A stretch of 64,000 nucleotides of DNA from positions 352,001 through 416,000 of the forward strand of contig CAWDXE010000007.1 in NCBI GenBank assembly GCA_963806185.1. Direction: 5' to 3'. Shown here one piece after another: positions 1-64,000 of the stretch (its first letter is position 1; the number at the start of each line of letters is the position of its first letter). The notes under the pieces were generated by a model. That model was not told the origin of the DNA. It made no database searches and saw only the letters and a program-made list of their open reading frames with translations. The DNA is from an uncultured candidate division Zixibacteria bacterium. GTDB taxonomy: Bacteria > Zixibacteria > MSB-5A5 > GN15 > FEB-12. Made by a program: the position numbers and the translations under genes.

Positions 1-661
1 CGATCACCATCAGCGTGCCCAGCGACGACTGGTGCAGGCACGAGAGCACGACGCCGGCGATGATGAAGATGAAGATGAACCGGCTGAGAAACGTCTCGGC
101 CAGCCCGCAGCATAGACTCGGACGATACCGGTTGAAATGCGCAGCGGACCCCGGACCAGTTCGACGCGCCCTTTGAATCGTTCGACCACGATCGGCAGGA
201 ACTCGATGTAGAGCACGGTCAGGTAGACCATCACGCACATGCCGACTTCGAACAGCACCGAATTGCCCTGCCACATGCTGGGAAGCATCGGGTGCCAGAC
301 GTTGTAGTAGCGACCCAGATCGGCCAGCAAGCCCGATGACGACGAAGGTGTAGCCCAGCATGGCGGTCAGCAGCGCCGGGCGCGTGATGACGTGATATCG
401 TTCTTGTGGAAGATGTCGACCAGCGCAGCGGTGGTGAAACCGCCTGCGGCGAGCGCGACACCCGACGGCGACATCGACGGCGATCCAGATGCCCCACGGC
501 CACTGGTCATCGAGGTTGGTCGCCGCCTCCAGCCCGAATACGAGCCGGTAGAGATAGCCGAGTATCCCCAGTCCGGCGATGATCGACACGATGATCGTCC
601 CCTTGGTGAAGAAGGGCGTACTCATCGGCGTCGGTACTTCGTGATGTGCCTGCGACGTCAT
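1..661 (-). CDS. hybB: NrfD/PsrC-family membrane anchor (HybB/HmcC-like cytochrome b subunit); 3' partial, several frameshifts
   Basis: Reading across frames from ATG 661: MTSQAHHEV...LVFGLEAATNLDDQWPWGIWIAVDVASGVALAAGGFTTAALV...RPALLTAMLGY...LADLGRYYNVWHP...SVLFEVGMCVMVYLTVLYIEF, typical of HybB/HmcC. Indels near 466, 400 and 330; runs off the window start. Confidence 0.8.
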   Translation of the reverse strand, partial: MTSQAHHEVPTPMSTPFFTKGTIIVSIIAGLGILGYLYRLVFGLEAATNLDDQWPWGIWIAVDVAVGCRARRRRFHHRCAGRHLPQERYHVITRPALLTAMLGYTFVVIGLAGRSGSLLQRLAPDASQHVAGQFGAVRSRHVRDGLPDRALHRVPADRGRTIQRARRTGPGSAAHFNRYRPSLCCGLAETFLSRFIFIFIIAGVVLSCLHQSSLGTLMVI

Positions 662-1571
662 TCGTCACCCTCCTGCTTGTCTTTGCCTTCACGCTGGGTG
701 TACATGATCAGCCCAAGTAAGCCATACAGCGCCAGCGGCGGGACGAATGACTTGAAGATGCCGTGCTGAATCGGCTCGGTGATGTCCGGCGGGACGAGGT
801 CAGCCGCCAGTTTTGGGAGTTCCGTGTATTTAAAGTCGGCGGGGGCCAGGTACATCCAGCTTGTGCCGCCGGCTTCGGTCTCACCGTAGATGTGATCGAA
901 ATATTTCTCGGGTGAGTTGAGGATACGACTGCGCGCCGATCTCGATGAGCGCTTCGCGCGTGCCGAAAGTCAACGCTTCGTTCGGACAGATTGACACACA
1001 GGCCGGCTTCTGATTCTCCTGTGTCACTCGCTCGAAGCAGAAAGTACACTTCATGACCTTCGGGTCGAGCGCGTTATCGTACTCGATACGCCGGAATCTG
1101 GAACGGGCAGGCCACCATGCAATACCGGCAGCCGATGCACTTCCACGCGTCGTACGTAACCGGGCCCTGCGGCTCTTTGCGCAGTGCCCCGACGATACAG
1201 GCGGAGACGCAGGCCGGACGGTTGCAGTGCATGCACTGTACCTTCATCGCGTATTTTTTATCGGGGATGGCCGGATCGGCAAACTGATTGACCACGGTGA
1301 AGGCGTCGCGGTCCGGACGGCGGTGTTTGTTGTATACCGTCTTGTCCTCGAATTCCGCCGGAGGACGAACGGGGAGTTTGTTTTGCAGGTTGCAGGCCAG
1401 TTCGCATTTGCGACAGCCGATGCAGACCACCGTATCAACCAGCACACCGATCGTATGGCTGCAGTCGATCGTATGGCCGGGATCCGTGTCCGAAGCAAGC
1501 ACTTTACTCGCGACCAGCGTGGCCGAGCCTGCCGCCGCCAGTTTGAAAAAGTCTCGTCGATTCACACCCAT
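658..1571 (-). CDS. hybA: Tat-exported 4Fe-4S dicluster protein (HybA/HmcB-like); two +1 frameshifts
   Basis: [10 protein letters not shown] twin-arginine signal; [35 protein letters not shown]. After a shift near 1085: KCTFCFER...PACVSICP. After a shift near 936: [16 protein letters not shown] and a C-terminal TM (ORF 658..855). Confidence 0.85.
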
Positions 1572-1621
1572 CTGTACCACCTTTGCCACCAAGACTTAAT
1601 TAGTCTTAGTTTCGGCAAATT

Positions 1622-1639
1622 CTGTGAAAAAATTCACAA
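1622..1639. promoter_or_regulatory. Rex-type operator (proximal)
   Basis: CTGTGAA-AAAA-TTCACAA, one mismatch to the Rex consensus TTGTGAA-N4-TTCACAA, about 50 bp upstream of the hybA start. Confidence 0.65.
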
Positions 1640-1875
1640 AATTTGTCGTGATTCCGCTTTGTGGAGATAAACTACCATAATTGTCTTGGGGTGTCAAGAG
1701 AATAACGACGATTTTCGATCTGAATCGGATTTCATCCCGACATTCTGTCTAATATATTGTATACCAATATAGTACAGTGAATGTCGCGCATCCTCCGGTG
1801 ACGTCATTTTCAACCTAAAGGGGCCCGAAAGTGAGTGGATTTCTGGCCTACTGCCGTAGCTCCGGGAATTGTCAA

Positions 1876-1893
1876 TTGTGCAGAAATTCACCA
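1876..1893. promoter_or_regulatory. Rex-type operator (distal)
   Basis: TTGTGCA-GAAA-TTCACCA, two mismatches to the Rex consensus, same intergenic region. Confidence 0.5.
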
Positions 1894-1914
1894 AGATAGC
1901 ACCGAACTGTCCGG

Positions 1915-3105
1915 TTACGAGGAGCGGCGAACTTGACAAATATAGGACTTGAGGTATTCGGATTCCGGGAAATAGATCGATACCGGATGGTCAGCCGATT
2001 GACCGAGAGAGGCAAGCGTATGAAGCTGGACACCAGCCTGTTGGGAGGCCCGGCGAAGCGTGATCAATAAATCTTCGCGTTTGAAATGCTGAGAGCAGCT
2101 CGACGTGACCAGAAGGCCTCTGTCGCGCACCAGCCGGAGGGCCGCCCGGTTCAGGAAGTGGTAGGCCTTGCGCCCTGAGAAGAGATCCTTGGCCGTCTTG
2201 ATCAATGCCGGGGGATCGAGAATAACCATGTCGAATTCCGGCTGGTCGTGAGCGCCAAGCCAGGCGAATACGTCAGCCGCTTCAACACTCAGCCGACCTT
2301 CATCGATACCGTTTAGTCTTGCCTGACGGTGGCACAGTTCCAGGGCTGGCGCGGACGAGTCGACATTGAGGACGGACGTCGCTCCGCCCATGATCGCGGA
2401 GATGGAGGCCGAACCGGAGTAGGAGAAAAGATTGAGGACGCGCATGCCGTTGGCCAGGCGGCCGATCGCCAGACGCAGGTCTTTCTGATCGAGGAAGAAG
2501 CCGGTTTTCTGACCCTTCAACGGATCGGCAATGAAGCGCAACGAATGTTCGAGGAATTCAACCGGACCCGGATCAGCGCCGAAACGGACAGCCACCACCT
2601 GCTCGATTAGCTCGTCGTGACGGCTGGTGAGATCACTCCGCTCGACGATGGCACGGGGTTGGAATACTTCAAGCAACGCGGCCAGAATCTCCTCCCGCAA
2701 TCGGTCGAGGCCGGCCGTACCGCATTGCATGACCAGGACATCGCTGTATCGATCGACTACCAGCCCGGGAATATTGTCTGACTCGCCGAAGGCAACCCGA
2801 TAACCGGTGGTGCCGGTACCAGGCGCAAAACCGTTCAGTCGGCGCCGAGCGTCGGCCTCGCGCAGGCGATCAGCGAACCAGTGGCGGTCGAGCGTGACGT
2901 CGTTCCGGTCGAAAAGTCGGACAGCGATGGAGGAATGGGCGGCGTAAGTGCCAACACCGAGGTGCTGGCCATCGGACGAACAGACCGAAACGACCGAACC
3001 GTGCGCCATCTCCTTGGAGACGGGCTGGAGGGCGCCTGAGAATATCCAGGGGTGGCCGAGCTGGATGGAGATATCCTTGCCGGGGCGGAGGGTGACAATG
3101 GGCAC
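1915..3105 (-). CDS. rlmI: Class I SAM-dependent rRNA methyltransferase with PUA domain (RlmI-like)
   Basis: GHPWIFSG, ESDNIPGLVVDRY, GQKTGFFLDQ, VLNLFSYSG, DMVILDPP, TSSCS, SEYLK motifs. Start set to GTG 3105 because the ORF-track extension overlaps the tRNA. Confidence 0.85.
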   Translation of the reverse strand: MPIVTLRPGKDISIQLGHPWIFSGALQPVSKEMAHGSVVSVCSSDGQHLGVGTYAAHSSIAVRLFDRNDVTLDRHWFADRLREADARRRLNGFAPGTGTTGYRVAFGESDNIPGLVVDRYSDVLVMQCGTAGLDRLREEILAALLEVFQPRAIVERSDLTSRHDELIEQVVAVRFGADPGPVEFLEHSLRFIADPLKGQKTGFFLDQKDLRLAIGRLANGMRVLNLFSYSGSASISAIMGGATSVLNVDSSAPALELCHRQARLNGIDEGRLSVEAADVFAWLGAHDQPEFDMVILDPPALIKTAKDLFSGRKAYHFLNRAALRLVRDRGLLVTSSCSQHFKREDLLITLRRASQQAGVQLHTLASLGQSADHPVSIYFPESEYLKSYICQVRRSS

Positions 3106-3172
3106 CGGTGAGTCGGGGGTTGAATGTTGAACCGCGGATGGGATTTGAGTCCACAAGGCTCCAGGTGAAATA

Positions 3173-3246
3173 TCGGGGTGAGAGGATTTGAACCTCCGAC
3201 ATCTTGCTCCCAAAGCAAGCGCGCTACCAGGCTGCGCCACACCCCG
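3173..3246 (-). tRNA. tRNA-Pro (anticodon UGG), CCA not encoded
   Basis: Reverse complement CGGGGTGTGGCGCAGCCTGGTAGCGCGCTTGCTTTGGGAGCAAGATGTCGGAGGTTCAAATCCTCTCACCCCGA; acceptor stem, D arm, CTTGC/GCAAG anticodon stem with TGG, GGTTCAAATCC T arm. Confidence 0.97.
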
Positions 3247-3348
3247 ATTTACGGGGGGTATAATAGACTGCCTGGAACGATAAGTCAAGTTTGGGGGTTT
3301 AAGGCAGGATCGGTAAGCCTTGATTTCACAGGATTTTAGGTTAAATTC

Positions 3349-4389
3349 ATGGCCATGATGCGGGAAAATCTACTCGGCTACAGTGTCAAGCAGTTGGAGC
3401 AAGCCATGATTGTTCTCGGCGAACCTCCCTACAAAGGTCGCCAGGTATTCAAGTGGCTGTATAACACCCGTCAGTACGATTTTGACCTGATGACGAATCT
3501 CTCCAAAGAGCTCCGCACCCGTCTGGCGGAGAAATACACTTTCGATATGCTCAAGCTGACCAAAACTGCCAAATCGAAAGACGGAACCGAGAAGTACCTG
3601 TTTACGCTGCCGGACGGCCATCCGGTCGAGAGCGTGCTGATCCCGGACGAAGAACGAAAGACGCTCTGCATTTCATCACAGTCCGGCTGCGCCTTGGCCT
3701 GCAGCTTCTGTGCCACCGGAACGATGGGACTGCTGCGCAATCTGACCGTTGGTGAGATTATCGGTCAGCTCCTGTTTGTTCGCGAGAAGTACGGGGCGGA
3801 GGCGTACTCCAATATCGTCTTCATGGGAATGGGCGAGCCGCTGCACAATTTCGGCGCGATGGTTGACGCTATACGAATCATGAGCGATCCGATGGGGATG
3901 AAGATTTCCGCGAAGAAGATCACGGTTTCGACTTCGGGGATTACGCCGAAAATCGTCAAGCTTGCCGACACCGGCCTGAAAGCGAAACTGGCACTGTCTC
4001 TGCACGCGGCGACCCAGGAGAAGCGGGTGAAAATCATGCCGGTGGCCGAGACGTTTCACCTCGACAAGTTGATGGAGGCCGTTCGATACTATGCGGAGGC
4101 GACCGGGCAGCGCGTGACGTTTGAGTATATCCTCTTTGCCGGGTTCAATGACACGATGGACGACGTCAGAGCGCTGGCGAGGCTGATTCACGGTATTCCG
4201 TGCAAGATAAATATCCTCGCCTACAACCCGGTTCCGGGATTGCCCTACACGCGTCCCACCGACGACAAGGTAAATTGGTTTGGCGAGCAGTTGATGCCGC
4301 GCACGCCGGCAGTGACGGTGCGGCAGAGTCGGGGGCGTGATATCGACGCCGCCTGCGGACAATTGGCAGCAAAAGCACTTCACAGATAG
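3349..4389 (+). CDS. rlmN: 23S rRNA (adenine2503-C2)-methyltransferase, radical SAM
   Basis: CISSQSGCALACSFCATG, FMGMGEP, SLHA, EYIL, DIDAACGQL. Confidence 0.95.
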   Translation: MAMMRENLLGYSVKQLEQAMIVLGEPPYKGRQVFKWLYNTRQYDFDLMTNLSKELRTRLAEKYTFDMLKLTKTAKSKDGTEKYLFTLPDGHPVESVLIPDEERKTLCISSQSGCALACSFCATGTMGLLRNLTVGEIIGQLLFVREKYGAEAYSNIVFMGMGEPLHNFGAMVDAIRIMSDPMGMKISAKKITVSTSGITPKIVKLADTGLKAKLALSLHAATQEKRVKIMPVAETFHLDKLMEAVRYYAEATGQRVTFEYILFAGFNDTMDDVRALARLIHGIPCKINILAYNPVPGLPYTRPTDDKVNWFGEQLMPRTPAVTVRQSRGRDIDAACGQLAAKALHR

Positions 4390-4400
4390 AAGGAGTCAGC

Positions 4401-5807
4401 ATGAAGGGCAAGATAGCGGGGATCGTTGGAACAGTCATGATCCTCTGGTCGGTCGCTGCATTCGCAGCGGATCCGTCGGAAATTACCGTCAGTGAAATCA
4501 AATTACCCGACCTGAACTGGGGCCTTCGTACGGCGAGTTTCGAGGTGACCAACAACACCGATTGGGTGAAGTTCCTGACGGTGGAGACGGAAGTCACGTT
4601 TACCGGTCATTATCTTAATCCGCGGCGCTACTCGCGGACCAATTATCCGCTGGAACCGCAGTTCACCAAGACACTGAATCCGGTGATCGATATCCCCGCC
4701 AATTTTGGCGAGGCGAAGCTGTATATTCGCATTTATGACATGGTCGACACGCTGGACGCGCTCAGCAGCGGCACCATGTTGTTTGAACAGCCCTTCACCC
4801 TCCAATTCCACCTTCCTTCAGGTATCTCGACCTACCTGGAGAACAAGATCAGTGTGCCGCCGCTGGCCGGAAACAGCCACATGTGGGACAACGAATTCAG
4901 CCGGGTGCTGGCGCTGCTTTTGAGGCGTCAGTTGACGGTACCGCAAATCGCTAAGATGGCGGAATGCGACTCCGCCCTTGTGGCCCGGATGGTGCAGCAG
5001 ATGACGGATTTGGGTTACATCATCAAGAGCGACAGCGGCTATCTGTTCAATTTCCCGATCATCTCGGCAGATGAAGCCGAGGAAGGTCGCTTGCTGGCCG
5101 ACAAGATTGCGAAGCGATTGGACGAGACCGTGACCGCAAATCTGAAGGCTTATCCGATGGTGCTCGACTCACTGCGCACCGCAGGCTCGATCGCCAAGGA
5201 CAGTAACGATTTTATGGGCGGCACGGCGGTCGCCTATTACCAGTATCCGGCAGTTGGTGGACTGGTATTGTGGTATACGCTGGGTCAACGGTTCATCACG
5301 CAGGGTGTTCCGATGGCAATCTACGCCGGGTCGGATCCCTGCAATGCCGCAACCCGTTTCTACATGTATCTCACCGAAGGGGGAGATCTGGTCAACGGTC
5401 ACCAGTACTTTTCGGTCGATCCGTCGGGGTATAAACTCGGTTTCTTCTTCGGAGATACGTATCCTAAATTCAATTGCGATAACGCGGTTGACGCGCCGGG
5501 TCAGCCACTCAAGCAGGGTGCGGGCTGGTCGTATGACAAGGAAATGATCCCGGAGATATTCGTTATCGACACCGCAGCTATCGCACCGGCCTATCGTGCG
5601 CTGCTTCGCAATACCGATCCCATCATGACCGACGCATTGAATGACCTGAAGACGATTGTCGACAAGTACGGGCACACCAAGAACACCCTGGGTATCCGGT
5701 ACTGGTTCTGGAATATGTGCGCCAGCAAGACGCTTGATCGGATGGTCAAGGAGGGGACGCTGGCGCGGCGAGGCAACGGGCAGTATAAGTTCTCGAGCAA
5801 CAAATGA
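4401..5807 (+). CDS. Hypothetical exported protein
   Basis: 468 aa, AAGGAG RBS, Sec signal peptide ending VAAFA/A; internal winged-helix-like segment. Confidence 0.75.
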   Translation: MKGKIAGIVGTVMILWSVAAFAADPSEITVSEIKLPDLNWGLRTASFEVTNNTDWVKFLTVETEVTFTGHYLNPRRYSRTNYPLEPQFTKTLNPVIDIPANFGEAKLYIRIYDMVDTLDALSSGTMLFEQPFTLQFHLPSGISTYLENKISVPPLAGNSHMWDNEFSRVLALLLRRQLTVPQIAKMAECDSALVARMVQQMTDLGYIIKSDSGYLFNFPIISADEAEEGRLLADKIAKRLDETVTANLKAYPMVLDSLRTAGSIAKDSNDFMGGTAVAYYQYPAVGGLVLWYTLGQRFITQGVPMAIYAGSDPCNAATRFYMYLTEGGDLVNGHQYFSVDPSGYKLGFFFGDTYPKFNCDNAVDAPGQPLKQGAGWSYDKEMIPEIFVIDTAAIAPAYRALLRNTDPIMTDALNDLKTIVDKYGHTKNTLGIRYWFWNMCASKTLDRMVKEGTLARRGNGQYKFSSNK

Positions 5808-6241
5808 AGGCACACAGAATCATTTTCGCAGGCGTCTTTGGATTGCTGGTCCTTGTATCGATGAGCTGCCGGCAGACCAGTCCTCCGCGCGACCAGATTC
5901 CGGCGCTGCGGGAGCGCCTCGCCAAAGTGCAGGAAGTCATCAAGGGTCGCAATCCGGCACAGGTGGATTCGCTCTTTTCGTCGCAAATTCGCCGGGAAGC
6001 GGGCATCATGGACTCGCTCTACCTGTTCGTCTACGGGGCAGATCTGCGGTTTCCGTTTTACCGGTTCGCGGACTATCAAATTGTCTACAACCAGGAGAAG
6101 GCGCGCATCGACTGCCTGCTCTCCGACAGTCTGGGCGAGCAGACCAGGCCGGTGACTCTGACTTTCGTTCTGGAAGGGAAGCGCTGGCAACTCAAACGCT
6201 GGGAGCCACGCGCAGACTCGATCAGCACCAGCACCGAGTAA
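5804..6241 (+). CDS. Hypothetical lipoprotein
   Basis: Hydrophobic N-terminus ending LVSMS-C (lipobox-like); ATGA overlap with the upstream gene. Confidence 0.7.
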   Translation: MKAHRIIFAGVFGLLVLVSMSCRQTSPPRDQIPALRERLAKVQEVIKGRNPAQVDSLFSSQIRREAGIMDSLYLFVYGADLRFPFYRFADYQIVYNQEKARIDCLLSDSLGEQTRPVTLTFVLEGKRWQLKRWEPRADSISTSTE

Positions 6242-6246
6242 ATAGA

Positions 6247-6277
6247 AAAGAGCGCTCCGTGTCCGGGGCGCTCTCTT
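6247..6277. terminator. Hairpin terminator between convergent genes
   Basis: AGAGCGCTCC-gtgtcc-GGGGCGCTCT stem with an A-run on the 5' side. Confidence 0.6.
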
Positions 6278-6298
6278 ACTATCCAATTACATTTTGTA

Positions 6299-8113
6299 TC
6301 AGCCCTGCTTCTTTGGCTGGCCCTCACCAGTGATCAGACGGCCGTATTCCTTCGGTGACGAGAGAATCTTGACTGCCTGAGTGACGGCATTGTCGGTTTT
6401 GAGAATCACGTTCTCATACACCGCCCGTTCGCCTCCCATCGAGGCGAGAATCTCGCGCTGAATAGCCTTCTTGATGTACGGGATCGACCGGTCGAAATCG
6501 CGATCCTTTTCAACAGCTATTTCCGCTTCGAGTGTCTTAATGGTGCCCTCAAAGGCGGTCTCGGCATTCTCGTCCTTCACCGTCTTCTTCAGATCGTCCG
6601 CCGCTGCCTCAAGTTCGGTCTTATAGTCGAACTTCTTGCTCTTGATAAACTGACGGAACTCGCTCACCATGGCGTCCGAGACCTCCATGTCCGGCTTCAC
6701 GTCGGGATGCTTCGCGACGTAGTCGATGGCAAAGTCGAAGAAGAGGGATTGACGATACAGGTTGATCTCAATCGTCTTCCACGTTTCGCGATCGATGCTG
6801 ATATCGGGTACAATACCCCCACCGCCGTAGACCATACGGCCGCCGTTGGTGTAAAATACCTCGCGGTCCTTTACCGACAGAGTATCCGCAGCGCTGTCGG
6901 CTTCCACATCAGCATGGACGGCGCCCGGTTTGTCTTTTCCCTGACGGTCGGGCTTCTGAATGCAGCGGCCGGAAGGTACGTAGTACTTGGCCGTGGTGAG
7001 CTTCAATGCCAGCGAACCGTCGTTGTTGATCGGGAATATCTGCTGTACCAGGCCCTTGCCGTAGGTCGTATTGCCGAGGATGATCCCTCGGTCCCAATCC
7101 TGAATGGCGCCGGCGACGATCTCCGAGGCGGAAGCCGTGCCCTCGTCGACCAGGATCACCAGCGGCTTCTCCGGGAAGAGCGGCGGACGTTCGGAGCGGT
7201 AGTGACGTTCCGTCTGCTGATCGCGTCCGCGCGTATAGACAATTTCATTCCCCTGATTGAGGAAGAGCTCGGCAGTTTCTTTGGCTTGATCAAGCAGCCC
7301 GCCGCCGTTGGAGCGAAGGTCAAAGATGAGGCCGGTGATATTCTGTTCGTTCAGCTTGCCGATGGCCTCGCGCAATTCCGCGGAGGTTTCCTCGGCGAAC
7401 CGGGAAAGACGAACATAACCGACAGTCGTCCCCGGAACGACGCCGGAGTAGTTGACCGATTTCAATTCGATGACGGCTCGCTCAACACGAAAATCGAGGG
7501 GCTCGGAAAGTCCGGCCCGCTTAATCTTCAGGTCTACCGAAGTGCCCGCCTCGCCGCGCATCAGCTTCGAGGCATCGGCGGAAGCCATACCGTCGGTCGA
7601 CTTGCCGTTGATTTCGAGAATCAGATCGCCGGCGCGCAACCCCTTGCGGTAGGCGGGCGTCCCTTCAATCGGGGAAATAATGAGGATGTGGTTGTCGCGT
7701 TCGTCGATCTGCATCCCCAGACCTTCGTACTTGCCATGTGTGCTTTCCATAAGCTGGTCATACGCCGTCCGCTCCATGAGCACGGAAAAACGGTCCAGTC
7801 CTGAAAGCATGCCATCGATGCCCGCCTTGACCAGTGTTTCCGGATCGACGTCTTCCATGTAACTCGAGCGGATTTCAAACGCGGTCTGGGTCAGTTTTCG
7901 GATGTTGCGCAGGAAGGTATCGTTGCGGTTTTCGCCGGGTGGGGTTTCAGGTTGTGCCGGGCGGTTCTCGTCCAGATTTATATGGACTGTATCGGCCCAT
8001 AGGACCGGTTCGCTCTTGCTCGAGGTTTGGGTCGCGTCACCGGGGCCGGCAAACCAAATCAAGGCCAGAGCGAAAACAGTGATGCCGAAGACTCGTACGC
8101 CGTAGCGCATCAT
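6299..8113 (-). CDS. ctpA: S41A C-terminal processing peptidase (CtpA/Prc) with PDZ domain
   Basis: EGLGM, PDZ, GYVRLSRF, DLRSNGGG, TASASEIVAG, TYGKGLVQ, TTAKYYVPSGRCIQ, GGGIVPD. Confidence 0.92.
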   Translation of the reverse strand: MMRYGVRVFGITVFALALIWFAGPGDATQTSSKSEPVLWADTVHINLDENRPAQPETPPGENRNDTFLRNIRKLTQTAFEIRSSYMEDVDPETLVKAGIDGMLSGLDRFSVLMERTAYDQLMESTHGKYEGLGMQIDERDNHILIISPIEGTPAYRKGLRAGDLILEINGKSTDGMASADASKLMRGEAGTSVDLKIKRAGLSEPLDFRVERAVIELKSVNYSGVVPGTTVGYVRLSRFAEETSAELREAIGKLNEQNITGLIFDLRSNGGGLLDQAKETAELFLNQGNEIVYTRGRDQQTERHYRSERPPLFPEKPLVILVDEGTASASEIVAGAIQDWDRGIILGNTTYGKGLVQQIFPINNDGSLALKLTTAKYYVPSGRCIQKPDRQGKDKPGAVHADVEADSAADTLSVKDREVFYTNGGRMVYGGGGIVPDISIDRETWKTIEINLYRQSLFFDFAIDYVAKHPDVKPDMEVSDAMVSEFRQFIKSKKFDYKTELEAAADDLKKTVKDENAETAFEGTIKTLEAEIAVEKDRDFDRSIPYIKKAIQREILASMGGERAVYENVILKTDNAVTQAVKILSSPKEYGRLITGEGQPKKQG

Positions 8114-8461
8114 GGACTAACCTCCGCGGGGCTATGATGTTACTGCAAATCTATCCAAATCAGGCGGTATGTCAAGCGAGACCCAAAAGGACAGCAATCT
8201 TCTAATCTTCGTACTCTTAAACACTTAGCGCGTCAATGGAGTTTCAGCCGGCGACGCACAAGTTGTGTGATTTTGTCCTAATTCTCACTCGAACTGTAAC
8301 TTATGTCACCCCGGCGAAAAAGCCACGTAACCTTTTCGCCGATCATTCGTCTCTATGACTATCGGCAAAACGAGAAAAGTTGTTAGCGGATAAGCAATTA
8401 ACGATGTTTCTTTGCGTTATGTTGTCCTCAATTCTGTCCAGTTCCTGCACAGGGTAAATCA

Positions 8462-9244
8462 ATGCATCGTTCTACCAATCCTCTGTGGCTCTCGCTCATT
8501 CTTCAAATCCTCATGCCGGGGCTCGGTCATGCCTACTGGAAGGAATACGCATTTGGCCTGTTCGTGTTTCTGGTAATGCTGCTTACCTCGGCAATTTTCT
8601 TCGTCTCGCTCCTGATCCCGCTGTCATCACTTGCGAAATTCGCGTTGCTCGGTCTGCCGCTGGTGTTCTATCTGTTCGCGTTTTTCGATTTGGCGAAAAG
8701 TGTGCGAATGCGTCGCAGTTCGATCAAGCATACAACCCGTATCGCGATCATCTGCCTGGTTGTGGGCCTGGTGTATCAAATTGCTTCGCCGAGCGCACCG
8801 GGCAATTTCATCATCAGAAATCATCCATCCGTGTCGCGAGTCGGAGGATCGCAATTGGCGCCCTTTCTCCGCTCGGAGGAATGGTTCTGGGTCAATCGGG
8901 CGGCGTATGCGGCCGACGTCTTCTTTCTGAACCGTCCGCTGCTGCACAAATTGCCGGAATTCACCGATTTGATCGCGTATCATGAGACCGATGGCGTAAC
9001 CCGGTACGGAATGGTGATGGGTGGTTTATCGGAGAGTATCGAGGTGAGTGCGGGGATTCTTTATTTGAACGGCTCGCCCATAAATGATTTGTTGCCAAAG
9101 GGACTGCTGCTGGCTCAGGACTGGCCGTTGACAACATCGGACGAGACCTCTATACTGGTCGCCACATTGAGCGCGGGCGCCATTGCCGCCTTTCAATCGG
9201 TCTCGCTGGCTGACATTGACGGTCAGGTGCATCGCCTGATGTGA
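8462..9244 (+). CDS. Membrane protein with degenerate signal peptidase I (S26)-like domain
   Basis: N-terminal 'PGLGHAY' multi-TM region, then GSQLAPFL..EEWFWVNRAAY..PEFTDLIAY..GMVMGGLSESIEVSAGILYLNG, which parallels the S26 boxes. Confidence 0.6.
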   Translation: MHRSTNPLWLSLILQILMPGLGHAYWKEYAFGLFVFLVMLLTSAIFFVSLLIPLSSLAKFALLGLPLVFYLFAFFDLAKSVRMRRSSIKHTTRIAIICLVVGLVYQIASPSAPGNFIIRNHPSVSRVGGSQLAPFLRSEEWFWVNRAAYAADVFFLNRPLLHKLPEFTDLIAYHETDGVTRYGMVMGGLSESIEVSAGILYLNGSPINDLLPKGLLLAQDWPLTTSDETSILVATLSAGAIAAFQSVSLADIDGQVHRLM

Positions 9245-9251
9245 AGACTCT

Positions 9252-9908
9252 ATGCACTTGCTGTTTGACTTAGACGGAACGTTAATAGACTCCTCGGCCG
9301 GTGTCGTGGACGCGGTCAATTACTCCCTACGAATGCTGGGCGAGCCGGAACAACCGTCCGAGCGCATTACGCCATTCATCGGTTTCCCCCTCTACGAAAT
9401 GTATCCCCATTTCACACAAGCGCCCTACGCCGAGTTGTATCATCATTTCCAGGTGAAGGCTGAAGAGACCGTTACCGCATCGGCGGTTGCCTTGCCGAAG
9501 GTGGATGACGTCCTGGCGGAACTGTATCGACGGGGACATCGGATGGCGGTCGTCACAACGAAGATACGGGTGCACCTTGACGGCATCATCCGAAAATTGG
9601 ACTGGGGGCAGTACTTCGAAACGGTTGTGGCGGGGAACGAAGTGCCAAGGCCAAAGCCGGATCCGGCGGCGTTTCGGCTGGCGCTGGAGCGCATGGATGT
9701 GAGTCCACAGGACACGTTGGTAGTCGGAGACACCGTAAATGATGTCTTCGGCGCGCGGGCGGTGCCGCTGCTGGTGGCGGGGGTGCGATCGCCGTACGGC
9801 GATGATACCCGGCTGGTGGCCTCCAATCCGGACTACTTCCTGGAGTCGATTTCAGAATTGCCGCCGCTGTTGACGGAGCTTGCGGAGAAGCGGAAGCTTC
9901 GGGCATGA
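9252..9908 (+). CDS. HAD-family hydrolase (phosphoglycolate phosphatase/PpaX-like)
   Basis: FDLDGTLIDS, VVTTK, KPDP, VGDTVND. Confidence 0.9.
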   Translation: MHLLFDLDGTLIDSSAGVVDAVNYSLRMLGEPEQPSERITPFIGFPLYEMYPHFTQAPYAELYHHFQVKAEETVTASAVALPKVDDVLAELYRRGHRMAVVTTKIRVHLDGIIRKLDWGQYFETVVAGNEVPRPKPDPAAFRLALERMDVSPQDTLVVGDTVNDVFGARAVPLLVAGVRSPYGDDTRLVASNPDYFLESISELPPLLTELAEKRKLRA

Positions 9909-10411
9909 GCTGTGTGCACCGGCATGAATTCGTGTCCGCCATAGGCACGATTCGATTGGCGGCAACCGACCGTGGACTGGCCATTCTGACTTTGCCGAAT
10001 GAGTCGGCGGCGTCATTTGAGGCACGCATTCACAAGTATTTTCCCGGGAGTGCCGTTTCCGGAGCGAATGACACCTGCCGTGAGGCGGAGCGACAGGTTC
10101 ATGAGTACCTGGCGGGAAAGCGGAAATCGTTCTCGGTGAAGCTCGATATTCACGCCAGCCCCTTTCACAAAAAGGCGCTGCAACAGGTGGCGAAGATTCC
10201 TTACGGGAAGACCACGACTTACGGCGAGATTGCCCGTGCCCTGGGTAGTCCGGGCGCGAGTCGGGCGGTGGGGAGTGCCAATGCGCGCAACAACCTGCCG
10301 ATTGTCATTCCGTGTCATCGAGTCCTCGCGTCAAACGGCATGGGTGGGTACGGTGGAACCCTGCCGCTGAAATTGAAACTATTGAAGCTCGAAGGAGCGC
10401 TTTCGGAATAA
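9905..10411 (+). CDS. ogt: Methylated-DNA--protein-cysteine S-methyltransferase
   Basis: IPYGKTTTYGEIA, RAVGSA, IPCHRV active site. Confidence 0.95.
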   Translation: MSCVHRHEFVSAIGTIRLAATDRGLAILTLPNESAASFEARIHKYFPGSAVSGANDTCREAERQVHEYLAGKRKSFSVKLDIHASPFHKKALQQVAKIPYGKTTTYGEIARALGSPGASRAVGSANARNNLPIVIPCHRVLASNGMGGYGGTLPLKLKLLKLEGALSE

Positions 10412-10429
10412 TCGAGAAAGAGGAAACGT

Positions 10430-11530
10430 ATGGATCCAAGAACCGCTCGACTGGCTAAACTGCTGATCAACTACTCACTCGAACTGAAAAAAGGACAGCT
10501 GATAAAGATTCAGGGTGAATCGGTAGCATTGCCGCTCATGGTGGCGGCCTATGAGGAGGCGGTCAAGGTCGGGGCAAACCCGTACATGGTCGTTCTGGTG
10601 CCGGACGCCGACGAGGCGATGCTCAAGCACGGTAATGACGATCAGCTTGGTTTTGTGAGCCCGCTGGCCAAACTGGAGGTTGAGAAGATCGACGCCTTCT
10701 TGCACGTTTGGGGAACCTCGAATACCCGTTACCTGAGCGGCATTGATTCCAAACGCCAGGCCCTTCGCCAGAAAGCACGTCGCGAGACGAGCATGCGGTT
10801 CTTCGATCGCGTCGGCAAAAAGGAGTGCACCTGGGTGGGGACACAATATCCGACGCTGGCCGACGCTCAGGAGGCGGAGATGTCGCTGGCTGATTATCAG
10901 GACTTCGTCTACGGCGCGGGCCACGTGAACACGGGCGACCCCGTAAAACACTGGCTCGGAGTCAAGAAGGAGCAGGAACGACTGGTGAAGATTCTGAACC
11001 GGATAGACAAATTGGAGATTCGTTCCAAGGACACCGATCTCAAGATGCGCGTCAAGGGACGCAAGTGGATCAGTTGTCACGGGACAGAGAACTTCCCCGA
11101 TGGTGAAATCTTCACCAGCCCAATTGAAAACACTCCCGAGGGGGTCATTCACTTCAGTTATCCGGCCGTCTACCAGGGGCGGGAAGTGGAGGACGTGCGC
11201 CTCGAACTGAAGGGCGGCAAAGTCGTCAAGGAGTACGCCGGCAAGAATCAGGCGTATCTGACCGACATGCTCAATATGGACGATGGCTCGCGCTATGTCG
11301 GCGAAATCGCAATCGGCACCAATTATGAGATCAAGCGCTTCTCCAAAAACATCCTGTTCGACGAAAAGATCGGCGGGACCTGCCACATGGCCGTGGGAGC
11401 TTCGATTGTCGAATCCGGTGGCAAGAACAAGAGTGCCCTGCACTGGGATATGGTGTGCAATCTGAAAAAGGACGCCGAAATTCTGGCCGACGGTAAGGTG
11501 ATTTACCGGAACGGCAAGTTTGTGATATAG
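10430..11530 (+). CDS. Aminopeptidase, M29 (AmpS/AmpT) family
   Basis: NFPDGEIFTSP, GEIAIG, FDEKIGGTCHMAVG, SALHWD. Confidence 0.92.
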   Translation: MDPRTARLAKLLINYSLELKKGQLIKIQGESVALPLMVAAYEEAVKVGANPYMVVLVPDADEAMLKHGNDDQLGFVSPLAKLEVEKIDAFLHVWGTSNTRYLSGIDSKRQALRQKARRETSMRFFDRVGKKECTWVGTQYPTLADAQEAEMSLADYQDFVYGAGHVNTGDPVKHWLGVKKEQERLVKILNRIDKLEIRSKDTDLKMRVKGRKWISCHGTENFPDGEIFTSPIENTPEGVIHFSYPAVYQGREVEDVRLELKGGKVVKEYAGKNQAYLTDMLNMDDGSRYVGEIAIGTNYEIKRFSKNILFDEKIGGTCHMAVGASIVESGGKNKSALHWDMVCNLKKDAEILADGKVIYRNGKFVI

Positions 11531-11612
11531 GCGCGGTGATGAATCTGATCAGGCTTCGGTACCGCTCAGCATGACGTTACGCATGTGCGTAGGGGGAAGT
11601 CAGTATTATAGC

Positions 11613-11856
11613 GTCAGGCTTCTTTGTCCAATTCATCAAGAAGCCTGACAAATGTGTAGAGGGAAAGAAAACTGAAAGATCGCCACGGCTCGAAACGAGC
11701 CTCGCGATGACATCATGGGCGGATGCCGTCCGTCTTCGCGTATCGCAGCTTCCCCTCTTCCTCCGTCTCCCTCTGGGAGAGGGCAGGGGTGAGGGTCGGT
11801 GGGGCTAAGAATCGTACGTGTCAGGCTTCTCGATGAATTGGAAAAGGAAGCCTGAC
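11613..11856. repeat. REP/REPIN-like cluster: two inverted copies of a 37-bp palindrome enclosing other REP-like motifs
   Basis: GTCAGGCTTC-N17-GAAGCCTGAC at 11613-11649 and in reverse orientation at 11820-11856 (34/37 identical). Inside: GCTCGAAACGAGC hairpin followed by CTCGCGATGAC, and CTCCCTCTGGGAGAGGGCAGGGGTGAGGG. Confidence 0.75.
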
Positions 11857-11919
11857 CTGATTGTATCCTCTTGTCCAAAGGAAAATGAGTTTCGCCCTAC
11901 GTGAACCCGACCTCGCTGC

Positions 11920-13890
11920 TCATTCCTCGGCATATCGCTTCTTCAACCTCGTCACGACATCCGGGTCGGCCAGCGTCGTCGTGTCGCCCAGCACTTTCCC
12001 CGTGGCGATATCGCGCAAGAGGCGTCGCATAATTTTCCCGGAACGGGTCTTCGGAAGGTCAGCTGAGAAAATGACTTTGTCCGGCTTGGCCAGCGCCCCG
12101 ATCTTGCGCGCCACATGATCGCGCAACTGCGCGACCAGCTTTTCCGATCCGGTGAACTCTTTGCCCAGGGTTACGAACGCCGCGAGCGCCTCACCCTTCA
12201 GCTCGTGCGGAATCCCCACCACCGCCGCCTCAACCACCGAGGCATGATCCACCAGCGCCGACTCGACTTCCATCGTCGAAATTCGATGCCCGGCCGAGTT
12301 GATAACGTCATCGACCCGTCCGAGAATCCAGTAATACTTGTCCTTATCAATCTTGGCGCCGTCGCCGGGGAAATATGTCCCCGACCATTTCGACCAGTAG
12401 GTGTCGACGAATCGCTCCCGGTCGCCCCAGATGCCGCGCAGCATCCCCGGCCACGGTTTCGTGATCGCGAGATACCCGCCACCTTCTTTCACCGGCTTCC
12501 CGTTTTCGTCGAGAATCGCCGCGCTGATGCCCGGGAACGGACGGGTGGCCGAACCGGGCTTGGTCGTGGTCACGCCCGGGAGGGGAGTGATCATAATATG
12601 CCCGGTCTCCGTCTGCCACCAGGTGTCGACAATCGGACATCGTTCGTGGCCGATCACCTCGTGGTACCACATCCAGGCCTCGGGGTTGATCGGCTCGCCG
12701 ACCGACCCCAGTAGTCGCAGGGTACTTAAATCTCGCTTGTCCGGCCATTCGCGTCCCCACTTCATGAACGCCCGAATCGCCGTCGGCGCCGTGTAGAAAA
12801 TCGTCACGCCGTAATCTTCCACGATCTGCCAGAACCTATCCTGATCCGGCCAGTCCGGGGCCCCCTCGTACATGACCACCGTCGCGCCGCAGGCCAGCGG
12901 CCCGTAGACGACATACGAATGTCCCGTCACCCAGCCGCAGTCGGCCGTGCACCAGAAGACATCGCTCTGATGAAGATCGAACACCAGCTTCGTCGTGGCG
13001 TACGCCCCGGTCATATACCCGCCGCAGGTGTGCATGATACCTTTCGGCTTGCCGGTCGTACCCGATGTGTACAGGATAAACAGCGGATCCTCCGCGTCCA
13101 TCGGCACCGGCGGACAAAACGAATCGGCGTCCTGCATGTGGCGATGATACCAGTGATCGCGCCCTTCTTTAACGCGCAACAGGAATTCACCGCGCTTCAC
13201 GATGATGCACGCTTCAATACTCGGGCAGTCGGCCATCGCCACGTCAGCGTCATGTTTGAGCGGGATGATTTGTCCGCGACGGTACCCGCCGTCGGCGGTG
13301 ATCAGCAGCTTTGCCTGAGCGTCGTTTATCCGGTCCCGCAACGCTTCCGGCGAAAAACCGCCAAACACCACCGAGTGAATCGCCCCGATCCGAGCGCACG
13401 CCAGCATCGCCACCGCCAGTTCCGGGATCATCGGCAGGTAGATCGCGACGCGATCCCCTTTCTTGATCCCCATCTTCTTCAGCACGTTGGCGAACTTGTT
13501 GACCTGACGGTACAGGTCCCAGTAGGTGAGCGTCCGGCGATCCCCCGGTTCACCTTCCCAGATAATCGCGGCCTTGTTCCGCTGGCCGTTCTTGATATGC
13601 TGGTCGAGACATGATTCCGTTACATTCAGCTTCCCGCCGACAAACCACTTGGCGTCGGGAGCCTTCCACTCCAAGCCCTTCGTCCACTTCTTCCGCCAGA
13701 CCAGTTCGTCGGCCATACCCTCCCAGAACTTCACCGGGTCCGCGTCCGCCTTCTTGTAGATGGCCGCCGAGTTGACGACCGCCTTTTTGGCAAAATTGGG
13801 GTTGGGTTTGAATTGCCGATTCTCGACCAGCAACGTGTCAATCGCATTTTTTGCGTCGCGCCGCGGCGCCGCCGTCGTCTTCTTGGCCAT
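11920..13890 (-). CDS. acs: Acetate--CoA ligase
   Basis: [39 protein letters not shown]. Confidence 0.97.
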
Positions 13891-14128
13891 GCTGACTCCC
13901 GGGTTAGTGGAGAGAGATCCTGCGTCGTAATTGACTCAATATCGCCCTGTCAGGTACAACAAGTCAAGATTAGCTTCGGTGCCCGAAATGCAGAAGTATG
14001 ACGCCGGTTTCACACTTTGGCGACTGGAGCGTACAGGTCTTTGTTTCACGACTGGCCAACCCCAAGGAATTACACCACTTACAAGTTGGCCCGTTTCTTG
14101 CGTCGATCCTGCCAGACGAGGAATGCGC

Positions 14129-14156
14129 TTGACTTCTAACGCTTGAAAGGTATATT
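14129..14156 (+). promoter_or_regulatory. Sigma-70-type promoter of the giant protein gene
   Basis: TTGACT-N16-TATATT; GGAGG RBS at 14332. Confidence 0.5.
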
Positions 14157-14340
14157 GGCAGTGCTAGAGAAAACGACTAATCTGCCTGTACTTACCGCCC
14201 TCTGGTCTTCCCAGGGCAAAGTGTCAGACGTCATCGCTTACGATATGTTGCAAGGGCCTGCGGTCCTGACAGAGAATATGTACTCACTCAGCAGGTAGTC
14301 ATACGACTACGCCCGCTGAGTTTGTGCATGTGGAGGAAAG

Positions 14341-17300
14341 ATGAAACGGTTTGGGTTCTGGTGTACACTCAACCTCTGCGTCTCCCTGTTGATACTCTTC
14401 GCCGCCCGGACAGGTTCCGCGGCGCCTGCAGTTCCGGGGGGAACGACAAAAACGACTGCCGTTGATCCGCTGCATTATCCAGTGTTGGAATTGCCGAACG
14501 ACTCAACGGTATTTTTATGCTCCCAGGGCGACTCGATCTGCTATATGCTGAAAGCGCACGACGTCGACTCGGGCGACAGCATCAAGGTCATCCTGCTCTC
14601 CGGGCCGATTGCCTGGGCCCCGACCGTCTACGGCAATGACATCGCCCTTCCAATTTGCTTTGTTGCCGACACCAGCGGCGACTACCGTTTCATTTGGCGT
14701 ATTCATGATCTTGTCGGACGGTCCATCATTGATACCGTCGACTTTTTCGTTACCGTAGGCGTCAAACCCTCCATCGCCGATCAGAACTTCACCACCGAAA
14801 TGTGCTGGGGCGTCAACTACCGCGAAGTCCCCATGATTTATTCGGACTCCGGCCTCGACGCTGTCACGTTTACCCTTCTCTCCGGCGCCGGCACCGTCGA
14901 CGCCCAGACCGGCCTCCTCGAATACACCGTCGACACGGCCGGCACCTATGTGTTCCAGGTCGAAATCAGCGGCGGTTGTGGCGCCGACACGGCGACCATC
15001 ACCGACGTCATTACCATTAACAAGCCACCGTATTTCACCACCGACGATCAGACCGTTAAGCTCTGTGACTCGGCCGCCGTCTGTGTGAATCTCACCGGCG
15101 TCGACCCCGAGGGCGGCGCCATTCACTTCACCCTACTCGAAGGCGGGGGAGAGGTAGTCCAGACCGAGAACGGCTGGCAGCTCTGCTTCAGCCCGCAAAA
15201 CCTCCCGCACGCCACCTACCAGTTTATCGTCTGCCTGCAGGATGATTGCCCGACCGAACCGGGCACGGCTATCCCCCGGGCCACGCCGCTGTGCGTCGAG
15301 GATACCCTGTACGTGACCGTGGACATCAACGCGCCGCCGGTCTTGACTTGCCCCGGTGAACAATTGTTTTCCGGCTGTAATCCGAAATCGTACTGCTATT
15401 CTGTCAGCTACACGGACGCCGAGGACAACCCGGTCGTCCTGACTGTCCTGTCCGGGAACGCCGTCGTCGACGGCCAGTCGATTTGCGTCATCCCCGGTGA
15501 ATTGACCGAGTTCGACGTGGTCATTGAGGCCCGCGACGAATGTGGTGCCGACACCTGTACGACTCACGTTCGCATTGAGGGCAACAGACCGCCGACCGTC
15601 ATTACCGGCGTCGACCAGAACCTGACTCTCTGCGCCCCGGAGACCATTTGCCTTGACGCGTTCGTCAATGACCCGAATCTCGATATCGCCAACGTCTTCA
15701 GCAATATCGGCACGTACAATCCCCAGACCTCCAAAGTCTGTTTCACCCCTGATACCGCCGGCGTCTACACGATTATCGTAACCGCCGTCGACTCGTGTGG
15801 GGCCGAAGACATGGACACGACGGTCGTTACCGTCGCCCTCAATGAGATGCCGACGCTGTCACTCGGCGACGACCAGATTATCAAAGTCTGCGATGCCGGC
15901 CCGGAAGGGTACCAGGTCTGCGTCCCGGTCGCGACCACCGACGAAGGTCCGCTGACCATCACCAGTACGCTTGGCGCCTATGATCCGATCAACCACCGCA
16001 TGTGCTTCAATGTTACCCAGAGCGGCGAATACATGGTGATCGGCTTTGCCACCGACGACTGCAATGCCAAAGCGACCGATACGGTGATGATCAACATCAC
16101 GCTCGGCCATCCGCCGACCATCGCCGTCAACGATGATTCGCTCTACCTCTGCTTCCCGCAGCCGGTATGTTTCCCGGTGACGATCAATGACGTCGACAAT
16201 GATATCGCGAGCGTCACGGTCAGCAAAGGCAAGTACGAGAACGGCCAGGTCTGTTTTGTCCCCTACGACAGTGGCACGTATAAAATCGCCATTACCGTCA
16301 CCGACAAGTGCGGCACTGCCGTGACCGACACCCTTCGGGTCAAGGTCCGCACCGATCAGAATGTCGTCCTCAACTGCCCGAAAGATACCAGCATCTTCCT
16401 GTGCGAGCCCGACACCCTCTGCTTCCCGTTCAGCGGCTTCCCCGACGACGCCGATCTTGAACTCACCGGTGTCGGCGTCTGGTACGACAAAGCCAAGGGA
16501 GCGATCTGCTTCTATTCGGATTGCTGCCTTGAGAACATCATCACTGCCAAAGTGACCACCCTGTGCGGTTACGAATTCACCTGTAGTTTCAAAGTCCGTG
16601 TCCAGACCAACAGCAAGCCGCTTGTCATTCTGCCGAATGATACCACCATGCGCGGCTGCGACGTGGAAGGCATCTGCCTTCCGGTCGGCATTTCGGACAT
16701 CGATAACAATATTGTCAACGTCACGACCGGTTTCGGCACCTACGACGCCTACCTCCGTCAGGTCTGCTTCACCCCCGACACTGTCGGCACCTACCAGATC
16801 ACGGTGGTCGCCACGGATGCCTGCGGGCTTACGGGCAGCGACGTGATCAACGTGGTCGTCAAGGGGAACACTCCTCCCACCATCGCCATTCAGTTCCCCG
16901 AGGGCCCGATTTCCGAGTGCGTGACCGAACCGATCTGCCTGCCGGTCACGATCCTCGACGAAGACGCGAATATTAGAAACGTGGTGATCAAGGGCGGTAC
17001 CTACAATCCGGAAACGCACCTCCTCTGCTTCACACCCGACACCGCCGGTACCTACTGCCTCGAAATGCGAGTCACTGACAGTTGCGGTGCTCAGGCGACG
17101 GCTCAGGGCTGTGTCACCGTCAAGAAGGACGGGCCGGTCAACATCGCCTGCACCGAACAAATTCGTCAGTTCTCGTTGTGCGGCGCCGACAGCATCTGCT
17201 TCCCAGTTGAGATCACCGGCAACAATGTGACCGTCACGACTAACTGCTGCAGTATTGTCGACGGCCAGTTCTGCTTCTACGCCGACACCAGCGGCATCTA

Positions 17301-20300
17301 CAGTTTCCTGATCACTGCCTATAACGATTGCGACACGGCCACCTGTCTCCAGGTGGTGAAAGTCGACATCGCCAATCCGCCGGTGCTGACCTGTCCTGTC
17401 GATACCACTGTCGCCCTCTGCGCTACCGATACGCTCTGCTTCCCGCTGAATGTTTCGGGTGACAATGTCAATGTCACGGTCAGCGCTCCGGCCTACTACA
17501 ATGCCGGTCAGGTTTGCGTTCCGGTCCTCGGACTAGGTGAACAGACTATCCAGATCATCGCCGCCAATCAGTGCGGCGCCGATACCTGCCAGTTCACGGT
17601 TACCTCGACCGTCAACGAGCCGCCGGTAATTTCGGGTGACGACGCGACCGTGCCGCAGTGCGTCCTGAGCGAGATTTGCGTTCCCTTTACGGTCAGCGAT
17701 CCGAATAACGGCAAATTTACCGTGACCACGTCCTTGGGCCACATTCGCGGTCTTGGCGAATCCGCCAAACCGACCTCCTCGTCCAACACGATGGTGAGCG
17801 ACGATTTCGCCATGCGCAATAACACGCCCGAGGTTTGCTTCACGCCCGACCACTTTGGTGCCTTCCAGATCATCCTTACCGCCATCGACTCCTGCGGCGC
17901 CAAAGACGAGGACACCCTTGTGGTCACCGTCAACAAACTCGACTCTGTTTCAATCTCTCTGAACGGGGAGATTGTGCCCCAGACGCTGTGCAGCGGCCCC
18001 GATAGCATCTGCATCCCGGTGACCATCACCGGTAATCCGGCGGTCACAGTCAACTACGGCGAGTTGCGCAATAACAACCTCTGCTTCCTGGCGGACTCCA
18101 CCGGCACGTATACGATTACCGCCTTTGCGGCCGGCCCGTGCAACACCGACACGTTGTCCTACAGCGTCCACGTGACGAACACCATTCCGGTCGAGGTTAC
18201 CTGTCAGGCCACCGACACCGCGATCACCGTCTGCTCGTTCCCGGTCACCTTCCGCTTCCCGTTGAATATTACCGGTACGGTTGGCTCGGTCAGCGTGTTG
18301 CCGCTCGACGCCGTCCTTGGTCCGAACAATAGCTACATCGATGTTACCGCCGCGCGTGAAGGGGCGATTGAGGTCCGCGTCGTGGCCGAAAACGCCTGCT
18401 CCACCGATACCTGCGGGTTCGTGGTCACCGTCAAGGGGAACACCGCGCCCCAGATTACCCTGGGCAAGGATACCACTGTCATCGCGTGCCAACTCGTGCC
18501 GGTATGCGTCCCGCTTGCAGTGACTGATATCGACGGCAATTTGACTGAAATTTCATCCTCGCGCGGCGTCATCTCGAACGACTCCGTCTGCTTTACCGCG
18601 CCGGGCTTTGGTACCTTCGACATCGTCGTGCGCGCCACCGACGCCTGCGGCCTGGTGTCGACCGACACCGTGCTCATCACTCTAGAGCAGGGACCAGTCG
18701 CCCATATCGATTGCCCGGTGGGAACTATCGGTATCACGATGACCCTGCCCGACTCAGCGCGCGTGCCTTTGACTATCACGCCGCCGAACGTCCCGGTCAC
18801 CGTCCTGCCGTCCGGCCGCTATGATGCCGCCACCGGCCAGTTGGTGGTATACGTCGAGACCGAAGGTGTCCACACCTTTACGGTCATCGCCGCCGGCGAA
18901 TGCGGGTCTGATACGTGTGAAGTTTCTCTTGAGGTGAACCGCTACAATCCGCCGCTCGTCCAGTGCATCGGCTCCGTCGACACCGCCCTCTGCCTGGTCG
19001 GACCGACGACCCTATGTCTGCCCGTAACCGTCTCCGGCACCAGTATCAACGTCAGTGTATCGCCAATCGGCACCTATGCGGACGGCTCTGTTTGCTTCAC
19101 GGCCGATTCAGCCGGGACATATATAATTCGCATCATCGCGGCCAATGAAACCGAGGCCGATACCTGCTATTCGACAGCCGTCGTGACTCGTGGGCGTGCC
19201 CCTCAGGTCAATCTGGGCGAAGATTTCAGCCTAAATCTCTGCCAGGCTCAATTGGTCTGCGTCCCGCTGACTATTACCGGCGCCGAATTTGACGTCACTA
19301 CCGTCTTCTCGAATATCGGCTACGTCTCGGTCGACAGCGGCAAAGCCTGCTTCATGGCCGACAGCTCCGGCACCTATCGCCTGATCGTCACTGCCGGTGA
19401 CAACTGCGGCAACAGCTCGTCCGACACCGTTTACGTGACGGTCAATCTGAACAGAGCACCAGTTGTTACTCTCCCGGCCGACTTTGCCCAGCGCATGTGC
19501 GGCGAGGGTACGGTTTGCTTCGACGTCAGCGCGGTCGACAACAATCTGACCAGCGTTGTCACCAGCCTTGGCACCTACGATCCCGAAACGCACAAAGTCT
19601 GTTTCGCCCCGACCGGCAGCGGACTCTACACGGCCGTCGTGACCGCCGTCGATTCGTGCGGAATCGAAGATAAAGACACAATCAATATCACTGTGACCAA
19701 CAACACGGCGCCGCAGATCACCGATCTCCGCGATACCACGATCTACCTCTGCGCGCCGCAATCCGTCTGTATCCCGGTGACGATTGCCGACGCCGACTTC
19801 AACCCGGCCACCGTGACCGTCAGCCGCGGCAGCTACAGCGACGGTAAGATCTGCTTCATCCCGTATGACAGCGGCCTCTACCAGATCGTCGTTACCGCGA
19901 TTGATTCGTGCGGCTTGAGTGATGTAGACACGGTCGACGTCCGGATCAAGACCGATCAGAACATCACCCTGGTCTGTCCGCGCGACACCAGTATCTTCGT
20001 GTGCCAACCCGAGACGCTCTGCTTCCCGGTGGGCGGCATCCCGGCCGGCGCCAATGTCACGCTGACCGGTACCAACGTCTGGTGGAACGCCCAGAATCAG
20101 ACTGTCTGCTTCTTCTCCGACTGCTGTCTGGAGAATACTATCGGCGTCAAGGTGACCACCCCGTGCGGCACCTATCAGTGCTCGTTCACGGTCAAAGTTC
20201 AGACCAACAGCAAACCGCTGGTCATTGCGCCGAAAGACACGACCCTTCTGCAGTGCGCTCCGACCTCAATTTGTCTGCCGGTGGGCATTAGCGACGTCGA

Positions 20301-23300
20301 TAAGAATATCACTAACGTGACCGCCATCGGCGGCACCTGGGATAGCTACCGCAGCCAGGTCTGCGTTACCCCGACCGGCGAGGGCGCCTACCCGGTGATC
20401 ATCACCGCCACTGACGCCTGCGGCCTGACGGGCACCGACACGGTCGTGGTCACGATTCATCTGAATAAGAAACCGGTTATCACTTTCACGTCGGCCGATA
20501 CTATCTACACGCAGTGTACGCCGCAACAGATATGCGTGCCGATCGGCATCGCCGATCCCGACGGCAACTTGCTCGACGTGAATACGTTTGGCCTCAGCAC
20601 TTACAATGCGCAGAACGGTACCCTCTGCTTCACGCCGACCGGTACCGGACGGTTCTGCCTGCCGATTAAGGTGACCGATAAGTGTGGCTCCACCGACTCA
20701 ATCAGTGTCTGCATCACGGTCAACCCGGGTAACACTGTCGACATCACCTGTCCGACCGAACTCCCGCTCGCTACCCTATGTGCGCCGTCGCAGGTCTGTG
20801 TCCCGCTCGCCATCACCGGGCAGGGTTACACCGTGAGCACTAGTCTGGGCAGCTTTGCCGACGGCCAGCTTTGCTTCAACGCCGATTCGAGCGGCACGTA
20901 CACGATCCGGGTCATCGCTGCCGCCCAGTGCAACGCTGATACCTGCTTTGTGGTCAAGCAAGTGAAGATCCTCGAGCCGGTGGAGATTACCTGCCCCGGT
21001 AATCAGACCCTCTTCCTCTGCGCCACAGATACGCTTTGCTATCCGTTCACGGTCTCGCCGTCCGTTACCAATGTGACGGTGAGTGGCGGCGCCTATCTCA
21101 GCGGCAACACCGTCTGCGTGCCGTTGCTCACCGCTGGTCCAAGGGCGATAATCCTGATCGCCTCCGGTGCCTGCTCGGCTGACACCTGCTCGTTCACGGT
21201 GAATGCCACCTTCAACGCCCCGCCGGTGGTGACGTTCGGCAATGATACCACCATCACCGCCTGTGCTCTGAATCAGATCTGTCTGCCGTTCACGTTGACC
21301 GACGTCAACGGCAATATCGCCACCGTCACCCCTTCGGTGGGTGTCATCTCCGGCGGCAAACTCTGCTTCACGCCGACCGGCTACGGGGTCGTCGATATCA
21401 TCCTTACCGCCGTCGATTCGTGCGGTGCCAAGGATGACGACACCGTCAGAGTCACCTACAATCTGGGTGGAACCGCTGTCATTCCTCCGTACGACGGAGT
21501 CCAATACACGTCAATCTGCGGCCCTACCACGGTTTGTCTGCCGTTCCCGACGATTACTCCGGCGAACGCCACCATCACGATTACGCCCGCCGGTGTAACC
21601 TACAATCCGGCCACGCATCAAATCTGCATCCCGGTCACCAGCGGCGGCAGCAAGGCGATACGGGTCATCGCCAGCGCTCCGTGCGGCGCCGACACCTGCG
21701 ACTTCACCCTGCAGGTGACCATGAACCAGCCGCCGGTCGTCACCTGCCCCGGCACGATTGACACGCTTATGTGCCTGGCCGCCCCGACCAACCTCTGCTT
21801 CCCGGTGACGGTCACCGGCTCGGGTGTCAACGTCACGGTGCAGCCGATCGGCACCTACTCTGCCGGCGTGGTTTGCCTCCCCGTCAGCGCGGCCGGTACC
21901 TACAATCTGAAAATCATCGCCAGCGGTGTTTGCGGCGTCGACACCTGCGATACCAAGGTCATCGTTCGCGAGAACCAGAAACCGACGCTCACATTGCCTA
22001 CTGAAGGACTCACCTTCCAGCGCTGTCCGGACGACGTCGATGAAATCTGCATCGGCGGCATCGTGGCCCACGACGCTGAGTCGCCGGTGACCATTACCAA
22101 GGTCTGCGGCCCCGGTCAGTATACTTCCGCCCGCGCCGACTCCGGCTCGCTCTGCTTCACGCCGACCGACATCGGCACCTTCAACTTCTGTTTCCAGGTG
22201 ACCGACGGCTGTAATACGGTCACGGATACGCTGACTGTAATCATCAATGCCAAACCGGACTGCGATGTCTGTGCCCGGTTCACTATCGACGCCGGTGTCT
22301 GCTCGCCGGTCGGCCTGCGCAAGACGGCCGCGATCAAGATTGAGACCAACGATCCAATCGGCGGCTTCGATCTCCTGCTGAGCTATGACGCTTCGGCCCT
22401 CGCCTTCCAGAGTGCGACCATCACCGGCACCGACATCCAGGGCTGGGAATACTTCACCTGGAAGCTCAACAACGGCGGTTGCGGCACTGCCTGTCCGTCC
22501 GGCCTGATTCGACTGGTCGGTATCGCTGATAGGAACAACGGTTCGGCCCATCCGCCGGATTCCACGTTCAACCCGAACGGCGTGATCGTCCTGCTCGATT
22601 TCCAGATCTTCAATGATCAGACGTTGGGTGACCAGTTTGTGCCGATCCGTTGGGTCTGGTATGACTGTGCCGATAACACGCTGTCCAACCCGAGCGGTAC
22701 CATCCTGTACGCCGATCAGCGGATCTTCACGTACGAAGGCAATCTCGTCTGGGATGAAACCGACGACGTCCACTATCCTGAAGCAGCCCGTCCGTTCGGC
22801 ACCGGCTCACCGGATGAATGCTTCGTCGGCAGTGACAAGGCCGCTCCGCTCCGTTGTATCGAATTCTACCACGGCGGTATATGTATCATCCATCCGGATT
22901 CGATCGACGACCGCGGCGATATCAACCTCAACGGTCTGGCGTATGAAATTGCCGACGCGGTGCTCTTCACCAGCTACTTCATCAAGGGCCTAAGCGTCTT
23001 CACGGAGAGCATTCCCGGTCAGGTGGCGGCAACTGACGTCACCAACGACGGTCTGACACTAACCGTGGCCGACCTGGCCTATCTGATCCGCGTCATCGTC
23101 GGCGATGCTCAGCCGATTCCGAAGCTGAACCCGTACGCTGATCCGGCTCAGGTGACCATGACCCGGAACGGCAATAGTCTGGTCGTATCAACTGAGACGG
23201 TCTCCGACGTCGGTATTGCCTGGCTAACCTTCGATCTCGGCGCCAATACCGATATCGGCCAGCCGTTTGTCGGCGCCGACGCCCAGGGTATGGATCTGAT

Positions 23301-23763
23301 CTATTCGGTGGAGAACGGTCAGGTGAAAATGCTGCTCTACAATATCGGCCATAATCGCATCGCCGCCGGCAAGAACCGTATCCTCGAGATACCGCTGCTC
23401 GGCGACGGCGAAGTGACCCTGTCCCGTGCGGAGATGACGGACTACGACGGTCGTGTGTACATGACCAGCGCGGCCACCACTCTGCCGACTGAGTACAGCC
23501 TGTCGCAGAACTTCCCGAACCCGTTCAACCCGAGCACGACCATCAGCTTCCGTCTGCCGCAGGCGGCCGACTGGAATCTGACTGTCTACAACATCACCGG
23601 TGGCCTCGTTCGCAGTTATAGCGGATCAAGCGCCGCGGGTAATGTCGATGTGATCTGGGATGGTCGGACAGATGACGGCACTGAGACTGCATCCGGCATT
23701 TATCTGTACCGCTTCGATGCGGGCAGCTTCAGCCAGACCCGGAAGATGGTCCTGCTGAAATAA
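14341..23763 (+). CDS. Giant (3140 aa) exported Cys-rich Ig/cadherin-like repeat protein with cohesin-like, dockerin-like and FlgD/T9SS-like C-terminal domains
   Basis: Signal peptide; many ~80-100 aa repeats (N.PP...C....C...D.D...CFTP...G.Y...A.D.CG); IGGFDLLLSYD; RGDINLNG..IADAVLF / ATDVTNDG..VADLAYL; LSQNFPNPFNPSTTISF...SGIYLYR...KMVLLK. Confidence 0.9.
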   Translation: MKRFGFWCTLNLCVSLLILFAARTGSAAPAVPGGTTKTTAVDPLHYPVLELPNDSTVFLCSQGDSICYMLKAHDVDSGDSIKVILLSGPIAWAPTVYGNDIALPICFVADTSGDYRFIWRIHDLVGRSIIDTVDFFVTVGVKPSIADQNFTTEMCWGVNYREVPMIYSDSGLDAVTFTLLSGAGTVDAQTGLLEYTVDTAGTYVFQVEISGGCGADTATITDVITINKPPYFTTDDQTVKLCDSAAVCVNLTGVDPEGGAIHFTLLEGGGEVVQTENGWQLCFSPQNLPHATYQFIVCLQDDCPTEPGTAIPRATPLCVEDTLYVTVDINAPPVLTCPGEQLFSGCNPKSYCYSVSYTDAEDNPVVLTVLSGNAVVDGQSICVIPGELTEFDVVIEARDECGADTCTTHVRIEGNRPPTVITGVDQNLTLCAPETICLDAFVNDPNLDIANVFSNIGTYNPQTSKVCFTPDTAGVYTIIVTAVDSCGAEDMDTTVVTVALNEMPTLSLGDDQIIKVCDAGPEGYQVCVPVATTDEGPLTITSTLGAYDPINHRMCFNVTQSGEYMVIGFATDDCNAKATDTVMINITLGHPPTIAVNDDSLYLCFPQPVCFPVTINDVDNDIASVTVSKGKYENGQVCFVPYDSGTYKIAITVTDKCGTAVTDTLRVKVRTDQNVVLNCPKDTSIFLCEPDTLCFPFSGFPDDADLELTGVGVWYDKAKGAICFYSDCCLENIITAKVTTLCGYEFTCSFKVRVQTNSKPLVILPNDTTMRGCDVEGICLPVGISDIDNNIVNVTTGFGTYDAYLRQVCFTPDTVGTYQITVVATDACGLTGSDVINVVVKGNTPPTIAIQFPEGPISECVTEPICLPVTILDEDANIRNVVIKGGTYNPETHLLCFTPDTAGTYCLEMRVTDSCGAQATAQGCVTVKKDGPVNIACTEQIRQFSLCGADSICFPVEITGNNVTVTTNCCSIVDGQFCFYADTSGIYSFLITAYNDCDTATCLQVVKVDIANPPVLTCPVDTTVALCATDTLCFPLNVSGDNVNVTVSAPAYYNAGQVCVPVLGLGEQTIQIIAANQCGADTCQFTVTSTVNEPPVISGDDATVPQCVLSEICVPFTVSDPNNGKFTVTTSLGHIRGLGESAKPTSSSNTMVSDDFAMRNNTPEVCFTPDHFGAFQIILTAIDSCGAKDEDTLVVTVNKLDSVSISLNGEIVPQTLCSGPDSICIPVTITGNPAVTVNYGELRNNNLCFLADSTGTYTITAFAAGPCNTDTLSYSVHVTNTIPVEVTCQATDTAITVCSFPVTFRFPLNITGTVGSVSVLPLDAVLGPNNSYIDVTAAREGAIEVRVVAENACSTDTCGFVVTVKGNTAPQITLGKDTTVIACQLVPVCVPLAVTDIDGNLTEISSSRGVISNDSVCFTAPGFGTFDIVVRATDACGLVSTDTVLITLEQGPVAHIDCPVGTIGITMTLPDSARVPLTITPPNVPVTVLPSGRYDAATGQLVVYVETEGVHTFTVIAAGECGSDTCEVSLEVNRYNPPLVQCIGSVDTALCLVGPTTLCLPVTVSGTSINVSVSPIGTYADGSVCFTADSAGTYIIRIIAANETEADTCYSTAVVTRGRAPQVNLGEDFSLNLCQAQLVCVPLTITGAEFDVTTVFSNIGYVSVDSGKACFMADSSGTYRLIVTAGDNCGNSSSDTVYVTVNLNRAPVVTLPADFAQRMCGEGTVCFDVSAVDNNLTSVVTSLGTYDPETHKVCFAPTGSGLYTAVVTAVDSCGIEDKDTINITVTNNTAPQITDLRDTTIYLCAPQSVCIPVTIADADFNPATVTVSRGSYSDGKICFIPYDSGLYQIVVTAIDSCGLSDVDTVDVRIKTDQNITLVCPRDTSIFVCQPETLCFPVGGIPAGANVTLTGTNVWWNAQNQTVCFFSDCCLENTIGVKVTTPCGTYQCSFTVKVQTNSKPLVIAPKDTTLLQCAPTSICLPVGISDVDKNITNVTAIGGTWDSYRSQVCVTPTGEGAYPVIITATDACGLTGTDTVVVTIHLNKKPVITFTSADTIYTQCTPQQICVPIGIADPDGNLLDVNTFGLSTYNAQNGTLCFTPTGTGRFCLPIKVTDKCGSTDSISVCITVNPGNTVDITCPTELPLATLCAPSQVCVPLAITGQGYTVSTSLGSFADGQLCFNADSSGTYTIRVIAAAQCNADTCFVVKQVKILEPVEITCPGNQTLFLCATDTLCYPFTVSPSVTNVTVSGGAYLSGNTVCVPLLTAGPRAIILIASGACSADTCSFTVNATFNAPPVVTFGNDTTITACALNQICLPFTLTDVNGNIATVTPSVGVISGGKLCFTPTGYGVVDIILTAVDSCGAKDDDTVRVTYNLGGTAVIPPYDGVQYTSICGPTTVCLPFPTITPANATITITPAGVTYNPATHQICIPVTSGGSKAIRVIASAPCGADTCDFTLQVTMNQPPVVTCPGTIDTLMCLAAPTNLCFPVTVTGSGVNVTVQPIGTYSAGVVCLPVSAAGTYNLKIIASGVCGVDTCDTKVIVRENQKPTLTLPTEGLTFQRCPDDVDEICIGGIVAHDAESPVTITKVCGPGQYTSARADSGSLCFTPTDIGTFNFCFQVTDGCNTVTDTLTVIINAKPDCDVCARFTIDAGVCSPVGLRKTAAIKIETNDPIGGFDLLLSYDASALAFQSATITGTDIQGWEYFTWKLNNGGCGTACPSGLIRLVGIADRNNGSAHPPDSTFNPNGVIVLLDFQIFNDQTLGDQFVPIRWVWYDCADNTLSNPSGTILYADQRIFTYEGNLVWDETDDVHYPEAARPFGTGSPDECFVGSDKAAPLRCIEFYHGGICIIHPDSIDDRGDINLNGLAYEIADAVLFTSYFIKGLSVFTESIPGQVAATDVTNDGLTLTVADLAYLIRVIVGDAQPIPKLNPYADPAQVTMTRNGNSLVVSTETVSDVGIAWLTFDLGANTDIGQPFVGADAQGMDLIYSVENGQVKMLLYNIGHNRIAAGKNRILEIPLLGDGEVTLSRAEMTDYDGRVYMTSAATTLPTEYSLSQNFPNPFNPSTTISFRLPQAADWNLTVYNITGGLVRSYSGSSAAGNVDVIWDGRTDDGTETASGIYLYRFDAGSFSQTRKMVLLK

Positions 23764-23789
23764 ATCCCCCTTCCTATCTTTCCTCGTAT

Positions 23790-23825
23790 GGTGCTTGGAG
23801 CGACCAGACTCCAGGCACCTTTTTT
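23790..23825 (+). terminator. Rho-independent terminator after the giant protein gene
   Basis: GGTGCTTGGAG-cgaccaga-CTCCAGGCACC followed by a T-run. Confidence 0.75.
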
Positions 23826-24292
23826 ATTTGGCGTAGGGCGAGCCACCCAGAATCGAAAACGCCCGATAGAGCTGCTCCAGCAGCATCAGCCGCACCAACT
23901 GATGCGTATACGTCATCGCGGATAGGGAGAGAGTCGCCGACGCCTCGCGTTATGATCGATTGGTGCAGCCCATACGGCCCGCCGATCACCAACGTCACCT
24001 GACCCACCTGCAGGAATTGTTTTTCAACATAGCGCGCGAAGGCCGCTGAATCGTACACCTTCCCCCGATCCCACAGCGCGAGGTACTTGTCGTCGCCCAG
24101 TTCCTTCCGGAATATCTCGGCCTCTTTCTCGAGCAGCATTTCCTGGGGCAGGGAAGAGGCATTCTTCACCGACGGCAGCGTGACCATCTCAAGCCGGGCA
24201 AACTTCTTCAACAGCTTGAGGTAGTGGGCAATTCCTTCGGTCAACCACTCTGCTTTGTCTCTCCCGATCGAGATGATCTTTATCTTACGCAT
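23824..24292 (-). CDS. rlmH: 23S rRNA pseudouridine1915 N3-methyltransferase, one +1 frameshift near 23943
   Basis: KIKIISIG...VIGGPYGL. Removing one G restores [35 protein letters not shown]. Confidence 0.9.
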
Positions 24293-24683
24293 CGCGCACT
24301 ACCTTGATGACCAGGTGCCGCCGCCGTGGTCCGTCAAACTCACAAAAATGGATCCCCTGCCAAGTCCCCAGCACCAACTGGCCGTGCTCCACAAGCACGG
24401 TCAGCGAGAATCCAAACAGCGACGCCTTCAGGTGAGCGTCCGAATTCCCCTCGGCATGGTGATATCCGTCCTGCTGGGGAATCTCCTTGTTCAACTTGTA
24501 GAGTAAGTCTCGCTTGACGTCGGGATCGGCGTTTTCGTTGATCGTGATCCCCGCCGTTGTGTGCGGCACAAAACAGTGAGCCACCCCCGACTGCACGCCG
24601 CTCTGGGTCACCGCCTGCTGCACCCGGCGGGTGATGTCGATCATTTCCTCGCGCTGCGAAGTAGCGATTTCTAGTTCAATCAT
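24285..24683 (-). CDS. yjbQ: YjbQ/UPF0047 family protein
   Basis: HTTAGITINENADPDV, HAEGNSDAHLK, LGTWQGIHFCEFDGPR. Confidence 0.93.
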   Translation of the reverse strand: MIELEIATSQREEMIDITRRVQQAVTQSGVQSGVAHCFVPHTTAGITINENADPDVKRDLLYKLNKEIPQQDGYHHAEGNSDAHLKASLFGFSLTVLVEHGQLVLGTWQGIHFCEFDGPRRRHLVIKVVRDA

Positions 24684-25600
24684 TGGGCAAATAATGCTTC
24701 GGCGAACTGCCGTGGATCAAACCGCTGAATGTCGGCTATCCCTTCACCCAGCCCGATAAACTCAACCGGTACGCCCAGCTCTTCGGCGATCGCGATCACC
24801 ACGCCTCCTTTGGCGGTGCCGTCGAGCTTGGTGACGATCAACCCGTCGCACCCGACCGCGTCAGTGAACACCTTCACTTGCGAGAGGGCGTTCTGGCCCG
24901 TCGTGCCGTCGAGTATCAACTTGCTGTATATCTTCGCTTCCGGGACGGCCCGTTCGACCACCCGGCGGATCTTTTTCAACTCTTCCATCAAGTTAGCCTT
25001 GGTGTGCAGCCGCCCGGCCGTGTCCACGAGCAGAATATCGACGCCCCGGGCTGCCGCCGCCTTGGCCGCGTCAAACGCCACGGCCGCCGGATCGGCATTC
25101 TCCTGCGACCGGATGATCTCCACGCCGCTCCGCTCCGCCCAGATCGCGATCTGATCTATGGCCGCCGCGCGAAACGTGTCGCATGCCGCGATCATCACCT
25201 TCTTGCCTTCAGCGGAGAAGAAGGTCGCCAGCTTGCCGATCGTCGTCGTCTTGCCGACTCCGTTGACGCCGGTAATCAGCCAGATCGAAAGCGTCCCCTT
25301 GGCGCCGTTCTCCGAGGGCCGGTGGCTGGAAAGAATGCCGGCGATTTCATCCTTCAGCAACGCCATCACCTCTTCGCCCTCGTTGGTCTTGTTCTGGCGC
25401 GCCAGCTCCTTGAGGCGGCCGGTGAGACGGGTGGTCGCCTTCACTCCCACGTCGGCCCCGATGAGAATCTCCTCGATCTCGTCGAGCAGCTCATCGTCCA
25501 GCTTGCGTCGATTGACTATTTGAGAAATCTTGCCGAAAACCGAATCTTTGGTTTTCGCGAGCGACTGCTTCAGTTTCTCGAAGGGATTGAAGAAACCCAC
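24680..25600 (-). CDS. ftsY: SRP receptor GTPase
   Basis: GVNGVGKTTTIGKLA, DTFRAAA, DTAGR, DGTTGQN, TKLDGTAKGG. Confidence 0.97.
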   Translation of the reverse strand: MGFFNPFEKLKQSLAKTKDSVFGKISQIVNRRKLDDELLDEIEEILIGADVGVKATTRLTGRLKELARQNKTNEGEEVMALLKDEIAGILSSHRPSENGAKGTLSIWLITGVNGVGKTTTIGKLATFFSAEGKKVMIAACDTFRAAAIDQIAIWAERSGVEIIRSQENADPAAVAFDAAKAAAARGVDILLVDTAGRLHTKANLMEELKKIRRVVERAVPEAKIYSKLILDGTTGQNALSQVKVFTDAVGCDGLIVTKLDGTAKGGVVIAIAEELGVPVEFIGLGEGIADIQRFDPRQFAEALFAQ

Positions 25601-25602
25601 GC

Positions 25603-28600
25603 CTACGGCTCCCGTTCGTCGGGGAGCGATACCGACGTAATCCGTTCCTGGATCGCCGCCGGCAATTCCTCTTCTTCGATCGGGACTTCGTCGACGACGT
25701 CGTCCTCGATGTGCATGATCGCGCGATCGGCCGATCCGGCTCCTTCGTCGGCGAACTTCACGCCCACCAGCTTGGACACACCCGGCTGTTCCATGGTGAC
25801 GCCGTACAGGTTGTCGGCTGCTTCCATGGTGATCTTGTTGTGCGTGATCGTGATGAACTGCGTCTGGTTCGCGAAGGTGCGGATGATCCGCAGGAACCGC
25901 TTGCAGTTGGCGTCGTCGAGCGGCGCGTCGATTTCGTCGAGAATACAGAACGGCGACGGCTTGACGAGGTAGAGGGCGAACAGAAGCGAAATCGCCGTGA
26001 GCGCCCGCTCACCGCCGGACATCATGGTAATATTGAGCAGCCGCTTGCCCCGGGGGCGCGCGATGATCTCGATATTGGATTCGAGCGGATCGTCGGGATC
26101 CTCCAGCCGAATATCCGCTTCACCGCCTGAGAACAACTCAACAAACAACCGCTGGAAATTCTGCCGCACCTGGTCCATGGTGCCCGCAAACAGTGTCTTG
26201 GCCGTCTCGTTGATCTTGAGGATAGTCGATTGCAGGTCATTCTTGGCCGTGGTCAGATCCTTCAGCTGCTCGCCAAGGAACTTCTCCCGCTCGGCCGCCT
26301 CGCGATACTCCTCCAACGCCAACAAATTGACCGCACCAAACCCCTTGATCTTCTCCTTGATCTCATGCAGGTGCTGACGCGCCTGATCGTCGGCCATCTC
26401 CGCATTCGGCTTGGCCGCTTCCACTGCGCCGATTTCCGTCGAGTACTCTTCCTGCGTCTTCTCGGCGATTGTTGTGATCTCCGACTGCATCGTATTGAGG
26501 CGAATTTCCGCCTTGTGCATCTGGTCGGCTATCGCCTCTCGCTCGGCGCGCAGCGTCTTAGCCGCTTTCTCCGCTTCGGACAAGGTCGTCGTCAACTCAC
26601 TCTGCACGACGCGAAGCTCATTCTGACGGACCGTCTCCGTCTCCCGTGCCTCGGCGCACAGCTTGAGATCACCTTCCAGCGAGGCGACCGATTCGTCGGC
26701 CGTCGCCGTGTCGCGCTGAGCCTGCTCGATTTCCGCCTGCTTGGTGCTCCGCGTCGTCTCAAGGTCGCGCCTCAGTTCGTTCACGTGCGAAATCCGGCTC
26801 TGCGTCTGCTCGGCTTTGCTGCGGGCCTCAATATGCTGCACCTGCAATTTCGAGAGCCGCTCCATCGCCTCGCTCGCCGCCCGCTCAAAGTCGCCCAGTC
26901 GATTTCCTTCAACCGTCATGGTCGAGGTGATCGCTTCCTTCTGCGACGCCAGCTGCGAGAAATCCAGCTCCAGCGAGTATTGCCGGTTGCGGATCTTCTC
27001 CCGCTTCCCGGCTGCCGTTCCCTTTTCACGATTCAACCGCTCGGAGTCGTTAGCGATCGTGCGCAGGAGGTATTCAGTCTCGGAGAGTTTCTTCTGTTCA
27101 ACTTCCGCCGCCTCAGCGATCGTCTCCATCTGGCCGGTGATGGCAATCGATTCGGCCCGGATGGCCGCCACGCGGGCGGTCACGTGATTCTTGTCGTTCT
27201 TCAGAGACTCAAGCTTTCCGGTCAGCTCGCTAATGATCGAATCCTGTTCTTCCACTCGTTCTTTGCGACGGAACAGCGGAAACCGCTCATCCTGCCCGCC
27301 CGCAATCACATTGGAGCTGTAGACGACGCCGTCGGTCGACACCGCGCTGAAACCGTATGGGAGACGTTCCAGAATCGCCCCGGGGTGCGTCGCCGCGTCA
27401 AACACCACCGTGCGGGCCAGCACCGCCTCCATGAGCGGCCGCAACCCCTCGTCGGTGGACACAAACGAATCCATCCACCCGATCACGCCGGGAAGGTTCA
27501 ACTCTGGCCGCTTCACCGCCGGTGCTATCGCCCCTGTGTCGGGCACGAGTATGCCGATCTTGCCTTTCTTTTCACTCTTGAGATGGGCAATAATCTGCTC
27601 GGCCGTCGTACGGTCGAAACAAATCAGGAACTTGGCCATGTCACCCAGCGCCGCTTCGAGAGCTACTTCCATGCCTTCGACCGGCACAAACCGGTCAGCC
27701 ACCGTGCCGCCGATAGTCGGCCATTGCTCGCGCAGCTCCATTGCCGCCACGACGCCGTGATCGTACCCCTCGTAATGGAGCATCATGTCGGCCAGCAGAT
27801 TCCGGCGCGCCACCGCCGCCTCAATCGACGCGGTCGCGCTGGTCATGTCAAGTGACAGACTCTCGCCCTGCTCGACCAATCGTTCCATTTCGTCGGTGAG
27901 GGAGACCTGCTGCTGTTCGAACTGCCGTTTGCGCTCCGCCAGTTCGTCGATCCCCGTCTGGTGCTGATTCCGCTGAGCCATCACTTCCTGGGCCCGGCGA
28001 CCGTCGTCACTCAGCCGATTCTCAATCTCCGTGATCTGGCGGGTCAGTTCCTCGTCCTGCTCGCGAAGATTCTGCTCTTCGGTCTTGCCGGAGGACAGTT
28101 TCCCTTCGAGTTCGATCAACTGCCGATTCTTATCTTCGTTGGATGATCGCGCCATGAACAACAGCTTGTCGGCCTCGACATGATCGGTATCCGCCGCCTG
28201 TACCGCGGCGGCGATATTCTCCAGCGCATTCTCCTGCTCGATCAATTCACGTTCCGTTTCGGCCAGCTGTTCACCCAGGGCAACCAGTCGCTGGGCAATC
28301 GCCTCGATGTCCGCGCCGTTTTTCTGAATGATGATCGCGGCATTGGCTTTCTTCTCGCGGAGGACCGATATCTCCCGTTCGATCGCGTGCGCCTTCTCGG
28401 CTATTTGGTAAAGCTGACCTCCCACCTCGGTGAGCGACCGTTCCACGTCAACCAGTCGAATCCGCTCGCTTTCCATCTGCGCTCCGGCCTGCTCGAGGGC
28501 CGTTTCTTTGCCGAGCTTCTGATCGGCCAGATTGTCAAATTCGGCGCGCAGCGTGCGCTTTTCGTATTCCAGTGCCGTGAATCGGCTGGCCATGAGGTAG

Positions 28601-29280
28601 AGGTCCCAACCTCTGATCTCATCGAGCAACGACTGATACCGCTCCGCCTTCTTGTGCTGGCGATAGAGCGAAGTTACTCGCGTTTTGACCTCATTGTAGA
28701 TGTCTCTCAAGCGCAGGAAATCATTCTCGGTTGCCTCCAGCTTGCGCTGGGCGGCTTTGCGACGATGCTTGTACTTGGTGATTCCCGCCGCCTCCTCGAA
28801 CAGAAAACGGCGCTCTTCCGCCTTGTCGCTGATGACCGAATCGATCATGTCCTGTTGAATGACCGAATAGGAGTGCGCTCCCATGCCGGTATCGACGAAC
28901 AACTCGGTGATATCTTTCAGGCGGCAGGGGACCTTGTTGAGCAGATATTCCGATTCACCCGACCGAAACAGACGGCGGGTGATCTGTACTTCGTTGTATT
29001 CGGTCGGCAGTACGCCGCGATCATTTACCACCGTCAACGACACTTCCGACATCCCCAGCGGCTTCAGGTCACGCGTGCCGTTGAAGATCACTTCTTCCAT
29101 TTTGCCGCCGCGCAAAAGCGTCGGACGCTGTTCGCCCAGTACCCAGCGAAGGGCGTCGAGAATATTCGTCTTCCCGCAGCCGTTCGGCCCGACGATGGCC
29201 GTCACGCCGCTGGCAAACTTTACGACTGTTTTATTGGCAAAGGATTTAAATCCGATTATTTCCAGTTGTTTGAGGTACAC
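25603..29280 (-). CDS. smc: Chromosome segregation protein SMC
   Basis: GTG start (VYLKQLEIIGFKSF), GPNGCGKTN Walker A, coiled coils and hinge, MSGGE, LDEIDAPLD, ITHN. Confidence 0.97.
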   Translation of the reverse strand: MYLKQLEIIGFKSFANKTVVKFASGVTAIVGPNGCGKTNILDALRWVLGEQRPTLLRGGKMEEVIFNGTRDLKPLGMSEVSLTVVNDRGVLPTEYNEVQITRRLFRSGESEYLLNKVPCRLKDITELFVDTGMGAHSYSVIQQDMIDSVISDKAEERRFLFEEAAGITKYKHRRKAAQRKLEATENDFLRLRDIYNEVKTRVTSLYRQHKKAERYQSLLDEIRGWDLYLMASRFTALEYEKRTLRAEFDNLADQKLGKETALEQAGAQMESERIRLVDVERSLTEVGGQLYQIAEKAHAIEREISVLREKKANAAIIIQKNGADIEAIAQRLVALGEQLAETERELIEQENALENIAAAVQAADTDHVEADKLLFMARSSNEDKNRQLIELEGKLSSGKTEEQNLREQDEELTRQITEIENRLSDDGRRAQEVMAQRNQHQTGIDELAERKRQFEQQQVSLTDEMERLVEQGESLSLDMTSATASIEAAVARRNLLADMMLHYEGYDHGVVAAMELREQWPTIGGTVADRFVPVEGMEVALEAALGDMAKFLICFDRTTAEQIIAHLKSEKKGKIGILVPDTGAIAPAVKRPELNLPGVIGWMDSFVSTDEGLRPLMEAVLARTVVFDAATHPGAILERLPYGFSAVSTDGVVYSSNVIAGGQDERFPLFRRKERVEEQDSIISELTGKLESLKNDKNHVTARVAAIRAESIAITGQMETIAEAAEVEQKKLSETEYLLRTIANDSERLNREKGTAAGKREKIRNRQYSLELDFSQLASQKEAITSTMTVEGNRLGDFERAASEAMERLSKLQVQHIEARSKAEQTQSRISHVNELRRDLETTRSTKQAEIEQAQRDTATADESVASLEGDLKLCAEARETETVRQNELRVVQSELTTTLSEAEKAAKTLRAEREAIADQMHKAEIRLNTMQSEITTIAEKTQEEYSTEIGAVEAAKPNAEMADDQARQHLHEIKEKIKGFGAVNLLALEEYREAAEREKFLGEQLKDLTTAKNDLQSTILKINETAKTLFAGTMDQVRQNFQRLFVELFSGGEADIRLEDPDDPLESNIEIIARPRGKRLLNITMMSGGERALTAISLLFALYLVKPSPFCILDEIDAPLDDANCKRFLRIIRTFANQTQFITITHNKITMEAADNLYGVTMEQPGVSKLVGVKFADEGAGSADRAIMHIEDDVVDEVPIEEEELPAAIQERITSVSLPDEREP

Positions 29281-29293
29281 AGACCCTCCATCC

Positions 29294-29881
29294 TCACACC
29301 GCCTCCTGCATCGTCGCCTCAAGCTTCCGGTTCATGAGCGCGCTGAGTGTCTCCAACAGCGACCGGTAGATGTTTCGTTCATCGCGCAGGTACTTGGTCT
29401 TGATTTCCAGATTGTAGTAGGGAATTCCCAGATGATTTCCGCGTCCGATGCGGACAGCTTTGGGGAAATTGAGAAGAATCGCCGACGTAAACAGCGACTG
29501 TTCCAGATTCATGTCGAGCACGAGATCAAATTTCTGCTGCTGCAGCGTCTGAATGTACGACTTCTTCGGCAGCCCGGCCCAGTTCAGTTGCTCCACCGTC
29601 GGTGTCAGGAGTATGACCCCCTTGCGCGGGTAGATGTCGGTCACTTTGATTCCCGGCATCGCCAACAGCGTGATTTCGGCGCTCCTGAACAGGATCATGA
29701 TCGCCGGAAGGAACTGCTTGACCATTGTCAGCTCCCGCAGTCCCGGCGGCAGGCAGATGAGCATGTGACGGGTGCCCAGCAAGTCGCGCGGAAAACTGCA
29801 TTCCTGCGGCTCCATCTGTTTACGCAAACGCTTCAACTGAATGTGTGCATACGCTGCCCTGATCGAATTCATCAGCTTCAT
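29294..29881 (-). CDS. Hypothetical protein (GT9 N-terminal/DUF6913-like)
   Basis: 195 aa in operon; KFDLVLDMN and KAVRIG..YYNLEI segments. Confidence 0.6.
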   Translation of the reverse strand: MKLMNSIRAAYAHIQLKRLRKQMEPQECSFPRDLLGTRHMLICLPPGLRELTMVKQFLPAIMILFRSAEITLLAMPGIKVTDIYPRKGVILLTPTVEQLNWAGLPKKSYIQTLQQQKFDLVLDMNLEQSLFTSAILLNFPKAVRIGRGNHLGIPYYNLEIKTKYLRDERNIYRSLLETLSALMNRKLEATMQEAV

Positions 29882-29888
29882 AGCAGCC

Positions 29889-30776
29889 TCACCGTGTCGT
29901 GTCGACTTTCTGTCCGCTGTCGGGACTCTGCACTGTATCGCTGCCGGTGGTGTCTGATTCTTTCGGCAAATAATTGGCCAGCGTGTTATGATTGATGATC
30001 ACGCGCATGATCGACTTCGTGCGCGGATCGATCAAATCCACCGGACGGCCGTTGATTCTCACATCGAGCAAAAGCGGTTCGCTGATCGAAACGACCATAC
30101 TCGTGTTGGCGGTCATTTCGATCGACTCGCCCGCATTCACTTCGCGATTCACCTTCGATTCACCGTCGACCAGCACCGTGACCCAGCTCTGTCCCCGGCT
30201 GATCATGGCCATCGTGAACGGACCGTTCACGTACTCGCCCGCCGCGGTCACCTGTGTCCCCGACGGCTGATTCTGCGCCGCCGGCGCCGATTGATTTATC
30301 GTCGCCGTCTCGGGACCGGCCTTCTTCCCGTCGAGCACCAGAAACTTGTATGAGACAGCCAGCGCGGCGATCACCAGTACGATCACAATGATCCACCCGG
30401 CCAGCTTCTTGCCGCCGCCGGTCGCGGGCTCCTCCGGCTCTATGACCGGACGCTTGCCTGACGGTGGCGCCGGGCGGCTGGACGGAGCCGCTTCACCCTC
30501 GCCGGTCACGCCGTTCAGCGGCACTTCCGGTTCGCCCACTTCCTCCCGAATTGCCTCCATCGTCCGCGTAAAGTCTATACCGAGATGTTCGGCGTATGAC
30601 TTGGCGAACAGGTTGTAGTATATCTCCGACGGCAGCGATTCGACGCTTCCTTGCTCGATCGCTTCCAGAATGGAATCGGAGATTTTAAGCTGTGACGCAA
30701 GATCGGCGATATTCAGCTTACGGTTTTCCCGCTCGATGCGGAGCGCCTCGCCGAGCTTCGTATGAACGATACTCAT
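29889..30776 (-). CDS. rodZ: RodZ-like protein (HTH, TM, DUF4115)
   Basis: LGEALRIERE..LEAIEQG..FAKSYAEHLGID, single TM, SWVTVLVDG periplasmic domain. Confidence 0.8.
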   Translation of the reverse strand: MSIVHTKLGEALRIERENRKLNIADLASQLKISDSILEAIEQGSVESLPSEIYYNLFAKSYAEHLGIDFTRTMEAIREEVGEPEVPLNGVTGEGEAAPSSRPAPPSGKRPVIEPEEPATGGGKKLAGWIIVIVLVIAALAVSYKFLVLDGKKAGPETATINQSAPAAQNQPSGTQVTAAGEYVNGPFTMAMISRGQSWVTVLVDGESKVNREVNAGESIEMTANTSMVVSISEPLLLDVRINGRPVDLIDPRTKSIMRVIINHNTLANYLPKESDTTGSDTVQSPDSGQKVDTTR

Positions 30777-30794
30777 ATGTTGGAACGCTTTCTC

Positions 30795-31397
30795 TCAGTG
30801 CCGAAGTACGTCCCCCGCTAAATGATCTAACAACGTGCGGGGAAGACCAACGACAGTATCAAGATTCCCTGCTATCCTGTCAACTAAAAAGCCCCCCATG
30901 CCCTGTATGCCATAGGAGCCGGCTTTATCCATCGGTTCACCGGTGGCAATGTACTCATCGATCCGCTCCGGCGAAAGCGGATTGAAGTAAACGTCCGTCA
31001 ATTCGTATCCCGACGCCAGGAGTTGTCCACATCGGGCAAACGCACAGGCGGTGCAAACCGTGTGTTGTCGAGCCGACAACCGCAATAGCATCGCGCGGGC
31101 GTGCGCGCCATCGTCCGGTTTCTCGAGTACTTCGTCGCCCAGAACGACAATCGTGTCACACCCCAGAACCACGGCGTCCGCCGGCGCCTGTCCCGACACA
31201 ACCATTGCCTTCTGCTCGGCCAGACGCTGCGCGTAGGGGAAGGGAGATTCGTCGGGATGAAGCTTTTCGTGGATATCCGGGATGATCTGCGTGAACTTCA
31301 CCCCGCATTCGCGGAGGAGCTCGACCCGCCGCGGTGAACCGGAGCCGAGAATCAATGGGAATCGGGCGGCTAATTCAACCAATTGGAGATACATCAT
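30795..31397 (-). CDS. maf: Maf nucleoside triphosphate pyrophosphatase
   Basis: LGSGSPRRVELL, GCDTIV, EKP, DKAGSYGIQG, VVGLP. Confidence 0.95.
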   Translation of the reverse strand: MMYLQLVELAARFPLILGSGSPRRVELLRECGVKFTQIIPDIHEKLHPDESPFPYAQRLAEQKAMVVSGQAPADAVVLGCDTIVVLGDEVLEKPDDGAHARAMLLRLSARQHTVCTACAFARCGQLLASGYELTDVYFNPLSPERIDEYIATGEPMDKAGSYGIQGMGGFLVDRIAGNLDTVVGLPRTLLDHLAGDVLRH

Positions 31398-31830
31398 GAT
31401 CCAGAATGATTGTGACCGGTCCCCGATTCGTAAACTTCACGTCCATCTTCGCTCCAAATACTCCCGTCGCGACGGTCAGCCCCCTCTCGCGCAGGCAGGT
31501 GATGAATTGGTCGTACAATCGCTCCGCCTCCTTCGGTTCCATGGCCTCGTTAAACGACGGGCGCCGTCCTTTTCGGGCGTCAGCATACAACGTGAACTGC
31601 GACACCACCATGATCTCGCCGCCAACCTCGAGCACCGACCGATTCATCTTGTCCTGATCGTCCTCAAAGATTCTCAGATTGGACACTTTTTCGGCCAATG
31701 CCGCGCACGATGATTCGACGTCGCCCGTCCTCGTCCCGAAAAGGACGACCAATCCGGGCCCGGCGGCGCTCACTTTGGCGCCGTCGATCAACACCTCCGC
31801 CCCGGCACTTCGTTGAATGACAACTCTCAT
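31375..31830 (-). CDS. dtd: D-aminoacyl-tRNA deacylase
   Basis: MRVVIQR, VSQFTL, KGRRPSF, NRGPVT. Confidence 0.96.
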   Translation of the reverse strand: MRVVIQRSAGAEVLIDGAKVSAAGPGLVVLFGTRTGDVESSCAALAEKVSNLRIFEDDQDKMNRSVLEVGGEIMVVSQFTLYADARKGRRPSFNEAMEPKEAERLYDQFITCLRERGLTVATGVFGAKMDVKFTNRGPVTIILDHDVSPIG

Positions 31831-31986
31831 CGTATCATTGCCTTACCGGGGCGAATATACCCCACGCGACGACAAAGGCAACCGCTTTCTCTGGTCCGGC
31901 CGTGCAAAGTTGAACTTGCCCCCGCCGCCGCTCCTGCTATACCTTGGGTCAAATGACTGAGGGGCGGCATGGCTCGCGCCATCCGT

Positions 31987-32011
31987 GGAACCGAACAGCC
32001 TTTTGGTTGTT
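31987..32011 (+). promoter_or_regulatory. ECF-type promoter upstream of trxA
   Basis: GGAAC-N17-GTT, like the SigH/SigR thiol-stress promoter pattern. Confidence 0.4.
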
Positions 32012-32056
32012 TGAAGGCATTACGAAGCTGTTTGAACCTTTGCGGAGGATGAAAAG

Positions 32057-32389
32057 ATGAGCAAACCGATAGATGTCACCGACGAATCATTCGAAAAAGA
32101 AGTGATTCAATCCGACCGTCCAGTCATCGTGGATTTCTGGGCCACTTGGTGCGGCCCGTGCAAAATGATTGCGCCTATTCTGGAGGAAGTCGCTCGCGAT
32201 ATGGGCGACCGCGTAAAAATCACCAAGCTCGATGTCGATTCGAACAATAGAACCGCCGGCAAATACAACATCATGTCGATCCCGTCATTGCTGTTTTTCC
32301 GCAACGGCCAGGTGGTGGATCAGGTCATTGGCGCGATTCCCAAAGCCCAGATTGTCCAGCGTCTCGAAAAAGTGCTGACCGCCGTCTGA
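32057..32389 (+). CDS. trxA: Thioredoxin
   Basis: DFWATWCGPCK, IMSIP; GGAGG RBS. Confidence 0.97.
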   Translation: MSKPIDVTDESFEKEVIQSDRPVIVDFWATWCGPCKMIAPILEEVARDMGDRVKITKLDVDSNNRTAGKYNIMSIPSLLFFRNGQVVDQVIGAIPKAQIVQRLEKVLTAV

Positions 32390-32403
32390 TTCTGAACCCT
32401 CAT

Positions 32404-32432
32404 GGCCAGGCTCAACACTTCCTGGCCTTTTT
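32404..32432 (+). terminator. Rho-independent terminator after trxA
   Basis: GGCCAGG-N10-CCTGGCC-TTTTT. Confidence 0.7.
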
Positions 32433-32580
32433 ATTGGCGTCAGGACCCTCTCGGGACGGTCAACCGGCTCTGCCATCTCTTTACGGAACTTTTCGACCCG
32501 CCCCATTCTTACAGAGATGGGCTCCTTCGGGAGCTCCGTGAAACAGGCGGAATGACCGACAATCAGCACTGGAACAACCG

Positions 32581-32766
32581 ATGGATTTTTACGACATACT
32601 CTTTCTCCTGGCCTTTGTGGTGGCTTGGCTCCTGTTGGTCACCAAGGTGTTGCCTCGTTTCGGCGTCGGCACCTGAGTGACTCGAGATTGCCGGCTCCCG
32701 GTGGGAGAGATCAAAAAGAAATCTGAGGCCCCGGAATCGCCCGATTCGCCGCCCAAAGCGAATTAA
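32581..32766 (+). CDS. Small single-TM protein with in-frame UGA (candidate selenoprotein), not in the ORF track
   Basis: MDFYDILFLLAFVVAWLLLVTKVLPRFGVGT-[TGA 32674]-VTRDCRLPVGEIKKKSEAPESPDSPPKAN-TAA; CTCCC-GGT-GGGAG hairpin at 32695-32707. Confidence 0.6.
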
Positions 32767-32783
32767 GTCGTCATAACTTCCGG

Positions 32784-32810
32784 TAAACAGCGACTGGTCT
32801 TTGCCGATAT
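32784..32810 (+). promoter_or_regulatory. Sigma-28 (FliA/SigD/WhiG)-type promoter
   Basis: TAAA-N15-GCCGATAT directly upstream of the rhomboid gene. Confidence 0.65.
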
Positions 32811-32830
32811 ACCGTATAATAATGGGCACT

Positions 32831-33691
32831 ATGCGTAATCAATGGGACAACAGAGCGACCTCCGGCGGCGGTCTGCAGATCGGCCCGGGTGCGCTGTCGC
32901 CGTTCATCAAAGTGATGATGATCGTCAACGCGATTGTCTTCCTGCTGCAATACATCCTGCCCCGCTATGCCAACTTCGATATCACCGGGCTGTTCGGTCT
33001 CGTACCCGCCATGTTCTGGGGGCATTTTCCGGCCTACATCTTCCAAGCCTTTACCTACATGTTCCTGCATGGTGGATTCGGCCACATCTTCTTCAATCTT
33101 TTCGCTCTCTGGATGTTTGGTACCGAGATTGAGTACGCCTGGGGCAGCCGGTCATTCGGCCGGTTTTACATCATCTGCGGTCTGGCTGGCGCGCTTCTGA
33201 CCCTGCTCGTCTACCCGCATCAACAAGTGGTCACTATCGGTGCGTCGGGCGCCATCTACGGTGTGCTGGTCGCCTATTGGCTGATGTTCCCCAATCGCGA
33301 TCTCTATTTTTATTTCCTTGTTCCCGTCAAAGTGAAATACGCCATCCCCGGCATGATGATTCTCGGCTACATCTTGAGTGTGACCGGCGGCTCCAATGTC
33401 GCGCACATGGCCCATCTCGGCGGTGCGGCTTGCGGCCTCATATATCTCAAGCTCGATTGGCGCTGGATGCGGCTGGGCGGAAAGCTAAAAGGCTTGCGTT
33501 ACCGCCGTCAAATGGCTAAGCTGGAGAAACGCCGCGAGGCCGCTGCGGATACGATGAAGCGGGTCGACGAAATCCTCGACAAGATCAACGAGGTCGGCAT
33601 AGAAAACCTGAGCAAAAGTGATCGCAAGTTCCTCGAAGACGCGGCTTCCAACTTGCGGCAGGAAAAGGATAGAGCGAGCAACCAGGGGTAA
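32831..33691 (+). CDS. Rhomboid intramembrane serine protease with C-terminal helical extension
   Basis: FTYMFLHG, HIFFN, GASG, AHMAHLGG; tail VDEILDKINEVGIENLS. Start may be 32822 or 32831. Confidence 0.92.
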   Translation: MRNQWDNRATSGGGLQIGPGALSPFIKVMMIVNAIVFLLQYILPRYANFDITGLFGLVPAMFWGHFPAYIFQAFTYMFLHGGFGHIFFNLFALWMFGTEIEYAWGSRSFGRFYIICGLAGALLTLLVYPHQQVVTIGASGAIYGVLVAYWLMFPNRDLYFYFLVPVKVKYAIPGMMILGYILSVTGGSNVAHMAHLGGAACGLIYLKLDWRWMRLGGKLKGLRYRRQMAKLEKRREAAADTMKRVDEILDKINEVGIENLSKSDRKFLEDAASNLRQEKDRASNQG

Positions 33692-33697
33692 CACCAG

Positions 33698-34906
33698 ATG
33701 CGCAAGCGGATTCTGATCGCCGAGGCCGGCGACACCGTCCGACAGGCGGCCGAAACGGTCCTCAGACAGCACGGCTTTGAAGTCATCTCCGTCCCGAGCG
33801 CCGAAAAAGCGCGCGAGGTTCTGAATTTCGCCCGTCCCGACCTCCTGCTGGTGGGGGGCTCCCTTCAGACCGCCGACCAGCGCCTCTTTTATGATCGCTT
33901 GCATCACGATCCCAAAACCTCCAGTCTTCCCATGCTGGTCCTTGAACCGTCCGATAAGAAGTCACTCGACTGGCCGGGCGAACTGGTCGTCCACCAACCG
34001 ATCGACCCGAAAGAGCTGATCGACAAAGTTACTACGTTTGTTGCCCACTCGGCCGCTCGCAGCCAGCCGGTGCGCAAGGAAGAATCTCCCATCGGCGGCA
34101 CTGACGTATCGGACGCCTTCCTGGATGAGGCTCTCGGCCTTGACAAACTCGACGTTACCAAGTCGGAAATGTTTGACGGGACAACCAAGATTCGCAAAGG
34201 GCCGAAGGTTACCAAGGACGCCACCATCGGCTATGAACATTCGGTTGAGGAAGACCTCTCCGACTCGTCGCGCGTTGAATCACTTGTCATCCGCGATGAC
34301 AAGGGTGAAATCCACCATCACCCGGCGGGTCCCCAGCCGCCTGTTAACACCAATTCCACCGGCTCGCTCGAAATCATGAAAGACCAGTACGGTCTCACCG
34401 ACCCGGCCGCCTTTAAGCAGAGCCAAGCCCAGCAGCAGGACGCCGATCACGATTACAATTGGTTCGTAAACGCGATGCGCGAGGAGAACACACAGGGCGG
34501 CAAACCGAAGCCGGCGAGTGATTCGTCCCGCATCGCCGTTACCAAGACGTCGGCGTTGGTCGATCCGGTCACGCCGGGACCTGGCGGCGCCGCTGCGGCC
34601 AAACGCACTGAGGGAGTCGAGAAGTTCATCGACGAGTTTAAGAAAGAGATAGAACAACTCCGCTCCAACGACGTCGAGCCGCTCAGTTCCGTGCTCCCGC
34701 CGGGGACCACGGCTCCATCCGAAAAGCAACTGCCCTGGGAAGAGAAGCTGGAGAAGCTCTCCGGTGAGGAAATCGACCTGTTCACCAGGGAATTTGCGCA
34801 TGAACTGGGTGACCGGATCGCCGAACGAATCATCGCTAAAATCGACAGCGACAAGCTTCTCCAAATGCTGAAAGACGAAATCCTCGCCCGCGCTCGAAAA
34901 AAATGA
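33698..34906 (+). CDS. Atypical receiver-domain protein with long low-complexity linker and C-terminal helix (RomR-like architecture)
   Basis: RILIAE..RPDLLLVG..DPKTSSLPML..QPIDPKELIDKV receiver fold; C-terminus IAERIIAKI..MLKDEI. Confidence 0.7.
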   Translation: MRKRILIAEAGDTVRQAAETVLRQHGFEVISVPSAEKAREVLNFARPDLLLVGGSLQTADQRLFYDRLHHDPKTSSLPMLVLEPSDKKSLDWPGELVVHQPIDPKELIDKVTTFVAHSAARSQPVRKEESPIGGTDVSDAFLDEALGLDKLDVTKSEMFDGTTKIRKGPKVTKDATIGYEHSVEEDLSDSSRVESLVIRDDKGEIHHHPAGPQPPVNTNSTGSLEIMKDQYGLTDPAAFKQSQAQQQDADHDYNWFVNAMREENTQGGKPKPASDSSRIAVTKTSALVDPVTPGPGGAAAAKRTEGVEKFIDEFKKEIEQLRSNDVEPLSSVLPPGTTAPSEKQLPWEEKLEKLSGEEIDLFTREFAHELGDRIAERIIAKIDSDKLLQMLKDEILARARKK

Positions 34907-34976
34907 ACCGGGCTCGTCGCCGATTGTATACCCATGAACTGCGCTCATCCTCTAGTCATAGGACAGGCTAATATCC

Positions 34977-35723
34977 GTGTTTGAACAACCTACTGTTGGT
35001 ATCGGTACCGCCATTCTCGCCGGGCTGCTCTCCTTTCTTTCCCCCTGCGTCCTGCCGCTGATTCCCGGCTACCTGTCGTTTATCTCCGGCGTCTCGATGG
35101 ATGATCTGCAGCGTCGCGACCGCTCCAGCGCCCTCACCGGTCGCTTGTTTATCAATACTTTGTTCTTTGTGCTGGGCTTTTCCCTCGTTTTTGTCCTGCT
35201 CGGCGCGACCGCTTCGAGTCTCGGTAAGTTCCTCACCGAAAATCTCTCCCTTTTCAACAAGATTGCCGGCGTGCTGGTCTTCTTGTTTGGCCTGCACGTG
35301 GCGGGTGTATTTCGAGTCAAGGCGCTCAACTACGAGAAGCGTTTTCATCTCGACACCTCCAAACGTCGCGGCCTGCTTGGTTCGTCCCTGATCGGCATTG
35401 CCTTTGCCTTTGGCTGGACTCCCTGTATCGGGCCGATTCTCGGATCAATTCTCGTGCTCGCCGGTCAACAGGCCAGCGTCAATCAAGGCATATTGCTCCT
35501 GTTGTTCTATTCCGCCGGCCTCGGTATTCCGTTCATTATCACCGCCGTTTTGTTCAGCTACCTGATTGGCACTTTCAGTTTTGTCAAGCGCCATTTCCAC
35601 GCGATTGAGATTATTTCAGGCGTCCTGCTCATGATCATCGGCGTGCTCATCTTCTTCAACCTCCTCCAGAGCATTTCGACCTGGATTCTGAATCTTTTCC
35701 CGGCCCTGCAGAATATCGGCTGA
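34977..35723 (+). CDS. ccdA: Cytochrome c biogenesis protein CcdA (DsbD transmembrane domain)
   Basis: LSFLSPCVLPLIPGY, FAFGWTPCIGPIL, YSAGLGIPF. Confidence 0.93.
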   Translation: MFEQPTVGIGTAILAGLLSFLSPCVLPLIPGYLSFISGVSMDDLQRRDRSSALTGRLFINTLFFVLGFSLVFVLLGATASSLGKFLTENLSLFNKIAGVLVFLFGLHVAGVFRVKALNYEKRFHLDTSKRRGLLGSSLIGIAFAFGWTPCIGPILGSILVLAGQQASVNQGILLLLFYSAGLGIPFIITAVLFSYLIGTFSFVKRHFHAIEIISGVLLMIIGVLIFFNLLQSISTWILNLFPALQNIG

Positions 35724-35749
35724 TCGTCGCTTTCAGTGGTAAATCTTGC

Positions 35750-35783
35750 CGGCCCGTCTTGACTCTGCGCGGGCCGTCTTTTT
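35750..35783 (+). terminator. Rho-independent terminator after ccdA
   Basis: CGGCCCG...CGGGCCG then TCTTTTT. Confidence 0.55.
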
Positions 35784-35824
35784 ATATTCGTCACACATAC
35801 ACTCGTTGATATGAGCGCAGGAAT

Positions 35825-36571
35825 ATGGCGTCCAAAAAGAAACTGCAATCGGCGATCGCAATCTGCATACAGGAACCCACCGAAGACGGCTCCTCCATGG
35901 ATCTCGGCATCATCAAGGGAGACGATCTGCGCTTTCTGCATCAGGCGTTCATTACCGATACCATTATCAGCGCGCTGGCGGTCGATGCCGACGTGCGCGC
36001 GTATTACATCGACGCACCGGATCGCAAACGCTTTGTCAAGATTATCACCGAATATCTCAGCAACAAGCTGACCGGCGAGAAACTCGAACACTTCCAGCAC
36101 CGCTACGCCGGTATTGAACTGCCCAAGGAAGGGTGGGGGAGTCGCATCGAGACCGCCTTCAAGGATTGTTTCGCGCAGGGGTATACCAACGTTCTGGTGC
36201 TGGGCAGCCGCACGCCGACCGTCACGCCGCATCAGATGAAGACCGCTCTCAAGATGCTCAAGGAGAGCGATGCGGTCTTCGGCCCGACCCCCGAGGGGCG
36301 ATATTATGCCATCGGCATGTCCGGCGCCTGTAAGGTCAACCTGTCCGAATTCGACTGGAAGTCGGCCAGCATCTATCACGACGTGTCCGGGGCGTTCACG
36401 CAGGAAGGCTTGAGCTGGGCGGAGCTGGAAATCTGGTATGCGGTCGAAGGCCCCGATGAACTCGAGTTCCTGGCCCGGGATATCAATCAATTCCGCTTTG
36501 AGGGTGACGAAGCAACCGCCCACGAAACCGAGAAGGTCATGGAGCGGATCATCGCCCGCCTGGAGATGTAA
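35825..36571 (+). CDS. DUF2064/TIGR04282-like glycosyltransferase-fold protein, divergent
   Basis: WGSRIETAF..F..GY..VLVLGSRTPTV..DAVFGPTPEGRYYAIGM..WYAVEGPDEL. Confidence 0.7.
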   Translation: MASKKKLQSAIAICIQEPTEDGSSMDLGIIKGDDLRFLHQAFITDTIISALAVDADVRAYYIDAPDRKRFVKIITEYLSNKLTGEKLEHFQHRYAGIELPKEGWGSRIETAFKDCFAQGYTNVLVLGSRTPTVTPHQMKTALKMLKESDAVFGPTPEGRYYAIGMSGACKVNLSEFDWKSASIYHDVSGAFTQEGLSWAELEIWYAVEGPDELEFLARDINQFRFEGDEATAHETEKVMERIIARLEM

Positions 36572-36576
36572 CCGGC

Positions 36577-37311
36577 ATGGAACGACAACTGCAGCGGTTG
36601 AGCTGGCTGACGGTCCAGCAGATGGTCCCGAAGACCATCGATACCGTCATTCTCCCGGTCGGTACGGTCGAGGCCCACGGTTCATCGTGCCTCGGCACCG
36701 ATAATTTCATCCCCGAGACCATTGCGCAGGGAATCGCCGACCGTCTCAATGCCCTCGTCGCGCCTACCTTGAATTACGGGATCACCCGCTCGCTCTACCG
36801 GTACAACGGCGGTTCGACTATCTCGCCGGCCCTGTACGAGAAGTTTGTGGGTGAGATTCTCGACTCCCTGGCCAACAACGGCTTTCATCATATCATCGTG
36901 ATGAACGGCCATGGCGGCAACAACGCCGCGCTGAAGTCGGCCGCCATGGATTTCCATCAGCGCAAGTCGCGCAATATCGCCGTTATTCACTGGTGGGAAC
37001 TGTGCGACAAGATGACCGAGGATTTCTTTGGCCATCCGGGCGGACACGCCGGCACCGATGAAACCGCGATAATACAGGCGCTCGACCCCGCTCTGGCCGG
37101 TCAGGCCCAGTATGACCCGAAACTGGCCTGGTATTTTCGTCCCGGAGCCGATATTTACCCCGTTCCCGGTTCGATTCTCCTGTATACCGAAGGGCAGGGG
37201 CATCCGAATTACAATCTCGAACAGGCCAAGGCCTATCGCGAGAAAGTCATCGCCACCGTCGGCGACTTTGCCGCTACCGTTATCGATCGCTGGCGCATGT
37301 TTGGCTTGTAG
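36577..37311 (+). CDS. Creatininase-family amidohydrolase
   Basis: LPVGTVEAHG, GTDN, NGHGGN, GHAGTDET. Confidence 0.9.
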   Translation: MERQLQRLSWLTVQQMVPKTIDTVILPVGTVEAHGSSCLGTDNFIPETIAQGIADRLNALVAPTLNYGITRSLYRYNGGSTISPALYEKFVGEILDSLANNGFHHIIVMNGHGGNNAALKSAAMDFHQRKSRNIAVIHWWELCDKMTEDFFGHPGGHAGTDETAIIQALDPALAGQAQYDPKLAWYFRPGADIYPVPGSILLYTEGQGHPNYNLEQAKAYREKVIATVGDFAATVIDRWRMFGL

Positions 37312-37386
37312 ACTCTGGAATGCTTAGACGGTGACTGCCAGTTAAGTCAGCCACCGCCAACCGTCCTCTGCGGGGACGTGTGAGAC

Positions 37387-38232
37387 TTAGAAATGGTCGA
37401 CATAGGTCATGCGGACTTCACGCGTGAACGTGGTCGATTCCCGCCGGTTGACCGCCAGATCCTTCAGGATCAACTCCAGTTCGAAATTATTCGTAAAAAG
37501 CCACTTCACCGACATGTTTAAGTAGCCGCGCCCCTTGCCGGCAAAGACATCAGGTTCGCCATTCGGCAGCGTGCCCCGATTGTCATCGAGCCCGAAATCA
37601 TACTCGATGAGAAACGCAGCGTTGTAATCAAACGTCGCGTCGAAACCGAGGAAGAAATTGACGTCGCTCTCCTCGTCGACGTCGCTCTCCATAGAATAAT
37701 TAATCCCAGCGTGCCAGCTCGATGTCCAGCGGTAGAAATAGACTCCTCGGCTGGCCACGGCAAAGAAACCGGGCGACTTGAAGGTGTACCGTTTGTAATC
37801 ATTGTTGTACGCGCCTGCCCCCTGATCACAATACCCGACCGAAACCGCCGGGAAATACTGGAGCTCGTCAATCAAACGGAACTTGCCGCAGAAGCCCACT
37901 CTGGGGTTCCAGTTGGGTGTCCGGGCCGAAATGACATCCTCGCCGCCGTACGAAACGCCAATCTGCAGGCGGTTGGATAAGCCGATATTGGTGTACCCCA
38001 ATCCGCCGCCGTTGGGATAAATGCGCAACCCCATATCGAAATACCCGCGCGGCAGCGTGCCGGCCGTGGGCCGGTCAACGAGAAACCGGGGCGGGACGTC
38101 GTACAGTGTGTACGGCTTCGTGCGAAAATCACGATTTCCCGAGTTGACGGTGTCGCGCGGATTGCGCTGTTGTGACCAGGCGGAACCGGCCACCACTACC
38201 AACACCAGCGCTATGGTTATTGCCCTTTTCAT
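37387..38232 (-). CDS. Exported/outer-membrane protein, YjbH-like
   Basis: Signal peptide; LVDRPTAGTLPRG; alternating beta strands; C-terminal Phe. Confidence 0.65.
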   Translation of the reverse strand: MKRAITIALVLVVVAGSAWSQQRNPRDTVNSGNRDFRTKPYTLYDVPPRFLVDRPTAGTLPRGYFDMGLRIYPNGGGLGYTNIGLSNRLQIGVSYGGEDVISARTPNWNPRVGFCGKFRLIDELQYFPAVSVGYCDQGAGAYNNDYKRYTFKSPGFFAVASRGVYFYRWTSSWHAGINYSMESDVDEESDVNFFLGFDATFDYNAAFLIEYDFGLDDNRGTLPNGEPDVFAGKGRGYLNMSVKWLFTNNFELELILKDLAVNRRESTTFTREVRMTYVDHF

Positions 38233-38272
38233 CGTACCAAATCCAACTACTTTCGGTGTGCCACTTTTGACG

Positions 38273-38302
38273 AGTATAGGCCGGGCTGGTTTGCACTGTC
38301 AA
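38273..38302 (-). promoter_or_regulatory. Sigma-70-type promoter
   Basis: Minus strand TTGACA-N18-TATACT upstream of 38232. Confidence 0.55.
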
Positions 38303-38364
38303 AATAAAAACGGGATGGAAGAATGCGACGGGAATTGGACGCTCGGCCGGTGAGGCCGTTTCAG

Positions 38365-39222
38365 TCAGCGAGGAGCGCCGACCAGATTCCAGAAATACTC
38401 GGTCAGTTGGTGGGTTATCGGGCCGGCGGCGAACTCAATCGCCGAACCTGCCTCTTCGATGAGCGCTACCCCCACTACCAGCTTGAGCGAGCTGGAGATG
38501 AAGACCTCGTCCGCCGTGTCGCTGAGGGCGGACAGCGTGGTGTTCGCTTCTTCCACGCCGTACCCGAGTTCAGCGGCGGCTTTCATAACGTTGGCTCGCG
38601 TTACCCCTTCCAGACAACCGGCCGTCAGGGGAGGGGTGAAGACGCTCTTGTCGTGCACCCAGAAGATGTTGGCCGACGATACCTCGGCCACGTTGCCGAC
38701 CTCGTTGAGCAACAGCGCATCGTCGAACCCCTTCAGTTTCGCCTCGCGCAGGGCGGCGGCATGAATGGCGTACGACGTTGTCTTGATGCGGCGGAAGACC
38801 GATTCCTGATCGACTCGAAATGGCGCTGTCAGCAGCCGAAACGGTTTGCGCGGCAGCGTGTGCGGGGCCGCGCTGATGACCACCTGAGGTTCGCCCGGCA
38901 GGCCGGTCCATCGCGCCGCTTCGCCCGAGGTGATCGTCAGGCGAATCTGTTTGACCGGCGCCAAATGGCGGCGAGCCATACCCACAATCCATTCGACCAG
39001 AGTCTCATCGGAAACGGGAATGGTCATCCGGGTGAGCGCCGCGCCGTCGTGCAAACGCTTGAGGTGACCTGGCACAAAGATGATCCTGTCACCGACCGCT
39101 AGAAACGTCTCAAACAGCCCTTCGGCGTAAAGGAACGCGTTGTCGAAGACGGAGACTTTGGCTTCGTCGCGGGTGACAAAACGCCCGTTGATGCTGGTGT
39201 GGGTTTCGAATTCAGGCGTCAT
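38365..39222 (-). CDS. pabC: Class IV aminotransferase (aminodeoxychorismate lyase PabC-like)
   Basis: YAEGLFET, IKTTSY, EVSSANIF, LEGVTR; ATG at 39222 overlaps the pabB stop. Confidence 0.8.
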   Translation of the reverse strand: MTPEFETHTSINGRFVTRDEAKVSVFDNAFLYAEGLFETFLAVGDRIIFVPGHLKRLHDGAALTRMTIPVSDETLVEWIVGMARRHLAPVKQIRLTITSGEAARWTGLPGEPQVVISAAPHTLPRKPFRLLTAPFRVDQESVFRRIKTTSYAIHAAALREAKLKGFDDALLLNEVGNVAEVSSANIFWVHDKSVFTPPLTAGCLEGVTRANVMKAAAELGYGVEEANTTLSALSDTADEVFISSSLKLVVGVALIEEAGSAIEFAAGPITHQLTEYFWNLVGAPR

Positions 39223-40538
39223 CAGACGTTTATCCCCAACGCCCCGAACAGATTGCGGGCCTTGAGCAGCATTTCCTCGTATTCGCGCTCCGGCACGCTG
39301 TCGGCGACGATGCCGCACCCCGCGTGAAGCGTGTAGGCGTCCTCGGTGTGCATGATCGTGCGGATGGCGATGTTGAACTCGGCCTTGTCGCGCGAGATGT
39401 ACCCGATACAGCCGGTGTAGAGGTCGCGCGGGCAGGGCTCAATCTGAGCGAGAATTTCCACCGCCCGGCGTTTGGGCGCACCGGTGATCGACCCGCCGGG
39501 GAAGAGGGCGGCGAAGATATCGTCGTAGGATAAGCCGGGGCGCAACGTAGCCGAGATATCGCTCACCAGATGAATGAGCGACGAGAAGATTTCAGTGCGA
39601 AAGAGCGAATCGACCCTGACTGTGCCCGTCCGGGCGATCCTGCCCAGGTCGTTGCGCAGCAGATCGACAATCATGAGCAGCTCGGCGCGGTCTTTCTCGG
39701 AATGAAGCAAGGCTTCGGCACGCTCCTGATCCTCTTTGGGTGACCGGCCGCGCGCGCTCGTACCTTTAATCGGACAGGTGGTGATTCGATCCTGCTCGCG
39801 GTAGAACATGCGCTCGGGCGAGGAGGACAGTACCTGGCGATCACCAAAGTTCAGGAAGGCCCCATACGGAGACGGATTGAGCTGTCGCAGACGATTGTAT
39901 ACCGACCAAGGGGCGACCGGCGCGGGGATTTCAAACCGGCAGGTCAAGTTCGCCTGATAGATGTCGCCTTCGTGGATATGGTCCTTGACCCGGCGAACGG
40001 CGTCGATGTACGCGTCCTTGGTGAACGATTCCCGGTGCGGCGGTGGCGTGGCGATGGTGCTGTTGCCGCTCGTGTCGATGGCCGGATGCTCGGCCAGCCA
40101 CTCGCGTGGCACCGGCTCGACGAAGCGTGCGTTGTCATGGTCGAATACGGCCACCTGATCGTAGAGGCAGAAGTGCGCGTCGGGCCAGGCGGTCTGGGCG
40201 GCCGGGCGAGGAAGCTGCACGAATGGGTACATTCCCTCGTAGCTGACATACCCGATGGCGAAGAGGCCGTCGTTGATGAAATCGGTCAGGTGGCGATAGA
40301 ACCTTTCGCCCCGCAATTTGGCCGATTCGACCCCTCCTGAGATGAGCAGCCACTCACGGTCGTACAGCACCACCTCGGCAACCGGGGCACAAGCCAAAAT
40401 CGAGTACCGCCCCCGGTCGGCGTACCGCAGGGTGGAATCCAGCCAGACGGCACCGGGCAGAGAGGCCAGGTGCGCGAACACAAGCTCGGGCGTGACCGGC
40501 ACGACCGGTTTTGGGGTGATTCGCGGCATGGTAGACAA
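39222..40538 (-). CDS. pabB: Aminodeoxychorismate synthase component I
   Basis: GDIYQANL, SSSPE, PIKGT, KDRAELLMIVDLLRNDLG, FPGGSITGAPK, NIAIRT. Confidence 0.9.
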   Translation of the reverse strand: MSTMPRITPKPVVPVTPELVFAHLASLPGAVWLDSTLRYADRGRYSILACAPVAEVVLYDREWLLISGGVESAKLRGERFYRHLTDFINDGLFAIGYVSYEGMYPFVQLPRPAAQTAWPDAHFCLYDQVAVFDHDNARFVEPVPREWLAEHPAIDTSGNSTIATPPPHRESFTKDAYIDAVRRVKDHIHEGDIYQANLTCRFEIPAPVAPWSVYNRLRQLNPSPYGAFLNFGDRQVLSSSPERMFYREQDRITTCPIKGTSARGRSPKEDQERAEALLHSEKDRAELLMIVDLLRNDLGRIARTGTVRVDSLFRTEIFSSLIHLVSDISATLRPGLSYDDIFAALFPGGSITGAPKRRAVEILAQIEPCPRDLYTGCIGYISRDKAEFNIAIRTIMHTEDAYTLHAGCGIVADSVPEREYEEMLLKARNLFGALGINV

Positions 40539-40634
40539 AAGCTATGTCGCCGGAGCGCAATGTCAAGCATAGTCATATCTCGATAAGTCTGACCTTCATT
40601 TGACAGGAGGGCTCAACACCGGTTTATTGGACCG

Positions 40635-41855
40635 GTGGAATCGGTCAAACTGCTGGTGGTCTTCATCCTGATCGTCGTTGCGTTGCGGCGCAAATTGTCG
40701 GTTGGGCCCACGCTGTTTCTGGCCGGTCTTTTCGCCGCCCTGCTCTATCAGGTCTCAGTGGCTAGTCTGCTCGAGGGGTACTGGAATCTGATCAAGTCGG
40801 CCCGCTTTCTGTCTATCACCGGTGTCATCCTGCTGGTCACAACGCTTGGTACCCTGCTCAAGGAACTCGGCTACCTTCAGCGTCTGGCCGACGCCTGCAC
40901 AGGGCTGATCGGCGGCAAGCGGACGGCCGCCGTAATCATGCCGCCGCTGGTGGGGCTGATGCCGATGCCGGGCGGGGCGCTTCTATCGGCGCCGCTGGTG
41001 GAGAGTGTGCTCGACGATCCGAAGTATTCCGCCGAATTCAAGACCGCAACGAACTACTGGTTTCGCCACATTGTCGAGTTCTCCTGGCCGGTGTATCCGG
41101 GGCTCATTCTCACCGAGGCCGTGACCGGCCTGCCGATCGGCAGTGTCGCATTACTTCAATTTCCGCTTACGGTCGGCATGCTCATTATCGGGCTTTTCTT
41201 CTTCGCCCGGCAGATTGACGGTAACGACTCGGCTCGCCACTCGCTCTGGACCACCGCGAAGGGGATTGCCTACACCATCTGGCCGATTGCGCTGGCCATC
41301 GCCATTTACGGTGTCTTTCGCATTGATCTGTCGCTGGCGGTGCTGATTGCGGTGATCGTGTTGATCGCCTTCGTTCGTCCACGGAAAGAGATCCTGACGC
41401 TTGCGGTCAAACATGGCCTGTCGTTCAAGCTGATCTTCCTGACCTTTGGTATCCTGTCGTTCCAGACAGTGCTTGAATTGTCGGGGGCGATCAATTCGAT
41501 TCCACGGCTCTCGACCCAGATCGGCCTTCCGCCGGAGCTGATCATCTTCCTGGTCTGTTTTTCGACGGGGCTCCTGACAGGAATGGTGGCCGCGTTTGTC
41601 GGCCTGGGGTATACCCTTCTGGCCGGTTTCCTGTACCAGCCTCTGATATCGCCCGGGAACATCCTGATTGCCTACTTGTCGGGTTACCTCGGAATGATGC
41701 TTTCGCCAACCCATCTCTGTCTGATTCTGACCACCGAGTACTTTGAGGCGAATCTGGGTTTGGTGTATAGGCGACTGGCCATACCGCTCGCCTTGTTTGT
41801 GGTATTCGGGGGGCTGCTGGTCGCTTCACCGTGGCCGAGATTATTTATTAGGTAA
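40635..41855 (+). CDS. DUF401-family multi-pass membrane protein
   Basis: GLMPMPGGALLSAP, NYWFRH, WPVYPG, GMMLSPTHLCL. Confidence 0.8.
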   Translation: MESVKLLVVFILIVVALRRKLSVGPTLFLAGLFAALLYQVSVASLLEGYWNLIKSARFLSITGVILLVTTLGTLLKELGYLQRLADACTGLIGGKRTAAVIMPPLVGLMPMPGGALLSAPLVESVLDDPKYSAEFKTATNYWFRHIVEFSWPVYPGLILTEAVTGLPIGSVALLQFPLTVGMLIIGLFFFARQIDGNDSARHSLWTTAKGIAYTIWPIALAIAIYGVFRIDLSLAVLIAVIVLIAFVRPRKEILTLAVKHGLSFKLIFLTFGILSFQTVLELSGAINSIPRLSTQIGLPPELIIFLVCFSTGLLTGMVAAFVGLGYTLLAGFLYQPLISPGNILIAYLSGYLGMMLSPTHLCLILTTEYFEANLGLVYRRLAIPLALFVVFGGLLVASPWPRLFIR

Positions 41856-42045
41856 CAAATTGTGATACAGTAGATTACTGGAGATTGCTCATAATTCACT
41901 TTAATTTCGGGAATTATGTGGCGCGTTTTGGGTAGATGAAACAAGAGGGTAGAACTATCCGTAAGCGGTGGTTGTTTAGTACTTGAAAGCTTGACCAGAG
42001 CCTTCGAAGGCTGGAACTTTGCAGCGAAGTCTGGAGTACAAAGCC

Positions 42046-42681
42046 ATGAACGAGAACGGTCGTAAGACGAAGAGTGGTATGTCGAAAGAGACAGAGAAAG
42101 ACATCGATTTCGAGCTTATGCGGGGTATTCAGAACGGCGACATGGTCGCGTTCAATACCTTGGTGGGCCGGTATAAAGATCGCTTGATGAACGTGATCGG
42201 ACGCATGCTGTCGTCGACCGAAGAAGCCGAGGACATCGTGCAGGAGACATTCGTGCGCGTCTACCAGCATCGTCAGTCGTTTAACTTCCAGCACTGTTTT
42301 TCGACCTGGATTTACACGATCTGTCTGAACCTGGCGCGGAACGAATTGCGGAAGCGGAAGAAGTTCAAATTTTACGATATATCCGAGATGCAGGGGAATG
42401 AGGCCGAGTTTGCGGTCGAGCCGAAAGTGCCGACCCGTCTGCCGGAGGCCATCAACGCCGCCATCAAGGATTTGCCGGAGAAGTATCGCGTCGCTTTCAT
42501 CCTGCGCGACGTACAAGAGATGCCGTATGAAGAAGTAGCCCAGGTTCTCGGAGTACCCCTGGGGACAGTGAAGTCGCGCGTCAATCGGGCGCGCCTCATT
42601 CTTCGCGGAAAGTTGGAGCCAAGAATGGAGGAATACCATGCGTTGTCAAAAAATACGCTCCTTGCTGTCAGCGTATTGTAA
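42046..42681 (+). CDS. ECF RNA polymerase sigma factor (RpoE/SigW-like)
   Basis: AEDIVQETF, FSTWIYTI, YEEVAQVLGVPLGTVKSRVNRAR. Start may be 42046 or 42079. Confidence 0.93.
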   Translation: MNENGRKTKSGMSKETEKDIDFELMRGIQNGDMVAFNTLVGRYKDRLMNVIGRMLSSTEEAEDIVQETFVRVYQHRQSFNFQHCFSTWIYTICLNLARNELRKRKKFKFYDISEMQGNEAEFAVEPKVPTRLPEAINAAIKDLPEKYRVAFILRDVQEMPYEEVAQVLGVPLGTVKSRVNRARLILRGKLEPRMEEYHALSKNTLLAVSVL

Positions 42682-43327
42682 TGACGAGCTGGTTGGTCAC
42701 AAACAGTTAAAGATTCGTGAACATCTGTCGGTTTGTCCGGCCTGTCGCAAAGAGGAAAGCGTGTATCGCTCCCTGGCGCAGGCGAGTAAAGTGACTCCTC
42801 AGTTAAGCACGACATCTGACTTTAACGCCCGCCTGCTCGAGCGAATCGCTCAGGAACGCTTTGCGGAGACCCGCACGAAAGCGTACATGCCCAAGGCCGC
42901 TCCGCTGGTACAGTGGCGGCACGTGGTGCCGGCGCTCTCGATGGTGGCGGCGGTGTTGCTGGTGGCGTTTGTCTGGTTGCCCTCGGGTCAGTTGACGCCC
43001 GGCTCGGCGAATATGCAATACAGTCAGAATGACGATTACATCACCGCCCAGCCGGTGAACAATCCGAATATGACCGCCAATCTGCGGCACAACTGGTCGT
43101 TGGACGGCCAGATGGCGCAGACGGAACGATTCAGTCGCTTGTCCAATTCACTTACCAATATGAATGGCTTCGGTAACTTGTACCTGACGACCGCGCTGAG
43201 CCGTCAATCGCGCGAGATGTGTCCGCGGTTGCCGCATGGAATCGTCTTTTACCGGATCAAGCCGGTTATCCGGTCGTACAATCAGCCCGGTGAAACCAAC
43301 GTCAAGGAGGATCAGCGAGTTTACTAA
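42638..43327 (+). CDS. Zinc-finger (zf-HC2) transmembrane anti-sigma factor
   Basis: C..IRSLLSAY..EHLSVCPAC (HxxxCxxC), single TM, overlaps the sigma gene. Confidence 0.88.
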   Translation: MRCQKIRSLLSAYCNDELVGHKQLKIREHLSVCPACRKEESVYRSLAQASKVTPQLSTTSDFNARLLERIAQERFAETRTKAYMPKAAPLVQWRHVVPALSMVAAVLLVAFVWLPSGQLTPGSANMQYSQNDDYITAQPVNNPNMTANLRHNWSLDGQMAQTERFSRLSNSLTNMNGFGNLYLTTALSRQSREMCPRLPHGIVFYRIKPVIRSYNQPGETNVKEDQRVY

Positions 43328-44505
43328 TGTTAACGTCTTCTTCGAAGACCGCCAAAGTGATCGTATTTACGCTCGGCTTGGCGGTTTTCTTTTCCGCTCC
43401 GCTCACCGCATCTGATGATCCGCTCAACTCCCTGGAAGCGAGCTTGGGGGATCTCGTCTATACGGTGTCGCGCTCTGTGGTAACCATCGAGTCGTCGCGC
43501 TCGGTGCCGTCGAGTGCCTTTGGCATGCCGGCCGGGGGCGCACTGGAAAGTCACGTGGCATCGGGCCTGGTCATTGACGACGGTCTGGTGGTAGCCGCCG
43601 CTTCGTCGATCTACGGCCACGATCGCTATTCCGTTTCCTTTGACAATAAGACGGTCGCCGCATCACTGGTCGGTATCGACTATGTCAACGAGGTGGCCCT
43701 CCTCAAGCCGGCGATTGCAGTCGGGGTGTCGGCCAGGTTCTCCGATCGTCGCGCCTGCGCCGGGCAAATGGTCGTCTCGCTGGGAAATTCCTTCGGTCTC
43801 AGGGCGTCGCCGTCGCTCGGCTTTTGCGCCGGAATCCGCGATGACGGGAACACGCAGTTCAGTATCCCGACCGGTTCCTGCGGCTATGGCGGGGGAATCT
43901 TCTCCCTGGGCGGAGAGCTGCTTGGCATGATCATCGACAACGTCGGCCAGACCGATCGCGTCTCCGTCGCCGTGCCGGCTTACCGGCTGGCTGAAATCGT
44001 CGACTACCTAAAGACCCACGGCGATCGCCGGGCTGGATTCATCGGCGTGGCGACCAGTGAAATTGAAGTCTCTCCGGCGATGGAGTTCAATTCGTCAAAC
44101 ATTTTGACAACGGCGGGACAGCGGCCCGGCGCGATGGTCGTCGACCGGGGGCTTATGATCACCCAGACTCTGCCGGGGTCGCCGGCCGAACGGAGCGGTC
44201 TGGTACCGGGTGATGTCATTTTGGCGATCGGCAATCAGAAAGTGACGACCTCCGTCGATCTGGCCGCCATCATTGGTCGGTCGACACCGGGCGATCGGGT
44301 GTCCTTTGATCTCGTCCGACACAACAGCCACCTCGTGATACCGGTGCAGATCGGGGCGAGAATATCGAGTCAGCCGTGGACCGATCCACAGGCCGGAAAC
44401 CGGGGGACTGTCTCCAATCGGGTGGCCGATTCGTTGTTTCAGGCGCTCGGACGGCTGAAAGACGAAGTTTCTCGTCTCGAATCAAGACTCAATTCCCTCC
44501 ACTAA
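43327..44505 (+). CDS. HtrA/DegS-like trypsin-fold + PDZ protein lacking the catalytic triad
   Basis: SVVTI, ASGLVI, GQMVVSLGN, GFIGV, GSPAERSGLVPGDVI; triad positions substituted. Confidence 0.75.
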   Translation: MLTSSSKTAKVIVFTLGLAVFFSAPLTASDDPLNSLEASLGDLVYTVSRSVVTIESSRSVPSSAFGMPAGGALESHVASGLVIDDGLVVAAASSIYGHDRYSVSFDNKTVAASLVGIDYVNEVALLKPAIAVGVSARFSDRRACAGQMVVSLGNSFGLRASPSLGFCAGIRDDGNTQFSIPTGSCGYGGGIFSLGGELLGMIIDNVGQTDRVSVAVPAYRLAEIVDYLKTHGDRRAGFIGVATSEIEVSPAMEFNSSNILTTAGQRPGAMVVDRGLMITQTLPGSPAERSGLVPGDVILAIGNQKVTTSVDLAAIIGRSTPGDRVSFDLVRHNSHLVIPVQIGARISSQPWTDPQAGNRGTVSNRVADSLFQALGRLKDEVSRLESRLNSLH

Positions 44506-44578
44506 AATTGAAATTGCTCCCGCTATTGCATCGGCGTAGATTCGAACGATGAGTTCCGGCGTTGACGTCTCGCAGTTC
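44504..44578 (+). repeat. Direct repeat copy 1 (promoter plus first codons of the CMD gene)
   Basis: 65/75 identical to 45405-45479. Confidence 0.9.
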
Positions 44579-44649
44579 AGCGCTGCCCTCAAAGCCGGGC
44601 TCTCTCTGGTTGGGCCGTGACCTAACTCACTTAGAACTATTGGTGAAAG

Positions 44650-45168
44650 TTGAGTTCAATGGTGAGATTTTGGAATTTAGTGCACTACTTCGTTTACCGA
44701 GGTGTCTATAGGTTTCACTTATTGTCCAGAATGATCAATCCGATTAGACTCCTCCATCAATTACCTATCCAAAAGCGGCTCTATGCAAAAAAAGGAATTG
44801 ATGTCAACTATGAGATAGACCAGGTTTGGAAGAGGCCTGAATCGGGATTAGCCACTATTTTTGCCGGTGGCGCTATGCATGGGCTTTTGATACTGATATG
44901 TCTCGGTTCTGGTTGTCTGTATCTCGCTGTCCGTAGGGAAACACCCGGCACTGACATATACCCGTTTCTCATTACGGGTGCTATCACCTTTGGTGTGAAC
45001 CATCTTGTGTTATTCAGGCAGGACAAGTATCTCGATTATTTCAGGAAGTTTGAGAAGATGGAAGGGACCGAACGGAGGAAATGGGCTTGGTTAACATTGG
45101 CGGTTATAATTGGCATCGTGTCTTTCGGTCTCGGTAGTTTGGTTCTGATGGTTTACCGCCTGCACTGA
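44650..45168 (+). CDS. Low-GC hypothetical membrane protein (islet cargo)
   Basis: About 170 aa with three hydrophobic segments; visibly AT-richer than flanks; ATG alternative at 44659. Confidence 0.75.
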   Translation: MSSMVRFWNLVHYFVYRGVYRFHLLSRMINPIRLLHQLPIQKRLYAKKGIDVNYEIDQVWKRPESGLATIFAGGAMHGLLILICLGSGCLYLAVRRETPGTDIYPFLITGAITFGVNHLVLFRQDKYLDYFRKFEKMEGTERRKWAWLTLAVIIGIVSFGLGSLVLMVYRLH

Positions 45169-45404
45169 CCTTGCCGTGAATCGGTGCCAATGTCTAAGGT
45201 TGGATCTTGCGGCCGTCATTTGAGCAGGTGGGCCCCCAATTGAACCAAATTCTGCCGCTCGAATTTGTTCCGAGCTCTTCCTGGGGTGTCTTCTCGCTGT
45301 GCGCCCCAAGTGGGCGACCTGCCACTGGTGACTTTCCGAGAACAGCATTCCAACAGTATCTCTACTACCGAGTCTTCTACTTGACGGGGGCTTGCGTTTA
45401 CACC

Positions 45405-45479
45405 AAAATTGAAATTGCTACCACTCTGTTGTCGGCGTAGATTCGAACGATGAGTTCCGGATTTGACGTCTTGCAGTTC
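45405..45479 (+). repeat. Direct repeat copy 2 (functional start of the CMD gene)
   Basis: AAAATTGAAATTGCT...TCGGCGTAGATTCGAACGATGAGTTCCGG..TTGACGTCT.GCAGTTC. Confidence 0.9.
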
Positions 45480-46124
45480 GGTGAGGCAATCACCCGCTAT
45501 CAGGCAGATCGCCAACCGGTGTGTGCCTTTCGGCGGCTGGCCTGGTATGCAGCGGCGGTGGCATCCGCCGATGATACGCTTATGGGTCAGACCATCCGGG
45601 TGGCCCGTGAGGCCGGGGTGGAGCGGGCGGCACTGTACGAAATCGTGCTACAGTCCTATCTGTTTGTCGGCTTTCCGCGCATGTTGATTGCCGCCGAGCA
45701 TCTGGATTCCGTTTGGCCATCCGATGCCGTCATGCCGGGCGGAGATTATGATCCGCACGATTCGCTGGCGAAGCGTCGGGTGCGGGGTGAGGAAATGTGC
45801 CGGCGGGTCTACGCCGGTTCTTACCAGTTGTTGAGAGCGAGGGTGCAGTCGTTTGCTCCGCAGATCTGGGCGTGGATGATCGAGGAAGGGTACGGCAAAG
45901 TGCTGTCCCGGCCGCAGCTTGACGCGGCCACGCGCGAGCTTTGTACGGTGGCGGTCCTGATGGTTGATCTCATGCCGAGGCAACTGCATTCGCACATGCG
46001 GGGAGCATTGAATGTCGGGGCGACGGAAGAAAACCTGCGCACGGTGGTAGAAGACTTAAAGCCGGCGACAGCCGACGGGTATCGCACGGCCATGGACATA
46101 TTGGCCCGATTGGGGCGCACCTGA
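45450..46124 (+). CDS. Carboxymuconolactone decarboxylase (CMD/AhpD-like) family protein
   Basis: EIVLQSYLFVGFP, YGKVLSRPQLDAATRELCTVAVL, QLHSHMRGALNVGA. Confidence 0.85.
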   Translation: MSSGFDVLQFGEAITRYQADRQPVCAFRRLAWYAAAVASADDTLMGQTIRVAREAGVERAALYEIVLQSYLFVGFPRMLIAAEHLDSVWPSDAVMPGGDYDPHDSLAKRRVRGEEMCRRVYAGSYQLLRARVQSFAPQIWAWMIEEGYGKVLSRPQLDAATRELCTVAVLMVDLMPRQLHSHMRGALNVGATEENLRTVVEDLKPATADGYRTAMDILARLGRT

Positions 46125-49100
46125 TGCGCGTCTGGAAAATCATTCTGCTGAGTTTTCTGGGGTTGACGCTGGTCATCTCGGCGGTGGCCTATGTCTACCT
46201 GTTCAAGCAGAATGGTCTTGAGCGGATAGTCGCCGGACAGGTCAACAAACTGCTCGGTGCGACCGGACCGGTCAAAGTGGAGATCGGGCATATCGAGGGG
46301 GACGTCTTCCACGGCATCTCACTTCATGACGTTACGTTGAGCTGGGCAGATTCCGCCAATGCGTTTCCGATTGCCCGGGTGCGCCATCTGGGAGTGGGGT
46401 ATTCGTTCGCCAATATCTGGAACGAGAAATGGGTGCTGGCGCATCTGGCTGTCGATAGCGCTGTCATCCTGCTAAGAGTGGACAGCGCCGGGAATGTCTA
46501 TCCGCACCTGGCAAAGAAGGCGCCCGACGGTGGTCCGGGTCAGCCGAGAGAACTCCCCTACATGGCGATTAATTCGCTTCTACTGAGCAATCTCACGCTG
46601 GTGGTCGAGCGGCCGCACGACACACTGGTGATTGACAGCCTGTCGGCGGTGGCCTCGGTGCAGATAGAGGGTAACACGTATTCGATCAACTTACAGCAAT
46701 TGTCGCTGGTATCGCCCCTGTTGCCCCAGCGATTGACCAATCTGTCGGCGCAAATCACCTACGCGGGCAAACAAATCACCGTCAAGAATCTGGCCCTGCA
46801 GTCGGGTGCGACGGCCATCAAGGCTGACGGCATCTTCAATCTTGGCGCACGAAGCGGTCATGTGGAAACATCCTTGCGCGGAATCGACCTCTCCCAGCTC
46901 AAGCAGTATGGCGGTCCTTCGTTATCCGGAACGGTAAATTTGACTGGCTCTCTCGACCTCGATTCGACGGGTCTGGGCGGCGAAGCCACGCTGGCGGGGA
47001 GCCTGCAGATTGCGTCGTTTGACAATCTGTATACGAAATTTCGCCTCGGCTTTGCCAGCCGGCGGCTGGAGATGGACACGTTGTACGGGTCGGTGCTGGG
47101 CGGGTGCCTGGTTGACGGCCGCGGGCAAATTGATTTCAGCGGGCCGATGGAGAAATACGGACTGCAGGCGAAGATCAGCAATTTCAATCTCGAGCATCTG
47201 GTGCACAATAGTTTCATGTCGAATCTGAATGGAAACTTCACGCTGGCCGGCGAATCATTCCGCACGAAGACGCTGAAGTTAAATCTCTCGACCGAATTGT
47301 ACGAATCATCCTTCGATCAATATCCCATCCAAGCGGCGGCGGGCGACCTGCTCATTACCGCCGATTCGATCAGTTTCCTTGATGCCTTCGAAGTCAGCTA
47401 TTACGAGAATCACTTTACGGCGACGGGCCGGATCGATTACCGGAATGGCATCGCGCTGGCAGTCGACGCCGACCTGCCGCGATTGTCGTATTACCAGGAT
47501 ATGTATTTCATCAAGCGACCGGCGGGACGACTGCGGGCCAACGTGCACTTCGTCGGAGAGACGAAAGATCCCGATCTGGTCGCCACAGCGTCGTCGGACT
47601 CACTCTGGATCAACGACATCTTCACGACGAACGCAGACGCGAGCTTGTCGATCGAACATTTCTTCAAGAATCGGAATGGGACAGTGAACGTTCGTTTCCT
47701 GAACGGCGCGGCGTGGGGGATACCGTACGATACGATGTCGTCGAGCTTTGCCGTCGACACCGGTAACGTGCAACTCGATACCGTGTTCGTGCACGGCGCG
47801 TACGGGGCGGTGTCGGCCAACGGCGACGTCGCGATTGGCGGCGACACCATTCAGGCGCGGCTCGATTCTGTCTGGGTGACGTTGTTCGACCGCAAGTTTG
47901 TCAATATGGCGCCGGTGACATTTGGACTGGATGACTCATCGCTCATCCTTCAGAATGTGGAGATCGGCGCGCAGGGATCAAAATACTCAACGCGCGGTAA
48001 GGCTGGGTACGACGGTTCGCTCGGGCTGACACTCGAAGCCCGGCACATCCTGATGTCACCCTGGCTGCACATGGCCAAGGAGGCGGTCGACTACGACGGC
48101 GACCTGTCGTGCCGCATCGGCGTTGCGGGGACGATGTCGGCGCCGAAGATCAGTGTCCAGGCGGAGGTGGACTCGCTTACCTTCAAGGAACTGGAACTGG
48201 GCAATTTGACGATTCTGGCTCATTATCAGGACCGGATGATGCGGATCGACAGCATGGTCGTGCTTTCCGATCCGGGGATTTATCGGGTAGACGGCACGTT
48301 CCATACCGATCTGTCGTTTGGCAACGGCGTCGTGGAACGACTGCCGAACGAGCCGATGGATTTGCACCTCGTCGCGACCGACAGCCGGTTTGACCTGGTG
48401 AGTCTCCTGCTGCCGTCGGTGGAGGATATGCAGGGGAAGCTCACCTCGGACGTCCGACTGTCCGGCACGCCGCGCGAGCCGCATCTCGAGGGACAGGCGC
48501 TGCTCAAGGAAGGCCGGCTCAAATACTTCGATATAGCCGACACCGTGTTTACCGACTCGGCGCTCGTCACCATGCACGACAATCAGATCGTTATCTCCAA
48601 GGTGGAGGTGTGGGTCAAAGACAAACATCGGCGCGAGGGTAAGAGCTACGCATATATCGAGGGTGCGCTGACGGTCAAGACGCTGGACAGTCTGTATTAC
48701 GATGTCGATGTGAGTCTGCCGAAGGAATTTCCGTTCAATTACGAACTGGAGGACATAAGCGGCGCGGCCGAGGGTGATCTGCATATCGAGGGGATGACGC
48801 CGCCGACGGTGTCAGGGGATTTGCTGGTGACCTCGGCCCGGTACGAAGTGGAATTTGCCAAGGTGAACGAGGGGTCGCCGATCATGTCGCTGTTGTTCGC
48901 CGACAAGAGCTGGGATCTCAATCTGAATATCGATATTCTGTCCAACTACTGGATTAAGAACGAGGATATCGACGCCGAGTTTGCCGGATCGATCAATATG
49001 GTACGCGAGAACGGCACCTACCGATTTGCCGGCGAGATGGAAATTCTGCGCGGGAAGGGCTTTTTGTTCGACAAGACATTTCGTCTCGAGCCGGACAGCC

Positions 49101-49666
49101 GGGTAATCTTCGAAGATATCGAACAACTTAATCCACGGCTGGACATTATCGCGTACACGCGGGTGCCGGGGGCGCGCCGCACCGACAACACGCCGACCGA
49201 AGAACTCGAATTGGGCGTGCATGTCACGGGGACACTCGAACTGCCGGAGATCAATCCGGTTGAGGGGTCGTCGTTCAGCCAGGAGGACATCCTGCCGCTG
49301 ATCGTGGCGAATTACTACTCATCAGACACGGCGACCGCGCGAAGCGGCATCGAGCAACGGGTGACCGACCTGGTGTCATCGCAGGTATCGCAGATCGGTA
49401 CGCGGCAGTTGAACCGGATCGGCGTGGAGACGTTTGAAATCGACCCAACGTACGGCGGGGAATTTGATCCGAAGCGAACGCAGGTCACGCTGGGCTTTTA
49501 CACGGCGCCTCGGCTTTACGTGTTTGGTCGGTCGCCGGTGGATTTCCGAAGCGGCACGCAGGAAGTTGGATTTGAGTATCGGATCGACAAGGGGCTGCTG
49601 CTGGAAGGGCGGCGGGACGAACTGGAATTGTACCACGTCAACCTGCGGTGGCACCTGGAGTTCTGA
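46124..49666 (+). CDS. tamB: Translocation/assembly module TamB-like protein
   Basis: N-terminal TM anchor, long beta-rich body, repeated G(T/E)..P.. motifs, directly upstream of an Omp85 gene. Confidence 0.8.
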   Translation: MRVWKIILLSFLGLTLVISAVAYVYLFKQNGLERIVAGQVNKLLGATGPVKVEIGHIEGDVFHGISLHDVTLSWADSANAFPIARVRHLGVGYSFANIWNEKWVLAHLAVDSAVILLRVDSAGNVYPHLAKKAPDGGPGQPRELPYMAINSLLLSNLTLVVERPHDTLVIDSLSAVASVQIEGNTYSINLQQLSLVSPLLPQRLTNLSAQITYAGKQITVKNLALQSGATAIKADGIFNLGARSGHVETSLRGIDLSQLKQYGGPSLSGTVNLTGSLDLDSTGLGGEATLAGSLQIASFDNLYTKFRLGFASRRLEMDTLYGSVLGGCLVDGRGQIDFSGPMEKYGLQAKISNFNLEHLVHNSFMSNLNGNFTLAGESFRTKTLKLNLSTELYESSFDQYPIQAAAGDLLITADSISFLDAFEVSYYENHFTATGRIDYRNGIALAVDADLPRLSYYQDMYFIKRPAGRLRANVHFVGETKDPDLVATASSDSLWINDIFTTNADASLSIEHFFKNRNGTVNVRFLNGAAWGIPYDTMSSSFAVDTGNVQLDTVFVHGAYGAVSANGDVAIGGDTIQARLDSVWVTLFDRKFVNMAPVTFGLDDSSLILQNVEIGAQGSKYSTRGKAGYDGSLGLTLEARHILMSPWLHMAKEAVDYDGDLSCRIGVAGTMSAPKISVQAEVDSLTFKELELGNLTILAHYQDRMMRIDSMVVLSDPGIYRVDGTFHTDLSFGNGVVERLPNEPMDLHLVATDSRFDLVSLLLPSVEDMQGKLTSDVRLSGTPREPHLEGQALLKEGRLKYFDIADTVFTDSALVTMHDNQIVISKVEVWVKDKHRREGKSYAYIEGALTVKTLDSLYYDVDVSLPKEFPFNYELEDISGAAEGDLHIEGMTPPTVSGDLLVTSARYEVEFAKVNEGSPIMSLLFADKSWDLNLNIDILSNYWIKNEDIDAEFAGSINMVRENGTYRFAGEMEILRGKGFLFDKTFRLEPDSRVIFEDIEQLNPRLDIIAYTRVPGARRTDNTPTEELELGVHVTGTLELPEINPVEGSSFSQEDILPLIVANYYSSDTATARSGIEQRVTDLVSSQVSQIGTRQLNRIGVETFEIDPTYGGEFDPKRTQVTLGFYTAPRLYVFGRSPVDFRSGTQEVGFEYRIDKGLLLEGRRDELELYHVNLRWHLEF

Positions 49667-51591
49667 TGAAGCATCGAATTGCACTACTCCTCGCACTGAT
49701 CTTCGCAGCGTCGATCGCCAGCGGAGCCTCGGGCCCCGATCGGGAGATGCTCAAGTGGATATCGAGGCGTCCGCCCATCAAGAAAATTGTCATCGAAGGG
49801 AATACGCATTTCACCGATGGCCAGATTAAGGGGAGGATGTACTCGAAGGAGCGGAATCTCTGGCGGGCAATCAAAGGCGACCGGCGCAGCAAGGTCCAGC
49901 GGGAGAATTTCGGGCGCGACACGCTGGAAGTACAGTATCTGTATCTGACGGCCGGATTTCTAAATGTGAAGGTGCACCATCAGTACCAGATGATCGGGAA
50001 GGATTCGTCGGCGCAGATTACGCTGACGATCATTGAGGGGCCGCAACTGTTCTACGGCGAGCGAAAGGTGACGGGAGATTATCCCGGCCAGTACGCGTTT
50101 CAGATCAACAAGATTGCGCAATCGCTCAAAGAGGGTGCGCCGATCAATCCGTTCGAAATCCGGAAGGCGGAGTTCGACATGAAAACGCACCTGGCAAACG
50201 GTGGGCATCCGTACGCGACGGTGCAGTCGCAGATCGACACGACCAGAGCGCAGGCGCGCACCCCGGTGACGTTTGTGGTATACGGCGATTCGCTGGTGCA
50301 TTTTGGCAATGTGAACATTACGGGAACGAGCAATTTCCCCGAGTACACGGCGCGGCGCGAGTTGAAAATTGCTCCGGGGGCGGTGTATCGGCGACAGGAT
50401 TTGATCGACTCGCAGCGGCGGCTGTTTGAATCGGGATATTTCTCAACGCTGCAGCTACGGCAGTCGCCGAATCCGACCAACCGGCTCGCGCCTGATTTTG
50501 AATTGCGGGTGCGCGAGCGAAAGCCGCACTACTTCAGCTTTAATACCGGTGCCGGGCAATCGGAGGTGAGGGATCTGCAATGGGACGTCGCGGGAGCATT
50601 CGGCAAGCGAAACTTGTTTGGCTCGCGACAGACCGAACTGTCGGCCAAATACTCGTTCAGCGTGGGGCGTGATTCACGACTCATCAAGCATGAATACCAG
50701 TTGAGCTACACCGAGCCGTGGCTTTTGGGCGTGCGGATGCCCCTTTCGTTGTCGGCCAAGTGGCAGCCGCCGCTCAAGCACGAGGTGCAGGATTTCAAAG
50801 TCAGTTCCTGGTCGCTGGCGGCCGAGAACGTCAAATGGTTCGGCACGAGGATGCGGACGACGCTGGGGTTTGAATACCAGTCGGTGGAAATCAGCGGCGT
50901 GGCGCCGGAGTTGGAAGAGATTTTGCGGCTGCAGGAAAAGATAGCCGTGCGCCGGCGGCTTTACGGAGAAATACGCCGGGACAGTCGCGACAATATTTTC
51001 GTGCCGCTGCGCGGGGCATTGATTACCATGTCGGCCGATTACTACGGCGGCTTTCTGGGCGGGGACGACAATTTCTACAAGCTGCAGGCGTCGTGGGCAA
51101 AATATACGGCTGTCTGGCCGGGGTGGATTTCGGCCAACCGGATAAAAATCGGATGGGCGAAGCCGTTCGGCAAATCGGCCATCGTGCCGCTCGACGAGGC
51201 GCTCTATTTGGGCGGCGCGAACAGTGTGCGCGGGTTCAAGGAGAACAGCCTGGGGCCGAAGGATCCGAATGGCGAGCCGCTGGGGGCGCGTTATCAACTC
51301 ATTTTCAACCAGGAATTCCGCTGGAAGACTCTGCCGGTGCTGGAGGCGCTGCCCATGATCGGGGGGTTGTTCGAGGAACTCCCGCTCTGGCAATCGATCT
51401 TTCTGGACGTGGGGAACGGGTTTAACTCACTCGACGACCTCCATTTCAAGGATTTTGCGTACAGTTACGGCACCGGCGTGCAGATTCTGTCACCGGCCGG
51501 GCCGATCAGGCTCGACTATGCGCGAGTCATTCCCACCGAGCGATTCGGGTTTACGGATCGCTGGCACTTTACTATATTGTACGCGTTCTAA
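49666..51591 (+). CDS. tamA: BamA/TamA (Omp85) family outer-membrane protein
   Basis: POTRA motifs (IEGNTHF, LFESGYFS), YTEPWL, LGGANSVRGF, SPAGPIRLDYA, terminal F. Confidence 0.88.
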   Translation: MKHRIALLLALIFAASIASGASGPDREMLKWISRRPPIKKIVIEGNTHFTDGQIKGRMYSKERNLWRAIKGDRRSKVQRENFGRDTLEVQYLYLTAGFLNVKVHHQYQMIGKDSSAQITLTIIEGPQLFYGERKVTGDYPGQYAFQINKIAQSLKEGAPINPFEIRKAEFDMKTHLANGGHPYATVQSQIDTTRAQARTPVTFVVYGDSLVHFGNVNITGTSNFPEYTARRELKIAPGAVYRRQDLIDSQRRLFESGYFSTLQLRQSPNPTNRLAPDFELRVRERKPHYFSFNTGAGQSEVRDLQWDVAGAFGKRNLFGSRQTELSAKYSFSVGRDSRLIKHEYQLSYTEPWLLGVRMPLSLSAKWQPPLKHEVQDFKVSSWSLAAENVKWFGTRMRTTLGFEYQSVEISGVAPELEEILRLQEKIAVRRRLYGEIRRDSRDNIFVPLRGALITMSADYYGGFLGGDDNFYKLQASWAKYTAVWPGWISANRIKIGWAKPFGKSAIVPLDEALYLGGANSVRGFKENSLGPKDPNGEPLGARYQLIFNQEFRWKTLPVLEALPMIGGLFEELPLWQSIFLDVGNGFNSLDDLHFKDFAYSYGTGVQILSPAGPIRLDYARVIPTERFGFTDRWHFTILYAF

Positions 51592-51664
51592 GAACAATGC
51601 AGACTGTGCCGACCTTTTTTTGGGCTCGGCGTAAGAAATGTCTCCGGACCAGGGAATTGGAGCT

Positions 51665-52837
51665 ATGAAGCAGATATATCTTGATCATAATGCCACGACG
51701 CCGGTTGATCCGGAAGTAGTGGAGGCAATGCTGCCGTATTTCGGCATGACCTTTGGCAATGCCTCGTCGGCCCACGGCTACGGGCGTAACGCCAAGGTGG
51801 CGCTGGAGAATTCGCGCGAGCAAATCGCCGCGTTCATCAACTGCGAACCGCAGGAATTATATTTCACGTCGGGCGGAACCGAGTCGGACAACCTGGCGAT
51901 CTTCGGTGCGGCCTATCAGGGGCGGAAGCGGCGCAATCATATCATCGTCGGTGCCACCGAACATCACGCCGTGCTCGAGCCGGCGGAACATCTGCATCAT
52001 ACCGAAGGATTCGAATTGGATTTGCTGCCGGTGTCCGCGGAAGGATTCCCGCAAGTTGACCGCCTGCAGGCGCTCGTGAAGGATACCACGTCGATCGTTT
52101 CGGTCATGCACGCCAACAACGAGAATGGCGCGATAGCCGACCTGGAGGCGATCGGCCGGATCGCCCACGAGAAAGAGGCGCTGGTGCACACCGATGCTGT
52201 GCAGTCGGTGGGAAAGATACCGGTGGACGTGCGCAAACTGGACATTGATATGATGTCGCTGACGGGGCACAAGATTTACGGCCCGAAAGGGGCCGGGGCG
52301 CTGTACATCCGTCAGGGGATCAAGCTCTCGCCGCTGTTTTACGGCGGTTCTCACGAGAAGAAACGTCGGCCCGGGACGGAGAATGTCGCCGGGGTAGTTG
52401 GCTTTGCGAAGGCGCTGGAGATTGCCCGGCGGCGAATGAACGATGATTTCACCAGGATTTCGGAACTGGCCGACTATTTCGCTGACAAGGTGCTGGCGTC
52501 GATACCGGACACGCGCTTTAACGGGCCACGCAAAAATCGTATTCCGCAGACGGTGAATATTTCGTTTGCCGGAATCGAGAGCGAGTCGATTCTTCTGTCG
52601 CTGGATCTTCTCGGCGTGGCGGTGTCGAGCGGCTCGGCCTGTACGTCGGGTGCGACCGAACCGTCGCACGTTCTGACGGCAATGGGTATTCCGAAGGTAA
52701 TCGCGCAGGGGGCGATCAGGTTTTCGCTGGGGCGGTCGACCACGAAGGAGCAATTGGATTACGTCATCGGGCAGTTGCCGGCGATCGTCGAGCGGTTGCG
52801 GGCTCTGTCGCCGATTTACGGTCAAAGCAAAGCCTAG
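51665..52837 (+). CDS. iscS: Cysteine desulfurase (IscS/NifS)
   Basis: YLDHNATT, FTSGGTESDN, HTDAVQ, GHKIYGPKG, SSGSACTS. Confidence 0.95.
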   Translation: MKQIYLDHNATTPVDPEVVEAMLPYFGMTFGNASSAHGYGRNAKVALENSREQIAAFINCEPQELYFTSGGTESDNLAIFGAAYQGRKRRNHIIVGATEHHAVLEPAEHLHHTEGFELDLLPVSAEGFPQVDRLQALVKDTTSIVSVMHANNENGAIADLEAIGRIAHEKEALVHTDAVQSVGKIPVDVRKLDIDMMSLTGHKIYGPKGAGALYIRQGIKLSPLFYGGSHEKKRRPGTENVAGVVGFAKALEIARRRMNDDFTRISELADYFADKVLASIPDTRFNGPRKNRIPQTVNISFAGIESESILLSLDLLGVAVSSGSACTSGATEPSHVLTAMGIPKVIAQGAIRFSLGRSTTKEQLDYVIGQLPAIVERLRALSPIYGQSKA

Positions 52838-52863
52838 GCAGGCGAAACAGAACGGACTATATT

Positions 52864-52888
52864 ACGGGCCGTTCCACGGCCCGTTTTT
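52864..52888 (+). terminator. Hairpin with T-tail between iscS and mnmA
   Basis: ACGGGCCGT-tcc-ACGGCCCGT-TTTT. Confidence 0.6.
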
Positions 52889-52900
52889 GTTGGATTGCAT

Positions 52901-53989
52901 ATGTCAGCCAAACGCGTATTGGTAGCCATGTCGGGAGGAGTCGATTCGTCGGTCACCGCCCTGCTGCTCAAGGAGCAGGGGTACGAGGTGGTCGGCGCTC
53001 ACATGAAGTTGTGGGATTATGTCGAGGTGGGGGCGGACATCTACAAGGATGGCCGTTGCTGCACGATTGATTCGATCACCGACTGCCGATTTGTTTGCGA
53101 CGCCATCGGGGCGCCGTTCTATGTGCTCAATCTTTCGGCGCATTTCCGCGATAAGGTGATCGGCAATTTCGTCGAGGAGTATGAGGCGGGAAGGACGCCC
53201 AATCCGTGCGTGCGGTGCAATTCCGAGGTAAAGTGGGATGAGTTTCTTCGCAAGGCGATCGAGGTCGGGTGCGACTATATCGCGACCGGCCATTACGCCT
53301 TTGTGGAGAAGAACAATAACGGCCGGTGGCAGATTCGCAAGGGAGTCGACGGGACGCGCGATCAATCGTACGTGCTGTGGGGATTGTCGCAGGAGGCGCT
53401 GTCGCGGACGCTCATGCCGCTGGGTGGACTGCGCAAGACGGAAGTACGGGAGATTGCCCGCAAATACAACCTGCGCACGGCCGAAAAGGCGGAGTCGCGC
53501 GAGATCTGCTTTGTGGTCGACAACGATTATCATCGCTTTCTCAAAGAGTACGAGGAACGGCGCGGACGGCAATTTGCGACGGGGGAGATTGTTCATGAAA
53601 ACGGGATGGTGATCGGGAAGCATGAGGGGACAGCGTTTTACACGATCGGTCAGCGCAAGGGGCTGGGGATCACCTGGCCGACGCCGCTCTATGTGCAGGA
53701 GATTGATGTCGCCCACAACCGGGTGGTCGTGGGGGATAATGACCGGCTGTTTCGAGACGAGCTGGTGGCGGAGCAGATCAACTGGGTGGGGGGCAACTCG
53801 CATACAGAGCCGTATCGGGCAGAGGTGAAGATACGGTATCTCCATCAGCCGGCCTGGGCGGAGTTAACGCCCTTGACTCCGCAAAGTGTCCACGTTAGGT
53901 TTACCGACAAGCAGCGCGCCATCACGCCCGGGCAGACGGTCGTGTTTTACGATGGCGACGTCCTCCTCGGCGGCGGGCTGATTCAGTAG
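52901..53989 (+). CDS. mnmA: tRNA 2-thiouridine(34) synthase
   Basis: [44 protein letters not shown]. Confidence 0.96.
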
Positions 53990-54017
53990 CGAACACTTCT
54001 TTGGGAAGGGACGGGCC

Positions 54018-54696
54018 ATGCCTGAAGCAAGATTTTTGGGACACTCATGCGTGCTGTTGAACGACGGTCGGCAGCAGATCATCATTGATCCGTATATCAC
54101 GGGCAATCCGAAAGCGCCGGTTAAGGCACAGGATATCAAAGTCGATTACGTGCTGGTGACGCACGGTCACGGCGACCACCTGGGCGACGCGGTAGAGATC
54201 GCCAAGCGAAATGACGCGACTATCATCGCGAATTTTGAGTTGGCCAAGTACTGCGAACGCAAGGGGGCGAAGGTGCACGCCATGCACATCGGCGGATCTC
54301 GCCCGTTTACGTTTGGACGGGTGAAGCTGACGATTGCTCACCATGGCGGTGGGGCGGGAGAACACGCCGACATTTACACCGGGCCGCCGGTGGGGTTTTT
54401 GGTGGAAATCGACGGCAAGAGGGTATACCATTCCGGCGATACCGGGCTGTTCTACGATATGAAATTGATCGGCGAAATGAATCCGATCGACCTGGCGTTC
54501 CTGCCGATTGGTGACAACTTCACGATGGGCATTGTTGACGCGGCCAAGGCGGTGGAGTTTCTTGCGGCCGAAGACGGTTGTGCCGTTACATTATGATACA
54601 TTTCCGCTGATAGCGGCGAATGTCGATGACTTTGCCGCTCGCGTCAAGGATGCCAAGGTGGTCATACTGAAGCCGGGCGAGTCGGTTAAGTTTTAG
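54018..54696 (+). CDS. UPF0173/YtkL metal-dependent hydrolase (MBL fold), +1 frameshift near 54562
   Basis: [21 protein letters not shown]; the C-terminus [19 protein letters not shown] lies in the next frame (ORF 54508..54696). Confidence 0.88.
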
Positions 54697-54773
54697 ACTC
54701 GAGATCATGCTAAATTCGACAATCAAGTTGGCCGGTTGGTATAAGTGGATATGAGCAAGCAAAAGGAGAGGCA

Positions 54774-57620
54774 GTGAAGTCGTTTCTAAAGATAGCCGCG
54801 TGGGTGGGCGGCATCATCGTTGCATTGATTATTGTCGCCGTCGTGGCGCTCAAGATTTTCTTCCCGGTTGAAAAAGCGCGCCAGATGGCGGTCGAAAAGG
54901 GAACGGCGATGCTGGGTCGCCCGGTGCAGATTGAATCGCTGGATGTCTCTGTCTGGGGTGGGATCGGATTGAAGCTGAATAAGGTCAGCATCGGCAATCA
55001 GGCGGGATTCGACCAGACCGATCAATTCCTGGCGGCGGAGCATATCGAATTGAAACTGCGACTCCTGCCATTGTTGTCCAAGCGGGTGGAGGTTTCGAAA
55101 CTGATCATCGAGCGACCGACTATAGCGATGATCAAGACGAAGGACGGCGCCAATAACTATACCTTCCCCAAGGCGGATTCGGCCGCGCCGGAAGTGGCAC
55201 AAAGTCTGCCGGCGGAGGCCAAGCCGGCGGCGGTGACGATATCGTTTGACGAGGTGTCGATCAACGGCGGGTCGGTGCGGTATGTTGACGACAGCGGCGG
55301 CATGTCGATCCGGGCAGTGAATCTGGGTATGAAAACGTCGGTCGATAATCCGAGGGCGGGGCTCTATCAGTCCAAGGGGAAGCTGACGATTGATACATTG
55401 CTGGTAGTGACCGATGAACCAATGCGGCCGCTGGCGGTGGGGCTGGATTACGACGCCGGGTTCGACATGACGGCCAAGTTGCTTTCGATCGGCAAGGGGG
55501 ATCTGGATGTCAACGGACTTAAGTTCAATGTGACCGGTCTCGTGCATATGCCGGATTCACATATGACGGCCAACGTCAACGTGAAGTCGGATCAGATACG
55601 TGCGGTGGACCTTTTCAATTTGATGTCAGATAAACAACGGCAGATGATTGCCGACTTCACGATCAACGGCGACTTTGCTCTGAATGCCGACGTCATGTAC
55701 GCCGACACAACCGAACCGGCGACGCTGGGGTACAGCGGTAATGCCACGATAACGAATCTGACCATGGCCAAGAAGGGATTGGACGGTGACCTGAACATCG
55801 GCAAGGCGATGGTCGATTTCGAAACTGATCGGGTGCGCGTGGTTATCGAGGATGGCAGTTTCAACAACGAACCGCTCAAGGGACAGTTGATTGTCGAGGA
55901 TTTTGCGAACCCGCGAATCCAGGGACAGCTCGCGGGGAGTTTGGATCTGGTGTTCCTGCAACCCTTTCTTCCGGCGCAGTCGGAACATCAAGTGACGGGG
56001 AAATCGCGGTTTGACGTGAAGTTCAACGGCGTCATGAAGGACGTGGCCAATCTGGACTTCTCCGGCACGATCGCGATTGACTCCGGAACGTACCGTTCGA
56101 AAGTCGTGCCTGAGCCGATCGAGGCGTTTTCGATTGACGCCTACTTTGACCGAAAGCTGGTCAATCTGCGGCAGTTTGCGGCGCGGTTTCCGTCAGGGAA
56201 TATCAGTTTCATCGGCCGGATCGACAATCTGGTTCCGTACATGATGGCCGATTCGACGCAGGCGGCGGCTGTGCCGCTGGCGATCGACGGCGCGATCGCG
56301 GGGAACATGAAGCTGGGGATGCTTCAGCCGCTCCTCCCCAAGAAGGGGGGGCCACAGCTCAATGGCGACATCGCCGTTGACATGAAACTGGCAGGGACGG
56401 TGACCGATCCGCAGGGGTTCAAGCCGCGCGGAACGATCACGATTGCGAATGCGTCGTACACTGATTCGCTCTTGCCCGAACCGATCACCAACTTCTCCAC
56501 GAAAATGACGATTTCTCCGGATACCATTGGCATCGACGGTATGAAGGTGAAGTTTGTTTCGAGCGACGCGGAATTCGACGGCAAGCTGGCTGACCCGTTC
56601 CCGTACTTGTTGCCGTTGTCGAAGATCGACCGGAGCAACATGAAGAAGCCGATGTTTGTGTTTACGCTAAAATCGCACCGGTTTGATGCGGACAAGCTTT
56701 TTCCGGAGGTGGTGCCGGGTTCGGAGGAAGCGGCGGCCCAGCCGGTTGATTCGGTGTCGATGGTGATGCTGCCGGATATCGACGGACGGGGGACGTTTTC
56801 CTGCGAAACGATGATTTACAGTAAGGTCGAGTTCACCAATATCGTCGGCAAGATGAAGATCGCGAATCGGAAGATCGAGTGTTACGACGCAACCGGAAAA
56901 GTCTACACCGGGTCGGTAGCGGGGACGTCGACGATTGATTTGAACAATCTGGAGCGGCCGACATATGCGGGCGAATTCACGGCGTCGCAGATCGAGGCGA
57001 ATGATTTCATTTCACGGTTTTCGAAATTCGGCGGATTCGTGTACGGGAAACTTGATCTGAAAGGGAACTACGCGGCGGCGGGGACGGAGCCGGACGTATT
57101 TCTTAAGAGTCTTTCGATGAACGGCGACGGCGGCGTGAGCAGCGGCAAGTTGATGGCGAGCGGCCAACTGTTCTCACTCCTCCAGGGCCTGGCGGAGAAA
57201 TCGGGGAAGAAGTTTGACGCGGAGCAGCCGCTAAGGAGTTTGTCGACGCTCATCAGGATTGAGGACGGCAAGGTGAAACTGAATAATTTGAAAATGACGC
57301 TGGCGAATATCGGGGATGTCGAGATTGGCGGGTATTACGGTTTTGACGGCGGCCTGCAGTACACCGGCACGGTGCTGTTGACGCAAGAGTTGAGCCAAAG
57401 CCTGATCGGCAAGGGGGGACTGGTGGGATCGCTGGCCGGAGCGTTGTCAAACAAGCAGACCCAGCGGATTCCGCTGCCGATCACGGTGGCCGGGACGATG
57501 ACGAGTCCGGCGTTTAAGATCGACTACAACGCGGCGGCGGCCAAGGTTGGGGAATCGTTGAAGGAATCAACCAAGGATAAGGTGCAGAATCTGCTGGAGG
57601 GGCTGAAAAAGAAGCCGTAG
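54774..57620 (+). CDS. AsmA-family protein
   Basis: N-terminal TM, LGRPVQI, LRLLPLLSKRVEV..LIIERP, C-terminal P..VAGTMTSP. Confidence 0.82.
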   Translation: MKSFLKIAAWVGGIIVALIIVAVVALKIFFPVEKARQMAVEKGTAMLGRPVQIESLDVSVWGGIGLKLNKVSIGNQAGFDQTDQFLAAEHIELKLRLLPLLSKRVEVSKLIIERPTIAMIKTKDGANNYTFPKADSAAPEVAQSLPAEAKPAAVTISFDEVSINGGSVRYVDDSGGMSIRAVNLGMKTSVDNPRAGLYQSKGKLTIDTLLVVTDEPMRPLAVGLDYDAGFDMTAKLLSIGKGDLDVNGLKFNVTGLVHMPDSHMTANVNVKSDQIRAVDLFNLMSDKQRQMIADFTINGDFALNADVMYADTTEPATLGYSGNATITNLTMAKKGLDGDLNIGKAMVDFETDRVRVVIEDGSFNNEPLKGQLIVEDFANPRIQGQLAGSLDLVFLQPFLPAQSEHQVTGKSRFDVKFNGVMKDVANLDFSGTIAIDSGTYRSKVVPEPIEAFSIDAYFDRKLVNLRQFAARFPSGNISFIGRIDNLVPYMMADSTQAAAVPLAIDGAIAGNMKLGMLQPLLPKKGGPQLNGDIAVDMKLAGTVTDPQGFKPRGTITIANASYTDSLLPEPITNFSTKMTISPDTIGIDGMKVKFVSSDAEFDGKLADPFPYLLPLSKIDRSNMKKPMFVFTLKSHRFDADKLFPEVVPGSEEAAAQPVDSVSMVMLPDIDGRGTFSCETMIYSKVEFTNIVGKMKIANRKIECYDATGKVYTGSVAGTSTIDLNNLERPTYAGEFTASQIEANDFISRFSKFGGFVYGKLDLKGNYAAAGTEPDVFLKSLSMNGDGGVSSGKLMASGQLFSLLQGLAEKSGKKFDAEQPLRSLSTLIRIEDGKVKLNNLKMTLANIGDVEIGGYYGFDGGLQYTGTVLLTQELSQSLIGKGGLVGSLAGALSNKQTQRIPLPITVAGTMTSPAFKIDYNAAAAKVGESLKESTKDKVQNLLEGLKKKP

Positions 57621-57642
57621 AGAAGACTGGGCAATCGATTGC

Positions 57643-57690
57643 AGTCCGGTATGTCACTGTCATTTGGTGACATACCGGACTATTTTTTTT
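57643..57690 (+). terminator. Strong Rho-independent terminator
   Basis: 15-bp stem AGTCCGGTATGTCAC/GTGACATACCGGACT followed by a T-run. Confidence 0.85.
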
Positions 57691-57783
57691 GTGTTACGGT
57701 GATTTGCAGTGAAACTGTTTCACCGGGCAGAGCGAAGTGAAACAAGAGAGGGCAAGAATCGAGCCGCAAAGCGGGATTCGCAA

Positions 57784-57810
57784 TAAACAGATGAGGAAAT
57801 TTGCCGATGT
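57784..57810 (+). promoter_or_regulatory. Sigma-28-type promoter
   Basis: TAAA-N15-GCCGATGT upstream of the kinase module. Confidence 0.55.
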
Positions 57811-57876
57811 ACTTATAAGGGAGATAATGAGATGCCAACCGGGTTGAGGGCTGCGCCCACGACCTAACCATACGGA

Positions 57877-59811
57877 ATGACGATGATCATGGAACGTACC
57901 TCTTCAACCACGCCAGCCGAGGTCGCGCGCATAACACGCTGTGCGGTCTGCAAAATCGATCTCAAACGACGATTCACTTATATCGACGATCACACCGAAG
58001 AGCTTCTTCAGGCCACACGCGAAGAGTTGTTCGGGAAGCCGTTTGTCGACAGTCTTGATCCGACGGATCAGCCGGCGCTGAACGAATTGTTCGCCCGGTA
58101 CAGCCGGTATGAAGCGACGTTTGACGCGATACGCGTGACGCTGGTCGGCAAAGCGGGATTGCGGACGCCGGTGAAAATAATCGTGTCGATGAATTTCATC
58201 GGGGGAAGCCCGGTCAATTATCAGATCGTGATCAATCCGGAGGAGGCGAGCGCGCCGCTTGCGGGAGCGCAGGCGAATTACGATCACGAGTCGTTACTGG
58301 CGATGCTGACGACGCTGGTGCAGACCGGGGAGAATCCGGACTGGCACACGCTGGCGCCGGTTCTACGCGAATTGGCGGGTGTTCCGGCAGTGCAGGTATA
58401 CCGGGCAGTCGGAAAAGAGATCACTTGTCTGGCGAAGTCGGCGACGGCCCAGGCGCCGGTGGACCAGGGGGAGCTGATTGATTCGATCATAGCCGGGGCG
58501 GCAGCTGAAGAATTTTTGGGGAATCTGGGTGACGTGCAGGCGATGCTGCCGGACGATGAACTGCTCACGGAGATTGCGCGGGGCGACGGCGAGCGGTGGA
58601 TATTCCGTTTTCGGTTCGACGCTCATGACAACGCTCAGCGGGCGGCAGCGAAGCAGCAGGTGGACGTGGCGATCGGGATCATTCGGCGGCTGACGGCGAT
58701 TCACGGGCCGTCGGTGGCGACCGTTCTCTCCGCGCCGGACTGGACGCCGATTCTCAACTTGTTTGACCGGGCCGGTCTGGGCGCGGCGTGCGTGGCGAAA
58801 GACGGGCAGATTTCCGGGGTCAACAGGGCGTTTGCAAATTTGTTCGATCATCGTCCGCCGACCGGGTTCATCGGCGACATGGTGGCACGATTGTCGGACT
58901 GCAACTCGGCGGATACGCTCGAGTCGGTAGATACGCTGTTGCGGCTGGCGCACCAGGAAGGGACGATCGTTCATCCGGTCATGGTGGAGCTGCCCGCGGG
59001 TATTTCGGCGCGGATGCTGCTGCACCGTCAGCCGAGCCCCGACGGGGCGCCGTTCCTGTGGGTGTTGCTGGCGCCGGTGATGATCCGTGATGACAGCGGC
59101 ACACCGGCCTGCGTGGAACAGCGGTTCCTGAGCGACGCTCTGCAGGCGGTGACATCGTCAATCGAAGCGGCGGGCACGTCTACGGATAAGCTAGTGCATG
59201 AATATTGCGGCGAGTTGACGCGGGAGGGGAACTTCTACCTGACCGTGCTGGGGAATCATCTCTTGAAACTGCGCGGCATGATGGCGGATCTCGGCCAGAC
59301 CGTGGTGTTGACGGCCGAAACAGAAGAGATGCAGACATGCGACCTGAAGGTGGTGGTCGATACGGTGGTGCAGGAAGTACAGTCGTTATTCCCGGAAACG
59401 GTCATTACCACGAATTACACAGAGCTGCCGAAGATCATTACGGCGCGGAACAAGTTGACGGCGGTCATTCGGAACCTGATGCTCAACAGCGTCAAGTTCG
59501 CGCCGGGTCAGAAGGTGACGATATCAATCAGCGTACGAGCCGAAGGGGGGAAATGGCTGCTGGTGATTTCAGATGATGGAACGGGAATCCCGACCAAATA
59601 TCTGAATCGGATCAGCGAGCCGTTTTACCGCGTCCCGACGCAGAAGAGCCCGGCGATACCGGGGCATGGAACCGGTCTGGCGATGACGAGGCAGCTCATC
59701 TACGCGTCGGGCGGCGAGTTATCAGTGGCGTCGGAAGAGGGTCAGGGGACGCAGGTGACGATCACGCTGCCTCAATTGGTGCAGATCGGCGGGGGACCCG
59801 ATGAGGCCTAG
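57877..59811 (+). CDS. PAS-domain protein with HATPase_c domain and His-less DHp region
   Basis: PAS (REELFGKPF..LDP.D); N box NLMLNSVKF, G1 DDGTGIP, F box EPFYR, G2 GTGLA; no H-box His. Confidence 0.85.
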   Translation: MTMIMERTSSTTPAEVARITRCAVCKIDLKRRFTYIDDHTEELLQATREELFGKPFVDSLDPTDQPALNELFARYSRYEATFDAIRVTLVGKAGLRTPVKIIVSMNFIGGSPVNYQIVINPEEASAPLAGAQANYDHESLLAMLTTLVQTGENPDWHTLAPVLRELAGVPAVQVYRAVGKEITCLAKSATAQAPVDQGELIDSIIAGAAAEEFLGNLGDVQAMLPDDELLTEIARGDGERWIFRFRFDAHDNAQRAAAKQQVDVAIGIIRRLTAIHGPSVATVLSAPDWTPILNLFDRAGLGAACVAKDGQISGVNRAFANLFDHRPPTGFIGDMVARLSDCNSADTLESVDTLLRLAHQEGTIVHPVMVELPAGISARMLLHRQPSPDGAPFLWVLLAPVMIRDDSGTPACVEQRFLSDALQAVTSSIEAAGTSTDKLVHEYCGELTREGNFYLTVLGNHLLKLRGMMADLGQTVVLTAETEEMQTCDLKVVVDTVVQEVQSLFPETVITTNYTELPKIITARNKLTAVIRNLMLNSVKFAPGQKVTISISVRAEGGKWLLVISDDGTGIPTKYLNRISEPFYRVPTQKSPAIPGHGTGLAMTRQLIYASGGELSVASEEGQGTQVTITLPQLVQIGGGPDEA

Positions 59812-60472
59812 TCTGCGCATCCTGCTCTTGAACCAGAATCGGTATGTATCGCTTCTGATCGAGCGGGAGTTGTCGCGCGTGTTATCCGGAGTGGTGATCA
59901 CCAAGTTTGCGGACGTCCGCTCGGCGGTGGAAGAACTCTCGATCAGCCGGTATCACGCGGTGGTGGTCGATCTGGACACCGTGCAGGCGTCGTCGGCACC
60001 GGGACGTGACGACCTGATCGGCTCGGTCGAGGAAGACCTGCCTATCATACTGCTGGTATCGCCGGAGGCAAAGCCGGAGACACTGGATGTGCTGGGTGAG
60101 GTGGATATCGTGCGCAAGGAGCGGAATTTTCAGGTGCAAATCCCGGACCTGATTATCGAGGTCATCCGCCGGCGCGAAGAAGAGTTGGCACGCGGGCTTG
60201 CGCGGCCGGTCTCGGAGAACAGTGACTCACTGTTGCGGATCATCACCAATACGTTGTCGCACGAGATCAATAACCCGTTGATGACGATCCTGGGGTCGAC
60301 GGAGCTTCTGCTGGAGCGTCGGGACTTGTCGGATCGGGAGCTAATCGACAAGCTCCAGATGATTCATGACTCGGCGCAACGGATTCAGACGCGGTTGACG
60401 AATCTGGCCAATTTGTTTTATCCGAATCTTCGTAACTCCAGTTCTGGCTATCTGATAACTACTCAAAAATAG
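59801..60472 (+). CDS. Receiver + HisKA (DHp) protein with no ATPase domain
   Basis: RILLL..HAVVVD..LPIILL..VRK receiver; LSHEINNPLMTILG H box; ends after the DHp helices. Confidence 0.85.
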   Translation: MRPSLRILLLNQNRYVSLLIERELSRVLSGVVITKFADVRSAVEELSISRYHAVVVDLDTVQASSAPGRDDLIGSVEEDLPIILLVSPEAKPETLDVLGEVDIVRKERNFQVQIPDLIIEVIRRREEELARGLARPVSENSDSLLRIITNTLSHEINNPLMTILGSTELLLERRDLSDRELIDKLQMIHDSAQRIQTRLTNLANLFYPNLRNSSSGYLITTQK

Positions 60473-60563
60473 ACTCCGAATTGGCTGTGCCGTCCAGAAA
60501 CTGATTGACAAGCGGGGGGGCGGCTTGTTCTTTGTGCCAATCTCAGCGAGGGATTTTTGTAGT

Positions 60564-61439
60564 ATGATGTCAATGACCGGTTTCGGCAGGGCCGAGATCA
60601 AAAGCACGCTTGGCCGACTAACTGTCGAGATAACAAGCGTTAACAACAGATTTCTGGAAACCAGCGTCAGGCTGCCCCGGCAGTTTGCGTCGCTTGAGGC
60701 ACAGGTCCGCGAATTGACCACCAGCATGGTGGAGCGGGGCAAGGTGACATTATATATAAGTCACGAGATGCCCGACGACGCGGCTGCCAGTTCGCATATT
60801 AATGTTCACGCGGCCAGAAGCTTCACCAAGCAATTACGGCAGCTCAAGAAGGAGCTGAAATTGACCGGCAACGTTTCGTTGACCGATCTGCTGGTTCTGC
60901 CCGACGTGATTAAGCCGGCATCGGAAGAAATCAATCCGGAAGAGGCCTGGCCGCCGCTCAAGGAAGTGGTAACCAAGGCGCTCAAGAATCTGGTGACGAT
61001 GCGCGGTCGCGAAGGGAAGGCGATGGCCAAGGACATGGCCGATCGGCTCGACTCGCTGGACAGCATCGTGAAACAGATTCAGGAGAAGACCATCGGGGCG
61101 GTGGACTACTACCGAGATAAACTAACGAAGCGGATAAACGAATTGATGGAATCGCCGGCGCGGGACTCGGTGCGACTGGAAGAAGAAATCGCGATTTTTG
61201 CGGAGCGGACGGACATTGCCGAAGAGTTGATGCGCTTTGGCAGTCACTGCGAGCAGTATCGCGAAGCGCTGAAGCAGTCGGAAGCGTCGGGCCGAAAGCT
61301 CAATTTCATCCTGCAGGAAATGAATCGCGAGGCGAACACGATCGGTTCGAAGAGTGTGGATTTCGCGATCGCCTCGCTGGTCATATCGTTAAAAGAAGAG
61401 ATCGAACGACTCCGGGAACTCGTCCAGAATGTCGAGTAA
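60564..61439 (+). CDS. yicC: YicC/YloC family endoribonuclease
   Basis: SMTGFG, SVNNRFL, GRKLNFILQEMNREANTIGSK, RELVQNVE. Confidence 0.95.
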   Translation: MMSMTGFGRAEIKSTLGRLTVEITSVNNRFLETSVRLPRQFASLEAQVRELTTSMVERGKVTLYISHEMPDDAAASSHINVHAARSFTKQLRQLKKELKLTGNVSLTDLLVLPDVIKPASEEINPEEAWPPLKEVVTKALKNLVTMRGREGKAMAKDMADRLDSLDSIVKQIQEKTIGAVDYYRDKLTKRINELMESPARDSVRLEEEIAIFAERTDIAEELMRFGSHCEQYREALKQSEASGRKLNFILQEMNREANTIGSKSVDFAIASLVISLKEEIERLRELVQNVE

Positions 61440-62088
61440 ACAGCATCGCGCGCCGATTTCCCTGACGCGGCAGAAGGGGATTCTCGTCATTATCTCGTCG
61501 CCGTCGGGCGGCGGGAAAACATCAATTTGCCGTCGCCTTCTTTCCCCCAGGCGCCGTCGAGACGGATGGCAGTTCTCAATATCGTACACGACGCGTCCAC
61601 CGCGCAGCACTGAACGTAACGGACGCGAGTATGTGTTTGTGACGGAGGCGAAGTTTCGCGATTTGGTGAGCGAGAATTTCTTCGCCGAGCACTGTACTGT
61701 TCATTTGTGGCAGTACGGCACGCCACGCAAGCCGCTGGAGCAGGTGCGCAGTCGGGGCGGGGTGATGGTTTTGGATGTGGACGTACAGGGGGCGGGAAAA
61801 CTGTATAAGGAATATCCTGATGCGGCGATGATTTTTATTTTGCCGCCGTCAGCGAATGTCCTTAAAGAGCGCCTTCGCAAGCGGGGGACGGAGCGAGCGG
61901 CTCAGCGGAAGTTGCGGTTGGAGAACGCGCTGTCGGAGATGAGGTCGTTCCGGTCGTACGGATTTAAGTATGTTGTTGTCAATGAGACACTTGAGTCTGC
62001 CGCAGACGAGGTTTTGAGTATTATAACGGCCCATCAGTGCCGGATAGAACAGCTTGATCCGGAACAAATACGAAAGATAACGGGTTAA
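61429..62088 (+). CDS. gmk: Guanylate kinase
   Basis: SSPSGGGKTS, SYTTRPPR, YGTP, DVDVQGA, IFILPPS. Confidence 0.95.
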   Translation: MSSKQHRAPISLTRQKGILVIISSPSGGGKTSICRRLLSPRRRRDGWQFSISYTTRPPRSTERNGREYVFVTEAKFRDLVSENFFAEHCTVHLWQYGTPRKPLEQVRSRGGVMVLDVDVQGAGKLYKEYPDAAMIFILPPSANVLKERLRKRGTERAAQRKLRLENALSEMRSFRSYGFKYVVVNETLESAADEVLSIITAHQCRIEQLDPEQIRKITG

Positions 62089-62116
62089 CGCGGTTGCCTG
62101 AAGAAAGGATGAACCC

Positions 62117-62347
62117 ATGGGATATTTTCCTCTCGATCCGCTGGATCGTGTGACACGAAATCGGTATGAGGCGGTGATCGTTGCCGCACAGCATGCCCGG
62201 CGGCTTAACGCACAGAGACTGGCGAAGTTACGTCAGTTGGAGGAAGAGGTGCCGACGTTTGATATCGACGGTCGCAAGATGACCGCGGTGGCGCTGCGCG
62301 AGTTGATGGAGGGTAAAGTAAAGGTCAAACGCGCCGATACCGAGTAA
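62117..62347 (+). CDS. rpoZ: RNA polymerase omega subunit
   Basis: NRYEAVIVAAQHARRL..K.TAVALREL..GKV; follows gmk. Confidence 0.88.
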   Translation: MGYFPLDPLDRVTRNRYEAVIVAAQHARRLNAQRLAKLRQLEEEVPTFDIDGRKMTAVALRELMEGKVKVKRADTE

Positions 62348-62380
62348 CACAATTCACAGACCCATGGCATAGGAAAACAC

Positions 62381-64000
62381 ATGGCCAAAAATCTGGTCGT
62401 AGTCGAGTCGCCCGCAAAATCAAAGACCCTCACACGCTTTTTGGGCAAAGACTACGATGTTTTCTCCACGCTGGGGCATGTCGTTGATCTTCCCAAATCC
62501 AAGCTGGGTGTGGATCCGGAAAACGACTTCACCCCCGAATATATTGTCATCGAAGGCAAGGAAAAGATCCTCAAAGAGCTGAAGGCGGCGGTCAAGAAAG
62601 CCACCACTGTTTTTCTGGCTCCTGACCCTGACCGCGAAGGGGAGGCTATTGCCTGGCACGTGGCTAATTCCCTGAAGGGGACGAAAGCCGAAATCGTGCG
62701 GGTGACGTTTAATGAAATCACCAAGACGGCGGTGACGCACGCCATCGCCAGCCCCCGCAAGATTGATATGAATCTGGTGAACGCGCAGCAGGCGCGGCGA
62801 ATTCTCGACCGCCTGGTGGGGTATATCGTGTCGCCGATTCTGTGGAAGACGGTGGCGCGGAATCTGTCGGCGGGGCGGGTGCAGTCGGTAGCGCTGCGGC
62901 TGGTCTGCGAGCGCGAAGAAGAGATTGCGAATTTTGTTGCCCAGGAATACTGGAATATCGCGGTCGAACTGGCCAACAAGAAGAACGAATCGTTCACGGC
63001 CCAGTTGGTGAAGATCGACGGCAAGACGGTCGTGCGGGCCGGTGAAGAGGGGCCGAAGAAGATGACCATCAGCTCGAAGGCGCAGGCTGATGAGATTCTG
63101 GCCCAGATCAAGAAGGAAAAGTTTGAGGTCGCGGAGCTTCGGGAGACCGAACGAATCCGCAGACCGTCGGCGCCGTTTATCACCTCGACCCTCCAGCAGG
63201 AAGCGGCGAAGGTGTATGGTTTTTCGCCCAGCGTGACGATGTCGATCGCCCAGAAGTTGTACGAAGGGATCGAGGTCGGCAAAGAGGGGGCGACCGGTTT
63301 AATCACCTACATGCGTACCGACTCGACCCGCGTCGCCGACGAGGCGATGAACGCGGTCCGGAAGCATATTAATGATGAATTCGGCAAGAAATACCTGCCG
63401 GGGCATCCGAATCAGTACGGAAAGAAGAAGAACGCGCAGGACGCGCACGAAGCGATCCGTCCGTCGTATGTCGAACTGACGCCGGCGAAGGTGAAAAAGC
63501 ACCTGACGCCGCAGCAGTACAAGCTGTACTCGCTGATCTGGAACCGGTTTGTCGCGTCGCAGATGAACGACGCGAAGTACGCGGTGGAGACGGTCGACAT
63601 CAAGGCGGGTGAGTTCCTTTTCCGGGCATCGGCCCAGCAGCTGGTTTTTGACGGTTTCCTGAAGGTGTATCACGAGGCGAACGAGCAGGATGAAAACGGG
63701 AACGGCTTCAAAGAGGCCGATCATCTTCCGACGCTGACCGAAGGGGAACTGCTCAAGATGCTGGGATTGAACCCGACGCAGTCGTTCACCAAGCCGCCGG
63801 CCAGGTATTCGGAGGCGATGCTGGTGAAACGGTTGGAGTCCGACGGGATCGGGCGGCCGTCGACGTACGCCGCGATTATCACGACACTCAAAGACCGCAA
63901 ATATGTCGAACTGAAAGAGAAGAAGTTATCGCCGACCGAACTGGGTGTGGCGGTGAACAAGATATTGGTCGAGCATTTCCCGAAACTTTTCAATGTGGCG
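62381..64000 (+). CDS. topA: Type I DNA topoisomerase, 3' partial
   Basis: MAKNLVVVESPAK, DPDREGEAIAWH, SAGRVQS, LITYMRTDS, AQDAHEAIRP, GIGRPSTY; open to the window end. Confidence 0.97.
   Translation, partial: MAKNLVVVESPAKSKTLTRFLGKDYDVFSTLGHVVDLPKSKLGVDPENDFTPEYIVIEGKEKILKELKAAVKKATTVFLAPDPDREGEAIAWHVANSLKGTKAEIVRVTFNEITKTAVTHAIASPRKIDMNLVNAQQARRILDRLVGYIVSPILWKTVARNLSAGRVQSVALRLVCEREEEIANFVAQEYWNIAVELANKKNESFTAQLVKIDGKTVVRAGEEGPKKMTISSKAQADEILAQIKKEKFEVAELRETERIRRPSAPFITSTLQQEAAKVYGFSPSVTMSIAQKLYEGIEVGKEGATGLITYMRTDSTRVADEAMNAVRKHINDEFGKKYLPGHPNQYGKKKNAQDAHEAIRPSYVELTPAKVKKHLTPQQYKLYSLIWNRFVASQMNDAKYAVETVDIKAGEFLFRASAQQLVFDGFLKVYHEANEQDENGNGFKEADHLPTLTEGELLKMLGLNPTQSFTKPPARYSEAMLVKRLESDGIGRPSTYAAIITTLKDRKYVELKEKKLSPTELGVAVNKILVEHFPKLFNVA

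Follow-up and report, generated by a model that had tools for sequence, protein, structure and literature searches.

A predicted single-helix membrane selenoprotein encoded beside thioredoxin in Zixibacteria

The locus and its predicted product

The window, that is, the whole stretch of DNA that was analysed, comprised 64,000 nucleotides from the genome of an uncultured Zixibacteria bacterium. A small open reading frame (the micro-gene) was located between trxA and a rhomboid gene, which was followed by the genes for a receiver-domain protein and then for a CcdA/DsbD-type membrane protein. The features of the locus, all on the + strand, were as follows.

31987..32011, +: SigH/SigR-like promoter motif GGAAC-N17-GTT upstream of trxA
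32057..32389, +: trxA, a WCGPC thioredoxin (TIGR01068 over cut-off), the proposed reductant
32404..32432, +: terminator-like hairpin with a U-run after trxA (-12.7 kcal/mol)
32485..32511, +: candidate ECF-sigma promoter of the micro-gene (GGAAC, 18 nt, CTT)
32581..32766, +: coding sequence of a 61-aa single-pass membrane protein, selenocysteine (Sec, U) predicted at residue 32
32587..32658, +: single transmembrane helix, codons 3-26, predicted N-out, C-in
32674..32676, +: in-frame TGA, predicted Sec32
32689..32691, +: Cys37 (U+5), candidate resolving cysteine
32695..32707, +: bacterial SECIS-like upper stem-loop CTCCC-GGT-GGGAG

The reading frame began with an ATG at 32581, reached the TGA as codon 32 and ran through 29 further sense codons to a TAA at 32764-32766, exactly as given in a preliminary description of this DNA, which had also noted the single transmembrane helix. 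The segment before the TGA consisted of this hydrophobic helix followed by LPRFGVGT, and the ATG sat 31 codons upstream of the TGA in most homologs. Membrane anchoring, proposed at the same time, was supported by a peak 19-residue hydropathy of 2.72 for the 61-aa protein and by AlphaFold, which gave a single confident helix at residues 3-26 and a low-confidence tail with no structure. The N-side flank of the helix was acidic and the C-side flank basic in all groups; by the positive-inside rule, Sec32 is predicted to face the cytoplasm. The protein collection contained a 31-aa product ending at the TGA (P0003), so gene callers do truncate this frame as had been expected.

Pfam and NCBIfam searches with the protein, and with alignments of 28 and 69 members, returned no family, and the PDB yielded no structural relative by fold search and no relative by sequence search. 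The ESM Atlas contained one unnamed cluster of 123 members with a score of 0.90. A lipoprotein was ruled out by the lack of a basic N-region and a lipobox. A thioredoxin-fold UxxC/CxxU oxidoreductase was rejected as well, given one helix plus coil, a four-residue spacer and no structural or sequence match. The members of PF11127 (YgaP-like) and PF12669 (FeoB-associated Cys-rich membrane protein) are likewise small and membrane-bound, with a cysteine close to the membrane, but the micro-protein matched neither at the family cut-off. For PF11127 the profile score was too low and the two-helix hairpin with a conserved CP was lacking, and for PF12669 just 4 of 69 members matched, with an E-value of 0.019 or worse. 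An alignment of the YgaP-like C-terminus to the family profile covered 17 columns at a probability of 59%, which is a weak lead to homology.

Conservation of the in-frame TGA

An open frame of at least 14 codons was common after the ordinary TGA stops of this genome (453/730); the case that the post-TGA frame and the hairpin exceed chance rests on the homologs rather than on this one sequence. A set of 89 distinct homologs was drawn from the loci with the best scores plus 40 distant ones chosen by hand; L052 and L097 were dropped for want of a family match. As related genomes are not independent, the counts below overstate the number of events.

Matches to the protein were found in 44 of 61 related genomes, with the TGA lying within 43 of the 45 matches, and selA was over the cut-off in 57 of these 61 relatives. 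The family profile matched 158 of 285 Zixibacteria genomes, and the TGA was present in 150/150 of the Zixibacteria matches listed. Among the 89 distinct homologs, the Sec column held TGA in 88 and TGG in one. The exchange for TAA or TAG, which the preliminary description had named as an outcome that would count against Sec, was never seen. The homolog with TGG kept the downstream peptide. At L096 (G031:C32, near 6562-6711), where TGG occupied the Sec column, the LPxxG had decayed, the downstream Cys was retained along with part of the hairpin, and the genome still had selA. Three loci titled Ignavibacteriaceae or Calditrichota (L044, L046 and L049) were counted within Zixibacteria on account of their gene order, which is that of this phylum; their titles look mislabelled, and the protein of L049 was identical to that of a same-family relative.

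The frame after the TGA stayed open for at least 14 codons in all 88 TGA homologs, while the other two frames closed earlier in 20/88 and 59/88. The terminal stops varied (TAA 40, TGA 29, TAG 19), and the tail past U+11 was poorly conserved. A Cys at U+5 occurred in 56 of the 88 (TGT 30, TGC 26) and was absent from 32; 27 had no Cys at all in the eight residues after U. The U-x4-C motif proposed earlier thus stands for this gene, which has Cys37, but it is not obligatory in the family.

The genome encoded tRNA-Sec (selC), selA, selB and selD, all over the cut-off, so the search for Sec machinery that had been recommended recovered every component. The selA and selB genes were adjacent, and selD had an in-frame TGA and a hairpin of its own. 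In a second phylum, that of a Thermoanaerobaculia genome and presumably Acidobacteriota, the profile matched 75 of 251 genomes; the unpublished genome G313 enters these tallies solely as a count. The TGA was present in 71 of 76 matches, the remaining five being short N-terminal matches, and selA was found in 69 of 70 TGA-form genomes in comparison with 130 of 181 others.

Forms with Cys in place of Sec, another kind of evidence that had been asked for, were frequent. A profile search of the protein database returned 327 proteins at E <=0.001, and the best 150 of these had Cys at the Sec column in 88 cases, ended there in 36, had W in 17, other residues in 7 and could not be parsed in 2; the W probably represents TGA read by another code. 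Cys at +5 accompanied 83 of the 88 Cys-form proteins among these best 150, and some Cys forms had runs of extra Cys. In metagenome DNA, a pattern ending in TGY gave 40 matches, of which 29 were judged by eye to be family members with TGC or TGT and 11 to be chance matches; with 8 near-duplicates removed, 21 Cys forms were used.

The SECIS-like hairpin

The G-led loop of the hairpin started 23 nt after the UGA in this gene and mostly 22-23 nt after it in the family, within the 16-37 nt of a bacterial SECIS. Covariation among 28 homologs supported a 7-pair helix, in which 23 cells had changed on both sides; shuffles gave 10.2 +/- 3.0, and 0/500 of them attained that level. When the register was slid by -1, the covariation score was 0.328 vs. 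0.286, but the paired cells were 64% vs. 76%. RNAalifold returned a weak 3-pair register one column off. A hairpin test was built from the published limits on loop, stem and spacing in the available text of PMC13188914, together with a stem energy of <= -4 kcal/mol. It was passed by 73 of 88 TGA homologs vs. 12% of shuffles, and in wider sets by 100/117 TGA forms, 6/21 Cys forms and 141/730 ordinary TGA stops of this genome. The hairpin therefore tracks the TGA form, and the SECIS assignment made from the single sequence gains the comparative support that it needed.

In family f3 (L040 and L101-L110), the hairpin lay 35-37 nt after the UGA in 11/11 loci while the Cys stayed at U+5 in 9/11, which indicates that the RNA and the protein are under separate selection. 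These hairpins are at the far end of the spacing range published for SECIS elements and constitute a natural test of the reach of SelB.

Taken alone, the hairpin of this copy did not exceed shuffles in stability (z -1.0 and -0.21), and the minimum-energy fold of 32677-32720 was a competing hairpin. The pair probability of the SECIS in this copy was 0.17-0.43, and it was 0.75 if at least 15 nt after the UGA were hidden; a ribosome covers about 11 nt according to the accessible part of PMC4513850. Given this cover and the competing hairpin, recoding in this copy may be inefficient. Compared with selenoprotein genes of the E. coli fdhF type that use SelB and a SECIS (model in PMC13188914), this copy differs in the competing hairpin and in having no folded domain around Sec. 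An Rfam search at the locus gave nothing except one chance match (E 1.3).

Relation to listed selenoproteins

Judged by eye from its sequence, the micro-gene is a member of a predicted, functionally unstudied selenoprotein family and not of a new one. The novelty implied by the preliminary description was thus overstated, as specialist lists have carried such sequences since 2008. In the parts of these sources available to us, such sequences stand under '#Unknown' in the selenoprotein sequence file of the 2008 GOS paper (PMC2398784), a 2016 table lists 'Unknown (Geobacter lovleyi)' with 5 organisms (PMC5029168), and Data S1 of deep-Sep (2025) places six such sequences among 'known' selenoproteins (PMC12013277). 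We read these labels as one family on the strength of the 2008 and 2025 sequences, the 2016 row being a name and a count. The name was absent from the 119-family table of a 2026 review (PMC13188914), from deep-Sep Table S1 (PMC12013277) and from the accessible text of PMC9312934 and of the BSepDB paper (PMC13326102). No functional study of the family and no proposed function was found in a search of largely open-access literature.

Compared by eye, the listed 'Unknown (Geobacter lovleyi)' sequences likewise had one W-containing hydrophobic helix, then LP[RK]xG[VI]x[TS], U and usually a C five residues on. They were ~45-70 aa long, comparable to the 61 aa here. The single helix and the LP[RK]xG[VI]x[TS] directly before U were both found in this gene; the Cys five residues after U was present here as Cys37 and variable in Zixibacteria, where about a third of the copies had no second Cys, unlike the usual pattern. 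The profile matches P0011, P0019, P0021 and P0022 closely resembled the listed sequences.

What is new is the range in Zixibacteria and the link to a putative thiol-stress promoter motif, so that the gain concerns range and function rather than discovery. Against 5 organisms in 2016 and 6 sequences in 2025, the family was found here in 158/285 Zixibacteria genomes and 70/251 genomes of the second phylum. Present in more than half of the former and more than a quarter of the latter, it may be a common selenoprotein omitted by catalogues, having no Pfam or NCBIfam model and being shortened to 29-31 aa when genes are called. A first testable function, namely TrxA-dependent reduction and induction by thiol stress, follows from the links to thioredoxin and to the promoter motif, and at 61 aa the peptide lends itself readily to synthesis and assays.

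Gene neighbourhoods

The association with thioredoxin noted for this locus held across three groups: a thioredoxin gene lay within 1.7 kb in 75 of 87 Zixibacteria, 9 of 30 second-phylum and 12 of 21 Cys-form loci, upstream or downstream of the micro-gene depending on the locus. Of the 12 Cys-form loci with thioredoxin, most look like one clade, with a CcdA-thioredoxin fusion directly after the micro-gene. A Cys-form cluster (L164, L167, L173 and L180) had the order atypical thioredoxin (CAPC), DUF6132, micro-gene and CcdA-thioredoxin fusion. One database protein, a single sequence on a single contig, fused the micro-domain to thioredoxin.

In the second phylum, 21 of 30 loci had no thioredoxin within 1.7 kb, and YgaP-like, zinc-ribbon and RND genes were commoner neighbours. 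A YgaP-like gene, recognised by sequence cluster, was upstream in 18/30 loci and abutted the start of the micro-gene in 9; all six of those tested matched PF11127. A zinc-ribbon gene was downstream in 17/30, an AcrB-family (RND) gene upstream in 12/30, and a cysteine desulfurase gene was found in 7/30. Genes for ArsR, DUF302, OsmC, DsrE and rhodanese occurred in other second-phylum loci.

The rhomboid gene followed directly 3' in 73 of 87 Zixibacteria loci, and there was none in the 30 second-phylum loci, the 21 Cys-form loci or the distant Zixibacteria families L081-L092. No transporter gene adjoined the micro-gene in the 87 Zixibacteria loci. At L081-L083, L099 and L100, an ORF of ~66 aa with CxxC...CxxC and no Pfam match separated the micro-gene from a CoA-binding gene upstream, with OsmC following in four of these loci.

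Promoter motifs and the terminator-like hairpin

The motif GGAAC-N17/18-GTT stood upstream of trxA in 70 of 75 loci, as against 0.6% of shuffles. A related motif, GGAAC-N17/18-NTT (mostly ATT and without the G of GTT), preceded the micro-gene in 21 of 46 loci, as against 1.2% of shuffles. A CoA-binding gene lay between trxA and the micro-gene in 29 loci, 24 of them spaced by <=18 nt. The 46 loci without this gene included the present one, and in 36 of them a terminator-like hairpin followed trxA. This hairpin makes simple co-transcription of the micro-gene with trxA doubtful in this genome. Across the phylum, the micro-gene would seem either to be part of the trxA operon or to have a related motif of its own. 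A sigma-70 and terminator scan missed both elements that the comparison of loci showed. The strict trxA-type motif was found within 700 nt upstream in none of the 30 second-phylum and none of the 21 Cys-form loci.

A motif was considered SigH/SigR-type if it had a GGAAC or GGAAT -35 and a GTT -10, which is an actinobacterial consensus applied here to Gram-negative Zixibacteria. In the accessible text of PMC10012870 and PMC5430705, the SigH/SigE consensus of Corynebacterium and mycobacteria matches the GGAAC/GTT motif, and the corresponding regulons include thioredoxins. The GGAAC-N17-GTT motif occurred 83 times in this genome, not above estimated chance, and 20 of the occurrences lay before an ORF, that of trxA included. 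Seven other motif-preceded genes were checked and encoded two superoxide dismutases, an Rrf2 regulator, a PLP enzyme, YceI, a UbiA-family protein and a Na/H exchanger; the sites of the dismutases, Rrf2, the PLP enzyme and YceI were G000 C7:1005705, C8:74171, C4:127140, C7:47920 and C7:996975. We take the PLP enzyme to be CysK-like, and the ABC ATPase encoded behind the Rrf2 regulator is presumably SufC-like. The motif suggests that this uncultured Gram-negative phylum has a thiol-stress regulon of actinobacterial style. The genome had 14 sigma-70-family matches over the cut-off.

Possible function

Read-through of the TGA as Sec was the central proposal of the preliminary description and, with SelB binding the hairpin, is now very likely on comparative grounds, namely the TGA kept in 88/89 homologs, the Cys homologs, the covarying hairpin and the Sec machinery in the genome. 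It is very improbable that translation truly ends at the TGA to yield a 31-aa membrane peptide and that the hairpin is an RNA element of some unrelated kind. The unremarkable hairpin of this one sequence, its competing fold and the poor conservation beyond U+11 would suit such a peptide. However, a stop would not account for a column that shows no drift to TAA or TAG in 89 homologs and holds Cys and one TGG instead, for a Cys37 retained via both codons, or for a hairpin that tracks the TGA form, which itself tracks selA.

As to the role of the product, our preferred explanation is a membrane-tethered, cytoplasm-facing selenol, which thiol or peroxide stress would oxidise and the neighbouring TrxA would reduce again; predicted from sequence, it has roughly even odds (about 0.5). 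SelB would bind the hairpin 3' of the UGA, and Sec would be inserted to give a 61-residue one-helix membrane protein, in which the conserved LP-x-x-G turn would hold Sec at the membrane surface. Thiol or peroxide stress would oxidise Sec32, which would then form a selenenylsulfide with Cys37 where Cys37 exists; in homologs without it, the oxidised Sec might be resolved directly by TrxA or by a small thiol. Expression of the micro-gene would rise with that of trxA under a SigH/SigR-like ECF sigma factor, and selenium shortage would lead to termination at the UGA and an inactive 31-aa anchor.

The eukaryotic selenoproteins SELENOK and SELENOS also span the membrane once and have their Sec in a disordered tail on the cytoplasmic side, and the Sec-Cys bond of SELENOS is reduced by the thioredoxin system. 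The micro-protein may work in a similar way. This is an analogy without any claim of homology. Unlike here, Sec in SELENOK and SELENOS is near the C-terminus and the SECIS is in the 3' UTR.

Other roles were considered for the same protein. It might act on sulfane sulfur (persulfide or polysulfide) at the membrane, as a carrier or in detoxification, in concert with a YgaP-like, rhodanese or cysteine desulfurase protein, while thioredoxin would only strip the sulfur off; this overlaps the preferred explanation and differs from it mainly in the substrate. The second-phylum neighbours speak for it (YgaP-like in 18/30 loci, cysteine desulfurase in 7/30, and the ArsR, DUF302, OsmC, DsrE and rhodanese genes), as does the weak profile similarity to the YgaP-like C-terminus. 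However, apart from OsmC in four loci, none of these genes adjoins this copy or recurs in the 87 Zixibacteria loci, and we regard this role as rather unlikely. Somewhat less likely again is a Sec/Cys pair that binds a soft metal, a metalloid or an Fe-S cluster in a membrane sensor or an efflux accessory subunit. The RND and zinc-ribbon genes of the second phylum, the extra-Cys runs of some Cys forms and the weak matches of 4/69 members to the FeoB-associated family (best E 0.019) would fit, whereas a lone Sec, without a second Cys in 27/88 homologs, would be a poor metal site, and no transporter adjoins the micro-gene in Zixibacteria. Rhomboids cleave single-pass proteins, and the micro-protein is single-pass with a rhomboid gene directly 3' in most Zixibacteria loci; it could be a substrate or regulator of that protease, cleavage freeing the Sec-bearing tail as a signal. 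The absence of rhomboid genes from the second-phylum loci, the Cys-form loci and L081-L092 makes this improbable.

The thioredoxin-reduced selenol, our preferred explanation, has points against it too: Cys37 is absent from 32/88 homologs, the SECIS of this copy has a competing fold, and a terminator-like hairpin separates trxA from the micro-gene in 36/46 loci. Moreover, the motif before the micro-gene is without the G of GTT and occurs in 21/46 loci only, and in the second phylum 21/30 loci have no thioredoxin within 1.7 kb, the trxA-type motif being absent there (0/30) and from the Cys-form loci (0/21). A more elaborate joint version, in which a bare helix with one selenol acts as a membrane-surface antioxidant within a SigH/SigR-like regulon, is doubtful as a whole. 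It would have the thiol-stress regulon common to a Gram-negative phylum and Actinobacteria, and a terminator that split trxA from the micro-gene, which would then have regained a promoter of the same kind. Recoding of the UGA would act as a selenium switch, toggling between an inert 31-aa anchor and the active 61-aa form.

Other genes in the window

Positions 35825-36571, after ccdA and before a creatininase-family gene, encoded a DUF2064/TIGR04282-like glycosyltransferase that scored below the NCBIfam cut-off. At 42046-43327, an ECF sigma factor gene, itself at 42046-42681, preceded a gene for a zf-HC2 zinc anti-sigma factor and, as judged by eye, a PDZ/trypsin-like ORF. This locus is ~10 kb from trxA, and its sigma factor is one candidate for the sigma of the putative regulon.

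What the first reader, a model, noticed from the sequence alone, without database searches (positions are those of the whole stretch)
57877..60472. Apparently split histidine kinase: ATPase and phosphoacceptor His on separate, overlapping genes
Seen: the 644-aa protein has intact N, G1, F and G2 boxes, but its DHp region reads QRFLSDALQAVTSSIEAA..LVHEYCGELTREGNFYL, aligning to the usual 'SF.YSVSHDLRAPL..L.E.Y...L..EG..YL' with no H-box His. The overlapping next gene encodes a receiver plus a canonical H box (LSHEINNPL) but stops before any ATPase domain; its receiver keeps the Asp but has NQN where the acidic pocket lies. Inference: the pair may form a heteromeric kinase (ATPase of one phosphorylating the His of the other) or a pseudokinase/phosphotransferase pair like DivL/ChpT.
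Basis: partly seen in the sequence, partly recalled or inferred. Interest (0 to 1): 0.72.

Follow-up and report, generated by a model that had tools for sequence, protein, structure and literature searches.

The report
Decaying kinase beside ATPase-less phospho-acceptor
These two overlapping genes encode a sensor kinase that has lost its phosphorylated histidine and a small histidine-bearing protein with no ATP-binding part; relatives keep or lose each gene independently, so they are likely a non-catalytic sensor plus a separate phosphate-handling adaptor rather than two halves of one enzyme.

Summary
The 644-aa protein is PAS–GAF-like–PAS–DHp–ATPase with intact N/G1/G2 boxes but Gln423 at the H-box His. 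The overlapping 223-aa protein is a degenerate receiver plus an H-E-x-x-N DHp hairpin with no ATPase.

The obligate 'split kinase' reading fails the comparative test across Zixibacteria. In sister family f3 the large protein is a complete kinase (His in 11 of 12), already beside the same ATPase-less gene. In other orders the small gene stands alone. In the window's family, only 5 of 12 genomes with a fully intact ATPase keep a canonical partner H-box (3 lost the His, 3 lack the gene). 33 of 47 canonical partner H-boxes lie beside a dead ATPase, no ATPase domain or no large gene.

Best reading (0.55): an ancestral kinase-to-receiver pair lost its phosphotransfer link. The large protein is now a likely DivL-like pseudokinase kept mainly for its first PAS domain. 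The small one belongs to a multi-paralog, ATPase-less DHp family, likely a phosphatase or phospho-shuttle. Facultative trans-phosphorylation in this genome is not excluded (0.2). A lineage-specific conserved His441 is unexplained.

The parts
57877..59811 (+). Large gene (644 aa, P0001): soluble His-less histidine pseudokinase, PAS1-GAF-like-PAS2-pseudoDHp-CA
57928..58242 (+). PAS1 (res ~18-122): the most conserved domain of the family (mean pairwise identity 50% in f1 vs 19-25% for the other domains); kept in truncated orthologs
58279..58701 (+). GAF-like domain (res ~135-275); assignment from the model's secondary structure and from Atlas look-alikes, no Pfam GAF hit
58738..59082 (+). PAS2 (res ~288-402), weak PAS_8 hit below cut-off
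59116..59322 (+). Pseudo-DHp helical hairpin (helices 415-442 and 449-480); no HisKA hit
59143..59145 (+). Gln423 at the H-box His position; the H+1 acid and H+4 Thr/Asn context are also not canonical (A424, S427)
59197..59199 (+). His441 (H+18, end of helix 1, hairpin tip); conserved in 45 of 59 f1 orthologs, absent in f3 and f4
59332..59778 (+). HATPase_c/CA domain with intact N (N537), G1 (D566, G568, G570) and G2 (G596, G598, G600) boxes
59801..60472 (+). Small gene (223 aa, P0002): degenerate receiver + ATPase-less DHp; overlaps the large gene by 11 nt
59810..60190 (+). Receiver-fold domain: D57, S87, K106 kept; acidic pocket replaced (N11, Q12)
60260..60274 (+). H box H154-E155-I-N-N158: His, H+1 acid and H+4 Asn all kept
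60428..60457 (+). C-terminal beta-hairpin (res 210-219) that ends the ATPase-less DHp family where a CA domain would begin
57643..57681 (+). Terminator-like 17-bp hairpin + T run after asmA; would separate the large gene from upstream transcription (pattern match only)

Best explanation
The pair is likely the remnant of an ordinary kinase-to-receiver cascade whose phosphotransfer link has been lost: the large protein lacks the H-box His and likely works as a non-catalytic PAS sensor/scaffold (DivL-like pseudokinase), and the small protein, which has the His but no ATPase, likely acts separately as a phosphatase or phospho-shuttle for a regulator encoded elsewhere. SHOWN: (1) the ancestral-type form in family f3 is a complete kinase followed by a canonical receiver fused to an ATPase-less DHp; (2) the His is missing in families f1 and f4; (3) there the receiver's catalytic residues have eroded, and ATPase boxes, ATPase domain, partner His and each whole gene are lost in independent combinations; (4) PAS1 of the large protein and H-E-x-x-N of the small one are the parts under strongest constraint. 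INFERRED: the ancestral kinase phosphorylated the partner's receiver Asp (LvrA-to-LvrB-like); the His-less core now serves for dimerisation, receiver docking or nucleotide-gated conformational switching, coupled to PAS1; the small protein homodimerises and uses His154/Asn158 to dephosphorylate, or exchange phosphate with, another response regulator. No input signal or downstream regulator was identified.
For: f3: His in 11 of 12, all six scored ATP-box residues in 12 of 12, and all five receiver residues of the partner in 11 of 12; the one f3 genome without the His (G026) is the one whose receiver lost an acidic residue. f1: all five receiver residues in only 2 of 53. Of 12 f1 genomes with a fully intact ATPase, 5 have a canonical partner H-box, 1 has the His in an altered motif, 3 lost the His and 3 have no partner gene. 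Whole-genome search found no receiver+DHp ortholog in G050 (99% complete, 4 contigs), G124 or G155. Of 47 f1 partners with a canonical H-box, 33 lie beside a dead ATPase (17), no CA domain (11) or no large gene (5). Within one genus (g38), G155 keeps the ATPase without the partner, while G048/G049/G062/G130 keep the partner without a CA domain. In G116/G185 the CA has dN/dS 0.12 while the partner DHp has 0.64. The small gene directly follows an S8 peptidase gene with no large gene in 8 genomes of three outgroup families, whereas the peptidase precedes the large gene in 76 genomes of this order. Three ATPase-less DHp paralogs in this genome score 44-68 bits against the partner-DHp profile, against at most 23.5 for full kinases. 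Motif-dead CA domains remain under purifying selection (dN/dS 0.09-0.19 in g24 and g50 pairs), so the fold is kept without catalysis. DivL precedent: PMC4211667. H+4 Asn as phosphatase residue: PMC3510030.
Against: This genome is one of only 5 of 89 f1 genomes with both an intact ATPase and a canonical partner H-box, and the genes overlap, so a local partnership is possible. Intact ATP boxes persist in several distant f1 lineages long after His loss (CA identity 39% among them vs 27-32% for DHp, PAS2 and GAF), which implies selection for ATP binding that this model explains only as an allosteric role. The partner's H+1 Glu, reported as needed for kinase but not phosphatase activity (PMC3510030), is nearly invariant (50 of 53 in f1), which suggests that His is still phosphorylated by some ATPase. 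Genomes lacking the partner still encode other ATPase-less DHp paralogs. No biochemistry exists, and kin are not independent samples.
Confidence: 0.55

Rival explanations
1. Facultative split class I kinase: in this lineage the intact ATPase of the large protein phosphorylates His154 of the small protein (or of a paralogous ATPase-less DHp protein) in a hetero four-helix bundle or transient complex, with PAS/GAF as input.
For: Complementary anatomy, an 11-nt overlap and adjacency conserved across an order. ATP boxes are kept in distant His-less lineages. The kinase-specific H+1 Glu is kept in the partner. G083 and G202 combine an intact ATPase with a fully canonical receiver and H-box. EnvZ can be split in vitro into HisKA and HATPase parts (stated in PMC3591291). 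DHp-only paralogs exist in 4 of the 5 genomes checked where the partner or its His is lost (motif not recovered for G124).
Against: Only 5 of 12 intact-ATPase f1 genomes keep a canonical partner H-box, and 33 of 47 canonical H-boxes have no usable ATPase next door. The partner lacked an ATPase already when the large protein had its own His (f3), and it stands alone in outgroups. The two DHp hairpins are of different types (HD[IL]RAP-derived vs HEINNP).
Confidence: 0.2
2. Slow decay with little present function of the kinase core: only PAS1(-GAF) matters, the intact ATP boxes in this genome are a not-yet-lost relic, and the gene adjacency is historical.
For: 21 of 89 f1 loci and 9 of 18 f4 loci have no CA domain in the main reading frame, many reduced to PAS1-GAF; 29 more f1 loci have degenerate boxes; 5 lack the gene at the locus. 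Losses are scattered over the marker tree.
Against: dN/dS is well below 1 in DHp and CA in most close pairs, even where motifs are dead. Six motif residues would hardly all survive neutrally in 12 genomes whose neighbouring domains are about 30% identical.
Confidence: 0.17
3. Relocated phospho-acceptor: the f1 proteins autophosphorylate on His441, five helical turns below the lost His.
For: His441 is present in 45 of 59 f1 DHp regions (mean DHp identity 19%) and in 12 of 12 with intact ATPase; it is followed by Glu in 24 of 59; it is absent in f3, which has the canonical His.
Against: It is also kept in 33 of 47 proteins without intact boxes (Fisher p=0.05, kin not independent). It is absent in f4, which also lacks the canonical His. 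It maps to the end of helix 1 at the hairpin tip, which by known kinase geometry (recalled) is out of reach of the ATP site.
Confidence: 0.08

Closest known systems
DivL (Caulobacter) histidine pseudokinase
   Same: PAS-linked DHp-CA scaffold with the H-box His replaced. DivL lacks kinase and phosphatase activity and uses its core to sense a phosphorylated receiver (PMC4211667, passages).
   Different: DivL has Tyr at the site; here the residue is variable (Gln in this genome) and ATP boxes range from intact to absent. No DivK/CckA-type partners are known here. Orthology with DivL was not tested and is not claimed.
PsmA (Streptomyces) histidine pseudokinase
   Same: Variable residue at the His position, no phosphatase motif, PAS domains essential for function (PMC12963549, passages).
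   Different: PsmA has degenerate ATP motifs, a long disordered linker and a C-terminal receiver; this protein has intact boxes and no receiver.
'Nonenzymatic HK-like' / 'HisKA, no HATPase' proteins, including REC-(PAS)n-HisKA regulators (Galperin et al. 2018; P2CS 'possible incomplete histidine kinase')
   Same: Input domain + HisKA with conserved His and no HATPase; proposed phosphoacceptor, phosphotransfer or phosphatase role, untested (PMC5847659, passages). 3.66% of HisKA proteins in SMART lack HATPase; 1.7% keep HE/DxxN/T (PMC3591291, passage).
   Different: Described there for archaea. Here it is a bacterial HEINNPL subfamily with a C-terminal beta-hairpin, several paralogs per genome and a traceable history next to a decaying kinase.
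LvrA-LvrB cascade (Leptospira; LvrB = Rec-DHp-CA)
   Same: For an f3 ortholog pair, the best NCBIfam hits are LvrA (large, 117 bits) and LvrB positions 3-205 of 377 (small, 81 bits). An upstream kinase phosphorylates the Rec of a Rec-DHp protein (PMC13269768, abstract and passages).
   Different: Scores are far below the cut-offs (1200, 500). The small protein has no CA domain, so it cannot autophosphorylate. In this genome the receiver is degenerate and the upstream protein has no His.
Split CheA kinases (CheA3/CheA4 of Rhodobacter; Hik36/Hik43 of Synechocystis)
   Same: ATPase and phospho-His on separate polypeptides (PMC3591291, PMC7656254; passages).
   Different: Those are class II (HPt-type acceptor) and mutually dependent. 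Here the acceptor is a DHp and the two genes are kept or lost independently.
ChpT / Spo0B DHp-type phosphotransferases
   Same: His-bearing DHp without kinase activity; ChpT relays phosphate between a hybrid kinase and a regulator (PMC12471899, passage).
   Different: ChpT and Spo0B keep a vestigial CA-like domain (recalled); the small protein ends about 20 residues after the hairpin and carries an N-terminal receiver.

Membership tests
Canonical class I (HisKA) histidine kinase - large protein | HATPase_c domain with N, G1, G2 boxes | tested here: met
Canonical class I (HisKA) histidine kinase - large protein | H-box His with H+1 acid | tested here: not met
   Q423-A424; no HisKA hit
Histidine pseudokinase (DivL/PsmA-like) | DHp-CA scaffold with the His replaced, conserved across orthologs | tested here: met
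   His at this column in 1 of 59 f1 and 0 of 8 f4 DHp regions; hairpin + CA fold
Histidine pseudokinase (DivL/PsmA-like) | No autokinase or phosphatase activity in vitro | not testable with these tools
   needs biochemistry
Histidine pseudokinase (DivL/PsmA-like) | Binds a phosphorylated receiver (DivL proper) | not testable with these tools
   no cognate regulator identified
Obligate split histidine kinase | ATPase without His and His without ATPase on separate genes | tested here: met
Obligate split histidine kinase | Mutual dependence: intact ATPase and partner His co-retained across genomes | tested here: not met
   5 of 12 intact ATPases have a canonical partner H-box; 5 of 47 canonical H-boxes have a fully intact ATPase beside them
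Obligate split histidine kinase | Origin by fission of one kinase | tested here: not met
   the large protein's own DHp is kept and had its own His in f3; the small gene stands alone in outgroups
Obligate split histidine kinase | Phosphorylation only when both proteins are mixed | not testable with these tools
   needs biochemistry
'HisKA, no HATPase' nonenzymatic HK-like proteins - small protein | HisKA domain with conserved His, no HATPase, N-terminal input domain | tested here: met
'HisKA, no HATPase' nonenzymatic HK-like proteins - small protein | Phosphatase motif H-E/D-x-x-T/N | tested here: met
   46 of 53 f1, 12 of 12 f3, 5 of 5 f4 proteins aligned
Phosphorylatable response regulator - small protein | Acidic pocket + Asp + Ser/Thr + Lys | tested here: not met
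   N11, Q12 replace the acids; all five residues in 2 of 53 f1 vs 11 of 12 f3
LvrA/LvrB | NCBIfam cut-off; Rec-DHp-CA architecture of LvrB | tested here: not met
   117 vs 1200 and 81 vs 500 bits for an f3 pair; no NCBIfam hit for P0002; no CA
ChpT/Spo0B | DHp followed by a vestigial CA-like domain (recalled) | tested here: not met
   protein ends 70 residues after the His; model shows only a beta-hairpin

The most novel reading that the evidence does not exclude
A native, evolutionarily assembled split class I kinase: after losing its own His, a PAS-GAF-PAS sensor kinase was repurposed as a trans-acting ATPase that phosphorylates members of a pre-existing family of ATPase-less DHp proteins (its overlapping neighbour here, an unlinked GAF-DHp paralog where the neighbour is lost). 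That would give the uncharacterised 'HisKA, no HATPase' proteins a phosphate source and a testable two-protein reconstitution.
Probability: 0.2. Interest if true: 0.72.

Novelty: new variant of a known kind. Interest (0 to 1): 0.4.

Why it matters
His-less pseudokinases and ATPase-less HisKA proteins are both known architectures and are common (PMC3591291, PMC5847659, bioRxiv 10.64898/2026.02.27.708494), so the pair is not a new kind of system. Its value lies in the graded series within one bacterial order: complete kinase + canonical receiver (f3), His-less with intact ATPase, dead ATPase, PAS-GAF stub, gene loss. That is a natural experiment on how a kinase is decommissioned. It also offers small soluble proteins for testing what ATPase-less DHp proteins do, which PMC5847659 lists as unstudied for the REC-containing class. 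If trans-phosphorylation were shown, it would be a native split HisKA/HATPase kinase; my searches for one surfaced only CheA-type natural cases and a prediction for class I.

Tried and rejected
Complex prediction (large DHp-CA 405-636 with small DHp 125-223, both as alignments): score 0.25 against a mark of 0.32, no verdict; not used for or against binding.

Sequencing runs: no RNA holder listed; six DNA runs with small shares. Four were laid; pieces are short and none spans the H-box position with a near-identical contig, so they were not used.

Assembly error or local frameshift: rejected by the orthologs and by the absence of a CA in any frame after the small gene.

'GNHL' His461 as alternative acceptor: rejected; that column is not among those at least 50% conserved in f1.

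Promoter scan: one sigma-70-like site upstream, no more than chance (2 found, 2.2 expected).

PAS1 search among shorter proteins gave one hit only; no paralog of PAS1 in the genome beyond a weak generic PAS match. Atlas look-alikes of the N-terminal part are generic PAS/GAF proteins. No ligand could be inferred.

Earlier findings: three look-ups returned nothing.

Papers: no Zixibacteria paper on this locus among the 5 listed (listing only). The review PMC12471899 has no passage on split kinases.

The marker tree has a weak backbone, and one tip (G175) carried a wrong default label (it has no CA). It was used only to show that states are scattered.
Full report
OBSERVATION. Two + strand ORFs, 57877-59811 (644 aa) and 59801-60472 (223 aa), overlap by 11 nt between asmA and yicC-gmk-topA. 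The large protein has Pfam PAS and HATPase_c hits but no HisKA; the small one has HisKA only. AlphaFold with a 29-row alignment gives PAS (23-121), a GAF-like domain, a second PAS, a helical hairpin (415-442, 449-480) and a CA domain (mean pLDDT 78); its Foldseek hits are PAS-linked kinases, phytochromes and HK853. The small protein folds as receiver + hairpin + terminal beta-hairpin (pLDDT 84). ATP-box residues N537, D566, G568, G570, G598 and G600 are present; the His position is Q423. In the small protein D57, S87 and K106 remain, the acidic pocket reads N11-Q12, and the H box is H154-E-I-N-N158.

RELATIVES. Named loci with the small gene are mostly Zixibacteria records. In 250 genomes of the phylum, the small-protein profile matched at E<=1e-30 in 52 of 94 genomes of the own family (f1), 12 of 13 of f3 and 11 genomes of other orders. 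The large-protein profile matched 85 of 94 f1, 12 of 13 f3 and 26 of 28 f4 genomes; outside the order only generic DHp-CA matches appeared. I fetched loci for 89 f1 (own genome included), 12 f3, 18 f4 and 11 outgroup genomes, chosen because one of the profiles hit, so this is not a random sample. The 76 kinase cores long enough to place form one clade (support 0.92) apart from 22 other kinases of this genome, with f3 sister to f1+f4.

ANCESTRAL STATE. In f3 the large protein is a complete kinase: His in 11 of 12 (AHD[IL]RAPL type) and all six ATP-box residues in 12 of 12. It is followed by the same ATPase-less small gene, whose receiver has all five catalytic residues in 11 of 12. The exception, G026, lost both the kinase His and a receiver acid. 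In f1 the His column holds His in 1 of 59 proteins (G153, whose CA is degenerate) and in f4 in 0 of 8; all five receiver residues survive in 2 of 53 f1 partners. So the partner lacked an ATPase before the kinase lost its His, and receiver decay follows His loss. I infer that the original link was kinase His to partner Asp. Best NCBIfam matches of an f3 pair are LvrA and the Rec-DHp part of LvrB, far below cut-off; LvrA phosphorylates the Rec of LvrB (PMC13269768, abstract and passages). In 8 genomes of three outgroup families the small gene directly follows an S8 peptidase gene with no large gene. In this order the peptidase precedes the large gene in 48 f1, 11 f3 and 17 f4 loci. Insertion of the kinase gene in front of an older small gene is the simpler reading (inference).

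CO-RETENTION TEST. f1, 89 genomes (with two small-gene calls corrected: G236 has an H box but is cut by a contig end, G239 is receiver-only). ATPase fully intact in 12: canonical partner H-box 5 (G000, G009, G047, G083, G202), His in an altered motif 1 (G116), His lost 3 (G146, G185, G199), gene absent 3 (G050, G124, G155; no ortholog elsewhere in those genomes). Partly intact in 17 (8 with H-box, 9 without the gene). Degenerate in 29 (17 H-box, 4 lost, 8 absent). No CA in the main frame in 21 (11 H-box, 8 absent, 2 unknown; G187 and G099 carry the CA in a second frame, with intact boxes in G187). Large gene absent at the locus in 5 (all H-box); cut by a contig end in 5. Thus 33 of 47 canonical H-boxes have no usable ATPase next door. 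In f4 all 18 keep the H-box, while the CA is intact in 3, degenerate in 6 and absent in 9. Gains and losses are scattered within genera (g37, g10, g38) and over a yicC-gmk-topA tree with a weak backbone. Related genomes are not independent, so I give no test statistic. An obligate split kinase predicts co-retention and is not supported.

WHAT IS CONSERVED. In f1, mean pairwise identity is PAS1 50%, GAF 24%, PAS2 25%, DHp 19%, CA 24%; for the partner, receiver 25% and DHp 45%. Many orthologs are cut down to PAS1-GAF. dN/dS in close pairs is below 1 for all domains, including motif-dead CA domains (0.09-0.19); synonymous sites are saturated in many pairs. Among the nine intact proteins compared the CA is 39% identical, more than its neighbours, so ATP binding seems selected there. 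Yet in G116/G185 the CA has dN/dS 0.12 while the partner DHp has 0.64. His441 is kept in 45 of 59 f1 proteins and in all 12 intact ones, but also in 33 of 47 others; it is absent from f3 and f4. It lies 18 residues after the lost His, at the end of helix 1, matching the Asn 18 residues after the His of HK853. It is unexplained; a docking or structural role seems more likely than a relocated acceptor.

THE SMALL PROTEIN'S FAMILY. The genome has 35 HisKA matches, 40 HATPase_c, 64 receiver and 1 Hpt. Three other proteins (GAF-DHp 258 aa, GAF-DHp 304 aa, DHp-only 125 aa) end 72-87 residues after the His and are the closest matches to the partner's DHp (44-68 bits vs at most 23.5 for full kinases). 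An HDOD-type protein (domain name recalled) with a DHp-like tail is a more distant fifth. Among distant loci, 24 of 57 complete proteins end within 130 residues of the His. A search of 1.84 billion representatives with the DHp gave 267 hits, the top-ranked ones ending soon after the match. Atlas look-alikes are 210-260 aa HisKA-only clusters, commonest in Acidobacteriota. The class is described: 'HisKA, no HATPase' proteins with a proposed phosphoacceptor or phosphatase role (PMC5847659, passages); 1556 of 42417 HisKA proteins lack HATPase and 711 keep the phosphatase motif (PMC3591291, passage). ATPase-bearing proteins without HisKA are also numerous (869,964 analysed; bioRxiv 10.64898/2026.02.27.708494, passages). 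In HisKA kinases the H+1 acid is needed for kinase and the H+4 Asn/Thr for phosphatase activity (PMC3510030, abstract and most of the Discussion). The small protein keeps both, so sequence cannot choose between phosphatase and acceptor.

MECHANISM. Best (0.55): a decommissioned cascade. The large protein is a pseudokinase whose PAS1(-GAF) carries the conserved function and whose core is a dimerisation, docking or nucleotide-gated switch, as in DivL (PMC4211667, passages) and PsmA (PMC12963549, passages). The small protein acts through His154/Asn158 on a regulator encoded elsewhere. Rivals: facultative trans-phosphorylation of the partner or a paralog (0.2); a relic kinase core (0.17); relocated His441 (0.08). 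The sequence states are shown; all activities are inferred. No supplements of any paper were read; they may hold lists of incomplete kinases that bear on novelty.

VERDICT. A real, conserved and anciently derived arrangement, built from two known kinds of incomplete kinase. It is not an obligate split kinase. New variant of a known kind; interest 0.40.

Noticed in passing
G000:C7:72277-73053, C4:23447-24361, C5:10347-10724, C7:490885-492237: Four further ATPase-less DHp proteins in this genome: two GAF-DHp (one just upstream of two receiver genes, among genes that look flagellar by recalled motifs), one DHp-only, and one with a long N-terminal HDOD-like domain (name recalled). The ~260-300 aa paralog has a match in most relatives searched.
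   Followed up: partly
window 59197-59199; f1 orthologs: His441 (H+18, hairpin tip) is conserved in 45 of 59 f1 proteins although the DHp is only 19% identical on average; it is absent in f3 and f4.
   Followed up: partly
window 57928-58242: PAS1 has near-invariant Cys22 (99% of 96 orthologs) and a G110-x-P112-x-N114-x-Q116 motif; the protein has no close paralog in the genome and the ligand is unknown.
   Followed up: partly
L122 (G026): Independent loss of the kinase His inside family f3, together with loss of a receiver acidic residue in the partner: a recent repeat of the f1/f4 transition.
   Followed up: partly
L064, L071, L092, L095, L102, L103, L105, L107, L110 (Gemmatimonadales records): Proteins with a TLHHEINNPLM H box that continue about 195-207 residues past the His; L064 matches the small protein along its whole length, so these may be relatives that keep a C-terminal domain.
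   Followed up: no
window 54018-54596: The metallo-beta-lactamase-fold ORF is 192 aa here against 225-232 aa in relatives and diverges after residue ~182; probable frameshift or assembly indel. Similar split ORFs occur elsewhere (C7:32392/32722, C1:171418/171599, C7:604153-604901).
   Followed up: no
G000:C7:450220-452604: The S8 peptidase gene that precedes the large gene in most relatives is not at the locus here; the only strong homolog lies about 40 kb away on the opposite strand.
   Followed up: partly
window 57643-57681: Unusually long (17-pair) terminator-like hairpin after asmA.
   Followed up: no
window 46124-51591: TamB-like (1180 aa) and Omp85/POTRA (647 aa) gene pair upstream of a cysteine-desulfurase-like gene and mnmA (the last two names recalled from motifs).
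   Followed up: no
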